A stretch of 64,000 bases of DNA from Podarcis cretensis (Eukaryota): positions 42,842,001 through 42,906,000 of the forward strand of contig OX638164.1 of NCBI GenBank assembly GCA_951804945.1, given 5' to 3'. The translations under genes were made by a program, and so were the position numbers. The notes under the pieces are model-generated. The model made no database searches, had not been told where the DNA came from, and was given only the letters and a program-made list of their open reading frames with translations. Position 1 is the stretch's first letter. Each line of letters begins with the position of its first letter. Of the stretch, positions 1 to 64,000 are shown piece by piece.

Positions 1-1254
1 GAACAAGAGGAAAGAAGGGCTGGAACAAAAGAAGACGTGTTCTCCTACCTGCAGGTGAGCTTCATTGTAGTGACATGGAATAGGGCCTCTTCTGACAACT
101 CAGTCACCGCAACCTGAAAGAGTCTAGCACAAAGAGTTGCAGATGGAACACAATAGCAGGGAGCACAGCTATCTTACACCCTTGACCGAAGAACGGTACA
201 CTCCTCCAATCTGGGATGGCCATCCTCTTCCACCGAGTGCGCCACTTCGGGAGGGATGCACATGGAGCGGTGATGGATACAGCACAATCCACCCCCTTAA
301 CACATTTGTCAGTGAAATCATAGGCTATTATTTTAGAGTTATTACTACCACAGCCACGTTACCTATTGGTGATAGTTTTGCCTGCCCTGTTGTATAGTTA
401 CCTTTTGACGTCCGTTTCCCATTGATTTTGTAATCTTGTCATTGCTGCTGGAAAGACCAGTCATTTCAGTACAGCTCTACTCACTACAACGCTTCTCAAG
501 CATTCGTTCTCCTTCCACTGGAATCCTCCACTTGCAAGACACACTGGAGACATATTCCAGAGTTTAAGGCTCCATTTTAAGATGGGAATATACAGAAAGG
601 AGAGACCGGTACAAAAGCATTGCATTGAAAAAGGTCACTGAGTAGTCTTCATTCAAAGACTAATTAGTTTGTAAGGTAAATAAAACGTTAAGACTTTAAA
701 GTGTCTTAGTACAAGAACTGCAGGTGGAAAAGAGATTTTCTCTCCAGCCAAGCACGAGATACTCACCTAGAAGCCCTCCAGTCAGAATACATGAAACTGC
801 ATTGTTACTTTAATTGTGATGTAGCGTTTCAAGTTTACTTGATAGGTATTTGCACCTGTCACCACTTCTGACAAATCAAGAGTATTTAAAAGTTACCTTC
901 CTTCAACTGCAGTGCTAGTTACTGGCAAAGGAAGCTGACTGCTAGATCCGCTTTTTAAATTGGTATTTTAAATATATTACCTTCAGTGCTAGAGGATCCA
1001 AGTTTTTTGTATAGAGTCAACGCTTTGTGTTGTCTCAGCAATGAGCTAAATAGCTGTTCCTAAAAGATGCTTAGCGAAAATAAAATAAAATCCAAAATCC
1101 TTGGTTATTACCACTAGATAATCACATTACACATCAGGGGTAATTTTGCCTGGCCTGTTCCATAGTTACCATTTGAGCTCCATTTCCCGTATCTTTTTGT
1201 AATCTTGCAGGTTCTGCTGGAAAGGCTTAGTGCAGCTGATGTTCTCCTCTGCTT

Positions 1255-1380
1255 CCTCATTTGATCCTCACAAGAACCCTGTGAGGTAGGTTAGGCTGAG
1301 AGACAGAGAGCTGCTTCATGGCAGAGGGAGGATTTGAACTCTAGTCTCCCAGGTCCTAATCCACCACTCTAGCCACTCTC
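1255..1380 (-). mobile_element. MIR-like/Squam3-like SINE fragment
   Basis: Contains 'ccctgtgaggtaggttaggctgagag...ggatttgaactc..tctccc', the reverse complement of a tRNA-derived head plus MIR-type core. Similar fragments at about 10800-10980, 38890-39045 and 52395-52545. Confidence 0.55.
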
Positions 1381-2974
1381 AGCAACTTCCCTCAGAGGAA
1401 GCACTTTCCCACAGGATCCTGGACTTGTCATGTCCCTGAACAGTCCCTCTCCAGTCGCCATCACCAGGTTCATCCTCAAAATGCTTTATTTGCCTTTTCA
1501 GCAAGTTTTTAACTTACCTGTCTTTCTCTCTTTCGAAGGCAACCTGAGCGAACATGAAATCAGAAGGAAGGGTTTTGTCTCCTCCCTGTCTTCTTTGCTC
1601 TTTTTTTTCTCCACATGCACATTTATAGCTTCAACAACCAAAAACCCAAACTTTCCATTCATGAAATGACTTGTCTAGTTGGCTTTTAAAAGAAAAGCCT
1701 TCTATTTTCTCTACTCATTCCCCCACTGGTTTAAGCAGACTTCATATCCATGTACCCTTTCATGTGCTCCTTCTTTTCATCAAAATACTCATTAGTTTGA
1801 AAGGTAAATAAAACTTGATTCCCCCCTTCACATTCCTTCATTTTCTCTTGGCTTTTCCAGTCCATTATTTTTAATTTTCCTGGTTCTCTTTAAAATCTCC
1901 ATCTTTGATTTTTTTTCAGTTTTCAGTTTAAATTTTGCTTGGCTAAACTCTTTTGGAGGGACTTTCTCAAAGTCCATCATCAGTCTACAATTTACTGTCC
2001 CTGTGTTATTAGGATTAAGTCTTTTTTGATCTTCTATTTTTCTTCAGTTTCCTTTTAGTTTAAAATTCAATGCTTCTCCTAACACTTTTTAGGGACAAAT
2101 ACCCGACTAAGATATATGCACACAGTATTTGAAATCAACCACAGCAGAGATCACAGATGAAAATTACCTGTGTCCCTTTTTAAAGTTGTAAACGATGAAT
2201 TTCAGCAGAGTAAAATCCCTTCACTTACTCTAAAAAAAATTCCCAATGGTTTTGAAAAGCAATCTAACCTAAACTGGTTTCAGTTGCCTTTTCAAACCTG
2301 TTTCATCTTCCCCAGCCTCCCTCTCCTAATCCCTCTGCCCATGAGCTCCTTCAGCTCCGACCAGTGAGAGGGCTAAAACCAGCATCACAGCCAAGGACAG
2401 GCTCACTCACCGGAATGCGGCTCGCTCCTTCCGCCACCAGTAGGTCATAACCACACATAAAAAAGTCCCTTGCAGCATTAATACAGTGGGTGCAAACGTC
2501 TTTATTTTTTACATGGGGTCACTTCAGGGCTTTGATGGGAAATGAGTATTTTCTTTCCAAATTAATACATTCTGGAAATGCAAGGGAACTGAATTTGTAA
2601 TCCACCCAGATCTCATGGATTACAAACCACAGGAACATGACCTGTACAGGAAAATAAGGGCAAGACTATGGGAAGAGGGGCTGGTCTGGATCTCAGTGGC
2701 CCCCATTGAATTCTATGCAATCTGGGGGACAGATGGAAAGGACAGCAGCTGCGTCTCACTCCTGATATTTACGCTGTGTATACACAACATTCTATGACAG
2801 AATGAAGGAAGACTGGGTGCTGCTTGTTGTTGTTTTCTTGAAAAATGGCTTACAAAGAAAGTGGGGGAGTAATTTTAAATCATTGCTCTTGTTTTTAGCA
2901 TACTGGCCGTCTTTCCCTTGAAAATTGCTTTGTTGAAATATAAAGACTCTCCTCCCTGCAAGAGAGGGGAGTGG

Positions 2975-3706
2975 TTGTGGGCGGGAGCCCGAGCTCCGCC
3001 CCTAGCAGGGGGCGTTAGCCCCCTGCCATCACCTCACCTGGCTGGCGCCCACGCCCCTCAGCGGGCATCCAACCAGGTGCCTGAGGGGGGCGTGTTCAGC
3101 AGCCTTTTGCTGCGGCGGCAGCCTTCGCCCGTCCTCATTCTTCGTCCTCTCGCCACGAGTCACCCACCCTCCACTCCCTTTTAGTTAGGGCTTAGGTCAC
3201 TGGCCTTGCTATGGACCTTAGGTTGGTCGCCCTGGTTGACTAGGGGGCCTGGTAGGAGTTTTTCCATTTGGCATTAGGCCTTTTTGGTTTTTTCGCCTAC
3301 CTCGTAGCAATCGTCACAACTTTTTGTGGCATTGGTGGGTAGGTTAGGCATTGGAATAATGTGTTGTGCTGTGTCGAAGAGCTAGGTGTGGCCATCGCCT
3401 ATGCCTTCAATTTTTAGGGGTATTCCGTTAAAGGAATCTGGCGGTCGTGTATTCTGTCCGATGCCTGCTTGGCGGGAGGCCATGGCACGACCCTCGGTGA
3501 CATTAGAGGTGAGCCTATAGTTGGATCGGCATCAACTGGCTCCACCTACTGGTGAATAAACCCACTTGTTCAAATCCAATGCCTAAGCCAATACCTTTTC
3601 ACTGCTGTAATCAATAAAGTTGTGGCCTTTCCTTGCCCGTTAACCTTATATCACGTGTCCGTGTGTATTCTTTCCACATTGCGGGGGTCGGGTCCTCGAA
3701 CCACAA
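2975..3706 (+). mobile_element. Retroelement terminal repeat remnant (Ngaro/DIRS-type tyrosine-recombinase element, or solo LTR)
   Basis: CpG-retaining block of about 730 bp in AT-rich context. Ends are inverted (ttgtgg...ccacaa), 'aataaagttgtggcc' lies near the 3' end, and no TSD is visible. Confidence 0.5.
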
Positions 3707-4299
3707 TACCTGGTTGGTGGATGAGAGACAGTTAGAGGTGAGAGACCATGTGAAATTGCTTTGGATATGGTTTTATCCTGCTACTCACCTCAGTTGTGTA
3801 ATGCATGATGTCATTCATCCAGTTGCCAATGCCAATAGATTCAAAGCTCTCCTAATCAGCATTCATTTTTAAAGGAATCTGCCTTGCTTGGTGCACTTCT
3901 TTCTTGCACTGGGCAAGGAAAACACGGCCACTGAGAGAGAGTAGAAGGCTGATCTGTTAGAAGATGGTAAACTGGTATTTTCCTTTAACATTTTAGCAGC
4001 CACTGGCCCATTTGAAAACGGGGGCTGACTGGTAGTATTCCAAATAAGACCACACTTGACTTGTCTAGCTTGATATCCTAATTACATATAATGTGACTGC
4101 AATGAAAGTTTTGCTTGAGATGATAGCTTGTTTGCATGACTATTCAGTAGTTATTCTTTTCATACTCGGCAGGAGAATGTCAGTGTCATGACAGATGATT
4201 TCACACTGGGGAAAATGTTTCATTAGGGGTCCATCTGGTTCACTCTGAGAGACTGCTAAGATTTGGAATACGGTGTTATTTTGCTGTTAGGCAGTGGAA

Positions 4300-4463
4300 C
4301 AGACTCACCTGAAGGGTGGTGGACTCTCCTTCCTTGGAGGTTTTGAGGCAGAGGTTGGATGGCCACCTGTCATGGATGTTTTAGTTGAGCTTCCTGCATC
4401 ACAGGCGGTTGGACTAGATGACCCTCGGGGTCCCTTCCAACTCTGCAATTCTATGATTTTATG
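4300..4463 (+). mobile_element. CR1 LINE 3' fragment
   Basis: 'gtggactctccttccttggaggtttt...ggactagatgaccctcggggtcccttccaactct..attctatgatt' is a typical CR1 3' end and tail. Confidence 0.85.
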
Positions 4464-4480
4464 AATTATAGAATCATAAA

Positions 4481-5001
4481 AATCTTAAAAAGCAGAGAAT
4501 CTTAAAAAGCAGAATCTTAAAAAGCAGAGGCATCACCTTGCCAACAAAGGTCTGTATAGTTAAAGCTATAGTTTTCCCAGTAGTGATGTATGGAAGTGAG
4601 AGCTGGACCATAAAGAAGGCTGATCGCCGAAGAATAGATGCTTTTGAATTATGGTGCTGGAGGAGACTCTTGAGAGTCCCATGGACTGCAAGAAGATCCA
4701 TTCTTAAGGAAATCAGCCCTGAGTGCTCACTGGAAGGACAGATCCTGAAGCTGAGGCTCCAGTACTTTGGCCACCTCATGAGAAGAGAAGACTCCCTGGA
4801 AAAGACCCTGATGTTGGGAAAGATGGAGGGCACAAGGAGAAGGGGATGACAGAGGACGAGATGGTTGGACGGTGTTCTCGAAGCTACCAGCATGAGTTTG
4901 ACCAAACTGCAGGAGGCAGTGGAAGACAGGAGTGCCTGGCGTGCTCTGGTCCAGGGGGTCACGAAGAGTTGGACACGACTAAACGACTAAACAACAACAA
5001 C
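4481..5001 (+). mobile_element. BovB (RTE-clade LINE), 5'-truncated
   Basis: Encodes the RT C-terminal peptide 'IVKAIVFPVVMYGSESWTIKKADRRRIDAFELWCWRRLLRVPWTARRS' and ends in a (caa)n tail. Confidence 0.93.
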
Positions 5002-6344
5002 ATGAATGATGCCATTGTGGTTACTCCTAGACTGCAAGCCTAAAGCTGCCATCTTGTGTATACTTCCTGGGGAGGAAGCCCCACCAAATTCATCCGTGGA
5101 AGTGAGCTTCATGGCTGCAACCCCACGCATAGGAAGAAGGGAAGCTGTCTTATAACTGAATTAGGCCAGTGCTCCCATGTGGCTTTGTATCAATGACAGA
5201 CAGTGTCTCTCTAACGATTTCCCCCAGCAGCCTTATCTGGAAATGCCAGGGACCTAATCTGTGACCTCCTACATACAACACACACACTCCACCACTGTGT
5301 TATAGCTGTGACCCCAAAGCACATTGGTCAGATCACTGGGACTTCCTTCTAAGCAGAGTTAGGATCGGGAGGAACCAAAGGGCCAGGCTGTCAGGGCTGG
5401 AGTCAGATGCAGGTCAGCATGAAGAAGCAAAGGCAGATTTCAGTGCTCAGTCAACTTTTTATTCAAGGAAATGAACATACAACTCAGCGACATTTCCCAG
5501 TAGGTCTTGCCCTTGTGCAGCAGTTGTCAGGACTGATGGTCCCTGCCTTCTAGGGCTCCTCCTCTCCCCAGCAGTCTCAAACAGCTTCTGAGCATCTTTG
5601 GCCTCTGTTCCACTCTCCTCATTATTCTGTGTATTCTTGGAGACAAGGCTGGAGGGGAGATTGTCGCAGCAGGAGAGGGAGACTCCCTGGATTCCTCAGC
5701 AGTCCCTTGTCATTCCTTCTCTGCTTCAGCCTTGGAGTCTGAACTGCTCCCTTGCACAGGTTCTTCCTGCTCACGAAACTTTGTTGCCCTTCAGCATCCA
5801 GATCCTCCTCTCAATCTTCTCCTTCTGACCTCCCCTCAGTGTTCCTTGGGGGTTCCCCACACTGGCGGAGGAAGTGGGGTGCAGTGGGTGCAGTCCACCC
5901 TGGGTGTCATCCCTGGGGGGGGGTGACATCGCGATGCCGCCTCAGGGACACTTGACCTCCCCGCGAGTGCACATCTAGCTCCACCTCTGGGGTTAAATTG
6001 GGGATGGGGGTCGGGCTGGCATTTTGATTACATGGGAGAAAGTCCCACCAAATTCTGAATAGCTTCCTTCAGAATAAGCGCGCAGAGCGCTCGGGTGTCC
6101 AGCCTTAGGTGACGATCCTCTCTCCGCCAAAATTGACCCCGGAGGGAGAAGGGCGACCCACTGCCTTCCCTCGGCCTTGCCAAATCCCTGCTGAGAAGTC
6201 GCGCGCAAGAGCGCAGCACGCCCCGCGCGGGCGAGAAATCGCGCCCTCCCTTGCTCAGTGCGCGCTGCCTCAGGATCGCAGCCGGGTGGAGGAGGAGGAG
6301 GAGGAGTGAAGAGGCTCCCAGGCTGCGGGGAGGAGCGCCAGGCA

Positions 6345-6389
6345 CCAATCCCCCGAGGGGCCCGCCTGCCCTCCGCCCCCCGCTATAAA
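6345..6389 (+). promoter_or_regulatory. NKX3-1 core promoter: CCAAT (6345-6349), GC box (about 6373-6378), TATAAA (6384-6389)
   Basis: Canonical order and spacing, with the TATA box about 70 nt upstream of the ATG at 6460. Confidence 0.7.
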
Positions 6390-6459
6390 TGGCCCTCCGG
6401 AGGCGTCGGGAGCCCAACTCTGGCCGAGCGCCGGGCGCCCCCTCTCGGGCCCGTGGCTC

Positions 6460-6652
6460 ATGGAGGCCCCCGAGGCGCGTCCGGGCGGCGCTGCCCGACC
6501 CAAGCAGCTGACCTCTTTCCTCATCCGAGACATCCTGCGCCCCGGCGGCGCTCCCGCCTCGGAGCCCGGCGGGGAGGCGCGTCCGCCGGCGCGGAGGGAT
6601 CGGCCCGGGGCCAGCCAAGCCCCCGAGAAGCCCGGCGCGGCGGACGCGACAG
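6460..6652 (+). CDS. NKX3-1: Homeobox protein Nkx-3.1, coding exon 1
   Basis: Contains the TN/eh1 motif 'LTSFLIRDIL'. Donor CAG|GTAAGG at 6653. Length 193 nt, phase 1, which joins exon 2 in frame. Confidence 0.9.
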
Positions 6653-7261
6653 GTAAGGGGAGGACCTTGCTCAGTTCCCCCCTCGGCGCTGGGAAGTTCT
6701 CGGAGCAGCCGCTTAGCCTGGCCCACCTGGCAGGGGGGTTGTGCGGGGGGGGGCATGGCAAGTTGGGCTGCTCCGCGCCCCGGGCAGGAGGGCAAGGGCT
6801 CGGCGAAAGGGGAGAAACCGGCAGCTGGCCCGCAGGGCTGCAGGACCTTCAGCTCGCGGATCGGGCAGCGGCTGCCTGGAAGCCTGTCTGTCCCCAAGTG
6901 GGGGAGCAATTGCCTGTTGGGGAATTGCTTTGTAAGTTTTGTAAACTCTTGTCCATATTTTACAAAGGAGGTCCCTGCAGGAGGAAAACCAGCACGGTTC
7001 CTGCAGTGTCTGCCCTGCTAGTTTTCCTCATGCAAGAAGCTTTATATATGGGGGCAATTAAAGAAATGTTTTCGTTGCCCCATTTGCAGTCTGAGATGGT
7101 GCGGTCTGTCCTGTCCCTTTGCTGCCTGAGTCTGCCATGTGAAAGGCAGAATAAGCTGAGACCAGCTCACAGTCCCTCAGGGTGAGCTTTGTGGTTGAGG
7201 GGGGATTTGATCTCTCCAACTAAGTCCAATGCTCTTAACCACAACACCCCACTGCCCCATT

Positions 7262-7560
7262 TGCACCTTACATCTAAAGCAGTATTTAAATAATCACAGA
7301 TTTCCCTAAAGAATCCTGGGAAATTGTAGTTTGTTAAGGGTGCTGAGAGGTGTTTGGGACCCCTTGTCCCACCACAGAGCTGAGCAACCACTCAGGGATT
7401 GATTGTTAACCCACTCTGGGATGGCACCTCTGCAGGGGAAGAGGGGTCTCTGAACAACTTTCAGCAGCCTTGATAAACTACAGTTCCCAGGATTCTTTGT
7501 GTGGGAGTGGAACCCATGATTGCTTAGTATGGTATATTGCCATTTTTACACACATGGTTC
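7262..7560. mobile_element. Palindromic MITE-like element in NKX3-1 intron
   Basis: Inverted arms 'aagaatcctgggaaattgtagtttgttaagg' and 'ccttgataaactacagttcccaggattctt'. Relatives at about 11355-11470, 34815-34985, 46570-46860 and 53155-53290. Confidence 0.65.
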
Positions 7561-7715
7561 AGAGGGGGCCTTATAAGCAAAATGCAAAGATCAAGAAAGT
7601 ACACAAAATGCCGTGTTGTCATACACACATCCCATGTGCAGTGTGATTGTGTGGTTTACAGTGCAGGATTTGCTGTGGAGATCAAGGTGGCCTAAACATG
7701 CCAATTGATTGTAGG

Positions 7716-7716
<1 letters not shown>

Positions 7717-7755
<39 letters not shown>
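7717..7755. repeat. (TG)n microsatellite followed by a CCTT-rich tract
   Basis: Directly visible. Confidence 0.95.
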
Positions 7756-7756
<1 letters not shown>

Positions 7757-7858
7757 TCCCTCCCTCCTTCCTTCCTTCCTTCCTTCCATCACCTCCCTCC
7801 CAAATTTTTGGTATTGTTTAAATAGGTCATAACTTTCCCCTTTCTGCTTCTCTACTAG

Positions 7859-8268
7859 ATCAGTCTGCAGAGGCCTTCCTCTCTCATTCTGAGAACACCC
7901 CCAAATCCTTACCGAGACTCCCAAAGCAGCAGAAGCGTTCCCGGGCTGCCTTCTCCCACATGCAGGTCATAGAGCTTGAGAAGAAGTTCAATCACCAGAA
8001 GTACCTGTCTGCACCTGAGCGAGCCCACCTAGCCAAGCACCTGAAACTCACAGAAACCCAAGTGAAAATCTGGTTCCAGAACAGAAGATATAAGACCAAG
8101 AGGAAGCAGCTGGCCTCAGAATTTGGTGGACTTGATAAGAACTCGGCAATTCCAGCCTTCAAAGAACGTGACTTCTGCAGGGCTACTCTGGCCCTTTCTG
8201 TGTACCACAGCTACCAGTATAATCCATATGTCTACTACCTGAATGGCTGGAGTCCAGTCTTGTGGTAA
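7859..8268 (+). CDS. NKX3-1: Homeobox protein Nkx-3.1, coding exon 2 (homeodomain and C-terminus)
   Basis: Polypyrimidine tract plus TAG acceptor. Homeodomain '[60 protein letters not shown]' carries the NK-class Tyr54. Tyr-rich tail ends 'WSPVLW'. Spliced CDS is 603 nt. Adjacent to SLC25A37 as in mammals. Confidence 0.96.
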
Positions 8269-10069
8269 CTAATATACTGAGTGATCTACTTGCCATAGGG
8301 TCTAAAAACACTCTTCAGCCACCACCCAGCCACTGACTTTGCAACAGTGGGGTAGATTGCAAGTCAGACTTTGCCAGAGAGTCTTCCTCCTGTTTTATTT
8401 TTTTCTCCTCTGTCTTGGGACATCCAGGGAGCTCACATGGTGCTCTTGAGCTACAGCTATGGATAGTGCTGTGTTTGCTTCCCATGGTGCAAACTGGGTG
8501 ACATGCAAAATAAATATTATAAAATATTCCTCCATTCCTGCAAGGGATCACATCTTTCCTCGAAAGTCAGTCTGCAAAGTAATTCCCGACCTGCATATAA
8601 TGTGCAGCACGTTTCACGTGTAGGGAGAGAGATACTACTATATTGTGAGAAATGCATTGAATGATGGAAACTCCAGAAGTGTTCATCCCTAGAAGAGGCT
8701 GCCTGCTTCAGGGAAAGACCAGCGCTCAGCAGGGCAGCACATGTTTTTTGTGCAGAAAGCCCCCAGTCCAATCCCTCGCATCTCTAGTGAGAAAGATCGG
8801 GCAGTACAGCAGTCTTGAACCTTTTCTGGCCTGACACACACACCCCTTGCCCCCAAGCATGGATTTGGGGACCCACTTCTTAATTATTAATATTCCTTAA
8901 ATTATCAATTTGTATGATGGCCGGGCTGCTTTTGTGGTCTGCCTTACGTCAGGCTGTGATCCAGTGGTGCAGAGCCAAGCTGATGCCATCCAGATGTTGT
9001 CAGACTCCAATTCCCCCCATCTCTGGCTATTTGCCATGCTGGCTGAAGCTGATGAGAGTCCAGCCCATCTGGAGGGACCCAGGCTGACTGTCCAGGCACT
9101 CCTGGGAAGGGATAAAGCTCAGGGGTAGAGCAGTTGCTTTTCATGAGGAAGGTCCTGGGTTCAAGCCCAGCATTGCCAGGCAGGGCTGGGAGAGAGATTC
9201 CAATAGTCTGACGGTATAAGGCGGCTTCCTATCACCCACCATTTGAGGCTGCAGGTGATGGGTGGAGAAGGACCTTTGCCTGAGACTCTGGAACAGTGTG
9301 GTGACCTCTAAATATTGTAGGACTCCAGTTGCCCACCAGTCCCCTAGCCAACATGGCCAATGGTTGGGGATCACATAATGTGCTATTTAACCATGTTTGG
9401 TGGGTACCACATTGACTTCTCTTGCTATGAAGAGATCCTGGCAGCCAGGGTAGACAACAATGGGCAAGAGGGCCAAATAGTCTGACATGGTGAAACCCAA
9501 CTCCCTGTGTTTCTTTGTTGTGTCACTGTATGATGAGCAGTTTCCTATCACAACAGAGAACTCCAATCAAGTTTCATGCATTTCTTTCAGTGCAGAGGTA
9601 CAGCACCTTCACACTGCCTTTTGTGTTTCTGGGTGAATTACTGCTGTGGCTTTGCTTTGTTTTTATGTAAAATGTATGCCCAGAGCAATTATGCAAGACT
9701 GTGGAAAGCTGCCTTATACAGAATCAGACCACTGGTCCACCTAGTTCAGTATTACACTGACTAGCAGTAGCTCTCTAGAGAGGAATCTTTTCTTACCTGG
9801 GGCTTCCTGCACTTTGCTGCTGAGCAGAGATTTAACTTTCTGCTTTTTCTTTCCCAGAAAGCAAATCTCTTCTGGGATATGAGATGGAGCATGTATTCAA
9901 TTTTATTTCCATGGAACGGTGTCTGTGCTTTGGCTAAGACATCAGGAAAACCCTGTGTTTAAACAGAGGCAAGAGAGAGTGAGCTTCCCTCAAGGAAAAA
10001 ATCTGTTAGGTGTGTGGCTGCGATGGTGGTGTAGATCTTTGTGAAGTGGCCAGCTCTGAAGAGTGCAGC

Positions 10070-10233
10070 ACACAGCTCCCCATCTTTCATAACCTTTAGG
10101 AGACATCTGAAGGCAGCCCTGGGTGGGATTTTTTTTTTTAATGTTTAATGTTTTGTCATGCTTTTATATATGTTGGAAGCCACCCAGAGTGGCTGGGGCA
10201 ACCCAGTCAGATGGGCGGGCTATAAATAATAAA

Positions 10234-10272
<39 letters not shown>
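10070..10272 (+). mobile_element. L2-type LINE 3' end with (ATT)n tail
   Basis: 'agacatctgaaggcagccctg...gaagccacccagagtggctgggg..cagatgggcggg.tataaataataaa' followed by (att)n. Confidence 0.75.
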
Positions 10273-10278
<6 letters not shown>

Positions 10279-12872
10279 GGAATAGGGTGTCCCTATTTTC
10301 ATGAAAGAAATGTTTGAGGGTATGTACAATTCCTTCTGAGAGCACATACCCTGCAAGTGTGCCGGTTTTCCAGGGACAGTCCTGGAATTACAGAAGCTGT
10401 CCCAGTTTCTGATTTTCCTTTTTCCTCCCCTCCACGTCTTGGAGAATAATTAGAAGTGTGTGCATGTTTGTAGGTGCAAAAACAGAGACCTGTTTCTACT
10501 GAAAATAAAATACCTGCACCAAATGCAGGAAGCAGTGAATCTGGCACATGAAGCTCTTCCTATAATTTTGAAGGAAAGGTCATCAGTCCATTTTCAATTC
10601 TTTAATTGCAATGCTTTAGCAGCCAGCCATTTTTAAGGAAACACATGGAGTGTTGATTCCTTTTTTGTAAATGGAACCTTACACTGTCAACACAGAAGTA
10701 AGTCCTACTATAATCAGTGGAGCTTACTCCCTGGTATGTTCCTGATCATTCTCACAGTTTTCATCATCATCATCATCATTATTTATTATTATTATTTCTG
10801 ACAATTACTATATCCCACCTTTCCCCTGACAGGGACTCAAGGCAGTTTACAGCTAGAATTTTATTTCATTCTATTTATATGTGGAAGGTGTTGTACATGA
10901 TCCCTTCCCTCACACATTTTTTCTTGACAACACTCCTGTGAGGTAGGTTTGGTGGAGAGGCTGTAATTGGCTCAAGGTGACTGATGTAGATGTGTATATG
11001 ACATCTAGGTGTTTGGCAAGATCAAACGCAGGGGAAACTTCCTGGCGTGGAATAGGATGTCCCTCGTTTCATGGGAGAGATCTTGGAGGGCATGAGAGCA
11101 TCAAAACATCAAGTCCTCTTGCTCCTTGGGGACTTGTGGAAAGTGCATTCAAAATCTGTGGTAGCAATTGAGCCTTGCACACCAGCCACGCTAAGCTGTG
11201 GACAGCTGAACTTTTAGAAGTTTAAGAAGGAAAACAATTAGAGGAGCAAACGCAGCCTGTAGCCATTAGACTGCCTCACAAGTACTTTTTATTGTGCTTG
11301 TGCGTGGATTTCACATTTAAAACCTGCCCAGAAATGGGACAGAGCAGACTTCAGGCTATATATACACCATACATTTAAAGTACGTGAGTCCCCCCCGACC
11401 CAATCCAAGAATGCTGGGAACTGTAGTTTGTTAAGGGTGCTGTGAATTATAGCTCTGTGATGAGTAAACTGTTTTTGTTCCTTACTCCTACTTTCTGGGG
11501 TTCTTGACAGAGCACTGAAGCAAGGCCTGCACCTTTCTTTTATTTTCTTTTATTGTAGGTTTGTTTGTCTTACACAGAAGACACAGCTTCCTGTGATGGC
11601 AGTAAACATGCATCTCTTCTGTGATGCAGTCCTCTTCACACATAACTTCTCTTCTCACGAAAATCAAGCATATTTGAGGGAAGCCCCCCCCCCCACCAGC
11701 CTTCTCTGACATGCAGAAGCAGGAGCTGCTACCTACCGTTTGAAGTGGTGCAATCAGAATCAGTGTTAGTGACTTATAAAAAGGCAGGTTGCTCAAAATC
11801 ACACAATTTATGCACCATAAAAAGACCAAATCCAGCCTGTAAGCAAATAATATGCTTAGTTGCTTCCTTTAGCATAGTTTATAATCCAGTTGTTTGCATA
11901 TTTCCTTGGAAGTAGGTCTTGTTTTATTAAGTGATGCTTACTCATGTGTATATGTTTCCAGGCTAATGAGTCAATCTTCTGTATCCCCACTCAGAAGTCC
12001 AAGTGAGTTCAGTTAGGCTTCAGATAAGTTTTGCTTTTCAGAGCAATCCTATACATCTTCAGCCAAAAGCCAATCCTTTTCCACACTGTGTTCCATGAGA
12101 CCTATTCCAAATAAGTGTGTTTGCTTAGAATTAACCTTAATCTGCCTTAATCAAGAGATGTTGGCACTAATCCATGCTAGAGTCACCTCAAAGAAGTTGT
12201 TTGTTTTATTCCTTCTGTTCCTTTCTCCAAAGAATAAATTGAGACAATAAGCTGTATAAGCTTCCCAGATAAAGGCATTTTTTTACTTTTCTACTATTGT
12301 TGGAATTGACTCTCTTGTTGACAGCCACACAAAATGTTATGCATATCAGCAAGAAGTCTGACTGAACAATTTATATGTTAAAACCTACTTTGGAGTTCTG
12401 GATTTCACAAGTATATCAGCAAGTGTCAGAGCTGTGTGTTAGCCTTTCACACAGTTAGATGTGCCACTTATGAGCACAAGAACAATTCCCATATCTGACG
12501 AACATTCACTAACTGTGCAATCCTATAGGTGGGACACTTGGAAGTAAGCCCTGTAAAGTTCAACAGGTCTCTCTGAGTTCAGTGGGACTTACTTATGACT
12601 AGGCATATAACTGTGTTGTAAACCCCTAAGAAGCTTGATTGATATCAGAAAGCTGATATGTTGTGGGAGGGACATTTAGACTGTATGCACACTAACCCAT
12701 TTGTTACACAAATGTTTCTTCTAGGGCTGCTGGTTGAGTCAGGTTTCTTAGTTGCTTAGTCCTCTGCCTTGCATTTTAACCCATCAATTGTATATTAGTG
12801 TGCATACTGCTAAAATCTCAACAGAAGTGCCTTTGTGAGATATTGAAGGAAGTGTGAGATAAGTTATGATTG

Positions 12873-12878
12873 AATAAA
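12873..12878 (+). terminator. Candidate distal poly(A) signal of NKX3-1 (proximal candidate at 8509-8514)
   Basis: AATAAA followed by GT/T-rich sequence. Not verifiable without RNA data. Confidence 0.35.
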
Positions 12879-13643
12879 TGTTGCTGTTTGCTGGAAGGAA
12901 AAGCTATCTTGAGTATTTTCTGTTTAATTTCTCATTGCAGTCATGCAACAGAACCAAAATCACCTCAAGAAATACAGAGAGATGGAGCGGGAGAGGGAGA
13001 CAGATGTGTGCCCTTAAATCCCAGCCTCACCAGTTAAAATACATATCCAATCATCAGTGAAACCAGGGACTTTCAGATTTTTTTTCCTGAGAAACATTGA
13101 GGTTCCTTGAAAGCTTCTCTAGAGCAGGAATGGAAGGATCTATCAATTTTGGTGGGTGTGGTTTGGAGAAAGTTGCCTGGGAGGCCAAAGTGGAGGTTGC
13201 TCCTCCCTGGTTTAAGACTTGCTCCTTTGTTGGGGACACATGATGCTCCCAACATTCTTGGACTCCAGCTCCCACCAGCCCCAGCCAGCATTGCTCATGG
13301 TCAGAGATTATGGGAGTTGTAGTCCACCAACATCTGGCTAGCAACACATTCCCCACATCTGATCTAAAGGCAAGGGGGCATTATTAGACAGTCTAAAATT
13401 GCTTCATTGTACCACCAATGGGCATTTTTGTGTTCTGCTTGTTAGTATCAAAAAGCCATTTGGCTGGGTACTATTCGTACTATCTCTCATTCACTGTGAA
13501 ATCATTGGCATGGCACCAAACTATGTGGGGGCCCACAGCACAGTGCTGCCAGTGACCCCCTCCCACAGCACACACAAGACTGGGTCCCCTTCAAAAGCGG
13601 CACAGCTACCCAGCCTCTGCTAAAACATCTGTCTGGGCCAAGG

Positions 13644-13670
13644 CAGCAGCAGCAGCAGCAGCAGCAGCAG
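13644..13670. repeat. (CAG)9 microsatellite, noncoding
   Basis: Directly visible. Confidence 0.9.
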
Positions 13671-14379
13671 AGCTGGTACAGGTCAGTGAGGGTCTCTTCT
13701 GAGGGTCCCTCAGTCAGTGCCCAACTTGGCCGACTGTTGACACCAGTCCTGCTGGCAGCACTTCTTGTGATACTCGACAGTCATTGAGGCTGATTGCAAT
13801 ACAGACTTGGGATGGCCTCATGCTTGGAGCAGGTCCAGAACTAAGAGTAAAGAAGACGCTTTGTGTGAACAGGGCCTATAAAAAATAACAATTGCTTGTT
13901 TTCTAACCGTTCAGAATGTAGCTTATCCTATCTGCAGGAAACCTTTTCCCAGCTCTTTTATCTTGTTATTAGAGCCTATATATTCTGGATGATGCAGCCC
14001 CCGCTCTTCACCAGCACGAAGAGCAGAAGGTCATCGCCAAACAGTTAGAACAATGTTTCGAAGCCCAGCCTGCTGCTTATCCACTTTGGAGAAGGTGATT
14101 GCGCAATGCAGAGCCAGAGATTGATTTCCAGTCTCTCTGCCTTTCATCAACACAAGATCAGGCTATTAGGACATAAATCTATTGGGATGGAGGACTTATT
14201 TCAACATTGCTCTCTATCTCTAATGGTGGTTGCACCATCGCTCTCAAAGGATTGCTCTCTGCTGCCAGGACATCCGTCCATTTAGCTCAGGAATGTCTAT
14301 ATTGACAGGTGGTGACTCTGTGGTTCCAGACAGGAATACTTCCCAGCCCTAACTGCAGTTGGCAAGGATTTCACCTGGT

Positions 14380-15040
14380 GCTGTAGCTCAGTGGTAGAGC
14401 AATTGCTTTGCATGCGGAAGGTCCCAGGTTCATCTCCAGATCAGAGTGGGACAGTCCCCTGCCTGAGACCCTGAGGAACTACCATCAAGGCAGATACTAC
14501 TGAGCTAGAAGCAGCTTCCTATATTAAGCATACAGAGCATGTGCTCTGCCAGTGACCTACAGCCTCTCCCCGATAACTACGTATATCATCTGCCAAATCA
14601 CCAAGTCCAGCTCCCTCAAGCATGAAAAGCATACAAAAGTCCTCAATGCCTTTTGATGCTTTCGGTGGCACATTGACAGCACAGAAAAGATGGAATGTCA
14701 ACTCTTTATTGCTTTATATCAGCACTTGCCACTTTTCACAGGTGATGGGGCGCATTTGGGAAGGGCCATAACTCAGTGGTAGAGCATATGCTTTGCATGC
14801 AGAAAGTCCCAAGCTGAATCCCCAGCATTTCCAAAAGGGTTCAGAACACCCCAGTCTGAAACCGTGGAGAGCTCCTGCCAGTGTAGACCATACTGAGCTA
14901 AATGGGCTGATGTTCTTGTTCAGTACAAGGCAGCAGCCTTAATTCCTATGGAGAAGGCCTGTAGCTCAGCATTCCCCAACATCTTCCAGCAGAGCTGGGA
15001 ATACCCTTTGTCTGGAACCCAGGAGGGCTGCTACAAGTCA
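14380..15040 (+). mobile_element. Three same-orientation tRNA-derived SINEs (Squam2-like) at about 14380-14520, 14763-14946 and 14957-15040
   Basis: Heads 'gtagctcagtggtagagca..tgctttgcatgc.gaaggtcccaggttc' and shared body 'tactgagctaga...gcagcttcct'. Other copies at about 9112-9232 and 62955-63631. Confidence 0.7.
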
Positions 15041-15149
15041 TCATTATTCCATTTCTTAAGAGACAATGGAGTGTACCTCCAGGGGTGAAGTCAAACAGCT
15101 GTGCTAGCAGCACCAAAGTGAGAAGTCTGGGCAGTGTGTCTGGAGGTCC

Positions 15150-15420
15150 TGGGATGCCCAGGTGAGAAGACGTCCTTCTCTGCCTCGCTGGTGTGGTCCA
15201 AAGGAAAGCAGAGCAATACATTTAGCACCAGCTTGGCTGCAGGAATCATACAAGGTGCCATCCAACCATCTTAGGGACTCCACTCCAAATTTGTGTAGGG
15301 TTTACTCCTTAGCTTTTTCTTCTCCCGAATACATCCCGCAAGACAGCTCAGGTTTAGGATCAGAGTCTTCCTTCTCTTAAATGGGCTCCCTTCCCAGGTG
15401 ATGGAGCCCCACCTGCCCAC
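15150..15420 (-). mobile_element. RTE-related short element (5'-region-like)
   Basis: Homologous to 24040-24200 and to the reverse complement of 58633-58821. The motif 'gggctc..caacctgg..ag..gaagaa.aaactctg' resembles RTE 5' regions. Confidence 0.5.
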
Positions 15421-16981
15421 TGCAAGGTACTGTAAGCAACACTCAATGAAATACAGCAATCTGATTAGTTGTGAGGCAGCTTCCTATGCTCCTGCTTATC
15501 TTACTTAAAATGTTCCCATGCTGCTCTTCATTTAAATGATCCCAGAGCAGTTCACAGCACATGAACATAATGCAATAAAATCCACATAATTGTAGACTAG
15601 TTTCTTCACACTCACACATCTCTCACTATCCTCCATCCAGGCTAGCAAGAAGCCTTATCATAGTTCAAGGAGACTTTCCAGCTAGGCAGAAAACTGTATG
15701 TAGGAAGATACAAAGCAGGACCTGTGAGGGGTTGGGCCCTGGGGAGAGTCCCACGGGCCAGGAAGAGAGGCCTGGGGAACCACATTTGGCCCAGGTGCTT
15801 GACATTCCCCATCCTAGCTTTGCATGTTTACCTCTGTAGGCCAGCCAAATGCGCAGTTAGCAGGAAGGCATTTCCACAGCAGGGGTTGGCAGCTGCAGGT
15901 ATGACAGCCGTGTGCAGCATGGCAAGGGGGCACATGGCCTTGTGAAGCCCCGCACATATTTTTTTCAATGCATGAAAGGCAAAGTCATGTAAACTATAAT
16001 AGGCTGTTCCTGAAACTTCCTACCAATTGGTAAGGAGAAGTGAAACAGTATTTTAATCACAAAAGACAAGGTCAAAAATTGTTTTTTGTAGGGAGAGTAA
16101 CAAAAAGGGCTTTATGCTTTGATAACCAAATCCAAGCGTGTTAATGAAGGATCTAAAATCACAACAATGTAAAATGGAAATGATACACTTCCTCTTGATG
16201 AATGGGCAAGAGGAAGACCCACCCCAGCTTATGGAGACATTAACGTTTTCTCCAGCATTAACACAACAGACTCTTGTTTGCAAGCTACTGGAAAAAGGAG
16301 GCATCATTCAATGTCTGTCAGCGTGCGTCACACTCCACCGCTAACATCTCTATCCAGATGAAATGGTGTCGAAGGCTGACATAACATTTACACTTGTTCA
16401 TGCCAAATTGTTTTATTTCACGCTACAGAAAAAGGAGCTGCTTTTGGATAACATTGGACTGACATTTGCATGCACACTTGGCAGGCAGGCTGAGTCAGAG
16501 TGCCAAGAGAAAGTGTCTACTTAACAGAAGGAACGCTTGCAGAGCAGAGGGATGTGGGAACCCATTAACACCAGCAGGCTAACGTGGTTCATTTGCCTTA
16601 GGGCTGGTTTTGGGTTCAAGGTGGGCTCTAGGCAAGTGTTGTCTGCTGACTACTCCCAAGATCTTCATCACCATCATCATTATTTACTTGTACCCCACTC
16701 ATCTGACTAGGTTGGCCCAGCCACTTTGGGCAGCTTCCACAGGATGTAAAAGAACACATGGTGCATCAGACATTAAAAGCTTCCAGATACAGATTCAGAT
16801 GTCTATGGAAGGTCATATAATTGGTTATCTCTTTGACATCAGATGGGAGGGTGTTGCACAAAGTGAGAGGGCATTCTACTGGTGTCCTCCTGACATCAGT
16901 GCCCCATCACAGGCATACAGGAGCTCTGGAATCTGACACACACCATTTTAGATCTACCACAATGCCAATTGGTCCTGGTTT

Positions 16982-17180
16982 TCATAGAATCATAGAATCA
17001 TAGAGTTGGAAGAGACCACAAGGGCCATCGAGTCCAACCCCCTGCCAAGCAGGAAACACCATCAGAGCACTCCTGACATATGGTTGTCAAGCCTCTGCTT
17101 AAAGACCTCCAAAGAAGGAGACTCCACCACACTCCTTGGCAGCAAATTCCACTGTCGAACAGCTCTTACTGTCAGGAAGT
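16982..17180 (-). mobile_element. CR1 LINE 3' fragment
   Basis: (catagaat)n tail. Minus-strand peptide 'NFLTVRAVRQWNLLPRSVVESPSLEVFKQRLDNHMSGVL'. Confidence 0.92.
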
Positions 17181-18954
17181 TTTGTCCCCACCCTCCTCTC
17201 TGCTGAGTTCTACAAGGGCCAATACTGAGACTAAGGAGGAAGAAGCTGACCACCTGCTAGGCTGGTTGTAAGGAATAAGAGAGGAAGGTGAAAGCTGGCT
17301 GAGAGCAGACTGAAGTTAGTGGAGCAGTGCCCCATTTTCCCTAATGGGCCAGCCTCCATTGTCTAACAATGAAGTGTTTTGAACCTTTCTGTGACCTCAT
17401 AGTAGCTCAGCCAATGGCCTGGTGAATGAAAGCTCCCTGTATAGAAATACTAATGAAGGTAAATGAGGAGTGTGGGGGTGTCCAGGGGACACTGTTTTGA
17501 TTTTTGTAAGGAAAGAGTGGGATGTAACAACTATCATCATCATCATCATCATCATCAATGGAAGAGTGTACACCACAGAAATAATCAGGGCCACCTATAG
17601 ACCAAACAGCAAAACAGAGTAAGAGCATTTCTTCAACTTTTGAATACTTGCAGACCATTTCACAATCTGCTGCATGAATTATCCCCATCAGATAAGACAA
17701 CAAAATTACAGACTAGGTTCAAAAAATTCTATATTTATTCATGCAAATTGAACTGTTTATACCATTTGTTTTGGCTGTTGCTGAGACAGTTAACTTATGA
17801 AACATATCTTTGAGCTCAGTGTTGCCTCCCTCACCTCCCAGCCTGGTGCTGGAAGCAGTTTCCTGAGTCATCTGCCTCTAAATCTGGCCCTATTGACAAC
17901 CCCTTCAGATGGATTGATATTTTTGGAATAAGCCTCCCTCATAATCTAGAACATGGGTTCTCAGATATTTGGAGCCTGGAGTCACATTTGCAAATCTAAG
18001 AAACTGTTGTGGGCACCACAAAACACCCATTTCACAGATGAAAAACAGGTCATGCTCAGAACACACACACACACCCCCCTCCCAAATAAAGCTGGCAACA
18101 CACAACATATACATACAACAGGCAATCTCCCAACCAAACAGCAAAATGTAACAACAACAATAACAAAACCACACCAACAATTTTAAAGTATTAAAAATGG
18201 TATGGCAAGGAGGCCTTGGCAGGCACCAAGGAGGAGATGGTGGTACCCATGGATGCCATGATGAGAACCCCAGATCCATCATCCCTTGCAGCAATTTGAT
18301 GGATTCAAAAATCAAGGAAAACTTTTGTAATTTTGGCAGATTATGAGCTAAGCCCCCAGGATAGTAGCGTTGCTCACTACTCTGACCTCTGACCAGCTAA
18401 GAGCCACCTGCTGTTTAAGTGGATTGTTGGGTGAAGGCCACACCTTGCACCATCCAGCCCTGAAGTGCTGGAGCAGAGCAGATGCATTGCAAGACTCAGG
18501 GACTCACCTCAGTGCTGACCTCCTGACTATAAAATCAGAAGCAGAGATTAAAGGTGGGACAGGAGGAATACTTTGCAGGATGTATATAAAACACAGATTG
18601 CCAAAGTACTGTTTCCTGTGTTTTGCCATGGTGGAGTGGGGAGGGGGAAATATTTTCAGTCACTCCCAAAAACCCTTGCTGAATTATTTTCTCTGTTCTT
18701 ACGGGGGGGGGGGGGAGAAGAAGCCAAAAACACTCCTGCATTTCTTTAATAAGGGATGCCATGCCACAGAGACAAGCAGAAAAGGATGAATCAGCAAGAA
18801 AAATAAACCAGAAGGCAATTTTTCAAATATATCTGGACATAATCAGCAAACCCAGGAGTTCTTGGATGAGACCCAATGTATAACTGTTAGATATTATAGG
18901 CAGTGGAAGCTGGAGTTGAAAATTAAACTGTTGATACCATAACTGGTTGAAAAT

Positions 18955-19390
18955 GTTGAAAATGATCAAAGGGATGGAGCAACTTCTCTTTGGGACTTTT
19001 CATCATCATCATCATTTATTACCCCGCCCATCTGACTGGTTCTCCCCAGCCACTCTGGGCGGCTTCCAACCAAATATCAAAAACAATACAACAATTTCAG
19101 TGTAGAGCAAAAGCAAGTAAGTAGCAACATGACAGAGGTTTATAGAATTCTGTAAAAGAGGGAAAAGTGGGTAGTGAAAAGTTCTTTTTCCTTGCTCAGA
19201 ACACTAGAACTCAGGGCCTTCCAATGAAGCTGAATGTTGGAAGATTCAGGACCAATAAAAGAAAATATTTCTTCATGCAGCACGTAGCTAAAGTATGGAA
19301 TTCATTACCACCAGAGACAGGTTGAGTGGCTTTAAAAGAGGACTGGACAAGTTCATGGAGGATAATCCTATCAGTGGTTACTAACCTCGA
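18955..19390 (+). mobile_element. Older CR1 fragment interrupted by a short L2 tail (about 19010-19080)
   Basis: 'atgatcaaagggatggagcaact...aagattcaggac..taaaagaaaatatttcttca...tttaaaagaggactggacaagttcatggagga'. Confidence 0.7.
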
Positions 19391-20289
19391 TAGCTATGTT
19401 CTACCTCCACTGAAATCACAGTCAGGCACAGGGCTATTGTCTTGCTTGCCAGCTTCCCTTTGGCACCTGGTTGGCCACTGTGAGAATAGGATACTGGACT
19501 AGATGGCCACTGCCTTGATCCAGGAGGCTCTTCTTCTGTTCTTGTGTGATGCCCAGAACTAGACACACAGTGTGCTTTGTTTGAGAGGCATGGATTGTGT
19601 TTTCAACTAGAGGACACAGAAGCATTGTAAGATACTCTACTGAAGGAGTTACCAGATAAGTTGATTGTGTCATCTGAGCCTAAGCTGTAATAAAAAAAGT
19701 TACATAGAGCTGGAACACATTTTTCATCTAATGCAGTTAAATTTTGTACCCTTTGCATCTCTTGGTTGTATCCATTGGCAGTTCTTCTGCCACACAGATA
19801 GCATTATTGAATATTTGCAACACTTTCTGTTTTTGCTGGTCTTGTAAACCGTTCTTCTCTGAGACGCCAAAAGTAAGCTACTTTCCCACCTTGGCAAAGT
19901 ATTGGGGAGATGCATCAATCAAATGGTCAGTAAACGCTAACAAAGACAACCTTGACTGACCCTGAAACAAACAAGGTATTGCTCTTATTGAGGGGGAAAT
20001 TCCATTTGAAAGTGGAATGACATCACAGCCTCCCCACTGGGTATTCTGTATCTAGATACCAAGAGATTTAAGGCTCCAAACCTTTACCAGCTTTGCTGTG
20101 AGTAAGCCCATTGAACTCTATGAAATTTACTCATATGTACACAAGTACTCCATTAGTTAAATACTCAGACATCAGAGGTTTTGTCAGCATGATTAGCTAG
20201 TGACACCAAACCTAATGGAATCTGTAATCTTTAGCTGGTTAAAATTATAGGTGGAGACTTGTATTCAATGTTTGTTGTTGTTGTTGTTC

Positions 20290-21075
20290 TATTATCTGTA
20301 CCCTACCCATCTGACTGGGCTCCCCCAGCCACTCTGAGCAGCTTCCAACAAATATAAAAGCATAATAAAACATCAAATATTAAAAACTTTTCAATACAGG
20401 ACTACCTTCAGATGTCTTCTAAAAGTTGTATGGGTTTTTTTTTTTATCTTCTTGGCAACTGAAGGGAGGGCATTCCACAGGGAGGGCGCCACTACTGGGA
20501 AGGTCCTCTGCCTGGTTCCCTGTAACCTCACTTCTCGCAGTGAGGGAACAGCCAGAAGGCCCTTAGTGCTGGACCTCAGTGTCCAGGCTGAATGATGGGG
20601 GTGGAGATGCTACTTCAGGTATACTGGGCAGAGGCCGTTTGTGGATTTAAAGGTCAGCACCAACACTTTTAATCGTGCTCAGAAAAGTACTGAGAGCCAG
20701 TGTAGATCCTTTATATGGTCCCAGCTGCTGCTCCCAGTCACCAGTTTAGCTGCCGCATTCTGGATTACCGGTAGTTGTAGATTTTGAGTCACCTTCAAAG
20801 GTAGCCCCAGGTAGAGCACGTTGCAGTAGTCCAAGCAGGAGATAACCAGAGCAAGACAGTTTGAGGGCAGGTTGGGTCTCAGCCGGCATACCAGATGGAG
20901 CTAGTAGACAGCTGCCCTGGACAGCTGTGAGTCCAAAATGACCCCAGGCTGCCACCTGTTCCTTCAGGGACACAGTTACCCATTCAGGACCAGGGAATCA
21001 TCCACACCCACACCTGCCCACCCCCTGTCCCCCAGAAACAGTATTTCTGTCTTGTCAGGATTCCACCTCTGTCCA
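20290..21075 (-). mobile_element. L2-type LINE 3' portion
   Basis: Decayed RT C-terminal region ('WNPDKTEILF', reverse of 'gcagtagtccaagc') plus the same 3' end as 10070-10230. Further copies at about 16676-16860, 28190-28425, 36370-36585 and 59505-59943. Confidence 0.8.
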
Positions 21076-23189
21076 TCAGCTGAGAGATTCAGCAGTACCA
21101 GGAAATAGCTTTCACCTTTGTCCCTAGCCTGCCAAAGTAGGTTAGTTATACTCAGAGCAAGCACACCAAAATTAATGGACATGACTATGGGCTGTATCCA
21201 ATGATAGCCCTACTCGGAGTAGATCCAGTGAAAGTGCAGATTAAATACATGAAAGTGCATTAACCAACATTTGTTCCTTGCTCTTGAATCTTCTCCCTAA
21301 TTGTCCATACAAGATCCACAGGACAGGGACCTTTATCTTGCTTATTTTGCTCTGCCATGTGCCAAGTACACTTGATGATATTGTTACATGCCACACTCAC
21401 CACCACAGTGGTGCCAGATTCCAGGGGTTCCAGATGCTTACCCAGGGTCTATGTTTCCTTTGGAAATGAGGCACAGTGGAGACTGAGGTGTCTGTATGAT
21501 ATAGGGTTGTATTTACACATATATACAACCTTAGTCTAGGTGGACGGAGTGCAGAGCATTCACATGCTAAGAGGGCCTGGCCTTTTCCATAAGGGCAGCT
21601 TTGGATTCAAAGACAGCGCAAAAGCCATGCTCTTTGTCTCTTTGTTACCGCTTGTCCCAGCCAACCCACCAGGTCTTCAGCCCCCTTCTTCACAGAGTCG
21701 AAGGATCTGTGCCCATAACACAGAGCTGGAGGAAGCCTCCCCACTTTGCCTGGCAGTCTTTGCCCTCCTTGATGGGCCATCACTGCCCTTTGTTCTCCCA
21801 ATGACTCCCGTTGAGCAGGCTTGGCTTGTTAGCACAACTAATTCCAGGGGGCTTGGCACCATTTAATCAAACCTTGATTAATTCTATCATTTACTAAATC
21901 CAGGAATTATGGGGAGGATCTGGCACTTAGGAGTTTAAGAGCTCGTTGCCCCCCACCAACTTTATAAACAATGCTCCATCTGGAACCGAATTTAGGACTG
22001 TGTGGGTGCTTCTCCTGCACGGGTTGCTGAGGTGGGGGGGTACCACAGGGCACCATAACTATGACATCGTGCACATGCAGAACAGAAGGTAAGAGGTGAG
22101 GGTGCCAAATTTTGAGCTCACACAGGGCACTGCTGAAATTTGAAAGACCAAGTCTGCCCTTTCCAAATAGACACTTCTAACAACTGCACTTTCTCTCTAA
22201 GCACTGATAACAGTTAAAGTAAGAGGAAGTGCCTGGACAGAGATAAGTTTAAGGAGTTTTTCACTGCCTGGTTGGGCAATCTGGCCAGGTGCTGAAAGAA
22301 CTGGGCAAATGAAATAACCAGGTGAGAGTCTCCTTATTTATTATTTCAATCCTTAGCTGCCTCCTTCTCAAAACACGAAGAAGCAAAGAGACCGCAAGCA
22401 GCTCACTGGGCTGCCTTCCAGACACCCTAGTATATCAAACTTCGCACCAACCATTAGTGTTTCCTTTCCTCCCTGCTGGGTATGTAGTAAACAAACGTGA
22501 GGTTATCAGTATCTGTGAACCAGCATGATAACCCTAATCTTTTTTCTAGTGACTCAGAGGCTACTCATCCAAAGTTTGGTTTATTTAAGGTGTTGCTACA
22601 TAAAAGGGGTGCATTTTATATAGTTTTGTTCCAAAATCATAAGAAGTAAATAATTAAAATATTAGCTGTCTTAAAATTTTGAAACAGAGCTCCAAAACAT
22701 GCCAAGGAATATAAGTAAAGGTAACGGGACCTCTGACCATTAGGTCCAGTCGTGTCCGACTCTGGGGTCGCAGCGCCCACTCAATAAAATAAAGGGTTGA
22801 AGCCACTGCAAGTCCTACTCAGAGTAGATGCTTTGAAGTTAGAGAACATGGCTAACTTAGGTTTATTAAGTTCACTGGGTTTGCTCAGAGAAGAACTTAG
22901 TTGGATGCAACTGGAAATATGCTGCTGTCAATAGCTTAAACTTCTACAAACCCACCAACAGGAACAGAATGTGGTCCTTCATATTTCAGCGGCACCCTGT
23001 GCAAGGCCAAAATCCAGTGCCCACACCTCACCTTTTGCCTTCCATTCCACTCAATTCACTGTATCATGGTTGCAACGCCCTGCCGTGCCCCCTAGGCTCA
23101 GCACCCAGTGCAGCAGAAGCAGTCACGTTGCCCTAAATCTGCCTCTGCCACTAAGACCTGGAGAACCTGCCTTCTCTGTTATAGACCTG

Positions 23190-23356
23190 CATAGAATCAT
23201 AGCATTGAAGAGTGTGGATGGGACCCCAAGGATCATCTAGTGCAACTGCTGCAGTGCAGAAATCCTGCCCACGGCCATCCCTGGGGCGGGGGGTGGGGGG
23301 CGCTGGAGCCACCAACCTTCTGGTTAACAGCCAGGTGCACAGACCCATTGCTCCCC
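23190..23356 (-). mobile_element. tRNA-Asn-headed SINE with CR1 3' tail
   Basis: Reverse complement begins 'gcaatgggt..gtgcacctggctgttaaccagaaggttggtgg' (tRNA-Asn GTT-like) and ends in 'ctatgattctatg'. Partial copy at about 29608-29730. Confidence 0.65.
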
Positions 23357-25587
23357 CTGAGGTCTTCATCTGAGATACCTAGAGCTGTGCCAAAATTTAT
23401 GGGGGGGGGGAATCTTCATAACATTTCTGAGAAATATTGGGGAAGGGGTTCATTTATGATGTACCACCATGGGATGGCAAGGCTCCCTTGCTCTACCACT
23501 TAGCATGTGGCTGAAGAGAGCAGCACAGCAGAGGGACTTCTTTTTTTGAGGGTGGGGGTGGGGGTGTTGTAAGGGCAAGTTGTGGCAAACTGAACTTAAA
23601 ACTGGAACAATTAGAAACTGAGAAAAACTGAAATTGACAGATCCACCCATCCCTAGCTGTGGAATGCTGCCTTCATGTCCTGTTTACAGGCTTCCTCAAG
23701 ATATCAGGTTGCCACTATGGGAGACAAAATGCTCACCTAGATGGACCTTTGGTCTAATTTAGCAGGGCTCTTCTTGTGCTCTTATAGCCCTCCTCTAAAA
23801 GAGAAGAACAACCACCAGAAATTATTGAGATGTTTTTGGCATCTGTCTGTCTCAAGAGACAATGGAGTGCACCTCCAGTGTTGAAGTTAAACCACAAGAG
23901 AATCTGCTGTGGCTGTAGAGACCGGTGTTTTTGCATCACCCAAGTGACTTCCCCAAGCTGCAAGCCTGGGCCATATATCTGGAGTTCCTGGGCTGCCCAG
24001 ACAGCGTCTCAGCACTCTCAACCCCCACTCTCAACCTCGATGATGGGGTCCAAAGGAAAGCAGAGCAATACATTTGGCACTGGCTTGGCCACAGGAGTTG
24101 CCAGAAGGAGGCTTACAATGTGCCATGCAGCCATCTGGATTGTGTAGGATTTACTCCTGAGCCTACTCTTCTCCCGAAGATGTCCCACAAGACAGTGGGA
24201 TGAGGCCAAAGAGTTTAGAATTCCATGTGCAAGCCACCACTATGGGGAAGGGGACTTTCATGCGCCCTCACACCATGTATCCTACCTCATTCCATCCACT
24301 GACTTTAAAGCTGGAAAACTGGGGCAATGAAGAAGGGACTGGAGAAAAAGTATGGCTAACTGGCTGAAGTTTGTACCAGGAGTATGTCATGCAGCAATAT
24401 TGCAGGTTCCACAGTATTTATTGATGTGGATATACGAGGGGGGAAATGTGGTCATTTATATTGCTGTATACCCTGTAGAGCAGGGAGAGGAGAACCTGTG
24501 GTCTTCTAGCTGCTTTTGGATTCCAGCTCCCATCAGCCCCAGCCAGCATGGCCAACACTCAGAGATGATGGGAGTTATAATCTAACAACAGCTTGGGGAT
24601 CTTCACCCTACTGTAGAGCAGTGATTGTCAGAAACCATGATGGTATAGGAGACATCTAGCCTGATTCTAGTCAGACTTGATGCAAGGCAGTTTTGAGAGT
24701 TTTGTCATGGGAAAAGCTGTTATCAACTTCTGGTCTAAGCTAATAGCCAAACTGAGCAGGTTATGCTGGCAACCAAGCTAAAGAGTGTTTGTCCCTCCCA
24801 GATGGACATATTTCTGTACCATGTCAGGCTCCAGAGCTGACAACTCACTTAGGTTGCACAAACAAAAATCCACTCAGGGAAAATAATTCAGGGGCCCAAC
24901 AGGAAGAATGAACTTGATCCATTTTTTTTTGGAATGAAAAGAAACCCATCTCACAAATATCAGCATAAGATTCCTATTAATAGCCTGCTGTGTACCAGTC
25001 AGGGCTGCCCAGTTGTTGACTATCCTTGTGACTCCTGCGACTTTAGTACAGTTTGTTTTGTAGAGATTAACAGATCGTATTAGCTACCTCCATGCCAAGA
25101 AAAACACCCTTGCTAGGGTGGCAATGTGTCCTACTTTACGTAGGACAGTCCTCTCTCTGAAGGTGTTCTCTACTTGAAGCACTGCCCAGTCCAAGACTGG
25201 TTTAAAGATAAAGAACCCTAAGAAAGGAAACAGGTGTAACCTTGAAGTTCTCAATAGTGAAAACCTGCCCAGCGGAGTGGGCCAACACGCTGCTCAACTG
25301 ATCACAGTCTTCCCACTAGGGTGAGATGTTTTTCTATTTAAATTATAGCAATTATTGCTAACTTTAGAACTCCCAGCCCTGTGCCACCCCACAGAATTTG
25401 ATGGGTTGCACTCTTGGAACAGACCAATACAGCTGCTGCTCTGGAAAGTAACGGAAAGCAATTCCTTCCCAACTTTATGTTTGCTTATTCACTTAACAAG
25501 AACAAAATTCCTCTAAGTGGGTTTACAAGACACTCTAAAATATTAATTTAAAATGCCAATAAAAACAACAAGCCTTAAAAGAAAGTT

Positions 25588-25735
25588 CATAGAATCATAG
25601 TTGGAAAGGACCCCGAGGGTCATCTAGTCCAACCCCTGCAATGCAGGAAACTCAGCTAAAGCATCCATGACAGGTGGCCACCCAATTTCTGCTTTAAAAC
25701 CTCCAGTGAAGGAGATGCCACAGCCTCCTGAGGTT
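25588..25735 (-). mobile_element. CR1 3' fragment
   Basis: 'catagaatcatagttggaaaggaccccgagggtcatctagtccaacccc...aaaacctccagtgaaggag'. Confidence 0.85.
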
Positions 25736-25754
25736 TCATTAAAGAATATAAATA

Positions 25755-26005
25755 CAGTGGTACCTTGGGATGCGAACGGGACCCATTCCAGAGCCCTGTT
25801 CGCATCCCGAAGCGAATGTAACCCGTGTCCACGCGTGCGTGGGTCACGATTCAGTGCTTCTGTGCATGCGTGTGACGTCATTTTGATGTCTGTGCATGCG
25901 GGCGCGGTGAAACCCGGAAGTAATGCGCTCCATTACTTCCAGGTCGCCGTGGAGCGCAACCCGAAAATGCCTAACCCGAAGAGTATTCATCTCGAGGTAT
26001 GACTG
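25755..26005. mobile_element. Tc1/mariner (Tigger-like) MITE
   Basis: TA TSD on both sides, TIRs cagtggtacct.g / cgaggtatgactg. Confidence 0.8.
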
Positions 26006-29000
26006 TACATTAAAAAAAGTAGTAATTTAAAAACACTCAAACTTGCAAAATCACATTTAAAGCAGGTGCTGAAAACAAAATAATAAAGGCTTCTGCCCGA
26101 CATCAGTGGCCAGGGAGTTCCAAAGTATAGATGCTGCCACACTAAAAAAAAAAGAATTGATTTCTTGCAAGTTGGGAATGAATATTCTGTGCTCGTGGCA
26201 ATTCTTCAAGCAAACTGGTCTCAAGCTGTAGGAGGCTATATCCACCACTAGTAACACTTTGAATCTGATCCAACAACAGATCAGTGGCCAGTGCAGATCC
26301 CTGAACATGTTATCTGCTGACAGGTTCTTGAGGCAGCAGCAGCAGACTATGCATTCCTTGCAGGCCAGATCTGCTGCCCCTGTGGATCCTGTGCCATCTG
26401 AGGCAGTCGCCTCATCTTGCCTCATGAGTGGGCCAACCTTTTCACTTGCTTGTGGAAGAGGGAAACTTTGGAAGGAACTTTTAATGAGGACAATTTTGGA
26501 ACTCATTTGGAAGGGCACAGCTTAACGGTTTTACAGTATGCATTTCCACGCTTTGCTTTGCCGCATATTTTGTGATTTTAAATCTGTGTTGGGGTTCTCT
26601 TACCAAAGAGCACATGCCCCAAACTTGGATTTTGGTATCCAGAAATTCTCTTACTTTTATCTTTTTCTCAAAGCAACAGTAACAAGAGCTGATGAAAGTC
26701 GTATTTTCCCCAGAGGCATTATGGGAAATTAAAAGGGGCACCCCTCAGTGGGGTGGCTATTTAAATTTCCCATAATGCCCTGGAACTACACTATGGAGTC
26801 ACTGTGAGATACTGAAATGGCCAGCAGCCACCAGGTTAGAGGCCCAGCTTGGATTTGTGGTGTGTCAGTTAATAAAAAGCAAGGGTTGTATGTCTGCAGC
26901 CATGGGTTGTCCCAGAGGAGACAACAGCTCCTTTCCCTTCTCCAGTGCCCTGAAGGGGAATATTTTGTTCCCTGAGCTTTAGCCAGATTCTGCCTCTGTT
27001 CACACACTCCATTGTGGAGCCTCTGCTTCTATTTGACTAGCTAACAGGATTCTTCCCCTCCCTTTTGAATGGCCTTTGGTTGGGTATTGACAAGATGTCA
27101 AAACCTTCTTGTCCTTTATTTGTGCCAGTGAAAAGAGGAATTACCAGGAGTATTTATCTAATAAAATATCTTTCACCAGGGGACCGTTCCATTGTATTTG
27201 CAAAGCAGGCCTCAAGGTCCTAATCAGCTTTTACACATACCTTGTTGAAAACGATACATAGAAAAAGGATGTATAACCTTGAGACTTTAACAAAGGAGAC
27301 TTAAGTTCTGTGAGGGTGCAGCTGTTCAGCCATCAGCCTGTTGGCAGAAGGACCACTTAGGGCGTTTGGCCTTGTGGCTTAAGAAACAAGATGGCGTCCT
27401 CTGGATGTCAGCTTCTTCCACACTGAACAGAAGAAATGGAAAATAAGAGTTACCACCCAATTTCTATTTTTTAATGCTTTTATTCAGTTGCACATTTATA
27501 GCAAAAAGCACTACAGTCCACCTCCCGCCACTCACCCCACTGAGGAAGAACCCATGTATTTTACAAATTAGGTTGTGCTACAGTTGTCCATGTGGAGATG
27601 GAGCCTGCTACCTTGATGCATTACCAGGCAGGAAAATAATAAAAGGACACCATATTTCTATAAAATTGTTAAGAGTCTTGAGTTTGACTAAAATCAGAGC
27701 AGTATTGCCAGGTTGGAATTTACCAGAACTTGATGTGGCATCATTAGGTACAGTGAAGACTGGTGACCCCTGGACCTGGTGGGTTGTCCAAGGGGGCTAC
27801 TGGAGATGAACCAGTTTGTTCTGGTTCTCTTCCCATCCTCTTCTCTTGTAACGATACTGAGAACACTAAAGCAGTGCAGTTGTACAGTATGTTAGTTGTA
27901 TCTAGCCAAACCCTGAGAGGTAGGCTAAGAGATGCCTCCTCCTAGGGGTCCAACACTCCTACCTCCAGAGACAAGGGTGAAGAGCGGGACCTGTTAGTCA
28001 TAGCAAACTGCATGATTGACTGTCCTGTCCAAAGCTGTGATTAGTCACAGAGGAAATGGACAGAAAAGACTCCAGAGAGTCTATGAAGTATAGGAAATTT
28101 AATAACATGACCGTGGGGAACACAGAAGTACTGGGATGCAGCGCTGGCTTTTGGAGGTACAGAAAAAATACTGGTAGGGCTCTGTCACATCAGATAGTTG
28201 TTTATTTCCTTGACATCTGATGGGAGGGAGTTCCACAGGGAGGGTGCCACTACCTAGATGCCCTCTGCCTGATTCCCTTTAACCTCACTTCTTGCAGAGA
28301 GGGAACTGCCAGAAGGCCCTCAGAGCTGGACCTCAGTGTCTGAGCTGAGCGATGGGGGCGGAGACACTCCTCCAGATCGAAGCCATTTAGGGCTTTAAAG
28401 GTCAACACCAACACTTTGAACTGGGAGCTTTCCCTGGTGAGGTAATTTTAGATTCTGGACTTAATGGTCTTACATTGCTCCCTCTTTGGATGCTAAGGTG
28501 CATTACTTCCCTTACCTCAAAATGTGGGAAGCCAGTCCAGCTGCTTTGGGGAGCCCTCCTGCTCATTCTGGGGTGTCCCAAGGGCCAGACAGAGAGGCCA
28601 GGGACTGCCTTTGGCCTCTGTGCCTGCTGTAAGCCCCTCTGACACCACAGGCCATCCCTGCTCCCAGTGTTTCTGAATTTACCCTGAAAGGAAAACTGGG
28701 CAGGGTGGTGGTGGGGAAGTCATGGTTCAACCATATGAAAGAAAGTATCAGAAGGCCTGACCTGATCCTGTGCCTTTAACTCAGGGTGGTCAGACCCTAC
28801 TTCCTTTACAACAGGATCTGCTTTCATTCTTCTTCTTCTTTCATTCATGAATTGCTTCTTATGAAGCATCATGATTTCATAATACAACAAAAACATACAT
28901 AAAACAACTGCACATGTAAAAGCAGTTAAAGACTGTTTTAAAACAATTACTTTTATAAAATGTTTCATATCCAATACAGAGATCAAATGGGATAAAATTC

Positions 29001-29780
29001 CCTGCTTAGAATGCTTTTCTTGAAAGAGGAAAGTCTTCAACAGACACTGGAAATACAACAGAGATGCTGCCTGTCTGATATGTAGCAAGAGCAGGGATGG
29101 AAAAAAATCTGTCAATTTCAATTCTCTCATTTTCCCAATCTTAAATTCAGGTTTCCGCATTTTTTAATTCTCATGAAAAATCATCAGCATTTTTGTGCTG
29201 GTGGGTAGTAAAATGAACACATTTTCTTATGCAGTTTTGAGTAATGTACACATTTTTGCAAGCAGCTTCTCCTAAAATAATGCATTTCTGCATGCAATTT
29301 TCACGAATATATTCATAACATATGCAATTTTGTAAACATTGGTTGAAGCACTGCATCACAAAATTTGAAGAACGCGAATTTCAAAGAATGGCTGTCTCTT
29401 GGTTCACATATTGTTTATATTGCATAGATATATTGTGTAGATAGGTAGGAAATGTCACTTGTGTCACTTGTGAATTTGTTCATAAATCAATTCCATCATT
29501 TTTCTGCATTAATTCTTCTTACTTGTTTTTAACTTGCCTCTCTTGAAGGAGGCCAGGGCAGCAAATCTGCAGAAGTAAATCAGGGAAATTGCAGGAAAAT
29601 GTGTATATCATAGAATTATAAAATTGTAGAGTTTGAAGGCACCCCTGAGGGCCACCTAGTCCAATGCCTGCAATGCAGCAACCTTTCCTGCAGCCATCCC
29701 TTGGTGGGCTCAAATCCCCAGCCTTCTGGTGAGACATGCTGATTCATTGTTCCACATTTAGCACAAACTATTTAAATACT

Positions 29781-30159
29781 GATCACCAAAGAATTGATGC
29801 TTTTGAATTCTGGTGCTGGAGGAGACTCTTGAGAGTCCCATGGACTGCAAGAAGATCCAACCTCTCCATTCTTAAGGAAATCAGCCCTGAGTGCTCACTG
29901 GAAGGACAGATCGTGAAGCTGAGGCTCCAATACTTTGGCCACCTCATGAGAAGAGAAGACTCCCTGGAAAAGACCCTGATGTTGGGAAAGATGGAGGGCA
30001 CAAGGAGAAGGGGACGACAGAGGACGAGATGGTGGGACAGTGTTCTTGAAGCTACAGACATGAGTTTGACCAAACTGCGGGAGGCAGTGGAAGACAGGTG
30101 TGCCTGGCGTGCTCTGGTCCAGGGGGTCACGAAGAGTCGGACACGACTAAACAACAAAA
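29781..30159 (+). mobile_element. BovB LINE, 5'-truncated
   Basis: Peptide 'RIDAFEFWCWRRLLRVPWTARRSNLSILKEISPECSLEG'. 11-bp TSD atttaaatact at 29770-29780 and 30160-30170. Confidence 0.95.
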
Positions 30160-33100
30160 ATTTAAATACTTATTGTACCTCAAAGTATAATATGAAAATG
30201 AGTGCTAAATTTGTGCAATGTTCCACTATAGTTCTGGAAGTGGGTTTTTATTTGTGTGAAAGCTCAAGTATAATGTGGGAATTATCAGTTAGGAAATGTC
30301 ATGAAAATGCAATAAACCGTTGTGTGAATACAGCCCAGGACAGTTCCGATCAGGATCCACAGAAATTGTATTTCTCAAGCATGCCTATATCAGACACACA
30401 GGAATAAGTGCAAAATAGCTGATAAGAATAAACCCATTGTCTTTGTTTTCACACAGTAGAGCAAAATCTGGTTTACGTACAGTGCCTTTGTCCAGATTGC
30501 CCCACTAGTTTCCCATTTTCTTCCTAGCAGAAATCTGAACGGACTTTGTGGACAAATAAATATATTGTCATTCTTTTCCTTTTTCATTTGCAGAACAAAG
30601 CCACAGGTGTGGCTAAAAAAAAAGCTCCCCTATACTTTATGCAGTATCTTGTCATCCAGAGTAAACACGGACTTTAATGACATTGTCAGGGAAGAGAGGT
30701 GAGATATTTGCCTCTGAAGCAGCAATAATATTTGATTGAGAAACAAAGCATCAAGTAAACGAGATAATAATCGCATGCGGTGAACAAATACTGCCCAGAT
30801 CCTGGATTAAAGGACGTGACAAAAGTCGTCCAATTCCAACTGATAGAACTTTGGCAGCCAGAGCTGGACACAAAATTGGGGGAAGGTGGGGGACTTTTCG
30901 GAAACCAGTACAGCATGTAGTTATTTGATCTGTCATGAGATGGTGACAGGCATTTTGCACAACAATCCAGAGGATAATTCTCTTGCACAAATCTCATTTC
31001 AATTCAAAGCAAACCACAAACCAGATTATTCTTCATTCTCTTGCACAGATCCCCACCATTCATTCATTGAACAACATCCATGCAAGAAAATGGTGACAAT
31101 CTAGTTTCTGTTTTGCTCCGGATTTGTACCTAATACTGGAGTTTAGGTGCTAAGTAGTTGTAAAACTGCAATGCTTAAGTGTCTGCAGTATCTTTCCAAA
31201 CAGGCGCACCACCTTGACCCCGCGACACTGGGTGCCCAGGGCATGCTGACGTCACCACAGCATGCGCATGTGATGTTGGCACACCCTGCAGCGTGTGCAT
31301 GCCATGGCTTAGGACTTGAACATGTGTGGGTTCCCACAGCCCCGCGTAGATGGTGCCTATGTTTCCAAGGGAGAAGGATGGGAAGAAAACCAGAACAACT
31401 TGGCTTCATTGGCCATGTCTCTGGGACCTCCTAGCAGCCCCACAAGGTCCATTGGGCACCAGCCAACACTGGGTTGAACCAAATCTACACTGGCTATTTT
31501 AGCCTCCAAAATGCCCCAGGAGTTCAGCCAACATGTGGGGCACTGCATGGGAGAAATGGGCAGGGCCACCAAGGTAAGCTTCCCCCGCAGGGCTCTCCTG
31601 AATCTTGGGAAGGCCCAACATTGCAGGAGGGGTGACTCACTTTACCAAGGCCTCTCAGTACCAAAGCTTGTTCTCTTGATAGATGGCATGGATTCTCACA
31701 TAGCATATTAAGGCTGGATCTACACTGATCTGTAAAAATGCTTTAAAAAGTAATATAGCTCTCAATGCAATTTTCTATTGACTGCTGTACAGCGCCCTCT
31801 GGTGTCACATTTTTATAACACATTATTAATGTTTTATCTGAGCAGTGTAGATTAGTCTTAAATGACTTTCATTTAACAGTCAGCTGATCCAGGGTTAAGG
31901 GAAACCCCTTTAAAAGTCTCAGCAGACGAGAAACAAGCTACTTGCTCCTGCTCATTTAGCTACACTAGGCTATTCCCGAAGAATTCCTTAGTGCAGCCTA
32001 TCTCGGCTAATTGTCAGGTTTTTGGCTCCATGGTGCTCTCTCCAATCACCAACAATCTGCTGAAAGTGGGGGCTGTGCCTGCAACCCCCCTTTTGACCCA
32101 GTCTTGACTTTGCCTGTCCCACACATGGGCTTGGCCAAAATAGCCTGGTGAGCCAAATGGCGAAGCCTGGAGGGGCTAATTAGGCACATGGGCTGTGGGT
32201 TGTGGGTCCCCACCCCTGATTTAACCCAGTCTTCCCCAGCCTCATGCCCTATGGATATTCCCCAGCCCACATGGCCAAGGCTGATGGGACACCTGCTTGG
32301 GAAAGGTGAATTTAATAGCTTAAGCAAACAAATGATGGATTCCAGGGTGTGTTAAAAGAACTGGTGCTCACATAACAGGTAAACCTTGTGGTGTATTCAT
32401 CCAGAAAAAAATATATCCCCAAGGATATTAAAGCAGCCCTTTTTCAGGAACATTGAATACATTATTTAAAAACTAAGCTCTTCTATTCTGTGTGCTCTTC
32501 AGAATCCCTTTGGCACATCCTCTCCTTTGTTAGACCAAGAGGTTATATTGTAAGCTGTGTCACCTTTATGGGGCAGGGACACTACAGGTGATTCAATATT
32601 GTTACAAACCACCCCAATCTACGCCTTGGGGTAGCAAGAGATCCCTGGGTTCTAGGCACGTAACCAGGGTTGTATTAAATGTGCAAACACTTTCCTGTAT
32701 ATGTGCAGTGCTCCAGCTTCATGGAGATGCATTTCCCAAGCAGGTGGCGGGCAGAACATGCTCAGAGGTCACCTTTAAGGACAGGGAACTGAATTATTTG
32801 AGGACAGGGGACAGGCATTCCTTCTCTCTGACAGCTGACGTGGACTGCCAGCACCCATAGTATCAGTCATCGTTTTCACATGGAATATTCTCATAAGCAA
32901 GGGAACAAAACAAATGAAGTCAATGTGTTGCCCTCCAGATGGATTGGACTACACTTCCCCTGACCATTAGTCATGCTTGCTGGGGTGATAGGAGTTGTAG
33001 GGCCCCATCTTGGTTTTCACTAAAATGGAGCTTGAATAGGGATTGGGCCAGAGATTGCTTCTCACTTTGCCAGTTCCAGACTTTGGGAAGCATTTTGTAA

Positions 33101-33850
33101 GTGGACTTCTTTGCTGGCCCTCTAACATACACACATGCATGCCAGCTAAAAAGGTGCCCTGGGATTGTGATGTCCCGCGATCTGGATTAGCCTGGTTTGC
33201 TTGACTGATGTGTTTACCTACAGGAGATGGAGCAATAACGTGTTTCTTATGCTTGATAAAATGTCCTGAATAAGTTTATATTTTGGATTTCATCATCGAA
33301 TAAATATTTAAACACCCCCTTCCCTCTTTGTCATAAATGTGTGTGCTTTTCTGAAAGGTGAGAGATGTATGAGAACGCAGTAAGAGCTACTGATCTGAAG
33401 ATCTTAGGGGCGAGTAGTTGTGTGTGTCTTTTTTATCTGAATGTGTAATCTTCATTATGCGTAGATGTATTGTAAATCTGTTCTGGCACAGCACTTAGAA
33501 GGTTAGTCTACTGTTTACCAACTCAGAGACAAACTAGGCACGATTTGAGGTGGCCCAACCCGGGGAAGCTGCAGCACCCACGGCATATTGGGGGGGGTGC
33601 ATTTTCAGTCCAAAGGCCACATTCCCTTCTGGCAGCCTTCAAAGGGCCACATGCCAGCAGGGGGCGGGGCAAGAGGCAAAAATGGGCAGAGAAGGGAATG
33701 CAAGCCAGATGGTCTGCAGCCCCAGACCTCTCCCTCGTGACCTGCACAGGTAAGAGCTCCACTGTATTGTGCAAGTAGCTGGCACTGCCATGCGCTATTC
33801 ACCCTGCCCCTGCAACCCAACTCAAGAGCGCCATGGGGTGATAAAAAAAA

Positions 33851-34150
33851 GTAATGGACCCCTGAATGTTAAGTCCAGTCGTGGACGACTCTGTGGTTAC
33901 GGCGCTCATCTCACTTTACTGGCTGAGGGAGCAGATGTTTGTCCGCGGACAGTTTTTCCAGGTCATGACTAAGCCGCTTCTGGCAAAACCAGAGCAGTGC
34001 ATGGAAATGCCGTTTACCTTCCTGCCAGAGTGTTACCTATTTATCTACTTGCACTTTGACATGCTTTCGAACTGCTAGGTTGGCAGGAGGAGGGACCAAG
34101 CAACGGGAGCTCACCACGTCGTGGGCAATCGAACTGCTGACCTTCTGATC
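33851..34150 (-). mobile_element. Sauria SINE (partial, diverged)
   Basis: Shares 'gccgtttaccttcc...ctatttatctacttgcac...actgctaggttggcagg' with the copy at 48655. A 3' stub also lies at about 22714-22778. Confidence 0.85.
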
Positions 34151-35325
34151 GTGACAGGCATATTGAAAGAGTACGTGTCAAAGCCAAACCATATGAATCA
34201 CAGTTCCAGCAAGTGTAAGAAATGGTACTTTCCCTGCAATGACATGTCCAAAGATATCCAGGCGTTTCTTGGCTCTGGACAAGGCAGCCCCAAGGCAGCT
34301 CTCACCAGCTTGGTGCCCACCAGCCATTTTGGACTCTTGCTGCCATTAGCACAAGGCAGCCTGCTTTGGGGGAAGCAGGAGAGGCTGGTCCATTAGGGCA
34401 AATGAGACACGTCTGCGGCCGCCCCCTGCAGGCTTTCTTACCTATAAGCAGCGCAGTGGGTGGCCCTGCCTATCAGCTTCCTTCTCCTCAGTCTGAGTTT
34501 TGTGCTTATAGAACCTTGTCCGCTGGAGGATGGAGTATACAAATTTAATACATAATAATAAAATAAATAAATAAGGCCAGTGCTTCCATGAGAGAAGATG
34601 AAGCAATGTGCTTCAGGTGACCGATTCAACCCCCATCCCTGCCTTACACCACTGCCAGCCTCGCCACGGGTGCAGCTGCGGTGGCAAGGTTGGTGGCAAT
34701 GCAGGCAGGACAGCAAAGACAGGGAGGGGCCCCAGATCGGCGGGTGGGGTGTTGCTTTGCCTACTGCAGCAAAACATCCTGGGCTGCCCCAGGGATAAAC
34801 CTATGATTAAGAGTCAATCCATACCACACACTGAAAGCACATTCAATGTACACGACTCCCCACAAAGAATCCTGAGAACTGCAATTTCCCCCTCACAGAG
34901 CTACAGTTTTTCAGAATTGTTGTGGGAGGGAGTCATGTGTTTTAAATATGTATCAAATGCGCTTTCAATGTAGGGTGTGGATCTGCCCCACGTTGTCTTG
35001 GCCTGCTGCCCTATTGGGCACCAGTCACCAACTGTGGGGATAGTAAATATCAAAATGTTCTTCCCCTGGAATACACTGGGGGGGGGGTCCCCAACCCAGC
35101 TGCTGGTCCAGCTGCTGCCTCTTCACCAAGAGAAGCAACTCTGACATCAAAATATTCACATAGGTAAAGCAAGAGCCCCTGGAACTTGGACTCGTTAGTG
35201 ATGCCCAGCTAGCATGTCTCTATGGTTTGGTCACAAACCACAAAGACAACCGTTTATTGTTGACTTAGTGCTGCTCATGCAGGCAATCTTTGCACAGCAT
35301 CTACAACTCTTCCTCATGAAAAAGC

Positions 35326-36073
35326 CATCTCAACCCAAACTGAAATCAATGGAAAATGTAAGGAGCCATGTTATAGATTGGTTACAATGCCATCAGTTAC
35401 ATGAAATGTTTAAATTAGATAGAATGGTTTTTTGAACCAAAGCTCACAATTCGAAAAAAGAACTTCTACAAAACAAAGAGAAACTTTTGTCTAAAATGTA
35501 TAATCAGTTATTAGAATGGGAAACAAAAGACGAGCTTGTTAAAGCCTCAATGACACACTGGGCAATAGATAGAGGACACAATATAGATTTTGGGGGAAAC
35601 TCTGGAAAACTGACTTGAATTTTACAGCATGTTATTCTTTGAAGGAGAACTATCTGAAAATGATTCACAGATGGTATTTAACTCTGAGCAGGCTTGCTAA
35701 GATCTACAAGACAGAATCAGATAAGTTGACAGAATATGCACAACTTGCAGACATATAGAATAAGAAAATAACATATAGAATAACATATAGAATAAGAAAA
35801 CAAGAAGAACATATGCTTATAGAAGATTGGAAAACATTTATTGAATATATGAAAAATAATTGTGTAGAGCTGAAAACACCGGCAGCATTAAGATAAATTC
35901 AACAGTGTAAATAAGTTTTGATGGATGCAATAATGGAATACTGATTGGTATAGTTTTTGCAGGGATTTATGATATGTAAAATGAACCATGGAAAGAAAAG
36001 AAGGGAAGTCATTGAAATATTAAGGATGTAAAATGAGTATTTAAAATTGTAAAACAGAAAAATTAATTTATAA

Positions 36074-36075
<2 letters not shown>
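35326..36075 (+). mobile_element. L1 LINE ORF2 C-terminal/3' fragment followed by (TG)n
   Basis: A-rich. Decayed peptides 'KMYNQLLEWETKDELVKASMTHWAID' and 'FTACYSLKENYLKMIHRWYLT'. Confidence 0.75.
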
Positions 36076-36112
<37 letters not shown>

Positions 36113-38069
36113 CATCTCATTTTATTTCCCCACTTAATCCAGATTTACCATTTCCCTGGAAAATCAAGTAAGCTTTTAAAAAAATGGGTGGCATTTTGAT
36201 GGCATGCAAGTGCTGTAAAAAACTTGCTGGCATAGGGAGCACAAAGTACCCAACGAAATGCCATGTAGAAGTAGCCACAGTCTCACATCTGTATCCCCAA
36301 AGGAGCATTTCCACCCGCATGGTTCAGCTGAGATCCAGCTCCAAGAGTCTTTTGGCAAAAAGTGAGGTTACGGGGGACCAGGGGAGGGCCTCCTCGGCAG
36401 TGGCGCCTGCCCGGTAGAACGTCCTCCCATCAGATAACCAACTATACAACTTTCCAAAGGCATCTGAAGGCAGCCCTGTCTCGGGAAGTTTCTAATGTTT
36501 GATGTTTTGTTCCTTTATATTTTGTTGAAAGCCACCCAGAGTGGCTGGAGTAACACAGTCTGATGGGTGGGGTGTAAGTAATAAATCACCACCACCACCT
36601 TGGCCTTTCAGCAAGCACCAAAACAAAAGTGCAAGAAATGTTCACTGCCAATCTAATGACCAATTTGTTTCTAATGAGACAACTCTATGGGGGAGAAGAG
36701 AACTAAAATTGGGAGGAACAGTGTTTTCCAGATTTCAGTAATGCAGTGAATATTTAAAAATTCTCTCAATTCTGGCATATCTATGCTGCAAATTTAAACC
36801 AATTTGAAACATGTTTATCTGTGTTTCTTTCAAAGAACCACAGGAATTGCAGTTTGTGAAGGGTACTGAGATGTCTGCGGTAGAGATCCCCAAATTCCTT
36901 CCTATGATTTCCTGCTTCAGAGCTGCTTCAGAGCCCCTTCAACTATGCTATCTGGGAAGCTTACAGTTCAACATGTCATATGGAAGTTAGGGATGGTGGT
37001 GAAATTTGGTTTTGTCTGCATTTCATTGTGAACCTGCTTCATTTCTACTTCTTGAAGCAGTAGAAATGTACCACAGAGGGCTTTTACAAACCATTGATCC
37101 AATCCAATAAGACAACCACACCATCAAATTCCCATACGGCTTGCCTGCCAAGGTACAATTAGTTAATACTGTTGTATCTGTATATACCAGTAGCATTAAT
37201 GTGGTATACTCATTTATCATATTCTCTTTGCTGCAGCTTATCCTTAATCTTTGTAAATACAAATCTGTATCAACAGGAGATCTTCAGAGACAGCGTCCCC
37301 AGTGTGTACTCTCAGAATCACTATAAAAACAGTGTGAAGAGATCAGCCAAATGCAGAAGAGTGCTTAAGCAGTAAGGCAGAAATTGGCTAGAAAAAGGCA
37401 ATTGTCTTGCAGTAATTGCTCACATGCTGTACTGTAACTTTTTGTACTTTTATTTTGCAGTCAGTAGAATCATGTGGATTAGGTTTTCCTGGACTTCAGA
37501 CAACAGATGGAGAGGAGCAGGAAAAGGGCTGCATGTCTGAATTCACTCTCACCTCCCCACGAAGAAAACTACAAAATATGGACTCCTAATTTTTAGTTTC
37601 TTTAAAAATGGCACATAGCCCTTTTAAAGCTACGTGAAAGGGGAACCAGCATAGACTTTGCATTCCAAAGCAAAATTATCAGATCGTAATGAAGTGTAAA
37701 GAAAGAAAAAGATGATTACACCCTGCCACCTTTTGGCAGAATGCAAAAAAAGTTTGCTTTCTTTGTATGCATGAATATAAAGATTTTTATTTTTGCATTT
37801 GAACTTTGGAAAAGAGAAACTGTAACTCCTCCAGCCCCTTAGAAACCCCATATTTCAGTTTCTGAAACCCCACCATCTGCTTCCACAGTTTTAAATCTAC
37901 TTGCACTGTCTCATGTGCTAGAGACATTATTTCATAAAATAACGCAGGCTACTGAATTCTGTACATTTATGAGTTTCTTATCAACTACCAGATTATGAAA
38001 TCCTTTCCTAGGGTCATGGAGGGGGTCTGTGTCTTTCCATCACCCATCTCCAAATACACAGGGTATGTA

Positions 38070-38326
38070 CCGTATTTTTCGCTCTATAAGACGCACCAGA
38101 CCACAAGACGCACCCAGTTTTTGGAGGAAAACAAGAAAAAAAAATATTCTGAATCTCAGAAGCCAGAACAGCAAGAGGGGTCTCTGCGCAGTGAAAGCAG
38201 CAATCCCTCTTGCTGTTCTGGCTTCTGGGATAGCTGCGCAGGCTGAATTCGCTCCATAAGACGCACACACATTTCCCCTTACTTTTTAAGAGGGAAAAAG
38301 TGAGTCTTATAGAGCAAAAAATACGG
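38070..38326. mobile_element. Tc1/mariner (pogo-like) MITE
   Basis: TA TSDs, TIRs ccgtatttttcgctctataagac / gtcttatagagcaaaaaatacgg, and an internal inverted repeat at about 38154-38230. Confidence 0.85.
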
Positions 38327-38739
38327 TATTTCTACATATAGTGTGCATTATGACATAGCACTGGGGCCTGCAAATGGTACCCACAGACACCATCAGACAA
38401 CTTTTCCAAGCCCAACAGGAGCCACTGACACTCCCAATTTATATTTTTTTATTTGTCAGGAAGGGATCTGTTTTTTGGCTGTGTTTTATTTGTTGGGGGG
38501 GGGTGTTCTACCTGCTGCTGTGGGTGGGGAGTCTCAGCGATCACTAAATTTTCTTCTGTAAAACAGTTGTTTTGTGGTGCTTCCACATGCAGAAAAAAAG
38601 GTAAGAGCCGCTTTGCACAGCCATCTGTGATGCCAAAGTCAACAGGTATGCAGAAGATGTACCTCTGAACACATATTTGTGTGCTTACAACACATTTTAA
38701 GGCACGTGTCTTCACTTTGATGTGAGTACCAGGTTTGTA

Positions 38740-38885
38740 CAGGTGAAACTCGAAAAATTAGAATATCGTGGAAAAGTTCATTTATTTCAGTAATTCAACT
38801 TAAAAGGTGAAACTAATATATGAGATAGACTCATGATATGCAAAGTGAGATATGTCAAGCCTTTATTTGTTATAATTGTGATGAT
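38740..38885 (+). mobile_element. Tc1-like transposon terminal fragment
   Basis: TA followed by 'caggtgaaactcgaaaaattagaatatcgtggaaaagttcatttatttcagtaattc'. Confidence 0.65.
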
Positions 38886-39173
38886 CAGAGGACACCCAGG
38901 TTCAAATCCCACCCCATCCCCAGCCATGAAGCTCACCGAGTAATTTTGGGTCAGTCATTCACTGCGCCTGCTCTACCGCACAGGGATGTGGGGAAAAGAA
39001 AATGTAACACCGCCCTGGGATCCTTGGAGGTAGGTGGGATAAAATATAATTAACATATTGCAGAATTCTGCCCCAGACAACTTGAGTATAAGTTCCTAGT
39101 TACCATTTACCACCCCCCCCCCAAAAAAAAATCAAACACAAAATACATGCATATGGAAATCAGATCAAATACT

Positions 39174-39179
39174 TTTATT
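39174..39179 (-). terminator. Candidate distal poly(A) signal of SLC25A37
   Basis: On the minus strand, AATAAA is followed by 'tattttgtgtttgattttttttt' (GU/U-rich element) and preceded by AU-rich UTR-like sequence. It would imply a 3'UTR of about 6.5 kb. Confidence 0.5.
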
Positions 39180-39709
39180 TCTTAAGCTCCAGTGTTTTAA
39201 CTGTAGCAGCATTTCTCAGAAAAACAACTTTCTCCCCTGTTAAATATATACATATACATATATGTAGAAACATTCATTTAAAAAGTAGACATTGGTAAAT
39301 ACATAAAAAGGCAATTTTAGAAGAACAAAATATCAATTTTTAAAAATCCACCCTTGTTTTTTTAAAAATAAATGTGCGCTTATAGCATGCAAAGCAGCAA
39401 TGTGTGCACTTGTCTGCTTTGTTTCTTAAAGACCTTTCAAAAAACTTTAGCTGCTAGAATATTTTAATTTCTTAAGCCAAGACATGGCATAGCTGAAGAT
39501 GGCTTTAGAGCAGAGGCAGGGAGCGAGTCGCCCCCCCCCCCCGATGTCATCAGGCTCCCCATGCCCATCAGCCTCAGCCACCATGAGCAATGGTCAGGAA
39601 TGATGGCAGGTGTAGTCTGTAATCCCTGGGGGACACATTCCCTACTCTGCTTTAGAAGGGGAGCTCCAGTCCCAGCCACTGGTCATTCATGAGTATTCAG
39701 ATTTTTTTT

Positions 39710-39911
39710 CCTTCCAGTAGCACCTTAAAGACCAACTAGGTTAGTACTTGGTATGAGCTTTCGTGTGCATGCATACTTCTTCAGATACCATGCACACGAA
39801 AGCTCATACCAAGTACTAACCTAGTTGGTCTTTAAGGTGCTACTGGAAGGATTTTTTTTATTTTGTTTTGACTATGGGCAGACCAACACGGCTACCTATC
39901 TGTAACTGGAA
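39710..39911. mobile_element. Penelope-like element remnant with inverted terminal duplication
   Basis: Perfect 63-bp inverted repeat and the PLE-type end 'gttggtctttaaggtgctactgga...caacacggctacc'. Flanked by the direct repeat cagatttttttt (39698-39709 and 39912-39923). Confidence 0.8.
39750..39789 (-). ncRNA. Minimal type I hammerhead ribozyme motif
   Basis: Minus strand reads GGUAU-CUGAAGA-AGUAUGCAUGCACAC-GAAA-GC-UC-AUACC: stem I, both catalytic core boxes, stem II and a vestigial stem III. Confidence 0.7.
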
Positions 39912-42900
39912 CAGATTTTTTTTGTTTTTTTAAAAATGAAGACTGCACTCAGAGACCATCCCACTGGTGACTGTCAGAATCTTCCCCAGATGCTTCACAG
40001 ATTAGCTTCTGAGAAGCCAGCCTAGTTCATGGTGAAATCCTAACCTCTGATCTAGATTGCAAGGAAATCAAATCAAATAGGCATCAAGGGAGACCAGTCT
40101 TTAAATGTAAGCCTGTCCCCAATTGTGTGCACAGTGGTTGGTGAGGTTTAAAGCAGAAAACATGATGGCGGGGCTCCTGAACCCTGCCCTCCCCATTCTA
40201 CCCAACACACACACCTTCTTATAGAATTACAATCTGGCTAGGGAAAATGACCTCAGGAGCCACTGCTGGTGTGCACACGTAGGGCTGGAACATAGCCAGA
40301 AGGAGGGTCCAGCAAGCCCCCACCCCCATGCCTCTTTTGTATTTTGAATCATATTCCTAACAGAATAAAAAATACTAGCCAGCAGAGTTTTGGGCTGGGT
40401 CAGTTATATTTGGTTGATTTTAGACTGTTACTGTCCTTAAGGTCACAGGCATGTATTAACGGCAGCAGCATAAGGGACACAGCTACAGATCTCCCTCCCG
40501 CAGCAACGTCTGTCTTCTCGTGCATGCATTCTGCAACATTAGCAAGCAGAGATGCGGCTGTAAACTGGATCCCTGATTGGCTAGCTTGTGCTGCTTCATT
40601 TTCAGTCACACCATTAGTCAATGCGTGAGCTGATTCCAAACTGCTTTTCCCAGAGGCCTATTTTCCAACTCAACTGGGAGACTGCTTCACACTTTCTTGT
40701 GATAGAGGGTTTTGTGCATAAAATGTTTTAAAATGTGCAGTGATTAAGCAGGCATATGGCATAACCAACATGCTACAGACCCTTGCAGCATGTTCCTGTA
40801 GTGGAAGACCTGTGGTTATCCACCAGTCGCTTGGGCAAAAGCAACTCTGATCTACGAATAGAAAGTTGGGTCCAGTTCAAAAAAGCTATGTCTCTAGTTC
40901 TGTGCACAGTTCATCCAAGGCAAGCCCTGTCCAAACATACACATCCAACAAACTTCTGAAAGGAGGGGTTTTCAAAAGCAGCTTGTAATAAGGCATTGAG
41001 CAGGGCGGGTGAGCGTGCATCCATACTACTCAAAGGTGGAAACAATTGGCCATGAATACTTGCCCTAGTTCTGAGCATTCTGCTGAACCCATGTCTGGGC
41101 TGTAGCACTTCAGAATGTAAGAGGGAGGTTTACATTATATATCAAGTGTGGCGGAACCTCCAGATGTTGTTGCACTAAAACTCCCATCACTCCCATCTAG
41201 AATGGGCACTGGTAGAGTTAACAGGAGCGGGAGTCCAATATCTGGAGGGCCACAGGTTTCCCACCCGTGTCCGTACAAAAATTCTATTGGCAAAGAAATC
41301 TAGACTGTACAGTAACCTAGCCTAGTCTTCTGTCTGACAGTGTAGGAATCAATTTTAAATTTCAGTCCTCAAGACCAAGGTTATTGCTAAACTCTCCTCT
41401 GGTTTGTATGACACTCGGGAATGTCTTTTACCTCTACATTCCAAAGGCTGAAAATGCTACATACACACCGTTAATGAAAAATAATCCTATTGGTTTTGCA
41501 ACCTAATGTCCAGTTGATGTTTTCAGTTGAACAAACAGGCAACTAGCCATGATGCACACACATTCGTCTTCCAGCAGTAGCTGCTATAATAATTCTGTTT
41601 TCCCCAGTCAAGTAATGCACTAACCCTGCTTCTAGCCAACGTGCCTCTAGCTCTCATACATCTCCAAAAAGGCAACAGCAAAGATTATTCCCCAACAGTA
41701 GAAAGTTACTCAAGGGCCAAGTTACTAAATGTATGCTGGGACTGCTGTCTGCATTTCTATCCAAGTGACCAGTCCCTGTATTCAGAAGGGCAATGAAAAC
41801 CAGCATGCAAGTACATTGCAGAAGAACATTTGACTGAAGGTATTGAGTGGTACCTTTAAAAAAATCCTTCAGCTTCCTGGAAATCATTCAGTGAGAAGTA
41901 TTATCAGAATGGTTTTAAAACTTAGTGCAAGCTTGACAACAAATTCAATATTTACTCGGGGTAGAAGCATTGTAGTTAATGGACATGTTTAGCTTAGGTT
42001 CATTAATTTCAGTGGGTCTACTCTGGGTAGGATACAGTGGAATACCACCCAAAACCTCCTTCTGCTCCAAACATATATGCTAAGAAAGCCGAGAAGCAAG
42101 AGACACACGATTTTGAAAATGCTTAAGTAGTGATTCAAGAGGTGTTTTACAAATTCAACTGTGCACCTCTACAATCAATATTTGACCACCAGGAACAGAA
42201 TCCTCTTTTTGCCAGGGAATACAAACACACACACACGGAAGAGAGAAACCCACCTAAATAAAAAAAAATGCCACAGCAGGGTGAGGGGAGATCAAAATTT
42301 TTCTGATATAACCATCAAATGGCAGGATGCCATTTTCAGACTGGTTATCCCTCCACAGGAAGACCTTAGGACACCTTCAGAATGCAGGTGATCATCCCTG
42401 TCAAGTAAAGGGCAATTCCAGATGCAGTACTTTGGCCAGTGACCACGTCAAGTTCTAGGGCAGACCTCCGTGTTGCGCCCAACCCTGAAGACAACACTTG
42501 TGTCAGTTGCTCCCCGACTGCCAATCCCAGTAGGAACACTTCCCCCAAGTGGTGAGATCAGGCGCCTGGGCTGTGTGGACATACAATCACAACATGGTAA
42601 AGGTGACCCTACTGACCATGTCAGGATGAGGTGGGGAGATGGAGGGAAAATTTACATGGGGTGCTCTTTCAAGAATCAGCCCCATATCACGCACACCCTG
42701 CAGTTCTGCCACAAATATATTATAAACAGTGCTTTTTTGTGACAGTACTGACCAGTATGGAGTACCATCACCTTTTCCCCCTGCCCATGGCAGCCATTTT
42801 GTACTGAAACTCATGGTTCTTTTTAAAGATATGAGTACCGGCACCTTTTGGGTCTTTTCTGCACTCTTCCCCCTGCAAAAAAGCACTGATTAGAAAGATT

Positions 42901-43384
42901 TGGGATGGCGGCAAAAGGTAGCAGCCAATATGCAAATGAGCAGCAGCAGCAGCTCTAAGCCCACCATAACCCACCAAAGAAAGAAAAGGAACCTCTGAGG
43001 TATTTTTGTTTCACTTCTCGCTGCTGAGGAAGCAGACGACTGGAATAATCTGAAGCAGTTATGTATTAGTATTTATAATTAAAGTGATCAGGTTGAGCTT
43101 TGGCACTTTCAAGCACAAAAGCAACCATCTACAACCCATAGACTTGGAGCAGCCTTCATCCACATGGCGCCCACCAGGTCTATGGAACTACCATTCCCAT
43201 CAGGCTGATCTGCAGCCAGTCCACCAAGTGCATTAAGATTACTATGAAATAGCTGCTATTTATAAATAACTATTATTTATAAAGTGTATAGACCCAGGCA
43301 CTTTGCAAGGGGCAGCCCGTTACAATTATTTCTTATATATTGTTCAGTTAAATCCCAACAGGATTTCTTCTTCTTTTCTAAGTA

Positions 43385-43892
43385 CCGTATTGACCCAAAT
43401 ATAAGCCGCACTTGCAAATAAGCCACACCTTTAAAATTCAAAGGGGGGGGGGAGAAAATACCCAATTATAAGCCGCTCCCTTAAAATTGTGCAGGCACTC
43501 ACACCCGTAATTGGCAAATGTAGAAGAAAATCCTACGGGTATCATTCCCCCACACTCCGTGGATGCTTCCTGGGGGGGGGGAGAGCTGTGCTGCTTTGCC
43601 AGCGGCCTCCCCCCCCCCTTCCCCCTGACGGCTTGGGGAGGCTTGGGAGCCCCAGTCGGGATGCGTACCATTGTCCCACACCCCCGACAGCCCTCGTGGT
43701 GGCATCGGGGGGGGGGCTCTCTCCATTCCGGCCCTGGAAGGCAAGGCAGGGCCACAGACCTAGCACAGCTGTTCCAGCAGCGATGTCGTAAAAGCCAACT
43801 TCTGTAAGGTTGCAAATTTAAGCCGTACTTTAACTTTTCATGATTGGAATTGGGGGGGGGGGGAAGTGTGGCTTATATTCGGGCCAATACGG
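43385..43892. mobile_element. Tc1/mariner (pogo-like) MITE in putative SLC25A37 3'UTR
   Basis: TIRs ccgtattgacccaaatataagcc / ggcttatattcgggccaatacgg. TA on the left, CA on the right. Confidence 0.8.
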
Positions 43893-44004
43893 CATCTTGC
43901 TTTAGAATTGTACATTTTCCACATACAGGGATGTGTAGCACACAACAAACAGGACCATCCAGTTGCAATCCTGATTTGCTAACTATATATATAAAATAAA
44001 AATA

Positions 44005-44245
44005 CAGTGATACCTCCAGTTACAAACGCCTCAGGTTACAAATGCTTCATGTTATGAACTCCGCTCACCTGGAAGAGTTACCTCGAGTTGAGAACTTTTC
44101 CCCAGGATGAGAACGGAAATTGTGTGCCAGCAGCGCAGCGGCAGCAAGAGACCCCATTTGCGAAAGCACGCCTCTAGTTAAGAACAGTTTCAGGTCAAGA
44201 ACGGACCTCCGGAACGAATTAAGTTCATAACTAGAGGTACCACTG
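44005..44245. mobile_element. Tigger-like MITE in putative SLC25A37 3'UTR
   Basis: TA TSDs, TIRs cagtgatacctccagtta / taactagaggtaccactg. Confidence 0.85.
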
Positions 44246-45666
44246 TAAACTGTACTCTTTGTATGGACAAAACGTTTCTGGGACAGCACAAAAGTTGTAC
44301 ATGTTCATAAAAAAGCAGACACAAAGCTATCACAAGTGCTAGAACTAACTCTACATACCTTCATTTGTACAGGCCAGAGGGCCAAGAGCAACATCACCAC
44401 TCTCTCTTTTGGGGGGGGGGGGGGAGTGAAGTTTGTCTCTGCCTCTGCAAAGGCTTTTTGGTTCAGAGGCATTATAACTGTACCGCAACAAAGAGCTGCC
44501 TTTTCATGTCAGTTTTTTTTGCCTTTTACTTTTTTTAAAAAAACAACAACTAAGAAGTGATTCGAGGCAAGTTTTCCTAAGGAAATGTAAACTGATGCCC
44601 CACCCCTCAGCACACTTGCAGGAGTGAAATTTGCAAGCACACACACACACACACACACACAACTGCAAAAGGTTTTGGACATTTGTGCACGTCAGGCACA
44701 GGGGTCTTAGTGGGGAAAAGTCACACAACACCTGTTCAGAAACTGAGATGCAATTTGGTTTTAAAGTACCATCAGAGGCATTTAAGGGTTTGCTAAAACA
44801 CGGTTTTATGCAAAACTACGTACTCTTGGTCTTCTACTCGGTATTGGTCAAAACTGGTTTCCAGAAGTGCCTACCAATCCCAATACATTAAAAGGGAAAT
44901 GACTCACATAAGGCAGTTTCTTAAGATTTCAAAGTCCTACACCTCTTTGAGTATCCAGTTTCAGGAGAATTTAAGGAGCTGTTTAAGGATTGAGAATTCT
45001 TTACAACTATGACACTGGACAAGAAGTGATGATTAAAGCCATTCTGGTTTAAGAGGGGTGGGGATAATGCTATTCACAATTTTTCAAAATAGTGCAGAAG
45101 CCTCTTCTGACACACACACACAAAGAACTCTTGTTCAGCTGTTAAAACTCTTAAAAGCCACCCAACTCACTGATATAGAAAAATAAAAGGATAAACATTA
45201 TCCATCAATTTATATCGCATAATTTCTCTATATAGAACTTTGTTCAGCTAAAAGGCTCAATCTTTTACATTTTCAAAGAGGGGAAAGTCCAATCCACAAG
45301 AACTCTCTTTGCCCCTTGCCCCTCAGGGGCGGCCCTCAAAAGGACTTCAAGGCAGAAACAAGTAGGCCTTGTAGAACCCTGTACAAACTGGTCACAGTTA
45401 TAAACTCCAAAGAAAACTATAAATACTTGTTCAAGCCAAACAATCCTTGCACAATATGGTTTAACAAAAGCAGGGGGGAAGGTACAGAATCAATTTCTCT
45501 AGCATCTAAGAAAACACACACACACACACACACAGCAGACCCCAGGGGTGAATCTACCAGAAACCTTTACACAGTCACATAAAGAGCCCTGGAGAATTCC
45601 AGCACCCCCACAAAGGGACTCTGCCGTCTCAGAGGTTCTGGGTTGCAGCTGCAGCACCAGGACATG

Positions 45667-46187
45667 TCAGCACGGCGTCCCTTTCTCCAATTCACGCTTT
45701 GTAAGTGCATATTTGAAGAATTCATACACAGACCAGGAAATGGCAGTTGAAGGCATCTGGTATATCACCCTTGCCTGGACCCCCTTAAAATACCCAGCGA
45801 TGCCCCCCAGCTGGTACACTGTCCTAAAGGCATTGGCCATTCCGGAGAGATGTCCGCTAACGTTCACAGAACTCAACACCATGTTCTCTTGTGTGTTGAG
45901 GAGAGTCTTGCAGACGTCCAGGGGAGTCGTGGCGGCGGCCGCCACAGCCCCAGCCACAGCCCCCGATATGATGTGCGTGCTCGGATTGTACTGCCGGCAG
46001 GGGTTGATCTGCTCCTGCATGAACTCATAGGTCATGAAGTGAATGGCTTGGAAGGGGATGTTCATGGTGAGCTGGGTGCTGTAGCTCCGGTAGAAAGCGC
46101 CCATCCCCTCCGTCCGATGCACCGCCCGGATGCACTCCAGGACCGTCTTGTACGGAGAGTTGTACATCTGCATGCGCTGCTTCACCA
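45667..46187 (-). CDS. SLC25A37: Mitoferrin-1, last coding exon (exon 4)
   Basis: '[13 protein letters not shown]...[15 protein letters not shown]...[27 protein letters not shown]' with the mitochondrial carrier signature. AG acceptor at 46189-46188, 521 nt to TGA, phase-consistent with exon 3. Confidence 0.96.
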
Positions 46188-47201
46188 CTGGCTCAGTGGG
46201 CAGGAAGGCACAGCGAGGCGTTGGGTGTGCCCCGAGCAGGGAAACAAAAGAAATAAGAAAAGCCAAATTAGATGCAATTCACAGATTTCGGAGCTGCATA
46301 CCAACCAATAACAGAATAGTAAATAATGGCCATTGTAATTTCCCAGATAATATATTTGAGTAAGACAAAGTCCCAAAAGTTTAATTTCAGAATTACAAGA
46401 TCTGAAAAGTTTAAAATTTTAAACTTACAAAGCCAAATACACTAAAGTATCTGGCAGATTAAATATCAATCACCCAATCCACTGTCAAGTTTAAAGTAGA
46501 TTTCATTTGGATTCTCAAGGCTGCCAAGCGGGGACATTTGTCAGTCACAAAAGTGTCTGTATCAGACAGAGGCCACATTCAGACCTTTACAGCACTGTGG
46601 TGCCACCTTAAACAGTCATGGCTTCCCCCAACAAATGCTGGAAGCTGAGAGCTTTCAGGAGACCCCTATTCCCCTCACAGAGCTATCATTTCCAGCATGG
46701 TTTGACAATCAATGCCTCTTCCCAAGGAACTCTGAGAGCTGTAGCTCTGTGAGGGTAATAGGGACTATCTACTGGCACCCCTAACAAACTACAGCTCCCA
46801 GAATTCTTGGATGGAAGCCGTGGCTGTTTAAAGTGGTATCTTAAAAGCATGGCGTGATGGGAGCTGGAGTTGCCCTTTCTGAAACAAAACTAATGTAATT
46901 GCTCTGAATGTACCGTTTCAATTCCCAGGTGACCCTCGCAGAAATTTGGGAGTCATTTGCCAGTCAGTACTGACAATGCTGAGCTGCCTGTGTCTCCCAA
47001 TCTGCAACATTTCATTTACTTATTTGACTCCATTTGTGAATAGTTTCCCATAAAAACTCTTGGGGGGGGGAATCAACAATAAAACAATTTAAAATGAAAA
47101 AACAATTCAAAGCACTATGTAGGTCTTATGGATTCCTGGCAATTTTAATGCTCCTTTCCTCCCCTCCACACCACGGAACCATCGATAGGCGAGGGCATTA
47201 C

Positions 47202-47258
47202 CTTCAGCTGGATTCATAACACCATCATGGAGTAGGGTAGCTAAGCTCCCAGCCATTC
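47202..47258 (-). CDS. SLC25A37: Mitoferrin-1, exon 3 (57 nt)
   Basis: 'GMAGSLATLLHDGVMNPAE', with tgcag| acceptor and |gtaatg donor, phase 1-1. Confidence 0.95.
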
Positions 47259-48654
47259 CTGCACAAACATACAAAAAAGACAAGTCCCCTTTCACAAATC
47301 AATCCTCAACAATCCGCCTTTCCTTTTGCACCCAAATGAGCAATACATTGAATGCACAATACATAATCACCCTTATTTATGCAACATCATCAGGAATCAC
47401 ATTGCTCCTTTTAAAAAGAAAAAGAAAAACAGCCCCCACAACGCTTTTATATAAAAAAGCCACAGGAGACATATGAAAGCATTCACCATTTGCAAAAATA
47501 CAGTGCAGCAACTTGTAAGAGACCATCTGGGGGAAGAATGGTTCTTTGGCAGTTCCTTCTTATGAAATTCATCTGTGCAGTTGTGCAAAGCAAGTCTGTG
47601 TTTTAAACTGTCTACCTGCCCATACTGACTTCCAGGTACACCTACCTATGATGAAGTTGTTATGAAAAAGTCAGCGGGGGGGGGGGGGAGCAACCACAAT
47701 CTCAAACCAAAACACAAGAAGATAAACCTCAAAAGATACTTAACAAAAGACGCATTCTTATTTGCACTCCCAATTTGCATTTCTGAATTAAGTCTTAACA
47801 TATTTCAAATATGATACTGGAAACGTAAAACATAACATTATTAAGATTATGTACAGCCATGACATGCTATTTAAAACACTTTATTAAAGTGTCCCAATTG
47901 GATCAACTGAAAATAAATAAACCCTATTTGTTTCAGAACACTGTTGTTTTTTAAGTTTTTAATCCCTCCATTATTTTTCTGTGGCTATGGCATCATGTTG
48001 TCATTCTGAGCAAGGGAAATATGCTAAGTGATGCTCCATTCAAACAATCCTTAAATGTGAGGGGAAAGGCAGGGGACAAATAAATATATAATTATAATGT
48101 TGGGGTATGAGAGAGATTCCCCAGTTCATTAGGTTGTGACTGGCCACACAGCCAGCAAGAGCTGACTTGTCCCCTGAAATGGCCACGGGCAACTTTGTAC
48201 CTGAAGAGACACTGGGCTGCATCCAAAGAGGGACCTGCTCAGAGTAGACGTACTGAAATTAATACACAAAGCTGACTTGGGTCCATTCATTTTAATGGGC
48301 CTACTCTGAGTATAAGTTAGTTGAAAGCGACCCACCGTCTGCATCTGCTATATGCACTGGATTCCTTAAAACTGATTTCTGCATATTAAATAATATTTAT
48401 ATTATATATATATATATTTAAAAAACACCCTGCATGATACTATACACATTGACTTTGTACATTCAAGGGCTTGTATCTTAGACCACCAAGCCGGAAATAC
48501 TGACCGCATTTAAAATGGATGTTTTTCTACATTAATCCATTAATCTGTGGTTACAAAGCCAGGCAGGTGCAAATTCAGAGAGTGAAGAATTTATTCCATG
48601 GGTTATTACTATAGTTCCCTCAAGAGTCGGAATATCAGCACAGGCCCCAAATAG

Positions 48655-49013
48655 TAAAGGTAAAGGTACCCCTGCCCGTACGGGCCAGTCTTGACAGACT
48701 CTGGGGTTGTGCGCCCATCTCACTTAAGAGGCCAGGGGCCAGCGCTGTCCGGAGACACTTCCGGGTCACGTGGCCAGCGTGACATCGCTGCTCTGGCGAG
48801 CCAGAGCCGCACACGGAAACGCCGTTTACCTTCCCGCTGGTAAGCGGTCCCTATTTATCTACTTGCACCCGGAGGTGCTTTCAAACTGCTAGGTTGGCAG
48901 GCGCTGGGACCGAGCAGCGGGAGCGCACCCGGCCGCAGGGATTCGAACCGCCGACCTTTCGATCGGCAAGCCCTAGGCGCTGAGGCTTTAACCCACAGCG
49001 CCACCTGCGTCCC
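48655..49013 (-). mobile_element. Full-length Sauria SINE in SLC25A37 intron 2
   Basis: tRNA-like head with A and B boxes (gtggcgctgtgg, ggttcgaatccc), (accttt)n tail, direct repeat ccccaaatag at 48645-48654 and 49011-49020, CpGs intact. Confidence 0.93.
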
Positions 49014-49279
49014 CAAATAGAACCTCCCAAACGAAAGGTGAGATACCTCCAAATACTGGGGGGTGGGGGTGGGAGCAAGAACAAAGGCATTTGGCTGCCT
49101 AGACCAGAACCTAAGCTTCTGAAGATGACAGCCAAGAGACGGAGGCAGGCAGGCAGACAAAGAGAATCAGGACCTTCTCCGCTTGGACTGCTCCTCCAGC
49201 CAACTTTATGCTATAGATCACTTGTTTTAGTGATTCAGAATTCTAAGCCACCTTGGCAACAGAGGCTGATTCCTTAGGG

Positions 49280-49800
49280 CAGAGGTTTTCAACCTTTTTG
49301 AGTCCATGGCTCCGTTAACCAACTACATTCTTTCTGTGGCACCCCTGTGGGGCTCAGGAGTCCAGTTAGGTCACCCTTGCCTGCAGAGCTGGCAGCCTCT
49401 CACCCTTTTTCAAACACCCGCCCTTGTGAAGTGTTCCCTCTCTGAGCTGCCCCTCTCCTGCCCCACAGGGGCCTGGGACTTGTCTGTCCATTCCCAACAG
49501 CAAGGGCTGGAGAACTGGCTGGCTGGGCTCCCTCATCCAATTGCTTGCTTACTCCAAGGCTGCCTCAGCTCCTGGCAACCAGCACCTCCTGGCCAGCCCC
49601 AGAATACCATTCGCCTGGGAAGCTTGTAGCCAGGGCTACAGCCACAAACAGCTGTGCAAGCCTTTGGGAGGCAGAGACGCAAGAGGGCATCAGAGGAGGG
49701 AGGGTAGGAAAGAGGGACAGAGGCCAGTGTTGCCCACAGCAGCCCTGACCATCATTCAAGGCACCCCAGGGTGACACAGCACGCAGGTTGAAAACCACTG
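49280..49800. mobile_element. Non-autonomous hAT transposon
   Basis: TIRs cagaggttttcaacct / aggttgaaaaccactg, and an 8-bp TSD ccttaggg / tcttaggg. Confidence 0.85.
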
Positions 49801-50552
49801 TCTTAGGGTGAACAGGGCACTGCCCCACCAACCCGTCTGCCATCAGCCAGCCCCCAACTAGCCTGCCTTTCTACTTGAAACCTGTCTAAGGGGAAGCCTG
49901 TCAGCTTCCTCCTCCTCCTCCTCCTCCTCCCTAGTCTCAGTGTTGCCCTATAAAACTTAGCAGGGAAGCAGAGGATGGGGCAAAACTAGAGCGGCTCTGG
50001 CTGCACTTACTGTTGATCTCCCTGCCTCCTGCCCTACAGTGTCCCAAAGGCACCAGCAACCACTGCGTCTTCGGTGCCCTGGCAGAAAGGCAATATATAA
50101 ATGCAATGGATGATAGATTTAATAAGATTAGATACTGATTTAGAAGCAGAAGCAATTTCACCCCCCCCAAAAAAAGCCCTAAGAACCTGCTTCCCTAGAG
50201 GGCTGCCCAAGCTTGACCAACAAGTTGCTTCAAGTATCTGCTTCCTATGGCCCCAACCAGAGTTGCTCAGGGTCAAATGCTTCTCCAACATCTAACTTTT
50301 AGGGGCTCTGGAGCACTACGTAACTTCTGTATTCTTCATACACGAGACGCTAACACTGCTGATGCCTGTGGAAAACAGACAAGGAGTTGAACGCAGCAAG
50401 AGAGTGCTTAGGCGGCCACCGGCGGAGTCTTCCCAGCGTCTTTTTTCCAGAAGCAGAAATGCAGGCGGAAGATGCCAGAGCACAAGAAAAAAGTACACCG
50501 TTTGAGAGGCAAGGGACCAGGATGGCACCCTGGGCTGGTTATGTCAATATAC

Positions 50553-50781
50553 CGTTGGCCAGGTGGCTGTTCCCTCCGTGGCGAATAATGTCACTGAAAC
50601 TCCGTTTCATTTTCTCATAGCAGGCAAAGTACAGGGCATGCGCTGGGCCGGCTCCCACCACAGTCACGTTGATCCCTCGCAAGGGTCTCCAGAAGCCTTC
50701 CGTCTGGATCATCTTCTTCAGGGCCTCAAACACACTTCTGTACTGGGCTTTGGGGTCAGGCTGCAAACTCTGCATCCGGGT
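50553..50781 (-). CDS. SLC25A37: Mitoferrin-1, exon 2 (229 nt)
   Basis: '[14 protein letters not shown]...[17 protein letters not shown]...NSHLAN', with ctag| acceptor and |gtatat donor. Exon 1 was not found in the window. Confidence 0.95.
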
Positions 50782-51375
50782 CTAGAAAGAAGGAAGTGAA
50801 GAAGCATGAGGAAAGCAGCCCTTGATGGCCCCCAGGATTAAGTTGAGGGCATCAGGTTCTGCCACTGAGCTTTTTTATCTAATCTAATCTAATCTATCTA
50901 TCTATCTATGCATTTTTGCACTCAAGTGCCACAAAGGCAGCCACACCGATAAAACAAAGCCATTACACTCAGCAGCAAAACAAAACAGAATAAAACTACT
51001 CAACTGACAGTGCATTTGAAAGGAAAAGCGCTACCTAGTCCACTTGAAAGAGGATTGCAACAGAGATTGCCATCTCTAGCTACCTTCCCAGTTAAACACA
51101 ACACGCCTGGGTGAATAAGAAAGGTTTTGCCTGGTGCCTAAAAACAGCCAGTGACTGTGCCAGGCATGCTCTCCTGGGGGAGCATTCCCCAAACAGGGAG
51201 CTATCACGGAACAGGCCCCTTATTGAGTTGGCATATGAAGCCGGGACTCAGACAATGTCCAGGTTGGTTCATGTGGGACAAGGCAGTCCTGGAGGAGCTA
51301 TGAACTAATCTGTAAAGACCTGTTTTAAAAATGAATATATAAGCCAAGGAACCTTACACACAGGCTCCAACAGCA

Positions 51376-51393
51376 CACCAGCAGGGGGCGCTA
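51376..51393 (+). promoter_or_regulatory. CTCF consensus motif
   Basis: caCCAGCAGGGGGCGCTa is a near-perfect core match. Confidence 0.6.
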
Positions 51394-54300
51394 TAACTCA
51401 GCCAAACAGGATAGCACTCTCTCCCCACAAAACCCGGACCCTGAGAACTTTATTGCTGTTACTCTCAATACAACAGAAGCTGCAAACGAGAACTGTATGT
51501 ACTTGCTCGCATGTCTCAGTAATGAGCACCCACTTTAAGCAAGAGTAGAAATGAGTAGGACAAAGCAAGCGCCTTCTGTGGTTTCAGAGCCACATTATTC
51601 TGGGCCTGTTGTGCAAAAGCCAATTTTAATTTGTGCTGTAAAGATAATCATGCTGGGAAATGGTTTGGGGTAGAAGCAGCAGAAGATCAAGTACCAGGGC
51701 TAAGTGACAAACTATAAATTAACATCATCAGATCTAGTTGGCACAGATATGAAATTGTTGCTCCTCCAAAAAAATGTGCAATCTTCACTCAAACTTCCCT
51801 TTTGTAAGATAGCAAATCCGGCACCATTTTAAAAAAGGAATCTGGGGGAGCTTGGAAGTTTCAGATCCTTTAACTTGGCTTCTGTCCCAGGTAAACTGGC
51901 CCAAAGCATGGCACTAAAGCAGGAATCATTAAAATGAAGAGCAGGCTTTGACAAGGAAGAATCAGCATGACTTCCAAACAGGAAGCTTATCATACCTAGC
52001 ATGCATTGAGGCCACACCTTGATGAAAGCAGAAGATAAAAACCCCACGGCCCGCCTAATTACTATATATGAATTTTGGAAAAGACTGAAATATTATGAGA
52101 ATTGAAATTTGTATTCCCCCCCCCCTACTTATATTGTACACATATTGGGGGGAAACCCTGACACCCCCACCCAAGTATTTATATATGCCTACCTGGTTGA
52201 GAAACACCTGTCTAAAATCAGGGATTGTTACAGAGGAGCTCATCCCAACCTACACTCTGCACACACCCCAGAATTACATTATTATCAGTATTGTCATTAT
52301 TTTGCTCAGCAGGTGGCAGTGCACTGAGCACAGAACACAGAGAAAAAGCAAGTCTGGGTGCTGACTGCATGTATCATGCACCGGTTACTGTCAGAGTAGG
52401 ACCTGGGAGACCAGGGTCCGAATCCCCACTCAGCCGTGAAGCTCACTGGGTGCCCTTGCGCCAGTTGCTCACTCTCTGCCTAACCTACAGGGAATAAATG
52501 AGGAGGGGGAGAAGCATGTAGACCACCTTGAGCTGCTTGGAGAAAAAGCTGCAGTGTAAATTAGCCCCAGAGAGCAAAAACAAATCCTGGTATTGTATTG
52601 TATTGTGGCATCCACAGTGACTCAGCAATCAAACCTATTGTTCTGGAGTGTCCTCTCTCTCTAGGCCTGAGCTCAAACATATGAAAAAAATTGTGAGATT
52701 ACAGCTAGCACACAAGCTAAGCCTGAAGTGTGATGCAGCTGCAAAAGGCAACAGGCACATGTGATTTGAAGTAAAAAGAACCACATTTCCAAGCCATGAG
52801 CATCAATGGTGTCACTTTATTCCGCACTAGCTACACCTCCTCTGGCACACGATGTATCCCTCTGGTGCCACACTTTCTAAAAAAAGTATAGTCCGGGGTG
52901 TCCAACCTGAGGCCCTTGAGTTGTTTCTGAACTTCAACTTCCACCAGCCCCAGCCGTCATAGTCAGGGATGATGGGAGTTGTGTTTCAGCATTATTTGGA
53001 GAGCTACAGGTTCCCCATTTCTGAAACAGAGAAAGTGGAAAGTGTTCAGGAAGAAGACAACGACAATGGTCAGAGGTATAAAAATAAGTCCTTAGATTGT
53101 GGAGGGTGGAAAGATGATAGAACTCTTCAAATCCTCCAACAGCGATCAAACAGAAGAGGACACATCCGCACCGTACATTTAAAGCACATCCACACCACTT
53201 TAACAGTTCATTTATCAAAGAGCTACAGTTTGCAGCAGCCTACAAACTACAGTTCCCAGGATTATTTGAGGGAAAGCCATTCTCAAGTGCACCCACCTCA
53301 CCCAACAACCCTATGATTCAAATGCTAATTATCGCATTCGTGCTTTTTGGAATCTGTGTCCAAGCGCATGATCTCAGGACAGCAAGACTCTGGGATGCAA
53401 TTCAAGCTACTTGGCTGGAAGGAAGAACCAATGCTGGACGTGTCCCAACAGCCTAATGTCAGCCTGAGCAATGCAGATCACTGTCATTCTGTGCAAATGC
53501 TCATTAGCTCTCGCTTCCCTGCTCATTAAACATGTCTGAAAATGTACCTGCTCTCAAAGCTTACAAGTTTTGTGCGCATGTGCTAATGATATTCCACCAA
53601 GGTACAGCCAAAAGGTATACAGTATAGTCAAGCTGTGCCATGGTCTCAGGTGCTCCAGCTCTTCAGTGGCAAAGCTAGGAACTCACTAGCCAGCCAAGAA
53701 ATCTCCACCTTGCTGTTTTAATTGCTTAAGGCAATGCTTAATAGTCACCTGGATTGTTTCTACTGGTTCAGGGCTGGGCTGATTAAGTTGCCGTAAAATC
53801 AAAGCAGAGGCCCAGCAAGTCTACTCAAGCCCACAGAGCTGCTTGCTTGCGTCTCTCCTTTGAAGAACGGCATTCCAACCTGGAGCACAAAACCACTCTG
53901 AGCAGCGGGACACCATCTCTCGCTCTGCAGTCTTACAGCTCTGCCTCAGCGAGAAGAGGGGGTTCCCACCACCTTGCCACTGTCAACAGCAAGGTGCAAA
54001 TCCAGGCTTCCTTACTAACATAAGTACAGCAAATCCCACTTCAACACAACCACCTATTTTCAAGGATGAAAAAGGGATGCAATTCTAATCCCAGAAGATT
54101 GTCTCATTTGCTGCAAAGAAAAATGCAAGAGAAGAATTACAGCAGATAAACACCAATTTGCCAGCTGCCAAAAAACTTGAGATTGGCCAGTCACATGATG
54201 AACACATAACCAGCCTTGGCACAGCCTTCCTAGAAGCAATTAAAGGAACTGTGTATTTATATCACATTTGCGTTTATATCACATTTGCATGTATTTATGT

Positions 54301-57300
54301 ATTTATTCATTTATTCCATATATCTCCCTGCCTCCCAAAGGGACTTGGGTCAGCAATCTGGAAAGCAAGCAAAAGCCATACCAATGCCTATGTGCTTCTC
54401 CAAGTCAATTTCAAGCAGTACTTTTTTCGGGGGGTACTTTGGGGTACACAGCACTGACACCTCTTTTTTGGTTGCTGTTAAAAAGTGTGGCACTTACTGT
54501 AACGACTTCTATTGTCTATTGTGTGAGGCAAACATGCTTGTCATCAATGCCTCCCAAAGCAGGCAAAGTAGTTTTAGGAGACTGATCTTGAAGATCTTAC
54601 ACACACACTTATATTATTAATAATTGCTTGATAATAATATTGCAGAAAACAAATAGCATCTATAATGTTGATTTCAGGTGTTGAGATGCTCCTGAAAGGC
54701 CAGACTTCTGCTCTAGGCTTTCCATGTCTTCCCCTGCCCTGTGGAACAGAATCCCTGTTGAGATATAAAGAGTGGGACACACTCTTTATACTTCCTGGAA
54801 ACCACTGAAGATACTTTTGTTTCCCGAAGCTTTTCCTAACGTACGTGAAACCAACGTTATTATGGCACTTGTAGAAAAGGCTGCAGCCGGGGAGCAGCGT
54901 TGGAACCCCTAGAGAGGCACTGCCTGTCAGAAAAGTCAATCCTGAGCTACAAGGTCCAATTGCCTGACTCTAGACAAGCTCCCATGGGGACCCACCTAAG
55001 GCCATATTGTCAAAGGGAAGAGACAAGGAAAGAAAGTTGTGCATCTCAAGGACATAAAAAATAACACCCATCTTTAATAAGCACGTTTTCATACCCTGAA
55101 GTGCTCCAAACATTGGTCTGCCCTTTTAGATAAAACAGAAAGTGAAGCCACGATTACCAGGTTTATCACGGCCTGACAAATATAAAGGCAACAACAGAAT
55201 TATGTAAGATGTCTTAGGGCCGGGGTTTTTTTTTTGGGGGGGGGGGAGGTCCAGTCCGAGAATGGATTTATTTTGAGGATTTGTGAGTATTGGGCTTTGC
55301 TTCCTTTTACACTCACAACAAAAACTTGTTAACTAAGCCCGTCATACAAAGCCAGATCACTTTCCAGGGATAGCTGGTCCAAGGGATAAATGCAAAGGGG
55401 GAAATGGAGCAGGGACATATTTGAAATATTTGAGCACCACACCCAGTTTAGTCACAAGGAGGTTTATGTAAAATGAATCCTTCAGCATGTTTACACTATT
55501 ACAAAGGACACCCGTGTCTGCAAGACAGATCTGAAAATGTAGGCAGATATCAGAGCCTGCTGTTCCTGCTATATACACATACACAACTGCCTAGATCAGG
55601 CAAAAGGTCTACTGAGTCCAGCATTTTGTTTTGTTATGAATTACAAGGGGAACCTGGAGCAAGACGCTGAGGTGCGGAGGGCTCTAGTTCAGGGTTCTAG
55701 CCAGCCATGCCCAAACTCCATTCCTGGATTTTCTGCTCTCCACCCCGCCCCGCCCCCCAATTTCAATAGTGCACTGAATATGCTCAGTCCTCACTGGGTT
55801 CTCTTTTGAGGGGCGGGGGTCTCGCCCCACCCTCTGCAAGGAATGCTGTCTATCTGCAAATCATGGAGTGCCTGAAAGCCCACAGATACCTCCTCCTTGC
55901 ATGCAAACTGTGCCATTAGAGGTGTATTGGGCAGGAGCGGGGAATCTCTAGTCAGGAGGCCATTTCTCACCCACCAGCCCCACACATGTGATGTTACCCC
56001 GATAGATAGGATCCACTTTGGAAGAGTGAATTTGCTGTTACTACTGCACAGGATTGTTTTGCCCTTCAAAATGACACCCCCCACACACACCAAGACAGCT
56101 TGACAGATATAAACGCAAGCCATTTTTTAAAGAACTGCACATTGAAACTGCTTAAGAACACCCAAATGGAGCTTGCAGACCCCACTTTGGTCTAAGGACA
56201 ACAGTTTGAAAATATATTGCCAAGGGTGCTCTATCACTGAGCTACAGTCCTGGCTTTTGCATCAGCAAGATGAGCATGGAAGTTGTTAAAATGAATGAAC
56301 ACCCAGCTCTCTGTGCAGGGTGTTGCAGGGACTGCATTTGACAAATTACAGCATTTCTGGCAAGTCCATTCACTTGCAAAACATACTTTCTGCTTTGAAG
56401 GGAACTGTGACACTTAGCAGCCCTGCTCAGCTGCTCTGATTTCATCACACGTAACCCATATGATTGCAAGCCTTCATAGCCATAGGCAGAGGGGTTTTTA
56501 AGCTTTTAGGACGAAAGTGATTCTCAACTTCATGCCCGATTTCAATACAATTATGGAATAAGAGAATGCAGACCAACAGACACTGGAAGAGCATAAAGCC
56601 CAGCTGTGCCTTTCTGCCACTCATCAGTGTTAGAAACTCAGCTATATAAGCTAGGTGCCAAATGGCTCCTTAAACCAAGGTTACAGTCGCCAAAACAGAT
56701 TGTCTATAGTTGCCATTTTGGGGCCAGACAGCTAAATCCTGTTTTTCAAATGACTGACTGTCACCTGGCTTATTCAGATGACAATCTGGAGCTAGGTTAA
56801 GAACTTTGAGAACTTAAGGAAGAAAAGTCACTTTATCCACATATATATTGGATGACTCCTGCCTCTTTTTGTTAATGGTGGCATGCAGTGCTATTTTTCT
56901 AGAAAAAGTGGTGCCAGAACTCGCCCTGAATGCGTCCCTCTTCCTCTTAGAATAGCAATGGTGCCTACCTGAGAGGTGCTAGAACTCACCTGAGAGATGC
57001 CAAAACTGAGTTCATGAGTTCCAGCTGAAAAAGCCCTAGGCATGGACCATTCATAACGTAAGAATATTCTTCACAACTGCAAGCAGGGCACTAGGGCGGA
57101 GTAAGTGAAGCAAGCTACAACAAGTGACTATAATGTTGTTCAGCGCTCCTATTCTGGCTGCACAGAAAAAGCATTTTGGTTCCTGAAATTCATTCTGATT
57201 GTGCATATAAAATATAACTGACATGTGGTTATATACAGGATGTGGTATTAGTGTGTGAAAACTGTTGAGATCCAAGGAGCCCCAGGCATGAACCCCTAGA

Positions 57301-57479
57301 TGGTGGAGATATCAGACAACATCCTGGCGCCCGGGCATCTTCACTTGGTTCCAAGGGGCTAAGAATTTCAAATACTCCTTCAAGGCTTATAGTACAAAAC
57401 GCCCCTGGGTGAAGAACACAGAAGTGTGCCTGGGAAATAACATCATGAGCAGCGGCCTAGCGTGGGTTGTCAGCATCCG

Positions 57480-57970
57480 GGGCAAGGCAAGTAATTTGCG
57501 CCCCTAACCCCTAACCTGCTGCCGCTGCCAGCTTCTTCTTGCTGCTGCCTGGGCTGGGGTATTTACGGTAAGGTAGCCACAGCGGCGGCGGCAGATCCGT
57601 GTCAGGTGATCTGAGGCGAGTTGCCGCTGGCGCTGCCGCCCAAACGACGCCGCTTGCCCGGAGGAGGAGGGCAGAGAGGCGAGGAAAATGCAACATGGCC
57701 CAGCAGCTGCAGCGGCAGCGGGGCTGTGAGGAGGAGCTGCCTGGCGCGCCCTCCATGGCCCTGACGCGCGGGGACCGCGGCGAGCACTGAGAGCCGCTGC
57801 CTGCTGGACGCCTTCAGCCCGGACGTGCACACAGCTCGTCGGTTCCGCGAGACATGGGGCTCTGCTACAGCCTGTGCCCGAGGCTCTTCGGCGACTCCGG
57901 AGGCGGCGAGCGCCCCCCCCCCCGATGTTGTGCCCGGTGCGGCCGGCCCCCCCGTACCCCTCACGCTACG
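57480..57970. promoter_or_regulatory. Intronic CpG island in SLC25A37 intron 1
   Basis: About 500 bp, GC- and CpG-dense, not recognised as a TE. Confidence 0.65.
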
Positions 57971-60900
57971 CCACTGATCATGAGGCACCTGTTAAGACTG
58001 GCTTGGTAAGGAATCACATTGGTGCACACTCTTGCAAACAAGCTTTCTGCACGCAAGGGGGTGGGAAGGGTTTTGCACTCATCTTGGACAAGCCATTCTT
58101 TGGCAATGGAAACAAAATCCTGGCAGTTCCCATTTGCACACACTCTCTAGCCGCTTGAATCAGCACCAAAAAATATCTCTCCAAGCTGAGCATCATATGA
58201 ACATCTGAAATGCCCTTACACTCAGACCACGAGTCCACCCTGACCAGGACTTCCTGGTATTATAAAATTAATTTTGTAAAGAAATGCACAGCATCCCATT
58301 CCTCACAGTGGCCAACCAGATGCCTCAATGGTGAACCTACAAATAGGGCATGAACAGAACAGCATTCTGCCACTGATGTTCCCATGCAGAACCTTTATTC
58401 GCAGGAAGGCCACCCTTGATCTTGATGCTATCATGGCTGGTTGGCTTTGGCAGCCTTATCCTCCACAGCAAGAACCCTCAACGAAGACCATCACGTGAGA
58501 TAAACCCGGAAGGGCTGTAGATATCTTGTAAAAGCCCTGGGTAGCACCCCATGCTGATCATACTCAGACCCACTGAAATTTGCAGACATGGCTAACCTAG
58601 GTCCGAGTATTCAATGGGTCTCCTCTTGAGTAGATGGGGCTCCTCAACCTGGTAAGGTGGCCCATTTAGAAGAAGAAAAACTCTGGTCCTAAATCTCCGC
58701 TGCCTTGTGGAACATCTTCAGGAGAAGAAAAGGCTAAGGGGCAAACCCTACACAAATCTGGAATGGAGTCCCTCAGATGGTTGGATGGCACCTTGTACGC
58801 CTCCTTCCAGCAACTCCTGCACTGACTGCTACTCCTCACTGTCTCAGGTAGAGATACCTTTTTATGCCCCTCTAAGGCATCCAATCCATTGGATCCCCAC
58901 AGTTCTTGTCCAAGAGCTCTGGAATTTTATGCCTCTGTTTAGATCAGGGTTTCCCAAATTTCTGAGTTCACTGATCCCTTTATGAGCTTATAAAGTCGGT
59001 ATTAACTGCAACCCAAATTCTTGGGAATGTAAATGAAATACAATCAAGAAAAATCAATATATAACCAACATTTATCTATCAATCACCATTCCCAAGAATC
59101 ATAAAATGTTTTTTAAAGGAATATTGTTGCACTGTGGAATCATCTTATTAAATTTAGAAGTTCCTCAATGGCGACAGAAATGCACTCTATACATGCCCAT
59201 GCCCTATATTTCTGGGGCTCATAGCTCCTAATTAAATTTTTCACTCTGTACCTCATAAATGCCTTTTCTAACCCTAGGCCCCCTCACCCTCTTCACAGAC
59301 CCAAAACCCCAGGGAGAGGGGAGGGGAATATCTACCTGGAAACACTGGTTTAGATTGCAACCCACACTGTTATTATGCCCATGAATCCAGGATCTGTGCT
59401 ACCCATCAGATTTATCAGTTCAGAAGCCAACATGAAGCATATGCAGGGCCTGCCCAATATATTTTGCTGCTTCAGGTGAGGAACAAGACAGTAGTAGTAG
59501 TAGTAATTTATTTATACCCCACCCATCTGGCTGGGTTTCCCCAGCCTCTCTGGGTGGCTCCCAACAGAATATAGAAAATGGAATAAAACATCACACATTA
59601 AAAACTTCCCTAAACAAAGCTGCGTTCAGATGTCTTCTAAAAGTCAGATAGTAGTTTATTTCCTTGACATCTGATGGGAGGGCATTCCCCAGGGCAGGCG
59701 CCACTACCAAGAAGGCCCTCTGCCTGGTTCCCTGTAACTTTGCTTCTCACAGTGAGGGAACCGCCAGAAGGCCCTCGGAGCTGGACCTCAGTGTCTGGGT
59801 TGAATGATGGGGGTGGATACGCTCCTTCAGATATACTGGACCGAGGCCGTTTAGGGCTTTAAAGGTCAGCACCCACACTTTGAATTGTGCTCGGAAACGT
59901 ACTGGGAGACAATGTAGGTCTTTAAGGACCAGTGTTATATGGTACCTCCACTCCTTGGCTTACATGTTCAGAAGCTGACTGGACTAGCAATCATGGCAAT
60001 TGTGGCCACCACAAATGAGAGCAGTAGGCAAGTTTGGAGGGTGCATAGCACATACAGCCATCTTTCCACTACCTTGCTGCCACTTCCTGCCCTCCTGCCC
60101 AGCATCTGATGCCTGAAGGAGCTGACTCCCTCTGCCTAATGGTAGTACTGGCCTTGGACAGGCCTCAAAAATAAAAAAGCATCTGGAATCTACATTGCAG
60201 TAGCAAAGCACATATGACTAAGATCCATGAACGCTGGCCCTGGCATTCCTGTCTGTGGAGAGATGCCACTAAAATGCTATTCTAGTAAAATGCAGCCAAA
60301 GAAATCCCTTTTAATGGTGAACTTTAGTTTCCATTTAGCTTCTTGCAGACTATTTTGGGACATTGCATTCTGAGATTTACATTCCTAGCACAAAGCTGCA
60401 CTGGAAAACAAAATATGTCACAAGGCTTTGGTATTGAATCCCCTTTGGCTATGTCAATAAAAGCTAAAACAAAGATGTCTTGCAAGTGTGGACCCTGAAG
60501 CAGAACCAGTAGCAGCTTGTGCTTGCCCAAGAATGGGAAATGCATGCAACTGCAGCCTGTGTGAAAACGGGGCTAGAGGGAAGCACTGTATTTTAGGAAT
60601 CCAAGCAGTTATGCTCCTTGGACATTCTTCATACTGGAGTACCGGTAGTGATAACCATGGACTTTTAATGCCCAGTGCAGAGAGCAGTCAGTGCCTCCAA
60701 AATGTGGGGATGCTACAAGTCCCACTCATCCTGACAAGTCAATCCTCCACATCTGGGCTGTTGCTCAGTGATGGAGTAGGTGCTTTGCATACAGAAGATT
60801 ACAGAGTCAATCCTTGACAAACCCAGGGATGAGCTTTGCCCTCTTCGATCCAACAGCCCTTCAGGAAGTCATGGTACTTCTGCATCTTTGAACTTCTCCA

Positions 60901-61818
60901 CAGCAGGAAGGCACTCAGCCAACATGGCTGCTCCCATCACTGCACCGCCTGGGAAGGAAAAGCCCCACCTACTGGCTCTTAAAGTGCTGAAAGGAAATAG
61001 GGCAAGCTAGAGCAAGAAAAATAAATCCCAGCCTTCTAGCTGACTACACATTATTAACAGTTAATAAGCCTCCTGCAGGGCGGGCACCCAAATTTGAACA
61101 CAAACTCATTAAAAAAGAAGAAGTCCCAGCACCTAGAGAGATGTGAAGGTCCAGTGGGGGATGGGGATGGGGACAGAATAATGGGGAGGATTTTTCCATT
61201 TTTCCATTTTTCTTCCAGGCCTTCACATATAATGGAGCTGCATTCCGGAAGAAGAGAAATTTTGGGTGCAACCCACAACACAAAGACACTTGCACAAAAT
61301 AACTTGCAGAAGCCTCCCTTTGTTTTTCTCTCTTTTGAGAATGGAGATCCCAGCAGCTGCCCTAACTCTGGGGGAAGGATCCTTATTCCAGTCTTACAAA
61401 TGAGGCAGCTGCCCTCAAAAAACCTCATCAAGCAGAACTAATGACACACAGAGATAAGGATGAGTCCTGATCCTAGCACTGGTTTAGCTTTTACTGTGAA
61501 TCCACATCAGATTTTTTTCTTAGCTTACTGTGCGCTGCCCAAATAATCACCATTATGAGGCACCTAATAAATAAACAGCTTAAAGGAGGCAACCCTGAAC
61601 AAGAGGGCTCCACCAGTTTTGGCTGGAGTGACTTACTGGGCATGCAAAATTTATGGCCTCACCAACTCCTCCTTTCGGGTAGTCTTGTTCATTTGCACAA
61701 TGCTTCTGCAGGCTGTCTCAGTAACTCCACTCTCCCTAGAAGAGTCCAGCAGGGCATGTGGGTAGGAAGGGAAGAGAACTCACCACCAGAGATGTGGGGA
61801 GGAGGACTTTGCAAAGTA

Positions 61819-61924
61819 CAGTGGTACCTCGGGTTAAGTACTTACCGTAATTCGTTCCAGAGGACCGTTCTTAACCTGAAACTGTTCTTAACCTGAAGCA
61901 CCACTTTAGCTAATGGGGCCACTG
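61819..61924. mobile_element. Internally deleted Tigger-like MITE
   Basis: TA|cagtggtacctc ... ccactg|TA, related to 44005-44245. Confidence 0.7.
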
Positions 61925-62586
61925 TAGAAGCGCTTCTGCTTTGTAAGTTCCTTAGTTAACAATGAATCAGTACCAACTGCAAATGAAGCGTTAGGCAAAC
62001 TGTATTGAAAAGAGGTAGATTTCAAGCATCCCACAAGGGAAACTGCTGCAAAATAGGTACCACAGGGATCCTCTTCACAAAAAAGCACTTTTATTTCATT
62101 TACATATAGTCCCATTCTTCCAAGCTCAGAGCAGCTTGCAAATGTGGAGGCATCGCTTGCAACTACTGACAGACCAACACCCCCCAACACACACTTTTTA
62201 AAATATGTGTTGTGCATCCTTTCCAGCATCTTAGCCCCTGCTCTTCTTCATTGCAGATGCCTCTGTCCCAAGCATTGGGACATCCAGCATTTCCCATGTT
62301 TTGTATACGCAGGGAACAGGATTCACCCCCAGTGCCCACTGCTAGTGTATGGGGCCCTGTAGGCGCTGCTACTCTACCTTGTTATTGTTTCCTGTTCGCC
62401 TGCCCAAGAGAAGAGAAGAAGAGCCCTCTTGGAACAGGCTCAAAGCTCATCTAGTCAGGTATCTTGCTGTCACAGCAGCCAGCCAGATGCCCATGGGAAG
62501 CCCGAAAGCAGGAGCCAAGCATGACAGGACTCTCCTCACCTGTGATTCTCAGCAGCAGCAGCAGCCATTCACATGCCTTCCATTCT

Positions 62587-62716
62587 TAGAATCATAGAAT
62601 TGTAGAGAAGGAGGGTCATCTAGTGCAACCCTCTGCAATGCAGGAATCTTTTGCCCAACTTGGGGCTCAAACCCACGACCCCGAGATTAACAGTCTCATG
62701 CTCTCCCCGCTATCCT
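62587..62716 (-). mobile_element. tRNA-Lys-headed SINE with CR1 3' tail
   Basis: Reverse complement reads 'gagagcatgagactgttaatctcggggtcgtgggtttgagccccaagttgggc' (tRNA-Lys CTT-like), then 'cctgcattgcag...ctagatgaccc...attctatgattcta'. Confidence 0.7.
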
Positions 62717-62984
62717 GCATAGCAGTGCAAGTGGAGCCCAGGAAGGGAAAGAGAGATGGGGGTAAGCAAATGGACAGTTGTCAGAGTGGAGGGGAGAACA
62801 TGGACCAAACTCAGGGCTTCACAACCAAGGATTCCCCTCTATAACCTCAGATGCCATCTTTTTTTAAAAAGGCTCCAGGAAAGCTAAACATTTGAAGGAG
62901 CAATCTACCTGCCTTCACACAAGTAAAAGAGAAGAAGCATCCTTTGAGCAAGGTCACAACTTAGTGGCAGAGTATGAGGTTCCA

Positions 62985-63486
62985 GCAGCCTGCTTCTTGG
63001 GAGAAAAACAATGACAAACCTAGACAGCATCTTAAAAAGCAGAGACATCACCTTGCCAACAAAGGTCCGTATAGTTAAAGCCATGGTTTTCCCAGTAGTG
63101 ATGTATGGAAGTGAGAGCTGGACCATAAAGAAGGCTGATCGCTGAAGAATTGATGCTTTTGAATTATGGTGCTGGAGGAGACTCTTGAGAGTCCCATGGA
63201 CTGCAAGAAGATCAAACCTCTCCATTCTGAGGGAAATCAGCCCTGAGTGCTCACTGGAAGGACAGATCGTGAAGCTGAGGCTCCAGTACTTTGGCCACCT
63301 CATGAGAAGAGACGACTCCCTGGAAAAGACCCTGATGTTGGGAAAGATGGAGGGCACAAGGAGAAGGGGGCGACAGAGGACGAGATGGTTGGATAGTGTT
63401 CTCGAAGCTACCAGCATGAGTTTGACTAAACTGCGGGAGGCAGTGGAAAACAGGAGTGCCTGGCATGCAGGCACTAAACAACAACA
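62985..63486 (+). mobile_element. BovB LINE, 5'-truncated, nested in a Squam2-like SINE
   Basis: BovB RT C-terminal sequence, with an 11-bp TSD atgaggttcca at 62974-62984 and 63487-63497. Confidence 0.95.
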
Positions 63487-64000
63487 ATGAGGTTCCAAGC
63501 TCAATCTGTGGCATCTCCAGAGAGGGCTGGCAAAGACTCCCTGCCCAAAGTCCTGCAGAGCTGCTGCCAGTCAGTGTAGACAATACTGAGCTAGGTGGAC
63601 CAATGGTCTGACTCAGTATAAGGCAGCTTCCTCTGCCCCCAAGGCCACACATTCATGTAAATAAGATTCAATGCGAAGAGCAGCAGACCACAACCACCAC
63701 CGCAAAATGATTAAGACTCATCGGGAAAAGGCAGAGCTTCTCAGAAGCTTGGAAGGAATCCTCCCCAGAATGACTGCTCTGCAGAAGGAGGAAACACAAG
63801 CCAAAGGAAAGTCTCTCTTTGGCAAGTGCAGCCAAAGTTTACCTTGGCAAAGCACAGATCTAGTATTCCTTCACTTTCCATTTGCTAGCAAGCAGCCATG
63901 GCAATTGCACACACTCCGTGTTCCGAGAGGCCTGCCATTAAAGGTTGGTCAACGCGTCCACACTCCGAGCGCTCCAAATGCTCAGTCATCTTTCCCAGCA

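What the first reader, a model, noticed from the sequence alone, without database searches (positions are those of the whole stretch)
39709..39851. Perfect 63-bp hairpin that is mutually exclusive with the ribozyme fold
Seen: 39709-39771 and 39789-39851 are exact reverse complements with a 17-nt loop. On the minus transcript the antisense arm is made first and pairs with the GAAA half of the hammerhead, leaving CUGAAGA in the loop. The default state should therefore be ribozyme OFF. The stem is long enough for ADAR, Dicer or Staufen. Inference: a self-silenced ribozyme that editing or unwinding could release, or a source of anti-Penelope endo-siRNA. Zero mismatches and an intact flanking direct repeat imply a very recent, possibly polymorphic insertion.
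Basis: partly seen in the sequence, partly recalled or inferred. Interest (0 to 1): 0.7.

Follow-up and report, generated by a model that had tools for sequence, protein, structure and literature searches.

The report
Penelope retrotransposon hairpin stub in lizard
This perfect hairpin is real but ordinary: it is a back-to-back stub left by a Penelope jumping gene, one of likely thousands in this genome, its ribozyme is predicted to be locked off rather than switchable, and its only likely effect is as double-stranded RNA in what is probably the long untranslated tail of a mitochondrial carrier mRNA.

Summary
The 63-bp/17-nt hairpin is exact and, on the minus strand, buries the hammerhead (predicted gap 43 kcal/mol). 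It is a 214-bp head-to-head stub of a Penelope-like element (parent ORF: RT + GIY-YIG) with a 12-bp target duplication; a relative's contig shows the empty site. The layout is the family norm: 41 of 72 positionally sampled insertions are such pairs, 20 of 72 have exact stems of 63 bp or more, and the identical junction occurs at 30 loci. It is not brand-new: one junction is present in a second species 1.1% diverged, and this copy has a private stem II mutation. Minimal hammerheads are inactive alone in published assays, and simulated editing does not free this one, so the switch idea is not supported. What survives: contigs of two putative RNA runs cover it and stop just past a minus-strand AATAAA 550 nt downstream, a weak hint that it lies in the long 3'UTR of a mitochondrial carrier gene (probably SLC25A37), and Penelope is already reported as heavily A-to-I edited in lizard. 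The scan found this architecture before in other genomes. Known kind; low interest.

The parts
39698..39709 (+). Left copy of the 12-bp target-site duplication CAGATTTTTTTT (last T is shared with the arm)
   Evidence: empty site in run X17 keeps one copy
39709..39788 (-). Short, tail-less copy of the PLE pseudo-LTR end, element positions +1 to +80 (+1 = G of GTATCTGAAG); carries the complete hammerhead core
   Evidence: matches full-length copy L133
39750..39789 (-). Minimal type I hammerhead: stem I GGUAU/AUACC, CUGAAGA 39784-39778, stem II with a private G-to-A mismatch at 39774, GAAA 39762-39759, palindromic AGCU in place of stem III, predicted cut between 39755 and 39754
   Evidence: no Rfam hit at gathering score
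39772..39788 (.). 17-nt hairpin loop = element +1 to +17, present only in the short copy
   Evidence: same junction 28-mer at 30 loci
39789..39911 (+). Long copy of the pseudo-LTR end, element +18 (centre of the stem II palindrome) to about +139, including the one-sided tail; lacks CUGAAGA; private extra G near 39877
39789..39851 (+). Right hairpin arm (63 nt)
39857..39862 (-). AATAAA supplied by the antisense tail; first AATAAA or ATTAAA on the minus strand after the carrier gene's stop codon; use not shown
39912..39923 (+). Right copy of the target-site duplication (first C also fits the element end)
39174..39179 (-). AATAAA followed by a GU/U-rich stretch; likely poly(A) signal of the host transcript; contigs of X1 and X17 stop at 39162 and 39158
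45665..46200 (-). Last coding exon of a mitochondrial carrier gene (probably SLC25A37/mitoferrin-1; name recalled), stop codon about 6.5 kb upstream of the 39179 signal; 5' edge of the exon approximate
   Evidence: Pfam Mito_carr E 1.2e-36

Best explanation
This is a 214-bp head-to-head stub of an endonuclease-bearing Penelope-like retroelement with a 12-bp target duplication, likely made at insertion by reverse transcription primed from both nicked target strands, and its hairpin is likely a by-product with no switch function. Shown: two copies of the same pseudo-LTR end face each other, one with the tail and one without, and each holds sequence that the other lacks. Inferred: one cDNA began at the outer internal start site (about +139) and stopped at the stem II palindrome, the other began at the inner site and ran off the RNA 5' end at +1, 32 nt behind a TATA box, adding a C (an extra G on the sense strand); the two 3' ends joined through a 2-nt CA/TG match. 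The arms are therefore identical at birth and have not yet had time to diverge. Predicted: in a minus-strand transcript the stem forms and the hammerhead cannot fold; even freed, it is a minimal, dimer- or protein-dependent motif with a damaged stem II. Probable consequence (weak evidence, about 0.65-0.7): it sits about 550 nt before the poly(A) site of the carrier gene's long 3'UTR, where it would be a passive ADAR substrate like an inverted Alu pair.
For: Parent copies L133, L134 have 770-773-aa frames with RVT_1 (E 2e-11) and C-terminal GIY-YIG above cut-off; L133 has the same hammerhead-bearing end on both sides of the ORF. A 22-mer of the hammerhead has 7,980 exact hits, control 0. Of 72 insertions taken in order along contig C1, 41 are head-to-head pairs; of 40 pairs kept, 37 have one tailed and one tail-less arm (p 1e-8 against 0.5) and 33 have a target duplication of 9 bp or more, mostly 12-14; 20 of 72 have exact stems of 63 bp or more. 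The same junction 28-mer is at 30 loci; 4 of 12 fetched have perfect stems of 62-83 bp. Arms of a pair agree at two family-variable sites in 29 and 30 of 31 pairs against about 23 expected. 2,567 of 9,146 copies (28%) depart from the element exactly before +1 and 65% of those have G; only 62 of 7,864 depart at the predicted cut site, against 32 and 37 at neighbouring positions. In 18 of 37 asymmetric pairs the short arm reaches further 5' than the long arm, which simple fold-back of one cDNA does not give. Hammerhead fold costs 42.8 kcal/mol in context; -3.1 versus -9.3 kcal/mol for the family stem II. Present in X1, X3, X5, absent in X17. Layout in print: PMC3846280, PMC8557442; two internal RT starts on both strands in vitro: PMC11167929.
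Against: The two-start mechanism was shown in vitro for a Poseidon element; this family has a linker Cys motif typical of another clade, so the transfer is inferred. This copy's short arm ends at +80, below the usual +92 to +104 (8 of 37 short ends are at or below +88). The extra G has other sources in my sample (a T-to-G variant in L079, bases shared with the partner arm in L005 and L057), and a second cluster of ends at -2 shows mostly T, not G (13 of 16), which cap copying does not explain. No transcription start was mapped. Neutrality is argued from abundance, not tested at this locus: the insert has persisted across two species in a probable 3'UTR. Arm agreement could also come from gene conversion. 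The sample of 72 is from the first 10.6 Mb of one contig and needs an exact 22-mer, so it favours young copies.
Confidence: 0.8

Rival explanations
1. Same origin, but the hairpin has a real effect on the host mRNA as a double-stranded 3'UTR element (editing, Staufen binding, lowered output, or use of the AATAAA in the antisense tail), independent of ribozyme chemistry.
For: X1 and X17 (100 and 77 million letters of contigs, two studies) cover 39160-44100 and stop 12-16 nt past the end of the minus-strand AATAAA at 39179-39174 while DNA runs X3 and X5 go on; no other AATAAA/ATTAAA lies between the stop codon and 39862. Penelope carries over 40,000 hyper-editing sites in lizard (PMC5625713). 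Inverted SINEs in 3'UTRs lower reporter output (PMC5080714 abstract).
Against: RNA status of both runs is a guess; contigs show no strand and no listed contig links the covered stretch to the coding exon. X1 covers the stretch downstream of the insert, so any early poly(A) use is incomplete. Editing in the arms could not be read because thousands of copies pile there.
Confidence: 0.2
2. One reading: a self-silenced ribozyme that editing or unwinding releases to cleave the host transcript.
For: Complete core on the minus strand, antisense arm transcribed first, folds mutually exclusive; minus strand is probably the transcribed one.
Against: Gap 42.8 kcal/mol; with 25% or 50% of stem adenosines barred from pairing the stem persists in 40 of 40 draws and the gap stays 18-41 in the 9 draws where the fold could still be scored; 18 of 20 draws at 50% hit the GAAA box itself. 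Isolated motif's best fold is not the hammerhead; private stem II mismatch. Single minimal motifs showed no cleavage (PMC4209133); the anole motif cut only with the PLE protein and no RNA-seq ends were found at the site (PMC11167929). Same junction at 30 loci.
Confidence: 0.03
3. The inverted arm arose by self-priming/fold-back on one strand at the stem II palindrome (the reading offered in PMC3846280), not by priming from both nicks; function still none.
For: Junctions often fall at the palindrome (+13/+13 pairs, +18 ends); arms share variants; proposed in print for head-to-head PLE junctions.
Against: Here the short arm alone has +1..+17 and the long arm alone has +81..+139, so neither can be a plain copy of the other; short arm reaches further 5' in 18 of 37 pairs, long arm in 11. 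Both target strands are extended in vitro.
Confidence: 0.15
4. The hairpin is a source of anti-Penelope endo-siRNA that contributes to silencing the family.
For: Perfect 63-bp stem; siRNAs map to inverted Penelope repeats in transgenic Drosophila (PMC3681739).
Against: That paper reports these siRNAs did not silence Penelope efficiently; this locus would be one of very many sources; a strong somatic endo-siRNA pathway in reptiles is not established (own knowledge); no small-RNA data here.
Confidence: 0.08

Closest known systems
Insertion units of endonuclease-positive Penelope-like elements with an inverted 5'-truncated pLTR, one-sided 30-40-nt tail and one target duplication (PMC3846280 passages; PMC8557442 passages and Fig. 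2 legend)
   Same: Head-to-head copies, tail on one arm, single TSD, palindrome at the junction, TATA/Inr-like motifs in the pLTR.
   Different: Minimal form with no ORF sequence; TSD 12-14 bp rather than 8-10; vertebrate host; frequency counted here (41 of 72).
Poseidon_Ac of the green anole, internal RT initiation (PMC11167929, parts 1-2 of 4 read)
   Same: Two 3' end classes about 37 nt apart; hammerhead at the pLTR-ORF junction; no sign that cleaved RNA is the main template.
   Different: This family's ORF has a linker CxxxxCxxC motif before the endonuclease (Neptune/Nematis-like by the description in PMC8557442); use of one start site per target strand in one event is inferred here from genomic pairs.
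Minimal hammerheads of metazoan PLEs (PMC4209133, parts 1-2 of 4 read)
   Same: CUGANGA plus unpaired A, long stem II, short stem I, palindromic stem III stub; that paper already notes pairs on opposite strands 100-700 bp apart.
   Different: Stem II of this copy carries a mismatch; the partner is an antisense arm that blocks rather than a tandem copy that allows a dimer.
Inverted Alu/SINE pairs in 3'UTRs and palindromic Harbinger repeats as ADAR substrates (PMC5080714 abstract; PMC5625713 passages and section 7)
   Same: Repeat-derived, near-perfect double-stranded RNA in a probable 3'UTR; lizard Penelope is reported as massively edited.
   Different: One insertion event makes the whole hairpin; shorter stem (63 bp) and tiny loop; editing at this locus not shown.

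Membership tests
EN+ Penelope-like element insertion | Parent ORF with RT and C-terminal GIY-YIG endonuclease | tested here: met
   L133, L134: RVT_1 and GIY-YIG above Pfam cut-offs; the stub itself has no ORF
EN+ Penelope-like element insertion | Pseudo-LTRs with hammerhead flanking the ORF, matching the stub | tested here: met
   Motif at 1362 and 3908 of L133; sequence match
EN+ Penelope-like element insertion | Inverted 5'-truncated copy with tail on one end only | tested here: met
EN+ Penelope-like element insertion | Target-site duplication with an empty orthologous site | tested here: met
   (X17 record 11)
Neptune clade of PLEs | [quoted passage not shown] | tested here: met
   CNKPRCQLC at aa 633 of the L134 frame; feature as described in PMC8557442, shared with Nematis
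Neptune clade of PLEs | RT phylogeny with named Neptune elements | not tested
   no reference sequences on hand
Minimal type I hammerhead | Core boxes CUGANGA, GAAA, UH with stems I and II | tested here: met
   stem II has one mismatch
Minimal type I hammerhead | Rfam hammerhead model at gathering score | tested here: not met
   expected for motifs without stem III
Minimal type I hammerhead | Self-cleavage | not testable with these tools
   indirect only: no pile of genomic 5' ends at the cut site
Regulated (allosteric) ribozyme switch | On and off folds within a few kcal/mol, shifted by a trigger | tested here: not met
   42.8 kcal/mol; 18-41 after crude editing
Regulated (allosteric) ribozyme switch | Conservation or uniqueness pointing to selection | tested here: not met
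   absent in organism E, private damaging change, same junction at 30 loci
3'UTR inverted-repeat ADAR substrate | Lies inside a mature mRNA 3'UTR | tested here: inconclusive
   contig ends at a poly(A) signal in two putative RNA runs; no strand, no link to the exon
3'UTR inverted-repeat ADAR substrate | A-to-I changes in the arms | not testable with these tools
   only contigs; arms swamped by other copies
Hairpin endo-siRNA locus | Phased 21-23-nt reads from both arms | not testable with these tools
   no small-RNA run listed

The most novel reading that the evidence does not exclude
Penelope insertion itself mass-produces perfect RNA hairpins: one event uses both internal RT start sites, one per nicked strand, and runs off the capped 5' end of the short leader RNA, leaving some 3,000 self-complementary stubs in this genome. 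That would explain why Penelope dominates the lizard A-to-I editome, and this copy would be an edited, lineage-specific 3'UTR element (with its own antisense AATAAA) that tunes mitoferrin-1 mRNA.
Probability: 0.2. Interest if true: 0.6.

Novelty: new member of a known kind. Interest (0 to 1): 0.27.

Why it matters
As a single locus it matters little: it is one ordinary stub of a described architecture. The family-level counts are the useful part. They give genomic support for how PLEs make their inverted ends (one tailed and one tail-less arm in 37 of 40 pairs; ends at a probable transcription start, not at the ribozyme cut), which PMC8557442 calls still undefined, and they offer a structural reason for the reported heavy editing of lizard Penelope. 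If the 3'UTR placement holds, presence in organisms A and B and absence in E gives a natural comparison for the effect of a young 3'UTR hairpin on an iron-carrier mRNA.

Tried and rejected
Rfam at gathering score found no hammerhead in the window. A direct genome-wide count of hairpins with a gapped pattern was not possible, so the share of pairs rests on 72 loci from one contig end. Pfam found nothing in the 234-aa EN-side fragment of L022; the full frames were needed. PDB search gave only weak RT matches, best E 0.08. Contig depth on either side of the insert in X1 (36 and 19) was not used as a measure of early polyadenylation. 'Zero mismatches means very recent' was rejected: chance of a perfect 63-bp pair is about 0.5 at the age of the A/B split and 0.1 at the E split. 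Gene conversion or selection to keep the arms perfect is not needed. Paper searches on SLC25A37 3'UTR and Penelope in lacertids gave listings with nothing used; the bioRxiv retrozyme preprint passages did not bear on inverted stubs. L061 was dropped from pair statistics after because the script paired the wrong hits there; L079 looks like a pair but was not counted.

Full report
1. Observation. The arms 39709-39771 and 39789-39851 are exact reverse complements with a 17-nt loop. The minus strand folds at -138 kcal/mol, z -22.7, with 0 of 200 shuffles as stable. A complete hammerhead core (CUGAAGA ... GAAA ... UC) exists only on the minus strand at 39784-39755; CUGAAGA is in the loop, GAAA and the cut site in the stem. 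CAGATTTTTTTT flanks the whole insert. Rfam has no hammerhead hit, as expected for a motif without stem III.

2. What the insert is. The plus arm plus its extension matched 1,176 candidates in the genome, 40 scored, at 97-98%; a 22-mer of the hammerhead has 7,980 exact hits, control 0. [quoted passage not shown] So the parent is an endonuclease-positive Penelope-like element; a CNKPRCQLC linker motif points to the Neptune/Nematis type as described in PMC8557442 (passages); no tree was built. The host is a lizard by my inference (genome of 1.5 Gb, repeat types, gene order; no call names it). Counting from GTATCTGAAG as +1, the minus copy covers +1 to +80 and the plus copy +18 to about +139.

3. 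The layout is the family norm. The first 100 seed hits on contig C1 form 72 insertions; all 72 were fetched. 41 of 72 are head-to-head pairs. After dropping L061 (mis-paired by my script), 37 of 40 have one arm ending near +135 and one near +98, and 33 of 40 have a target duplication of 9 bp or more, mostly 12-14. 20 of 72 have an exact stem of 63 bp or more, up to 210. The 28-mer spanning this very junction occurs at 30 loci; of 12 fetched, 4 have perfect stems of 62, 72, 74 and 83 bp. Scaling 41 of 72 to 7,980 hits gives roughly 3,000 pairs; the sample is one contig end and needs an exact seed, so this is rough. The architecture is in print: inverted truncated pLTR, one-sided tail, TSD, junction palindromes (PMC3846280 passages; PMC8557442), and opposite-strand hammerhead pairs (PMC4209133).

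4. How it was likely made. PMC11167929 (parts 1-2 of 4) shows that an anole PLE protein nicks and extends both target strands and starts at two internal RNA sites that bound the tail. The pairs here fit one start per strand: asymmetry in 37 of 40 (p 1e-8 against 0.5), arms sharing family-variable sites in 29 and 30 of 31 pairs against about 23 expected, and each arm of the focal copy holding sequence the other lacks; the short arm reaches further 5' in 18 of 37 pairs, the long arm in 11. Inner ends pile between -10 and +19 (57 of 113 ends), 32 nt behind a TATATAG. Genome-wide, the base before +1 is the templated T in 6,579 copies, G in 1,680, A in 599, C in 288: 28% depart there and 65% of those show G, as copying of a cap would give. 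Against: some G's come from a variant or from the partner arm, and ends at -2 are mostly preceded by T; no start site was mapped; Drosophila Penelope has a TATA-less internal promoter (PMC2377424 passages). At the predicted ribozyme cut only 62 of 7,864 copies depart, against 32 and 37 at neighbouring positions, so cleaved RNA is at most a rare template.

5. The switch idea. Forcing the hammerhead fold in 400 nt of minus-strand context costs 42.8 kcal/mol. Barring a random 25% or 50% of the 35 stem adenosines from pairing (a worst case for inosine) leaves 41-55 pairs in all 40 draws; in the 9 draws where the hammerhead stems were untouched the gap was 18-41; 18 of 20 draws at 50% hit the GAAA box. 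The isolated motif prefers another fold, and a private G-to-A in stem II (0 of 101 other loci) cuts its fold from -9.3 to -3.1. Single minimal PLE hammerheads showed no cleavage and dimers little (PMC4209133); the anole motif cut only with its protein. OFF is thus the default with or without the hairpin, and editing would more likely spoil the core than free it.

6. Age. Four of 24 listed runs were laid on 37500-44600. X17 (organism E) has one contig joining 39697 to 39912: the empty site. X1 and X3 (organism A, two samples) have contigs running from unique flank into both ends of the insert; X5 (organism B) shows the right junction (the left is not among the listed pieces). Flank divergence from the window is 0.2, 0.6, 1.1 and 3.7% for X1, X3, X5, X17. 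The insertion falls between the B and E splits; a perfect 63-bp pair has a chance of about 0.5 to 0.1 over that range, and the copy has two private changes. Young, but not brand-new, and not polymorphic in the three carriers seen.

7. Host context. A homeodomain gene (plus, 6.3-8.3 kb) and a mitochondrial carrier gene (minus, last exon ending at 45665) converge on the site; the names NKX3-1 and SLC25A37 are recalled. X1 and X17 hold only 100 and 77 million letters of contigs, cover 39160-44100 and stop at 39162 and 39158, just past a minus-strand AATAAA (39179) that is followed by a GU/U-rich stretch, while X3 and X5 go on. No AATAAA or ATTAAA lies between the stop codon and 39862, which is inside the insert's antisense tail. 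This is a weak hint by the tool's own standard (RNA status guessed, no strand, no contig linking to the exon), and I put the 3'UTR reading at 0.65-0.7. siRNAs from inverted Penelope repeats are known in Drosophila and did not silence efficiently (PMC3681739 passages); inverted SINEs can lower expression (PMC5080714 abstract).

8. Novelty. The locus is a new member of a known kind. Searches turned up the architecture, the tail, the siRNA idea and the editing; in the parts read I did not see the per-event use of both start sites, the extra G at +1, or the link between PLE hairpins and lizard editing stated, but supplements were not read and most subscription papers are not searched. Earlier notes of this scan report the same stubs and a similar two-sided copying idea in other genomes (none by sequence); my reading was formed before seeing them. 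Verdict: real, ordinary in kind, switch unsupported, modest residual interest from the probable 3'UTR position and the family counts. Interest 0.27.

Noticed in passing
window 39857-39862, minus strand: The antisense tail of the element (ACAAAATAAAAAAA) supplies an AATAAA, so antisense Penelope stubs may seed poly(A) signals in host 3'UTRs; here it is the first canonical signal after the carrier gene's stop codon, and X1 still covers the stretch beyond it.
   Followed up: partly
L133 1345-1375: In the full-length pseudo-LTR the sequence just upstream of +1 (CTTCTGTTTCAG) is complementary to CTGAAGAAG, so read-through RNA could hide the CUGAAGA box in a native hairpin that a transcript starting at +1 would lack. 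Seen by eye, not folded.
   Followed up: no
window 39814-39881, plus strand; L133 1404-1471: TACTAAC or AACTAAC, a long pyrimidine tract and CAG follow the hammerhead, like a branch point and splice acceptor ahead of a possible start codon just past the tail; an intron in the leader is possible.
   Followed up: no
window 111-296, minus strand: Partial 7SK RNA match (64 bits), likely a pseudogene or 7SK-derived repeat.
   Followed up: no
window 38068-38328 and 43385-43892: Two small elements with 29-nt terminal inverted repeats, the first with an inner 35-nt hairpin, both high-copy in the laid runs; look like miniature DNA transposons.
   Followed up: no
window 4472-4986, 29733-30404, 62908-63570: Fragments of one LINE reverse-transcriptase 3' end, RTE/Bov-B-like by recall.
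   Followed up: no
window 37500-44600: Runs X1 and X3 bear the same organism code yet differ from the window by 0.2% and 0.6%, so the species holds deep lineages that all carry the insert.
   Followed up: partly

What the first reader, a model, noticed from the sequence alone, without database searches (positions are those of the whole stretch)
39750..39789. Hammerhead ribozyme motif in sense orientation within the putative long 3'UTR of mitoferrin-1
Seen: on the SLC25A37 strand, GGUAU CUGAAGA AGUAUGCAUGCACAC GAAA GC UC^AUACC. Stem I is GGUAU/AUACC, the CUGANGA and GAAA boxes are intact, stem II has one mismatch, and predicted cleavage follows CUC. It lies about 570 nt upstream of the candidate distal AATAAA at 39174-39179. 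Known: Penelope-like elements carry minimal type I hammerheads that cleave poorly as monomers and better as dimers, and 3'UTR hammerheads can lower expression (rodent Clec2). Inference: a young insertion that could cut the poly(A) tail off the long isoform of an iron importer.
Basis: partly seen in the sequence, partly recalled or inferred. Interest (0 to 1): 0.8.

Follow-up and report, generated by a model that had tools for sequence, protein, structure and literature searches.

The report
Penelope retroelement hairpin with hammerhead relic
The hammerhead-ribozyme motif is real, but it belongs to a young 202-bp Penelope-type jumping-gene insertion downstream of a lizard mitoferrin-1 gene. There it is locked inside a perfect 63-bp hairpin with no partner copy, so it is an ordinary mobile-element relic and very unlikely to cut the mRNA.

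Summary
The 40-nt motif lies on the minus strand at 39789->39750, with intact CUGAAGA and GAAA boxes, a 5-bp stem I, one A.C mismatch in stem II, and a cut predicted after CUC.

It is not a host feature. It lies in a 202-bp insertion (39710-39911) with a perfect 12-bp target duplication. Two related lizards lack the insertion at the same site, and the repeat family is extremely abundant.

The insertion has the Penelope-like layout: a 5'-truncated direct copy joined head-to-head to an inverted copy. This gives a perfect 63-bp hairpin. The only complete hammerhead runs from the last base of the first-transcribed arm, through the loop, into the other arm.

Cleavage is unlikely:
- The ribozyme fold costs +42.5 kcal/mol against the hairpin.
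- Helix III is absent, so a dimer would be needed.
- The 64-kb window holds no partner motif.
- No Rfam hammerhead model matches.
- Published Penelope hammerheads cleave poorly.

The gene is mitoferrin-1, on the same strand. The site is 5.9 kb past the stop codon. A long 3'UTR is plausible but unproven.

The scan has already noted such Penelope hairpins elsewhere in this genome. Verdict: a new member of a known kind, of low interest.

The parts
39750..39789 (-). Minimal type I hammerhead motif. Stem I is GGUAU/AUACC. The core is CUGAAGA followed by a bulged A. Stem II is GUAUG/CACAC with an A.C mismatch at 39774. Then come GAAA and the AGCU palindrome. The predicted cut follows C at 39755.
   Evidence: No Rfam hammerhead hit.
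39709..39771 (.). Left arm of the perfect 63-bp inverted repeat. On the minus strand it is the inverted element copy that carries the 3' half of the hammerhead.
   Evidence: repeat I1, 100% complementary; hairpin fold -124.1 kcal/mol, z = -24.
39772..39788 (-). 17-nt hairpin loop. It holds the CUGAAGA box and the 5' strand of stem II, and is the only unduplicated part of the inverted copy.
39789..39851 (.). Right arm of the inverted repeat. On the plus strand it is the start of the 5'-truncated direct element copy. That copy begins inside stem II and has no CUGANGA box.
39710..39911 (+). The whole 202-bp Penelope-type insertion. The inverted 5' copy runs 39788->39710 on the minus strand. The direct copy runs 39789-39911 on the plus strand.
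   Evidence: Organism F contig X19 record 1 joins 39701 to 39917. Organism B contig X5 record 24 joins about 39697 to 39912. X2 record 8 runs from the flank into 39728. The family pile-up reaches 2.25 million, against about 90 in the flanks.
39698..39709 (.). Target-site duplication, left copy: CAGATTTTTTTT.
   Evidence: D3, 12/12 identical.
39912..39923 (.). Target-site duplication, right copy: CAGATTTTTTTT.
   Evidence: D3.
39852..39911 (+). 60-nt 3' extension present only in the direct copy. It includes the AC-rich CAGACCAACACGGCTACC at 39879-39896. It resembles the one-sided 'tail' and internal reverse-transcription start region of Penelope-like elements.
   Evidence: X21 record 16 shows the canonical contiguous order. 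PMC11167929 and PMC8557442 describe the tail.
39857..39862 (-). AATAAA on the SLC25A37 strand, brought in by the insertion. It lies 5 nt upstream of the hairpin.
39174..39179 (-). Candidate distal poly(A) signal AATAAA, 6,488 nt after the stop codon. An ATTAAA lies at 39463-39468.
45667..46146 (-). Last coding exon of SLC25A37 (mitoferrin-1), with its stop codon at 45669->45667.
   Evidence: ORF. (99% identity to Podarcis muralis mitoferrin-1, E = 7.7e-104). (Mito_carr).

Best explanation
A lineage-specific 202-bp insertion of a very abundant Penelope-like retroelement terminus landed in a T-run 5.9 kb downstream of the mitoferrin-1 stop codon.

It was laid down in the usual Penelope manner. 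A 5'-truncated direct copy (plus strand, 39789-39911) is joined head-to-head to an inverted 5'-truncated copy (minus strand, 39788->39710). Both were copied from one template, which gives a perfect 63-bp inverted repeat flanked by a 12-bp target duplication.

The hammerhead motif is the element's own minimal ribozyme, with no helix III and therefore dimer-type. It survives complete only in the inverted copy, which happens to be in SLC25A37 sense.

In any minus-strand transcript the antisense arm is made first and pairs perfectly with the ribozyme's 3' half. Together with the stem II mismatch and the lack of a partner motif, this means the ribozyme is not expected to cleave.

- **Shown:** sequence, hairpin, target duplication, empty sites, family abundance, energetics, gene identity.
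- **Inferred:** the Penelope mechanism, lack of cleavage, and transcription through the site.
For: - **Motif and hairpin:**
- **Target duplication:** CAGATTTTTTTT at both ends.
- **Empty orthologous site in two relatives:** X19 record 1 joins 39701 to 39917. X5 record 24 (depth 14.2) has 104 unplaced letters. They match a depth-14.2 piece that starts at 39594, so the contig joins 39697 to 39912, a skip of 214 = 202 + 12.
- **Insertion present in a second sample of the same species:** X2 record 8.
- **Abundance:** contig pile-up on 39700-39899 is 2.25 million in X2 and 0.86 million in X5, against about 90 and about 20 in unique bins.
- **Canonical order:** a family contig (X21 record 16) carries hammerhead...CTGGAAGG and then ...CAGACCAACACGGCTACC in direct order.
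- **One template for both arms:** this copy differs from most family contigs at 39739 and 39746, yet the arms remain perfectly complementary.
- **Literature on insertion structure:** Penelope insertions are 5'-truncated, often carry an adjacent inverted 5'-truncated copy and a one-sided tail, and favour microsatellite targets (PMC8557442). The Anolis element PAc cuts at ATT and extends both DNA strands (PMC11167929).
- **Match to the published min-hammerhead:** short helix I, bulged base after position 9, G10.1-C11.1, palindromic 15.2-16.2 (PMC4209133).
- **Energetics:** ddG +42.5 kcal/mol; stem I pair probability about 1e-29. The hammerhead fold of the isolated 40-mer is -3.1 kcal/mol, against -9.3 for the G variant.
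- **No partner motif:**
Against: - No cleavage assay or end-mapping was possible, so inactivity is an inference.
- Helicases, co-transcriptional kinetics, a Penelope protein (PAc's hammerhead cleaved only when the protein was present, PMC11167929) or pairing in trans with abundant family transcripts could in principle allow some cleavage.
- No RT/GIY-YIG ORF is in the window, and I obtained no family consensus. Assignment to Penelope-like elements therefore rests on structure and motif, not on homology to a curated element. The PAc supplement gave no sequence match.
- Short-read contigs cannot span 63-nt arms, so the inverted junction was not confirmed independently of the assembly.
Confidence: 0.85

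Rival explanations
1. First reader's reading. The motif is an active self-cleaving ribozyme in the long SLC25A37 3'UTR. It removes the poly(A) tail of the long isoform and lowers mitoferrin-1 expression.
For: - All core nucleotides are intact and in gene sense.
- There is no canonical poly(A) signal between the stop codon and the insertion, so a long UTR is plausible.
- Probable RNA contigs of a relative span the site.
- A 3'UTR hammerhead precedent exists in Clec2 (PMC6155905).
Against: - The hairpin outcompetes the ribozyme fold by 42.5 kcal/mol.
- Stem II carries a mismatch.
- There is no helix III and no second motif for a dimer.
- Single min-hammerheads showed no detectable cleavage, and dimers cleaved poorly (PMC4209133).
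- No RNA-seq ends were seen at the Anolis Penelope hammerhead site (PMC11167929).
- No Rfam hammerhead model matches.
- The insertion is absent from relatives, so there is no conservation.
Confidence: 0.05
2. If the insertion matters to the mRNA at all, it acts through its other features. One is the perfect 63-bp dsRNA hairpin, a possible substrate for ADAR editing, Dicer, Staufen or dsRNA sensors. The other is the AATAAA it brings 5 nt upstream of the hairpin, which could create a shorter 3' end.
For: - Hairpin fold of -124 kcal/mol, z = -24.
- Generic long-hairpin microRNA-precursor models match it at E = 1e-12 to 1e-17, but all far below their gathering scores.
- AATAAA at 39862->39857 on the gene strand.
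Against: - There is no RNA evidence from the species that carries the insertion.
- No editing or small-RNA data could be examined.
- The family has a huge copy number, so most such hairpins must be neutral.
- The AATAAA sits in an A-rich run, and its use is unproven.
Confidence: 0.12
3. The motif is a chance match, or the palindrome is an assembly artefact.
For: - Short-read contigs cannot resolve 63-nt inverted arms.
- Penelope structures are known to trouble assemblies (PMC8557442).
Against: - The descriptor gives 0 hits in 200 shuffles.
- The 214-nt skip in two relatives equals the insertion plus one target duplication exactly.
- An independent sample's contig enters the left arm.
- Canonical family contigs carry the same motif.
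Confidence: 0.02

Closest known systems
Minimal hammerheads of metazoan Penelope-like elements (Cervera and De la Pena 2014, PMC4209133; dimer cleavage reviewed in PMC6765202)
   Same: - Type I topology.
- Helix I of 4-5 bp.
- Unpaired base between positions 9 and 10.1.
- G10.1-C11.1 pair.
- No helix III, with palindromic 15.2-16.2 (AGCU).
- Located in a retroelement terminus.
- Massive dispersed copy number.
- Described in reptiles.
   Different: - Helix II here is short (5 bp) and carries an A.C mismatch.
- This copy is single, with no tandem or nearby partner.
- Its 3' half is duplicated in antisense right beside it.
Poseidon element PAc of Anolis carolinensis (PMC11167929)
   Same: - Same order of parts: hammerhead, an AUG at the start of stem II, then an AC-rich region about 100 nt further on where insertions end.
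- The target contains ATT.
- Both DNA strands are cut and extended, which explains head-to-head copies.
- One-sided tail.
   Different: - Different sequence family; the paper's supplement gave no match.
- Here the frame from the AUG closes after 12 codons, and no RT/EN ORF is present.
- The cut site is 20 nt from the AUG, not 26.
Discontinuous hammerhead in the 3'UTR of rodent and platypus Clec2 genes (PMC6155905)
   Same: A hammerhead motif in sense orientation downstream of a stop codon, proposed to affect the mRNA 3' end.
   Different: - The Clec2 motif is type III, with a very long helix I.
- It is conserved across species.
- It is described as self-cleaving.
- This one is a minimal type I motif, lineage-specific, unconserved and structurally blocked.
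Non-LTR retrozymes of animals (PMC7229834; bioRxiv 10.64898/2026.07.22.740005)
   Same: Non-coding repeats that carry a hammerhead and are related to Penelope pLTRs.
   Different: Retrozymes are tandem arrays with a hammerhead in every unit, and they give circular RNAs. Here there is one complete motif in an inverted pair, not a tandem array.
Twin-priming 5' inversions of LINE-1 (from my own knowledge, not checked here)
   Same: The 5' part of the insert is inverted relative to the 3' part, within a single target duplication. The junction shows 1 nt of microhomology.
   Different: - There is a 63-nt duplicated overlap.
- There is no poly(A) tail.
- The element is of Penelope type, not a LINE.

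Membership tests
Penelope-type minimal hammerhead (min-HHR) | Conserved core: CUGANGA, GAAA and a UH cleavage triplet, in type I order | tested here: met
   CUGAAGA ... GAAA ... UC.
Penelope-type minimal hammerhead (min-HHR) | Short open helix I (4-5 bp) | tested here: met
   GGUAU/AUACC. The outer G-C pair is created by the inversion junction. One canonical family contig has U at that place (loose end of X21 at 39788).
Penelope-type minimal hammerhead (min-HHR) | Unpaired base between positions 9 and 10.1, and a G10.1-C11.1 pair | tested here: met
   CUGAAGA-A-G...C-GAAA.
Penelope-type minimal hammerhead (min-HHR) | Stable helix II (6-8 bp in the described families) | tested here: inconclusive
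   Helix II has only 5 positions, one of them an A.C mismatch at 39774. The hammerhead fold is -3.1 kcal/mol and is not the minimum-energy fold of the 40-mer. The G variant gives -9.3.
Penelope-type minimal hammerhead (min-HHR) | No helix III; palindromic 15.2-16.2 that allows a dimer | tested here: met
   A-GC-U follows GAA.
Penelope-type minimal hammerhead (min-HHR) | A second copy nearby to form the active dimer | tested here: not met
   CTGANGA...GAAAGCT matches once in 64 kb. The descriptor also matches once. The direct copy lacks the CUGANGA box.
Penelope-type minimal hammerhead (min-HHR) | Self-cleavage | not testable with these tools
   All runs laid were contigs, which cannot show RNA ends (table 6: none).
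Rfam hammerhead families (Hammerhead_1, _3, _II, HH9, HH10) | A match to the covariance model | tested here: not met
   No hammerhead hit at gathering score over 64 kb. None at E <= 10 in 551 nt or in 61 nt.
Penelope-like element insertion | Target-site duplication, with a microsatellite or ATT target | tested here: met
   Perfect 12-bp CAGATTTTTTTT. Empty sites in two relatives.
Penelope-like element insertion | 5'-truncated copy with an adjacent inverted 5'-truncated copy | tested here: met
   Direct copy 39789-39911 and inverted copy 39788->39710. The feature is described in PMC8557442.
Penelope-like element insertion | 30-40-bp tail at one end only | tested here: inconclusive
   One end carries a 60-nt extension (39852-39911) that the inverted copy lacks. 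Without a family consensus I cannot say which part is the 'tail'.
Penelope-like element insertion | RT plus GIY-YIG ORF, or homology to a curated Penelope element | tested here: not met
   The insert is 202 bp with no ORF. The window holds no other copy. The PAc supplement gave no match. No repeat library was available.
Regulatory 3'UTR hammerhead (Clec2 type) | Conserved among species, and located within a demonstrated 3'UTR | tested here: not met
   Absent from organisms B and F. UTR status is unproven.
Non-LTR retrozyme | Tandem head-to-tail units, each with a hammerhead | tested here: not met
   No tandem copy is present, only an inverted pair with one complete motif.

The most novel reading that the evidence does not exclude
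In the living lizard the hairpin might be opened, by helicases or by a Penelope protein (as with PAc, whose hammerhead cleaved only when its protein was present). Alternatively the motif might pair in trans with abundant family transcripts. Either way the ribozyme would cut the long mitoferrin-1 isoform. That would be a species-specific, transposon-delivered switch on an erythroid iron importer.
Probability: 0.04. Interest if true: 0.6.

Novelty: new member of a known kind. Interest (0 to 1): 0.15.

Why it matters
This result removes a false lead. An intact-looking hammerhead in a gene's 3' region is, in this lizard genome, the routine signature of Penelope-type insertions and not a host regulatory ribozyme.

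The locus is still a clean, datable example of a head-to-head Penelope insertion, with a perfect target duplication, perfect arms and empty sites in two relatives. That makes it useful for studying how these elements integrate.

If the region is transcribed, it is also a natural test of what a new 63-bp dsRNA hairpin and a new AATAAA do to a long 3'UTR.

Tried and rejected
- **Rfam** at gathering score and at E <= 10 on 64 kb, 551 nt and 61 nt: no hammerhead family. Only generic long-hairpin microRNA-precursor models matched, far below their cut-offs. I rejected these as hairpin look-alikes.
- **Other copies in the window:** searched by pattern and by blastn; none found. No covariation test was therefore possible.
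- **Exact-pattern scans** for the motif in metagenome and viral contigs: 0 hits.
- **A second metagenome scan** with the AC-rich 18-mer: 19 loci, none carrying the neighbouring element sequence. These are chance matches.
- **The PAc paper's supplement:** searched for this family's sequence; no match.
- **Lunse et al. 2016** (PMC5785218) is not held, so I cite it only through the review PMC6765202.
- **The search of earlier findings by sequence:** blank.
- **Contig ends near 39.19 kb as evidence of a poly(A) site:** considered and rejected, because DNA contigs end there too, at a low-complexity run.
- **The gap in X19 at 44300-45099 as evidence against a continuous UTR:** considered and rejected. 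The tool drops human-like contigs without notice, and a high-copy repeat breaks contigs at 44.1-44.3 kb.
- **Spliced model:** Only single exons were searched, by reference.

Full report
**1. The observation**

The minus strand from 39789 to 39750 reads GGTATCTGAAGAAGTATGCATGCACACGAAAGCTCATACC. This parses as a type I hammerhead.
- Helix I is GGUAU/AUACC.
- The core is CUGAAGA, followed by one unpaired A.
- Helix II is GUAUG-CAUG-CACAC, with an A.C mismatch (the A is at 39774).
- GAAA follows, and then the palindromic A-GC-U.
- C17 is at 39755, so the predicted cut lies between 39755 and 39754.

My own descriptor requires the core boxes, at least 4 contiguous pairs in helix I, G10.1-C11.1, at least 4 pairs in helix II, and palindromic 15.2/16.2. 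It finds only this site on both strands of the window, and none in 200 dinucleotide shuffles. The window holds no N.

**2. What surrounds it**

The motif is not free-standing. A perfect 63-bp inverted repeat has arms at 39709-39771 and 39789-39851, with a 17-nt loop between them. The CUGAAGA box and the 5' strand of helix II lie in the loop. The rest of the ribozyme lies in one arm.

A perfect 12-bp direct repeat, CAGATTTTTTTT, sits at 39698-39709 and again at 39912-39923 (D3). It brackets 202 bp, 39710-39911.

Public contigs laid on 39100-45099 show that this block is an insertion.
- In relative 'organism F', one 3,464-nt contig (X19 record 1) runs 39190-39701 and continues directly at 39917.
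- In relative 'organism B', contig X5 record 24 (depth 14.2) has 104 letters before 39912. A depth-14.2 piece starts at 39594, by the from_end values at 39632 and 39640. The contig therefore joins 39697 to 39912, a skip of exactly 214 = 202 + 12.
- In a second sample of the window's own species, X2 record 8 runs from the unique flank into the element as far as 39728.

From table 8, the laid pieces of B differ from the window by about 1.5% (71 of 4,760 letters). Those of F differ by about 4.1% (185 of 4,469). The insertion is thus younger than a split of about 1.5% divergence. This fits zero differences across 63 arm pairs and 12 duplication pairs, which puts pairwise divergence under 4% at the 95% level.

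**3. What the insertion is**

*Abundance.* Summed contig depth over 39700-39899 is 2.25 million in X2 and 0.86 million in X5. Unique bins show roughly 90 and 20. The tool warns that this is not a copy number, but it does show a very high-copy family.

*Canonical order.* A family contig (X21 record 16) gives the direct order: hammerhead, then ...CTGGAAGG, then TTATTTTG...CAGACCAACACGGCTACC.... Read against that order, the locus consists of two copies.
- A direct copy on the plus strand, 39789-39911. It is 5'-truncated inside helix II and has no CUGANGA box.
- An inverted copy on the minus strand, 39788->39710. It is the only copy that keeps the whole hammerhead.

*One template.* This copy differs from most family contigs at 39739 and 39746, yet the arms are perfectly complementary. 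Both arms were therefore copied from one template.

*Match to published Penelope-like elements.*
- Insertions show strong 5' truncation, an adjacent inverted 5'-truncated copy, an extension at one end only, and a bias toward microsatellite targets (PMC8557442).
- A hammerhead is found in the terminal repeat (PMC4209133).
- The purified Anolis element PAc cuts at ATT and extends both DNA strands. It starts reverse transcription in an AC-rich stem-loop about 111-118 nt into the ORF, and its ORF begins at hammerhead stem II (PMC11167929).
- Here an AUG (39774->39772) opens stem II, and the cut site is 20 nt from it. The AC-rich block is nt 94-111 from the AUG, and the insert ends at nt 126. The target contains ATT.

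These are parallels, not identity.
- The PAc supplement gave no sequence match.
- The frame from this AUG closes after 12 codons.
- No RT/EN ORF or second copy is in the window.

I therefore file it as a Penelope-type insertion on structure and motif, without homology to a curated element.

**4. Is it a hammerhead family member?**

It meets the features that Cervera and De la Pena give for metazoan Penelope min-hammerheads (PMC4209133):
- a short helix I;
- an extra base after position 9;
- the G10.1-C11.1 pair;
- no helix III, with palindromic 15.2-16.2.

It fails every Rfam hammerhead model, both at gathering score and at E <= 10, even when only 61 nt are searched. This is expected for motifs that lack helix III and the loop contacts.

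Helix II is weak. The hammerhead fold of the isolated 40-mer is -3.1 kcal/mol and is not its minimum-energy fold (-4.8). With G in place of A at 39774, it is -9.3 and close to the minimum-energy fold (-10.1). At least one other family contig carries that G (CTGAAGAAGTGTGCAT, table 5c).

**5. Can it cut?**

In the native minus-strand transcript the hairpin fold is -138.0 kcal/mol. The best fold that contains helices I and II is -95.5, a penalty of 42.5 kcal/mol. The helix I pair probabilities are about 1e-29.

The antisense arm is transcribed first, so it is already waiting when the ribozyme's 3' half emerges.

A motif without helix III needs a second copy to build that helix, and the 64-kb window has none.

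Published data point the same way.
- Single min-hammerheads showed no detectable cleavage, and dimers or trimers cleaved poorly (PMC4209133, PMC6765202).
- PAc's hammerhead cleaved only with its protein present, and no RNA-seq reads began or ended at its site (PMC11167929).

I conclude that cleavage of an SLC25A37 transcript is very unlikely. This is an inference, not a measurement.

**6. Is it in the mitoferrin-1 3'UTR?**

*Gene identity and strand.* The last coding exon (45667-46146, minus strand) is 99% identical to Podarcis muralis mitoferrin-1 (E = 7.7e-104) and carries Mito_carr. The genome is therefore a lacertid lizard, and the gene and strand are as claimed. A convergent NK-type homeobox gene at 6.4-8.3 kb fits the synteny I recall from human.

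*Position.* The motif starts 5,878 nt after the stop codon.

*Poly(A) signals.* On the minus strand there is no AATAAA or ATTAAA between the stop codon and the insertion. The first canonical signals are:
- the one brought by the element itself, at 39862->39857;
- ATTAAA at 39468->39463;
- AATAAA at 39179->39174.

*RNA evidence.* No run is on record as RNA. X19 is only guessed to be RNA. I think it probably is, for three reasons.
- It holds 148 million letters of contigs, with this region at depth about 100.
- Its repeat-to-unique depth ratio is about 280, against 25,000-48,000 in the DNA runs.
- Six small runs of that species, from three studies, hold the same share of the stretch.

If X19 is RNA, the relative transcribes 39190-44032 across the empty site. 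Contigs give neither strand nor ends.

X19 has a gap at 44300-45099. The tool itself says such dips prove nothing. They can arise from dropped human-like contigs, or from a high-copy repeat at 44.1-44.3 kb.

A long 3'UTR is therefore plausible but unproven. There is no usable RNA evidence from the species that carries the insertion. X21 gives only one exact 223-nt contig at 41739-41961, at depth 3.

**7. Most likely effect**

Most probably there is none. This is one neutral, recent copy among a very large family. If the region is transcribed, the features more likely to matter are the 63-bp perfect dsRNA and the new AATAAA 5 nt upstream of it, not the ribozyme.

**8. Novelty and earlier notes**

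Penelope hammerheads, their inverted insertion structures and their abundance in reptiles are all published. Earlier notes of this scan describe the same kind of Penelope hairpin with a hammerhead core at other places in this genome. One of them records this hairpin as excluding the ribozyme fold. I formed the Penelope reading before seeing those notes, and I tested it at this locus. The locus is a new member of a known kind, and its interest is low.

**9. Limits**

- All runs laid were contigs.
- No repeat library or family consensus was available.

Noticed in passing
window 39857-39862 (-): The inserted element brings an AATAAA on the SLC25A37 strand, 5 nt upstream of the hairpin. It is the first canonical poly(A) hexamer after the stop codon, 5.8 kb away. 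A GU-rich stretch (GAGCTTTCGTGTG) lies about 50 nt downstream.
   Followed up: partly
window 111-296 (-): Match to 7SK RNA (RF00100, 64.3 bits against a gathering score of 35), with two large internal deletions. It is probably a 7SK-derived retrocopy or pseudogene.
   Followed up: no
window 6460-8268 (+): An NK-type homeobox gene. One exon has a TSFLIRDIL-like motif (ORF 6460-7185). A homeodomain exon lies at 7960-8268 (Pfam PF00046, E = 3.3e-19). The gene is convergent with SLC25A37, as I recall for NKX3-1 in human.
   Followed up: partly
window 4474-4962, 29783-30157, 62905-63504 (-): Three similar antisense ORFs (...LQHHNSKASIL.RSAFFMVQLSLPYITTGKT...). From memory they look like BovB-type LINE 3' ends. 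This would be consistent with a squamate genome.
   Followed up: no
window 44100-44299, also 43900-44099, 41100-41299, 41900-42099, 43300-43499: Other very high-copy repeats lie inside the putative 3'UTR, judged by contig pile-up (up to 4.35 million at 44100-44299 in X2). Many contigs break at 44177 and 44247.
   Followed up: no
window 39540-39613 and about 41157-41240: Joints 39606/39613 -> 41240 in two species, with raised depth at 39500-39699, suggest two copies of another dispersed repeat. One of them lies just beside the Penelope insertion.
   Followed up: no
window 39709-39851: At the DNA level this is a perfect 63-bp palindrome with a 17-bp spacer. From general knowledge, such palindromes are prone to deletion and hard to assemble from short reads.
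   Followed up: no
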